11,064 nt of DNA from Candidatus Firestoneibacteriota bacterium (GCA_038042445.1 JBBTED010000083.1:1-11064), one strand, 5' to 3'; shown: positions 1-11,064, counted from the stretch's first letter. Numbers and translations: made by a program. The notes: generated by a model from the letters alone, not told the origin.

Positions 1-291
1 ATTAACCATTGGACATCTGAATATACTAATTCTATTGCAATATCTGCTATAACTGGTGAAGGGGTAAACTTACTTTTTGAAAAAATAACTGATTTTTTGA
101 GCAGAAGCATGGAAAAAATCAAAATCAATATTCCATATTCAATGATTAATCTGCGCGAAATAATTTATAAACAGGGAAATGTATTGTCTGAAAAATTTAC
201 AAGCAAACAAATAGTAATTAAAGCAGAAGTTACAAAAAAACTTGCAAGCATTGTAAAAAAAAGGATTAAAGATAATGATAGACATATATAA
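1..291 (+). CDS. hflX: GTPase HflX, C-terminal part (5' truncated by window)
   Basis: Frame +1 is open from base 1: INHWTSEYTNSIAISAITGEGVNLLFEKITDFLSRSMEKIKINIPYS...KQGNVLSEKF...IVIKAEV. ISAxTGEG is the GTPase G5 motif, and the following IPY...G.VL.E.F segment matches the HflX C-terminal domain. The ORF-track start at 97 is internal. Confidence 0.85.
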   Translation: MNHWTSEYTNSIAISAITGEGVNLLFEKITDFLSRSMEKIKINIPYSMINLREIIYKQGNVLSEKFTSKQIVIKAEVTKKLASIVKKRIKDNDRHI

Positions 292-1168
292 ATTTGATGT
301 AGATAAACTCAAAAAAATACTTTTAAGTATGAACATAGAATTAGAGCATATCCATTTAATAGAAAAAGAAGACAAATGGGAATCTGGAATTCATGTTCAT
401 AAGACATACGAATTTTGTTTTGTAGTGGAGGGAAAAGGAAGTTATTATTTAGAAGACAAAAAGTTTAATATGGAATCAGGGGATCTTTTTATTGTTAAAC
501 CTTATGAAGAACATTATGAGATTGGTGATTTATCTGATCCCCTTGAGTTATTTATTGTAACGATAAAAAATCAAAAAGAAAACAAAATAAATGCAATAGA
601 TGAAATTTTTAAATTTCCAACAAAGGTGCATATTATTCCAGAAAGAAAAATATGCGATATCTTTCAAGATATACTTGATGAAGCTGTTCTAAATAAAACA
701 GGTTATATGCTAAAAATAAACTCATGTTTGATTAATTTGCTAATTGAGATATATAGATTTTTACATATAAGGGATAAAGTTTTTTATTCTGTTAAGAGAG
801 TGAATGAAATTTATAAAAAGAATATCACAAAGCAAATGTGTAAATACATTGAAAATAATTATAAAAAACAACTTAGTGATATAAAATTATCAAATAAATT
901 CCATTTATCATCACAATATATTTCATCATTGTTCAGAAAACAAATTGGCTCTTCACCGATAGAATATTTAACAAAAATTAAAATAGAAATTGCAAAAAAT
1001 CTGCTTAAAAATTTTAAAAAGAAAATTTCATCTATTGCATCAGAGATAGGTTATAATAATACATATTATTTTTACAGGGTATTTAAAAAAAATACAGGTG
1101 TAACGCCATCTCAATATCGTGAAAAACTTATTTCAATCACCGGAAAAAATTACCTGCAGAACAAATAA
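275..1168 (+). CDS. AraC-family transcriptional regulator with N-terminal cupin ligand-binding domain
   Basis: N-terminal HVHKTYEFCFVVEGKG...GDLFIVKPYEEH cupin motif. C-terminal double HTH: SSQYISSLFRKQIG...ISSIASEIGYNNTYYFYRVFKKNTGVTPSQYR. Overlaps the hflX end by 17 nt. Confidence 0.95.
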   Translation: MIDIYKFDVDKLKKILLSMNIELEHIHLIEKEDKWESGIHVHKTYEFCFVVEGKGSYYLEDKKFNMESGDLFIVKPYEEHYEIGDLSDPLELFIVTIKNQKENKINAIDEIFKFPTKVHIIPERKICDIFQDILDEAVLNKTGYMLKINSCLINLLIEIYRFLHIRDKVFYSVKRVNEIYKKNITKQMCKYIENNYKKQLSDIKLSNKFHLSSQYISSLFRKQIGSSPIEYLTKIKIEIAKNLLKNFKKKISSIASEIGYNNTYYFYRVFKKNTGVTPSQYREKLISITGKNYLQNK

Positions 1169-1204
1169 ATTCTGAAAAATACTTCTCAATTATTTCTTAT
1201 TTTA

Positions 1205-1243
1205 AAATCCACCTCTTTCCCCCTTTGACAAAGGGGGATTTAT
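1205..1243. repeat. GC-rich palindrome (REP-like), possible intrinsic terminator for hflX-araC
   Basis: TCCCCCTTTG-A-CAAAGGGGGA (1218-1238) is a perfect 10-bp inverted repeat followed by TTTATT. AAATCC (1205-1210) is also complementary to GGATTT (1236-1241). Confidence 0.6.
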
Positions 1244-1325
1244 TGCGAGCAAGTTGAAATTATCTTGCAAAACTATGTCCAAATTAACAGTTTCAAAAAG
1301 TATATACAAAAGCGAAAAGCGTGCA

Positions 1326-1354
1326 TTGACAAAATACAGATTGTTAATCATAAT
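1326..1354 (+). promoter_or_regulatory. sigma70-type promoter for the downstream operon
   Basis: TTGACA (1326-1331), 17-nt spacer, CATAAT (1349-1354), about 70 nt upstream of the ATG at 1425. Confidence 0.75.
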
Positions 1355-1424
1355 CTATAAATAAAGGGTATTTTGCAGAGCAATGATTTTTAAGATAAAA
1401 GCGGTAAAAAAAAAGGGGGTTTTT

Positions 1425-3830
1425 ATGGAAGTAACAGGAAAGTGCTATAGACTAAAGTTAAATGTAAAAACCAGTGAATGTATTATAGATGATTCTAAAG
1501 GTAATGTATTTTTTAAAACAAAAAGTTTAACTATGTTTTTGCCTCGTCTAAAAAATGAACCAAAAAAGTTTATAGTTAAAGGTACTCCTCAATTAAAAAT
1601 TACTGATGTCCAAAACTGCAAAAAAATTGCAATTGAATTTGATACTGAGGGTTGTTTTTCTAAAATCAGGTTGTTTTTTAACTGTTATTCTACACATTTA
1701 GAGATCTATTCTGAAGTTGTTTTAAATGGTGCAAATAATGTTACTGGGTGGGATATATTTAGTGCCAATAAGAATACACAGATATTAGGTGATTATATTT
1801 CTGGCTTATGTACTGGATCCTGGGTACCTCCTATACTAACTGTTAAAAGTATATTTAAAACCGAAGAAATAAAAAAAGGATTAGAAATAGAATTGGGTAT
1901 AGGTCAAAAAATCGAAATTGACAAGGAAGGCAAAACAATCATTGATGCTCCATATGAAGTATATGCACCCTCACCTATTGCTTATGTTTTTACTAAAGGC
2001 AGAAATAATCAATTTTTTATGGGTATAGATAATATATACGATGCAGATGCATTCAACTTAAAGATGGCAGATGATAAAATACCATTAGACTGGGTTTTAT
2101 ACGCTGGTGGTGATACTGGCGGAACCATATACTATGAAGATAAGACATTACTTGAATCTCCACATTGGATAATGTTTGGAGAAAAAACAGAGGAAAAACT
2201 TGATTGTTATAAAAGATGGGCAGATATACTTATATTACAAGGAAGAATTAAACCTAAAGAAAGGAAAAGGCACAGCTGGTGGACAGAACCGGCATTTTGC
2301 ACGTGGGGTGAACAATTTAATAATAATAAGAATAATACAAGCTATATTAAAAGGACTGATGATAAAATAGGATATGATTTTACAAAGATAGGACCAGAAA
2401 TATCAGAAGAAAATATTAAAAGATGGGCTGATATTATAAAACAAAAAAAACTTCCTATTAAAACTATAATTTTTGATGATAGATGGATGACAAGCTGGGG
2501 AGATGCAGAGGCATCTGATCGTTTTTTAAATATGCGAAAATTGATAGATTATCTTCATCAGAAAGGTTTTAAAGTAAGATTATGGTGGCTACCTTTAGGA
2601 GCATTTTCTGATTCAAAAACCTTTCGTGAACATCCTGAGTGGATTTTAAAAGCCAGAGAAGGAGGCGAGAAAATAAGTCTTAGATATAGAGCTAATTTAG
2701 ATTATACAAATCCTGAGGTGCAAGAGCATTTAAGACAACAAGTATACAAATTTCTATCGTCAGATAAAAATTGTTATAATGCAGATGGAATCAAGGTGGA
2801 TTATTTTATATTAGGTCCTCAATCAAGAAGTACAGGTGGATACTTTAATATATCCTGGGGTATAGGTCAGAAATTTCAGACCAATGTAATGAAACTCTTG
2901 TACGAAACCGCGAAGAAAATAAAGCCAGATGCTCTTATTGGCGGACCATCAAACAATCCATTTTTTGACCAGTATCAGGATTATGCACATACATTTGATA
3001 TAGATTCTTCTGATTACAACCAGCATTTGGAAAGAGCAAGAATGCTTTCAGCTACAAATACAGGTAGTATGATTGCTTGTATTAAACATGATTATTGGCG
3101 TAATAAGAATAGGTATCTGAATATGCAGGTTTTAACTGGCTTGCTTAAAGTCTACCATATCCAAAGAATGCATGGTGACGGAATAGTATTAAGTGATGAC
3201 GATTATACTCAATGGCGTGAAATTATGAATGCATATAATTTAATTAAGGATACAAAGCCAAGATTAGACTATCGTGATTTACCAAAAAGAATACTGTGTG
3301 ATACTTATGGAAGAATACATGCTCGTACATTTGATGACGATCAAACGCTTTTGGTATCAACTGGTAAGATAATTAGAATAGTAGCGACTAATCAAGGTTG
3401 TTCTATAAATAGAGAATGGGATGTCCGACTTTCGGAGTATGGATTAAAGGTAAGAGTTTGTTCTGATGATTGGGCATATTATGAATTAACAAATAAAGAA
3501 ATAAAGATTAAAGGGTTTATTTGCCAAAATGGAACTTTGGTAATAAATATTAAAAATGGAGTTTTACCTCATCTTAGTTTTGTATCTAACTCTATGGTTA
3601 TTATCAAGAAAGCCAAATATGATTTAGAAAAGAAAAAAATAGAGATAGAATATGAAGGATTGGAAAACAATATGACAGATATGGTTTTTAAGAATTTAGA
3701 TTTGCTGGGAAAACATATTATATTTAAATTAGATGGGGGAGAAATTAAAACAAGTAAAAGCAGTAAATATTTTAAATTAGAAAAATTGTCAACACTTGGG
3801 GTGCGTATTTTAACAGTTGAAAAGAAATAG
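1425..3830 (+). CDS. Clan GH-D glycoside hydrolase (GH36/GH31-like TIM barrel, putative alpha-glycosidase), no signal peptide
   Basis: Motifs FCTWGEQ, IIFDDRW, RFLNMRKLIDYLHQKGFKVRLWW, LDYTNPEVQEHL and ADGIKVDY (putative nucleophile Asp at 2799-2801). Start placed at ATG 1425 behind AAGGGGG rather than at 1383. Confidence 0.8.
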   Translation: MEVTGKCYRLKLNVKTSECIIDDSKGNVFFKTKSLTMFLPRLKNEPKKFIVKGTPQLKITDVQNCKKIAIEFDTEGCFSKIRLFFNCYSTHLEIYSEVVLNGANNVTGWDIFSANKNTQILGDYISGLCTGSWVPPILTVKSIFKTEEIKKGLEIELGIGQKIEIDKEGKTIIDAPYEVYAPSPIAYVFTKGRNNQFFMGIDNIYDADAFNLKMADDKIPLDWVLYAGGDTGGTIYYEDKTLLESPHWIMFGEKTEEKLDCYKRWADILILQGRIKPKERKRHSWWTEPAFCTWGEQFNNNKNNTSYIKRTDDKIGYDFTKIGPEISEENIKRWADIIKQKKLPIKTIIFDDRWMTSWGDAEASDRFLNMRKLIDYLHQKGFKVRLWWLPLGAFSDSKTFREHPEWILKAREGGEKISLRYRANLDYTNPEVQEHLRQQVYKFLSSDKNCYNADGIKVDYFILGPQSRSTGGYFNISWGIGQKFQTNVMKLLYETAKKIKPDALIGGPSNNPFFDQYQDYAHTFDIDSSDYNQHLERARMLSATNTGSMIACIKHDYWRNKNRYLNMQVLTGLLKVYHIQRMHGDGIVLSDDDYTQWREIMNAYNLIKDTKPRLDYRDLPKRILCDTYGRIHARTFDDDQTLLVSTGKIIRIVATNQGCSINREWDVRLSEYGLKVRVCSDDWAYYELTNKEIKIKGFICQNGTLVINIKNGVLPHLSFVSNSMVIIKKAKYDLEKKKIEIEYEGLENNMTDMVFKNLDLLGKHIIFKLDGGEIKTSKSSKYFKLEKLSTLGVRILTVEKK

Positions 3831-3839
3831 ATAAGTTAA

Positions 3840-3888
3840 GCCGATAAATCGGCAACTACAATGTATTTGTAGTTGCTCATTCATGAGC
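3840..3888. repeat. Inverted pair of GTAG-type REP sequences (REP doublet)
   Basis: The reverse complement of 3840-3859 is GTAGTTGCCGATTTATCGGC, and 3869-3888 is GTAGTTGCTCATTCATGAGC. Each is GTAG + TT + its own short palindrome. Confidence 0.7.
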
Positions 3889-3908
3889 AATTTTTGAAAA
3901 GGAGATTT

Positions 3909-4814
3909 ATGCAGAAGAAAAAAACAAATCAATCTAATGTATCTGTGCCAAATTGGATGGGGAGACATCCATTTTCACCAGAAGAAAAGAAAGTTACAGT
4001 AATTACAAGCGATAAAGAAGTTACAACCATTTATGGAGTTGAGGGGCATCAGGTAAGTTCGCAGATTTATATATCTACAGATAAAGTTAATTTAAGTGAT
4101 TTTGTTATACCAGCAGGAAATTACTTTGATCCGCCAGATATTCATAGTGGTGTAGAATGTTATTATGTTCTTCAAGGTAAAGCAATGATGCTTCATCCTG
4201 AAACAGGAAGGACATATCAAATAGTTAAAGGAGATGCATTTCTTATACCTGTAGGTGTATGGCATCAGGGTTATAATTTTACGAATGAGAATGTGAAAAT
4301 ATTATGTGGTATAGCGCCTAAAATCTGGGGAACTAATGACAAAATGGGTTCAGCAGTAACATATAAAGGTAAGTTTACTTTTTACAAATCAGAGGAAGAT
4401 GAAACAAATTTACCGATTAAATGGCAAAAACCGCATAAAAAAGATTATGGAGAAAAAGAATTAATTCATTTACCACCTTGTGAATGGTTGCATTTTATTC
4501 ATGGGAAAAAGAATCATATATTAGTTTCTTTTTTTGTAAGTAATGATTTAATTCATATGGGTAAAATAGTAATACCAGCAGGAAAAATTTCTGACCCAGA
4601 AGTTCATCAAGGAGATGAAGCAGTTTATCTATTAGAAGGTAAAATGACAGTGCGGATTTATAAAAGCGGAAACAGTGAAGAATCAATTTCGCAAGAGACT
4701 TATCAGATAAATAAAGGGGAAAAGATTTTAATTCCGGAAGGTGTTAAACATCAATATTTGAATTTTGGAACTGAAGGAACAGAATTTATTTTTGTAATAG
4801 CACCAAAATTATGA
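3909..4814 (+). CDS. Bicupin (two tandem cupin domains), putative metal-dependent enzyme
   Basis: Domain 1: IPAGNYFDPPDIHSGVECYYVLQG...GDAFLIPVGVWHQGYN. Domain 2: IPAGKISDPEVHQGDEAVYLLEG...GEKILIPEGVKHQYLN. RBS AAGGAG at 3899-3904 precedes ATG 3909. Confidence 0.85.
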   Translation: MQKKKTNQSNVSVPNWMGRHPFSPEEKKVTVITSDKEVTTIYGVEGHQVSSQIYISTDKVNLSDFVIPAGNYFDPPDIHSGVECYYVLQGKAMMLHPETGRTYQIVKGDAFLIPVGVWHQGYNFTNENVKILCGIAPKIWGTNDKMGSAVTYKGKFTFYKSEEDETNLPIKWQKPHKKDYGEKELIHLPPCEWLHFIHGKKNHILVSFFVSNDLIHMGKIVIPAGKISDPEVHQGDEAVYLLEGKMTVRIYKSGNSEESISQETYQINKGEKILIPEGVKHQYLNFGTEGTEFIFVIAPKL

Positions 4815-4828
4815 AGGGGTGATAAACT

Positions 4829-5821
4829 ATGAATTTAAGTAATGAGAAATTAATAGAGATGTATAGAAAAATGCTTGAGATACGATACTTTGAGGAAAAA
4901 ATTGGTGAATTGTTTGTATTAGGAGCATTAGCGTATGCCAGAGGATTTATACATCTTTATGTAGGAGAAGAAGCAGTAGCAGTTGGTGTATGTGCTGGGC
5001 TTCGAAAAGAAGATTATATAACGAGTACGCATCGAGGGCATGGGCATTGTATTGCAAAAGGAGTCCAGTTAAATAATGTAATGGCGGAGATTTTAGGTAA
5101 ACAAACAGGATGCTGTAAAGGTAAAGGTGGTTCAATGCATATTGCAGATGTAAATGTAGGAGTGCTTGGAACAAGTGGTATTGTAGGTGCAGGTATTCCT
5201 TTAGCTACAGGTGTTGGATTATCAATTAAGCTTAAAGGTAGTGAGCAAGTTTGTGTTTCCTTTTTTGGAGATGCAGCATCAAATACCGGAGCATTTCATG
5301 AAGCGATAAATTTAGCTGCAGTATGGAAATTGCCAGTGGTATTTATTTGTGAAAATAATTTATATGGTATTACTGTTTCAGCAGCAGAATCAACATCAGT
5401 TAAAGATATAGCAGATAGATCTAAAGGCTATGGTATACCCGGTGTAATTGTAGATGGAATGGATGTAATAGCAGTTTATGAAGCTGCAAGCGAAGCTATT
5501 AAACGTGCAAGAGAAGGGTTAGGACCTACTTTAATAGAATGTAAAACGTATAGATATAGAGGTCATAGTGTAATGGAACAATGGGCACAAGCATATAGAA
5601 AGCCTGAAGAAGTTGAGGAGTGGAAACGTAAAGATTGTATTTTAAAGCTTAGAACAAAATTTATCCAGACGAATATTTTGGAAGAAGAAAAGATTTGTGA
5701 TATTGAAAAAGAGGTAAAAAGTAGAGTTGAAGAAGCATCTAATTTTGCTTTGCAAAGTCCATATCCAGAAAATGAAGAAGCAATAAAAGATATATATGCA
5801 GAAGTAGAAATGTCATTCTGA
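4829..5821 (+). CDS. ThDP-dependent dehydrogenase E1 alpha subunit (AcoA/PdhA-like)
   Basis: GFIHLYVGEEA, STHRGHGH, GKGGSMH, ThDP motif GDAA...ENN and ECKTYRYRGHS. RBS AAGGGGTGA overlaps the cupin stop codon. Confidence 0.93.
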   Translation: MNLSNEKLIEMYRKMLEIRYFEEKIGELFVLGALAYARGFIHLYVGEEAVAVGVCAGLRKEDYITSTHRGHGHCIAKGVQLNNVMAEILGKQTGCCKGKGGSMHIADVNVGVLGTSGIVGAGIPLATGVGLSIKLKGSEQVCVSFFGDAASNTGAFHEAINLAAVWKLPVVFICENNLYGITVSAAESTSVKDIADRSKGYGIPGVIVDGMDVIAVYEAASEAIKRAREGLGPTLIECKTYRYRGHSVMEQWAQAYRKPEEVEEWKRKDCILKLRTKFIQTNILEEEKICDIEKEVKSRVEEASNFALQSPYPENEEAIKDIYAEVEMSF

Positions 5822-5874
5822 GCGAAGCGAAGAATCTCAATAAAACGAGATGCTTCATTCCATTCAGCATGACA
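5811..5874. repeat. Imperfect 28-bp inverted repeat (TGTCATTCTGAGCGAAGCGAAGAATCTC-type REP-like element)
   Basis: Arm 1 spans 5811-5838. Arm 2 (5847-5874, GAGATGCTTCATTCCATTCAGCATGACA) matches the reverse complement of arm 1 at 21/28 positions, with an 8-nt loop. Confidence 0.75.
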
Positions 5875-5920
5875 AAATGACGTGTTTACTAAATAATTTA
5901 AAAAAGAGGTGATATCTAAA

Positions 5921-6892
5921 ATGAAAGAGATACTTTATAGAGATGCAATTAATGAAGCATTGCGTGAAGAAATGCAAAGAGATAAAAGTATAATTGTAAT
6001 GGGTGAAGATATAAAATGGAGTATTTGGGCAACTAAAGGATTAGTAGATGAATTTGGAGAAGATAGAGTCCGAAATACTCCTATTTCGGAATTAGGTTTT
6101 GTAGGAGCAGCAGTAGGAGCTGCAATGACAGGAACAAGACCTGTTGTAGAAATAATGTTTGATGATCTTTTGCCAATTTGCTCAGAGCAAATAGTTAATC
6201 AGGCAGCAAGAATGCGGTATATGTTTGGGGGCCAGACAAAAGTTCCATTAGTAATAAGAGTTCCAGGAGGTGCAGGAGTATCAGGTGCAGGACATCATTC
6301 TGAAAGTTTGGAAGCATGGTTTATGCATATTCCGGGATTAAAAGTAGTAATTCCTTCAACACCGTATGATGTAAAAGGTTTATTGAAAACTGCAATAAGG
6401 GATGATAATCCGGTTATTTTTAAAGAACATAAACGGTTATATTCAACAAAAGGTGAAATTCCAGAAGATGATTACAGTATACCTTTTGGACAGGCAGATA
6501 TTAAAAAAGAAGGAAAAGATGTTACAATTATAGCGACTTCCTATATGGTGCTTGAAGCACTTTCAGTAGCTGAAACATTATCTAAGGAAGGAATAAGTGT
6601 AGAAGTAATAGACCCGCGCACTTTAGTGCCATTAGATAAAAAAACTATAATAGATTCAGTTAAAAAAACAGGTAAAGTTGTAATAGTGCATGAAGCATGT
6701 AAACGCTGTGGAATAGGCGCAGAAATAGCAGCAATAATAGCAGAAGAAGCATTTGATTATTTAGATGCGCCAATTAAACGAGTAGCAAGATTGGATGTTC
6801 CAATACCATTTAGCAGACCATTAGAAAATTGTCTTTTGCCCAACAAAGAAGATATAATCAAAGCAGTTAAAGAACTTCTTGCAATACGGTAA
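5921..6892 (+). CDS. ThDP-dependent dehydrogenase E1 beta subunit (AcoB/PdhB-like)
   Basis: MGED, RVRNTPISE (ThDP-activating Glu), HIPGLKVVIPSTPYDVKGLL, DDNPVIF, EVIDPRTLVPLD and DYLDAPIKRV. RBS GAGGTG at 5906-5911 favours ATG 5921 over GTG 5909. Confidence 0.93.
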   Translation: MKEILYRDAINEALREEMQRDKSIIVMGEDIKWSIWATKGLVDEFGEDRVRNTPISELGFVGAAVGAAMTGTRPVVEIMFDDLLPICSEQIVNQAARMRYMFGGQTKVPLVIRVPGGAGVSGAGHHSESLEAWFMHIPGLKVVIPSTPYDVKGLLKTAIRDDNPVIFKEHKRLYSTKGEIPEDDYSIPFGQADIKKEGKDVTIIATSYMVLEALSVAETLSKEGISVEVIDPRTLVPLDKKTIIDSVKKTGKVVIVHEACKRCGIGAEIAAIIAEEAFDYLDAPIKRVARLDVPIPFSRPLENCLLPNKEDIIKAVKELLAIR

Positions 6893-6910
6893 AATGGGAG
6901 GGGATGAAGT

Positions 6911-9900
6911 ATGAGGAATAAATTAAAAGTAGTTAGTGTTGTTGTATTATTGGCATTTGGTATTGTTTGGGCTGAGGAGAATACGTTTAAAATAGACAAT
7001 GGAGGATTTGAAGGGGAATTATGGAATTACGATAATAATTTACCAGCAAAAGGATGGCGATGGAATATAGATAAAGATGTGCTTTTTGATATAATAGAAA
7101 GAGATACAAAAATCAAGAAAGAAGGAGAAAGTTCATTACATCTTAAAGATACAAACACAGGAAAAACAAATGAAGGAATTTATTACCAATTAAATCGGGA
7201 AGAAAGCCAGTCATGTCTTGGAAAAACTGTTAGGTTGACTGGTTGGATAAAACAAATTATCGCTAAACCTGCAAAAGGAGTACGTATTGGTATTTCAGTA
7301 CTGACTACTTCTAAGAATTGGATAAATGAATTTACATATCCTGAAATTGAAGATGAAACAGATTGGACACAATATTCTGTAACTTTTAAAGTTCCAGATG
7401 ATATTGTAGCATTCAGAGTATTTGTATATTGTGCACTTGGATGGGGTTCAACTGGAGAAGCATATTTTGATGATTTGAAATTAACAATTTTAGACGCGGC
7501 AAAAATTGATGGACAGAAAGAAAATGTCATTACAAGTGATGTAGTTGCCGATTCATCGGCAAAAAACGAAACAATCTTAACACAAGCAGGCAGTCATTTC
7601 TATGTTTTTGATGATGCATTAAGACCAAATTGGATAAGAACAGGATGGGGTGGAATAATTTTAGATGAGACAGATTTAACAGCATACTCAGGAAAAAGAG
7701 GGATAAGAATTAAACCACAGGCAAATGCAAATGCATTATGTGGATTTAGATTTATAACGGATAGCAAAAACAGGATGCCTGATATGTTAGATTATTCTGC
7801 TAATAATGGCTGGTTAGAATTTGTAATAAAACCAGTACAGAAATTACAAATTAGTTTAACAAATAATGAAAAAACCTTTGTTTTTGTTTCTATGGAGAAA
7901 TATTTGCAACCATTAAAAGATAGTTGGTATAAAGCTAAAATACCATTAGAAGTTTTAACAAAAGGAGCATCACTTGATAAATTCAGTGGAATTTATTTTC
8001 AATTTTTAGAAAAGCCGAGTTCAGAGCAGATAGAACTTGATGAAGTCGCAATTGTTTCTGATAAAAACCTTCCAGAGCCAAAAGCACAATTAGATAAAAC
8101 TATAGAGAAATCACTAAAGAATATAATTGGAGAAAAAAAAGTTTGGACACAGGATAAATTTGAAAGGCCAGAAATAAGAAATGGAACTTTTTATATAAGA
8201 GAAGAGCCACATTTTTATATAGGGCCTTTTCACAATGATAGCGATATTGATTTTAAAGGTGAAAAATCAAAACGTGAAGGATACGGCAATATAAAATATT
8301 ATGATGAGCTTTTAACAGATAAGACGGCGAAAGAAATTGGTTTTACTTCTTTACAGTTAAGTTCTACGCCGATTGCACCTATGTTTTTGAAATATGATTT
8401 ACCAATAGGAACAGGAATATTGGATAAAGCTTTTTTTTATCCGGGTTTTTTAAAAGGGCTAAATGGAATGCCATTTGTTATTGACTATGCGAATATTGGG
8501 CTTTGGGATGGTTTGCCTGAAAACAAATTAGCCATTATAATAAAAGAAGGAAAATATACAAATGAAATTTTGCAGCAAAATACTGACTGGCATCAGTTTA
8601 TCCCTCTTTGCCCTGAACATCCAATTGGAATTGAAATTTATAAAGCATACTGGAGAACTGGAGCATATTTTACATTAAATAATTCCGGCAATCCATTTAT
8701 TTATGAATTAATTAATGAATCTGGATATAACTGTAGTTGTAAATATAATCGCGAGGAATTTGCAAAGCGAATGGAAGTAAGATATAAAACAATAGAAAAA
8801 GCAAATGGAATATGGGATGCAAAATTTTCTTCTTTTGCAGAAGCATCAGGTGTTGAAAAATTCGAAGAATATTTAGGGGTTTGGGTTGACTGGGCAAAAT
8901 TTATGGGAGACAGATATGTAGAATTTTTAAAAACCGGAATAAATGCAATCAGGGAAATAGACAAAAGAGAAAATATATATTTTACAGAACAGCCGGCAAT
9001 ATTCAATTTTAATTCTCCCAGAGGTGCAACATTAAATTACAAAAAAATTGCTGATTTGCTTGATGTAGTATGTATAGAAGGTGGAGTTCAATTTGGATAT
9101 TTTGAACCCGACAAAAATTCATCTGATATGGAAGCAGTATTAAATCAAAAAAACATTACGGGTATGTTATATCTTGATATGGCAACAGCATTAGCAAAAG
9201 GAAAACCAGTAATAAATAATGAATTATATTGTGGAAGATTTGCGAATAAATTACGTGTTCCAACAAAACGGGAGGATTTTATAACATCACTTTGGAGTGA
9301 AGTAATACATGGAAGTTCAGCTTCTTTTTTTTATTCATGGGATAAACGTTCATTTGACTGGAGAACTTTTGAAGAAGCAAAGAAAAATGTTCTTTATGGA
9401 GGATGGAGAGCTTTTTCAATGCTTAATCCTTATTCATATCCACCTGAGTCTCATAAAGGTATAAAAGACTTTGAGACAGAAATAGGGAAATTATCCAAAA
9501 TTGTTTTACCATACCCTCGTATAAAAGGAACTGTTGCATTGCTTTTTTCGTATCCAACTTTAAGAGCTTCAGCAATAACCCAGTTAGATACAGCAAAATT
9601 AATCATAGATTATTATTCTTCATTGTTATTTTTACATTATCCTATAGAAATTCTTTATGAAGAGGATTTAGTCAACACTGATTTAACAAAATATCAGGCA
9701 CTAATAATACCATTTATAGATAATTCCTATCCAGAAACTCTTTCCATAGTGAAATCTTATGCAGGAAAAGGTGGGATTGTTTTATGTAATACAGGAGCAT
9801 TTGATGCAGATGAATATGGTAAACCAATTAATTATAATGAATTACTCGGATTAAGAAAAGAGAAAATAGTTTCTTGTGATGATAAATTTGTAGCTGCAGA

Positions 9901-11064
9901 GCAAGGCTCTGCTATTAATAATACAATAGAAATTCCAATAAAAATTAATTATGAAATAATAACAACAACAGCAGAAGTATTATTGAGGACAAAAAACGGT
10001 AAAAACCTTCTTTTAAAAAAAGAAATCGGTAAAGGAAAAGTATATTATGTATCTGCTGATATGGAAACAGATGGAATTACTGCAATTTTGCCCAAGGTTT
10101 TAGAAAATGTCAAGAAATATGGTGAAGTAATCAATGAAAGTGGATATACAATTAGTAATACAGAATTTCAGATGTTAGACAGAGGTGAGACAAAATTGCT
10201 ATATTTAGTTGATTGGGATAATATTTCAAAATTTGCATTACTTAAATTATATAATACACCAGAAAAGGATTTTTATATTTGTGACCCAATAAAAGAAGAA
10301 ATTTATCTAAGCAAAAAAGGAAAGAAACAATGGACAAAGGACGAAGCAAAAAATGGAATATCAGTGATATTGCCAACACAAGTAAGAGTGGTTCTGTTAG
10401 CACAAGAGCAAGAGCCAAAAGGTTGTAAGGAAATAAGCATAGATGAGTTAAAATTAAGGTTTGATAAGATTGCAAAAACTGAAGTAATAGAGTCTGAGGT
10501 GCAAAAAAAAGAGCAAGAAGAAATCAACAAGCAAAAACTACAAGCAAGAAAATATGAAGGAGTAATAGCAGAAAAATGTTTTTCTGTAGATTTAACAAAA
10601 TATGTAAATATGGGATTTAAGGATGAAATAGATGGAGATAAGAAAGGTGGCTGGTTTGATCAGGGAAGTAATGATTTAAGGAATATGGTTCTTGGAAAAC
10701 AAGTTTTAGGAGGAGTTCCATTTGAAATCATAGATCCAGATAAAAACAATGGCAAATCCTGTATAATCTTATCTGGAGGTCCAAGACAATACTTTCCTGA
10801 TAAGATAACAGATATAAGTGTTAATAAAAAAGCAAACAAATTTTATTTTTTGCATACTATCGGCTGGGGAACAGCAGGAACATTATTTAGTTATGTAGTG
10901 CATTATGAAAACGGAGATGTTGTAGAAATACCTGTAGATAATGACAGTGAAGTTTCTGGATGGTGGGATCCAAAAGAAATTCCAAATGCCAAAATAGCAT
11001 TTGAGACAAATAATCTTGTAAGCAGTAATGTAGGACTATATTGTCACCTCTGGAAAAATCCGAA
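6911..11064 (+). CDS. Large secreted multimodular GH42-like (clan GH-A) glycoside hydrolase, 3' truncated (>1384 aa)
   Basis: Read manually; absent from the ORF track because it has no stop in the window. RBS GGGAGGGG, then signal peptide MRNKLKVVSVVVLLAFGIVWA|EE. CBM4/9-like NGGFE...DWTQYSVTFKVP...AYFDDLKL. GH42-like YELINESGYNCSC...RYKTIEKANGIW and KPVINNE. Trimerisation-like DLTKYQALIIP...GGIVL. C-terminal module VDL..YVNMGFKDE..GDKKGGWFDQGSNDLR. Confidence 0.85.
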   Translation, partial: MRNKLKVVSVVVLLAFGIVWAEENTFKIDNGGFEGELWNYDNNLPAKGWRWNIDKDVLFDIIERDTKIKKEGESSLHLKDTNTGKTNEGIYYQLNREESQSCLGKTVRLTGWIKQIIAKPAKGVRIGISVLTTSKNWINEFTYPEIEDETDWTQYSVTFKVPDDIVAFRVFVYCALGWGSTGEAYFDDLKLTILDAAKIDGQKENVITSDVVADSSAKNETILTQAGSHFYVFDDALRPNWIRTGWGGIILDETDLTAYSGKRGIRIKPQANANALCGFRFITDSKNRMPDMLDYSANNGWLEFVIKPVQKLQISLTNNEKTFVFVSMEKYLQPLKDSWYKAKIPLEVLTKGASLDKFSGIYFQFLEKPSSEQIELDEVAIVSDKNLPEPKAQLDKTIEKSLKNIIGEKKVWTQDKFERPEIRNGTFYIREEPHFYIGPFHNDSDIDFKGEKSKREGYGNIKYYDELLTDKTAKEIGFTSLQLSSTPIAPMFLKYDLPIGTGILDKAFFYPGFLKGLNGMPFVIDYANIGLWDGLPENKLAIIIKEGKYTNEILQQNTDWHQFIPLCPEHPIGIEIYKAYWRTGAYFTLNNSGNPFIYELINESGYNCSCKYNREEFAKRMEVRYKTIEKANGIWDAKFSSFAEASGVEKFEEYLGVWVDWAKFMGDRYVEFLKTGINAIREIDKRENIYFTEQPAIFNFNSPRGATLNYKKIADLLDVVCIEGGVQFGYFEPDKNSSDMEAVLNQKNITGMLYLDMATALAKGKPVINNELYCGRFANKLRVPTKREDFITSLWSEVIHGSSASFFYSWDKRSFDWRTFEEAKKNVLYGGWRAFSMLNPYSYPPESHKGIKDFETEIGKLSKIVLPYPRIKGTVALLFSYPTLRASAITQLDTAKLIIDYYSSLLFLHYPIEILYEEDLVNTDLTKYQALIIPFIDNSYPETLSIVKSYAGKGGIVLCNTGAFDADEYGKPINYNELLGLRKEKIVSCDDKFVAAEQGSAINNTIEIPIKINYEIITTTAEVLLRTKNGKNLLLKKEIGKGKVYYVSADMETDGITAILPKVLENVKKYGEVINESGYTISNTEFQMLDRGETKLLYLVDWDNISKFALLKLYNTPEKDFYICDPIKEEIYLSKKGKKQWTKDEAKNGISVILPTQVRVVLLAQEQEPKGCKEISIDELKLRFDKIAKTEVIESEVQKKEQEEINKQKLQARKYEGVIAEKCFSVDLTKYVNMGFKDEIDGDKKGGWFDQGSNDLRNMVLGKQVLGGVPFEIIDPDKNNGKSCIILSGGPRQYFPDKITDISVNKKANKFYFLHTIGWGTAGTLFSYVVHYENGDVVEIPVDNDSEVSGWWDPKEIPNAKIAFETNNLVSSNVGLYCHLWKNP

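Follow-up and report, generated by a model that had tools for sequence, protein, structure and literature searches.

The window, an 11,064-nt stretch that forms the entire contig C83 of a Candidatus Firestoneibacteriota bacterium genome (GCA_038042445.1, JBBTED010000083.1), carries an E1 alpha/beta pair belonging to a cassette of which this genome has copies in at least three glycan loci under AraC control. Tentatively, and with somewhat less than an even chance, we read the locus as an AraC-controlled glycan operon in which the E1 uses lipoyl, E2 and E3 parts that are encoded elsewhere. The + strand carries, one after another, the genes for an AraC regulator, a clan GH-D glycosidase, a bicupin, the two E1 subunits (alpha, then beta) and a secreted CBM/GH42-like enzyme (GH42L). 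The bicupin and the E1, both cytoplasmic enzymes, stand between the cytoplasmic glycosidase and GH42L. The earlier note had described a bicupin directly followed by an E1 pair, between two glycoside hydrolases and under an AraC regulator. All of these genes were present on the + strand, the gap between the bicupin and E1 alpha was again measured at 14 nt, and the operon was real, with the E1 pair embedded among glycan-degrading genes, a kind of embedding that was seen at least twice more in the genome. The source genome is a MAG of 181 contigs that is 90% complete, and a mis-binned contig is therefore possible.

The E1 alpha gene (4829..5821, +) encodes a ThDP-binding subunit of the AcoA/PdhA type (PF00676, 8.6e-93), and the closest solved structure to its product was human PDH E1 alpha (1.4e-73). 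The E1 beta gene (5921..6892, +) encodes the pyrimidine-binding and C-terminal domains (PF02779, 1.8e-46; PF02780, 3.6e-44); its ORF opens at a GTG at 5909, and the ATG at 5921 was read from the sequence as the likely start. By these domains and the adjacency of the alpha and beta genes, the pair is predicted to form a heterotetrameric E1 of the AcoAB/PdhAB type. Against TIGR03182, the model for the alpha subunit of PDH E1, E1 alpha reached 389.6 bits, just below the cut-off of 393.85, and E1 beta scored 393.5 bits on NF006667 against a cut-off of 321. Columns that were at least 90% conserved in E2-linked relatives numbered 77 for E1 alpha and 84 for E1 beta. Of these, 3 and 5, respectively, were changed in the window, the E1 beta changes were all conservative, and the conserved His, Glu, Asp and Arg residues were all retained in the pair. 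The E2-linked relatives themselves had medians of 2 (E1 alpha) and 3 (E1 beta) changed columns, with maxima of 8 and 13, and at the conserved positions the E1 of the window was indistinguishable from them. Such conservation need not imply a shared acceptor.

Glycan loci under AraC control that run into an E1 alpha start at the contig end were found twice more, on contigs C158 and C74. The first is composed of a PocR/AraC regulator, a GH130/GH32/GH43-like protein and a split bicupin before the E1 alpha start; the second is headed by an AraC paralog 75% identical to that of the window, followed by a GH-D paralog, a Peptidase_S15-like protein and PIG-L. The two E1 alpha starts differed at 2 of 51 residues, and the E1 of the window was only 54-56% identical to the sister E1 fragments. 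Contig C66 carries, in order, an E1 beta C-terminus, a 77-aa lipoyl protein with a TDK motif and a BNR/sortilin protein, and contig C164 opens with the end of the lipoyl gene (55 nt identical to C66), followed by a GH42L paralog. Positions 6893-6960 of the window can be aligned with the start of this paralog, including its ribosome-binding site, and the window therefore lacks exactly the lipoyl gene; the free lipoyl-domain gene of the sister cassettes stands where the window has an 18-nt gap between E1 beta and GH42L. About 1.7 kb of E1 alpha/E1 beta is missing from the partly assembled sister cassettes, whose upstream and downstream contigs may therefore pair in more than one way.

Profile searches of the window, an 11-kb contig that stops within its last gene, found no gene for E2, E3 or a lipoyl protein. 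The earlier claim that no E2 or E3 follows thus stood for this contig and was not established beyond it: the 3' end falls within the GH42L gene, and missing downstream E2/E3 genes are therefore not readable from the assembly. Elsewhere in the genome, the single E2 lies on C72 beside another E1 pair, which constitutes a separate E1-E2 operon, and the single E3 above the cut-off (565 bits) lies on C128; neither shares an operon with the E1 of the window. The genome also encodes one lipoate ligase, LplA (C36), three lipoyl domains and up to six E1 pairs, against the one E2.

In the dispersed arrangement that we favour, the operon would serve the use of a galactoside-type glycan. The E1 would cleave or decarboxylate its substrate on ThDP and transfer an acyl or C2 group in trans to a lipoyl domain, that of the free lipoyl protein or that of the E2 on C72, and the lone E2 core and lone E3 would complete the cycle, giving a dehydrogenase with several E1s and one E2/E3 hub. 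The sister cassettes have their own lipoyl carrier gene, and the E1 of the window is therefore most likely still lipoic-acid-dependent; we infer that it is not E2-independent. More weakly, the substrate might be a sugar-derived alpha-hydroxyketone (ketose) or 2-oxo acid that the bicupin makes from the hydrolase product. The actinobacterial PDH/ODH supercomplex, where a single lipoylated E2 serves two or more E1-type enzymes, resembles the present genome in having several E1-type enzymes and one E2/E3 set encoded elsewhere, the sharing of which would be presumed here; it differs from this genome, with its six or fewer E1 pairs, in that free lipoyl proteins and glycan operons are found in the latter.

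A more specific proposal, which we consider unlikely, is that an E1 (with free lipoyl) cassette portable across glycan operons cleaves a C-C bond of a sugar-derived ketone in a lipoyl-dependent oxidation and delivers acyl-CoA via the shared E2/E3 hub. The bicupin might, for example, make a ketose that is then split into a shorter aldose and a glycolyl or acetyl unit, the latter ending as acyl-CoA. If true, this would be an undescribed route from sugar to acyl-CoA and a new architecture of many E1s and one hub.

The earlier note had instead proposed an E2-independent step, that is, an E2/E3-free ThDP lyase, decarboxylase or C2-transferase whose substrate would be an unusual keto sugar produced by the bicupin, as proposed for AviB1/AviB2-type pairs. 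AviB1/AviB2- and Pau-type E1 pairs function in branched-sugar biosynthesis and lie in sugar-nucleotide or antibiotic biosynthetic clusters. The window resembles them in its E1 alpha/beta pair without adjacent E2/E3 and in its sugar context; unlike theirs, its neighbours are hydrolases and an AraC regulator, and its pair looks canonical. The candidate of this kind in the genome is a far more divergent pair on C18, in a sugar-nucleotide cluster, with 18 (E1 alpha) and 16 (E1 beta) conserved columns changed against the 3 and 5 of the window; like it, the E1 of L074 sits in a sugar-nucleotide or glycan biosynthetic cluster. Pairs of E1 subunits that act in sugar biosynthesis with no E2 have been reported (PMC4753412, PMC4425429). 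The contig without E2 or E3 and the C18 pair also favour such an enzyme. Moreover, 15 of the 48 E1 alpha rows with enough flank (10 metagenomic) had no E2 or lipoyl match within 3.5 kb, and these E2-less rows were often beside sugar transporters, kinases, ADH/SDR and split transketolases. Furthermore, the bicupin-E1 alpha-E1 beta adjacency recurred in a second phylum, in one unrelated Actinomycetota MAG, where a C_GCAxxG_C_C 'redox-active' protein comes next instead of E2; that MAG holds three bicupin/E1 loci, with one E2 and one E3 above the cut-off elsewhere. Against these observations, the contig stops before the operon end, a lipoyl gene follows E1 beta in the sister cassettes, genes for E2, E3, LplA and a free lipoyl protein are present in the genome, and the conserved positions match those of E2-linked relatives. 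Among the E1 relatives with enough flank, the nearest (L029 and L036; 59-63% identical) are immediately followed by E2. Within this subfamily the lipoyl domain is frequently encoded by its own gene or E3-fused, and E2-less arrangements are scattered across its E1 alpha tree. An E2-free enzyme is improbable on this evidence. The E1 alpha tree had limited resolution, with 32 of its 82 inner branches open, and left the E1 alpha of the window unplaced. A one-clade test of the bicupin-linked E1 alpha sequences (window, L011, L112 and L113) gave p-AU 0.366, so that a single clade was neither rejected nor shown.

It is also conceivable, though doubtful, that the pair acts as an ordinary E1 of pyruvate or acetoin dehydrogenase whose expression simply accompanies glycan use, perhaps to increase NAD-linked formation of acetyl-CoA; the bicupin would then do something unrelated, and its position next to the E1 would carry no meaning for a pathway. 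The pair shares with AcoAB/PdhAB the fold, the two-gene alpha/beta layout and the catalytic residues, which are fully canonical, and the lipoyl carrier, E2 and E3 are all in the genome; the near-threshold TIGR03182 score, the NF006667 match and the sigma-54/lpdA aco-like operons among the closest annotated plasmid relatives agree with such an enzyme. A bicupin was present at none of 80 E1 loci, an intact E1 was found at none of 9 Spirochaetota bicupin loci, and the C74 cassette has a PIG-L deacetylase instead of a bicupin, so a hand-over from bicupin to E1 is not general. The co-occurrence of the two that the earlier note had expected in other genomes was therefore seen in the Actinomycetota MAG but not at these 9 and 80 loci. 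In contrast to typical AcoAB/PdhAB, the operon of the window has no E2/E3, lies between glycoside hydrolases, is AraC-regulated and has a bicupin before an E1 whose alpha subunit falls just under the PDH equivalog cut-off and which is multiplied as a cassette across glycan loci. Three E1 cassettes within glycan operons of one genome contrast with 0-1 E1 alpha in 12 class relatives (6 of the 12 genomes have one, at 48-51% identity, the others none, and none is window-like). The bicupin stands 14-25 nt from E1 alpha at two loci of the genome and directly beside it in another phylum, and the genome already has the C72 E1-E2 operon together with 2-oxoacid:ferredoxin oxidoreductase subunits for pyruvate. 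With an E1 that simply takes pyruvate or acetoin, the finding would be ordinary. If the cassette handles a sugar-derived compound, it would represent a ThDP- and lipoyl-dependent step of carbohydrate catabolism absent from all pathway maps, and an uncharacterised bicupin family would gain a function. The dispersed arrangement, if true, would mean that complexes of the 2-oxoacid/acetoin dehydrogenase type can be assembled from exchangeable parts encoded apart (several E1s and free lipoyl proteins, with a single E2 and a single E3), which bears on the annotation of the 'orphan' E1 pairs common in metagenomes. A literature search found no publication that combined at least four of five subjects: thiamine diphosphate, the E1 component, cupins, glycoside hydrolases and a catabolic pathway.

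The bicupin (3909..4814, +) belongs to an uncharacterised family; its ORF opens at a TTG at 3873, the likely start is the ATG at 3909, and the called form has 301 aa. Two cupin domains of the Cupin_2/Cupin_1 type (PF07883, 3.5e-22 in two stretches; PF00190) and metal-ligand motifs assign it to the bicupins, and its conserved residues (D89/H91/E95/H131 and H245/E249/H293) suggest that both metal sites are apparently intact. The AF2 model consisted of two barrels (pLDDT 90.9), and Foldseek with this model returned generic bicupin folds only, which assign no reaction. OxdC, BacB, AerE and the quercetinase YxaG are bicupins with a metal to which oxo acids or dicarboxylates bind; they share the two-barrel fold with the window protein (Foldseek E ~1e-14, TM 0.53-0.61) but have 13-20% identity to it, and the window protein has Asp or Glu as the first ligand of each HxH motif. 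OxdC has HxH...E...H Mn sites in both barrels. Oxalate decarboxylase was rejected as an identity for the bicupin, in which Asp89 (barrel 1) and Glu243 (barrel 2) replace the first His and whose identity to OxdC is 13-15%; a PDB sequence search gave weak single-cupin matches only, with no OxdC among them. No family-level Pfam or NCBIfam match was found, and the score on MPI_cupin_dom (22.1 bits) was below the cut-off of 27; the protein may nevertheless be distantly related to cupin sugar isomerases such as KduI/IolB, PMI and lyxose isomerase. In pathways for myo-inositol and uronates, a cupin isomerase (IolB or KduI) is combined with additional C-C or redox steps; IolD is likewise a ThDP enzyme, of another ThDP family than E1. 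A cupin isomerase feeding a later enzyme could by analogy describe the window; unlike IolB and KduI, its bicupin had no KduI/IolB match in the Pfam scan. A PFPP-x-KKP N-terminal lead is conserved in, and specific to, the family, which comprised 96 clusters at E <= 1e-30 among 1.84 billion representatives. No fusions to other domains were found among longer proteins, which is weak evidence, and in other genomes GFO/IDH/MocA, kinase and TIM genes neighbour the bicupins. The identical bicupin also occurs on a 79.5-kb contig of a longer assembly.

The first hydrolase (1425..3830, +) is a predicted cytoplasmic clan GH-D glycosidase resembling GH31/melibiase and GH31/GH36 alpha-galactosidases, and no signal peptide was visible in its N-terminal sequence. 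Its ORF opens at 1383, and 1425, which is preceded by a better ribosome-binding site (GGGGG), is the likely start. PF01055 (3.2e-12, 46.9 bits) and PF02065 (9.6e-11, 41.7 bits) exceeded their cut-offs, with coverage limited to residues 330-473; the best PDB matches were GH31/GH36 alpha-galactosidases (top 4.2e-10) and the Atlas neighbours belonged to clan GH-D, which points to a TIM-barrel catalytic domain of this clan (GH27/31/36). GH42L (6911..11062, +, open at the 3' end) has a signal-peptide-like N-terminus followed by CBM_4_9 (PF02018, 4.3e-4), and PF02449 (2.2e-10, 40.9 bits) and PF08532 (3.6e-11, 43.4 bits) exceeded the Pfam cut-offs. It gave a single weak PDB match (0.064) and no match to NCBIfam models, and is probably a distant, far larger relative of GH42 beta-galactosidase; the C164 paralog has 1409 aa and is 65% identical, by comparison with which the window copy is ~25 codons short. 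Nothing showed that these hydrolases release an unusual sugar, as had been supposed; both resemble distant alpha- or beta-galactosidase types.

An imperfect inverted-repeat element of 64 nt (5811..5874, +) overlaps the E1 alpha stop codon and widens the gap between E1 alpha and E1 beta to ~100 nt; its RNA fold has -22.8 kcal/mol (z = -3.98), none of 200 shuffles folded as well, and its 5' arm recurs once, on C112. This insertion, together with the lipoyl gene missing by comparison with the sister loci, would fit a decaying copy whose activity is gone; with all five ORFs intact and preceded by ribosome-binding sites, neither frameshifts nor internal stops seen, and the conserved residues retained, such decay is very improbable.

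The AraC-family regulator (275..1168, +) combines a cupin-type ligand domain (PF02311, 6.5e-11) with HTH_18 (PF12833, 1.4e-19). A sigma-70-like promoter match (TTGACA-17-CATAAT; 1326..1354, +) sits before the first hydrolase and, with 11 of 12 matches, was the top score of the window. The earlier note had placed a near-consensus promoter only there; the best match is indeed at this site, but 10/12 matches also precede E1 beta and GH42L, and promoter-like sites as a class were not enriched (61 in the window vs 56.3, sd 8, in shuffles). The window had zero matches to Rfam at E <= 0.1, and thus no TPP or other riboswitch was found. A terminator-like hairpin was located 3' of AraC by consensus scan only (1218..1238, +; 9-bp stem, 5 GC pairs, T-rich tail), and three consecutive short inverted repeats (3840..3888, +) were read directly from the sequence in the interval between the glycosidase and the bicupin.

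The E1 cassette (the ThDP-dependent E1 alpha and E1 beta genes, E1a and E1b) recurs in glycan loci of the window's own genome, G000, and the sister copies carry a lipoyl gene. This genome comprises 2.81 Mb in 181 contigs (32% GC, about 90% complete), of which the window is one entire contig, C83. All genes of the window lie head to tail on the + strand, and the gene arrangement described in the earlier note was borne out. The C-terminal end of HflX (1-291) is followed by an AraC regulator (275-1168) with a terminator-like hairpin 3' of it (1218-1238). The top promoter match of the window (11/12) lies at 1326-1354; promoter-like sites as a class showed no enrichment (61 vs 56.3, sd 8, in shuffled sequences). 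The clan GH-D glycosidase occupies an ORF from 1383 to 3830, with the start at 1425 favoured by a GGGGG ribosome-binding site, and the bicupin an ORF from TTG 3873 to 4814, in which ATG 3909 agrees with the 301-aa called protein. E1a (4829-5821) and E1b (from GTG 5909 or, preferably, ATG 5921, to 6892) come next, and a GH42-like protein (6911-11062), which has CBM_4_9, GH42-like and GH42M-like parts and a length of 1384 aa or more, runs off the contig. Inspection of the N-termini found a signal-peptide-like sequence on the GH42-like protein and none on the GH-D enzyme, the bicupin or the E1 subunits. The claim that no E2 (lipoyl/acyltransferase) or E3 (dihydrolipoyl dehydrogenase) gene follows the E1 pair holds for the genes of the window; absence further downstream cannot be established because the contig breaks off within its last gene.

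The gap between E1a and E1b is occupied by a 64-nt imperfect inverted repeat (5811-5874), which also covers the stop codon of E1a. Its RNA fold reaches -22.8 kcal/mol (z = -3.98), and its 5' arm, with the last codons and stop, was found once more, on contig C112; the repeat resembles a small mobile hairpin element. In addition, three back-to-back short inverted repeats without a T-run lie at 3840-3888, after the stop codon of the glycosidase and before the ribosome-binding site of the bicupin, and may have a role in RNA processing or stability. An Rfam scan of the window gave no family match.

The hydrolases had been proposed to release an unusual branched, keto or acid sugar. Sequence comparisons of the hydrolases gave no indication of such a sugar, and the proposal was not upheld: the two enzymes look like distant relatives of alpha- and beta-galactosidases. 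The GH31/GH36 model match of the GH-D enzyme was limited to residues 330-473, and its PDB and Atlas neighbours were alpha-galactosidases and an alpha-galactosaminidase. The large secreted enzyme is distantly related to GH42, and G000 encodes many paralogs of it. Galactosides or L-arabinopyranosides would be a plain guess at the targets of these hydrolases.

Sister loci were found by tblastn of the window proteins against G000, followed by ORF maps and Pfam. Two further AraC-headed glycan loci run into an E1a gene at the contig end. On contig C158, a PocR/AraC regulator, a GH130/GH32/GH43-like propeller and two single cupins, which match the halves of the window bicupin at 46-49% identity, precede the E1a start; on C74, the E1a start is preceded by an AraC regulator with 75% identity to that of the window, a 607-aa GH-D paralog, a Peptidase_S15/PepX_C hydrolase and a PIG-L deacetylase. 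The two E1a starts differ at 2/51 residues and share identical first 55 DNA bases, and the assembly breaks there because they are nearly identical. Contig C66 (1779 bases) holds the E1b C-terminus, a free lipoyl protein and a BNR/sortilin protein, and contig C164 begins with the last codons of this lipoyl gene (55 bases identical to C66), followed by a hairpin, a 1409-aa GH42-like paralog, DeoR and a GHL6/GHL10-like gene. The paralog is 65% identical to the GH42-like gene of the window, and its ribosome-binding site and start region align with window 6893-6960. From this alignment and the layout of C66 and C164, the sister order is E1b, lipoyl gene and secreted hydrolase, where the window has E1b, 18 nt and secreted hydrolase. 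About 1.7 kb of sister E1a/E1b is absent from the assembly, and therefore C158 and C74 cannot be paired with C66 and C164. Counting those on C1, C72 and C18, there are six E1 pairs in G000; in the 12 other genomes of the same class E1a occurs once at most, in every case with 48-51% identity to that of the window. No description of such an E1 cassette was found in the literature searched.

A search of G000 for a separate E1-E2 operon and for E2/E3 genes located both. The single 2-oxoacid_dh catalytic domain lies on C72 in an operon DeoR-E1a-E1b-E2-MFS, the single dihydrolipoyl dehydrogenase above cut-off (565 bits) on C128 beside a divergent AraC regulator, and the single lipoate-protein ligase on C36. 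Three lipoyl/biotinyl domains above E = 1e-10 were found, one of which is the free 77-aa protein of C66, with a TDK motif. We infer that the window E1 would acylate a lipoyl domain supplied in trans and share the single E2/E3 set of G000, and that the bicupin would make its substrate, a hydroxyketone or 2-oxo acid derived from a sugar. Possibly, the window E1 is instead a plain pyruvate or acetoin E1, merely co-regulated with glycan use. E1a scored 389.6 bits against TIGR03182 (PDH E1 alpha; cut-off 393.85) and E1b 393.5 bits against NF006667 (cut-off 321). The closest solved structure to E1a was human PDH E1 alpha (1.4e-73), and the nearest relatives among 5.8 billion proteins, 60-66% identical, include many labelled Bathyarchaeota PDH E1 alpha. 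G000 also encodes 2-oxoacid:ferredoxin oxidoreductase subunits, and pyruvate oxidation is therefore independent of any E1. The only true E3 gene of G000 stands alone on C128 (L137 457-4047), with genes for a HEAT-repeat protein and a response regulator after it.

Another possible reading, put forward in the earlier note, is that the window E1 is an E2-independent lyase; E2-free E1 pairs in sugar biosynthesis have been published (PMC4753412, PMC4425429). We retrieved 80 metagenomic loci that hold E1a relatives (46-62% identity) and scored 87 full-length E1a rows, including four from G000 and three from an Actinomycetota MAG. An E2 or lipoyl match within 3.5 kb was present for 33/87, and 15 rows, 10 of them metagenomic, had no such match despite at least 3.5 kb of downstream sequence; the remaining 39 were too short to judge. 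The E2-less state was scattered over a quick maximum-likelihood tree (11 changes for the 15 rows). The window E1a had no robust placement, and of its nearest rows by path (L024, L036, L029) L036 and L029 have E2 immediately downstream. Among columns conserved in at least 90% of the E2-linked rows, the window pair was changed at 3/77 in alpha (G149A, D250E, P270C) and at 5/84 in beta, all conservative; E2-linked rows had medians of 2/77 and 3/84 and maxima of 8/77 and 13/84, and the pair of C18, from a sugar-nucleotide cluster, was changed at 18/77 and 16/84. All conserved His, Glu, Asp and Arg are retained in the window pair, and this comparison gave no sign of an altered catalytic apparatus or a lost acceptor. 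The window pair, which lies inside the E2-linked range, is canonical as judged by sequence and gives no support to the earlier suggestion of E2-independent E1 chemistry.

The bicupin belongs to an uncharacterised family. A word search gave 13 clusters, and a full HMMER search of 1.84 billion representatives gave 96 members at E <= 1e-30 and 311 at E <= 1e-10. The PFPP-x-KKP lead is conserved in the family, and metal-type ligands are kept in both barrels (D89/H91/E95/H131 and H245/E249/H293). The AF2 model (pLDDT 90.9) matched bicupins in general (TM 0.53-0.61, 13-20% identity); oxalate decarboxylase, MncA, BacB, AerE and YxaG were among the matches, which represent a generic bicupin fold and indicate no single reaction. 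The modelled fold would place the protein in a class that includes oxo-acid binders. Many members are split into two single-cupin genes, and split halves or an in-frame stop between halves were observed at L104, L106 and L108 (TAG) of the Actinomycetota MAG G100 and at C158 180-1095. No fused forms of the bicupin were found, which is weak evidence.

Linkage, taken as an intact E1a/E1b within about 7 kb of the bicupin, occurred at 5/19 bicupin loci and in 2/10 genomes. Both bicupin loci of G000 have adjacent E1a/E1b, and three of the four in G100 are linked (L011 adjacent, L113 at 2.6 kb, L112 at 6 kb). None was linked in G017, of the same class as G000 (two loci), in the Spirochaetota MAG G099 (two loci) or in six further Spirochaetota genomes (nine loci), where an 81-aa E1a remnant adjoins the bicupin at L129. 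The expected conservation of the linkage therefore stood in part: it recurs in G000 and G100, but is absent from 14/19 bicupin loci, and no bicupin was found in the 80 metagenomic E1a loci. Within the phylum, the family was present in 2/99 genomes. A one-clade test of the bicupin-linked E1a genes gave p-AU 0.366. The linkage is real, having originated or been retained in two lineages that are far apart, and it is not obligatory, even within G000. In G100, the neighbours include a SorC regulator, TIM, PFK- and FGGY-type kinases, transketolase, RhaA, DhaK/L and a GFO/IDH/MocA oxidoreductase, with a C_GCAxxG_C_C protein directly 3' of E1b. Only a single E2 and a single E3 of G100 scored above cut-off, and neither is near its E1 pairs. 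Spirochaetota contexts were varied (a DUF4954/HMGL-like/NagB-like triad; a glycyl-radical enzyme; MTTB; glyoxalases and alcohol dehydrogenases). At the Spirochaetota loci L130, L132 and L133, bicupin homologs are oriented divergently to an adjoining conserved triad: DUF4954/DUF6819, an HMGL-like and a glucosamine-6-phosphate-isomerase-like protein.

Several other E1 arrangements were observed. C1 (L006 7386-10824), which reads DeoR, cyclase, E1a, E1b, shares an E2-less module (DeoR/ADH, 'putative cyclase' PF04199, E1a, E1b) with metagenome contig L039. On L039 the module is flanked by genes for an inositol-1-phosphate-synthase-like protein and an FGGY kinase, and in the tree the E1a of C1 groups with that of L039 as a pair (SH-aLRT 86). 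The divergent pair of C18 (L008 6768-12601) lies among GHMP kinase, NUDIX and DegT aminotransferase genes, in the order GHMP kinase, E1a, E1b, NUDIX, DegT, with two B12-radical SAM genes upstream, and is likely of the AviB1/B2-like branched-sugar type. On metagenome contig L074 (5762-13200), a free lipoyl gene and E1a-E1b lie within a glycan biosynthesis cluster (nucleotidyltransferase, 4,6-dehydratase, hexapeptide acyltransferase, DegT, GT2), and such a lipoyl-E1 unit may donate acyl groups for the decoration of sugars. Fusions of E1 alpha and beta into a single protein of 673-689 aa, with no E2 gene beside them, occur at L027 1233-3302, L028 2264-4294 and L053 1696-3717, and at the last two the fused gene adjoins octopine-dehydrogenase-like and MTTB-family genes. 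Loci L030, L041 and L060 are complete operons of the same E1 subfamily in which the lipoyl domain is missing from E2 and is instead fused to the N-terminus of E3 (570-615 aa). Furthermore, on alphaproteobacterial plasmids of Rhizobium rhododendri (L159) and Nitratireductor thuwali (L160), a glucitol-type PTS adjoins genes for a SorC-type sugar-binding regulator, an NAD(P)H oxidoreductase and E1a-E1b-E2; as far as could be found, this sugar-linked module is annotated and no study describes it.
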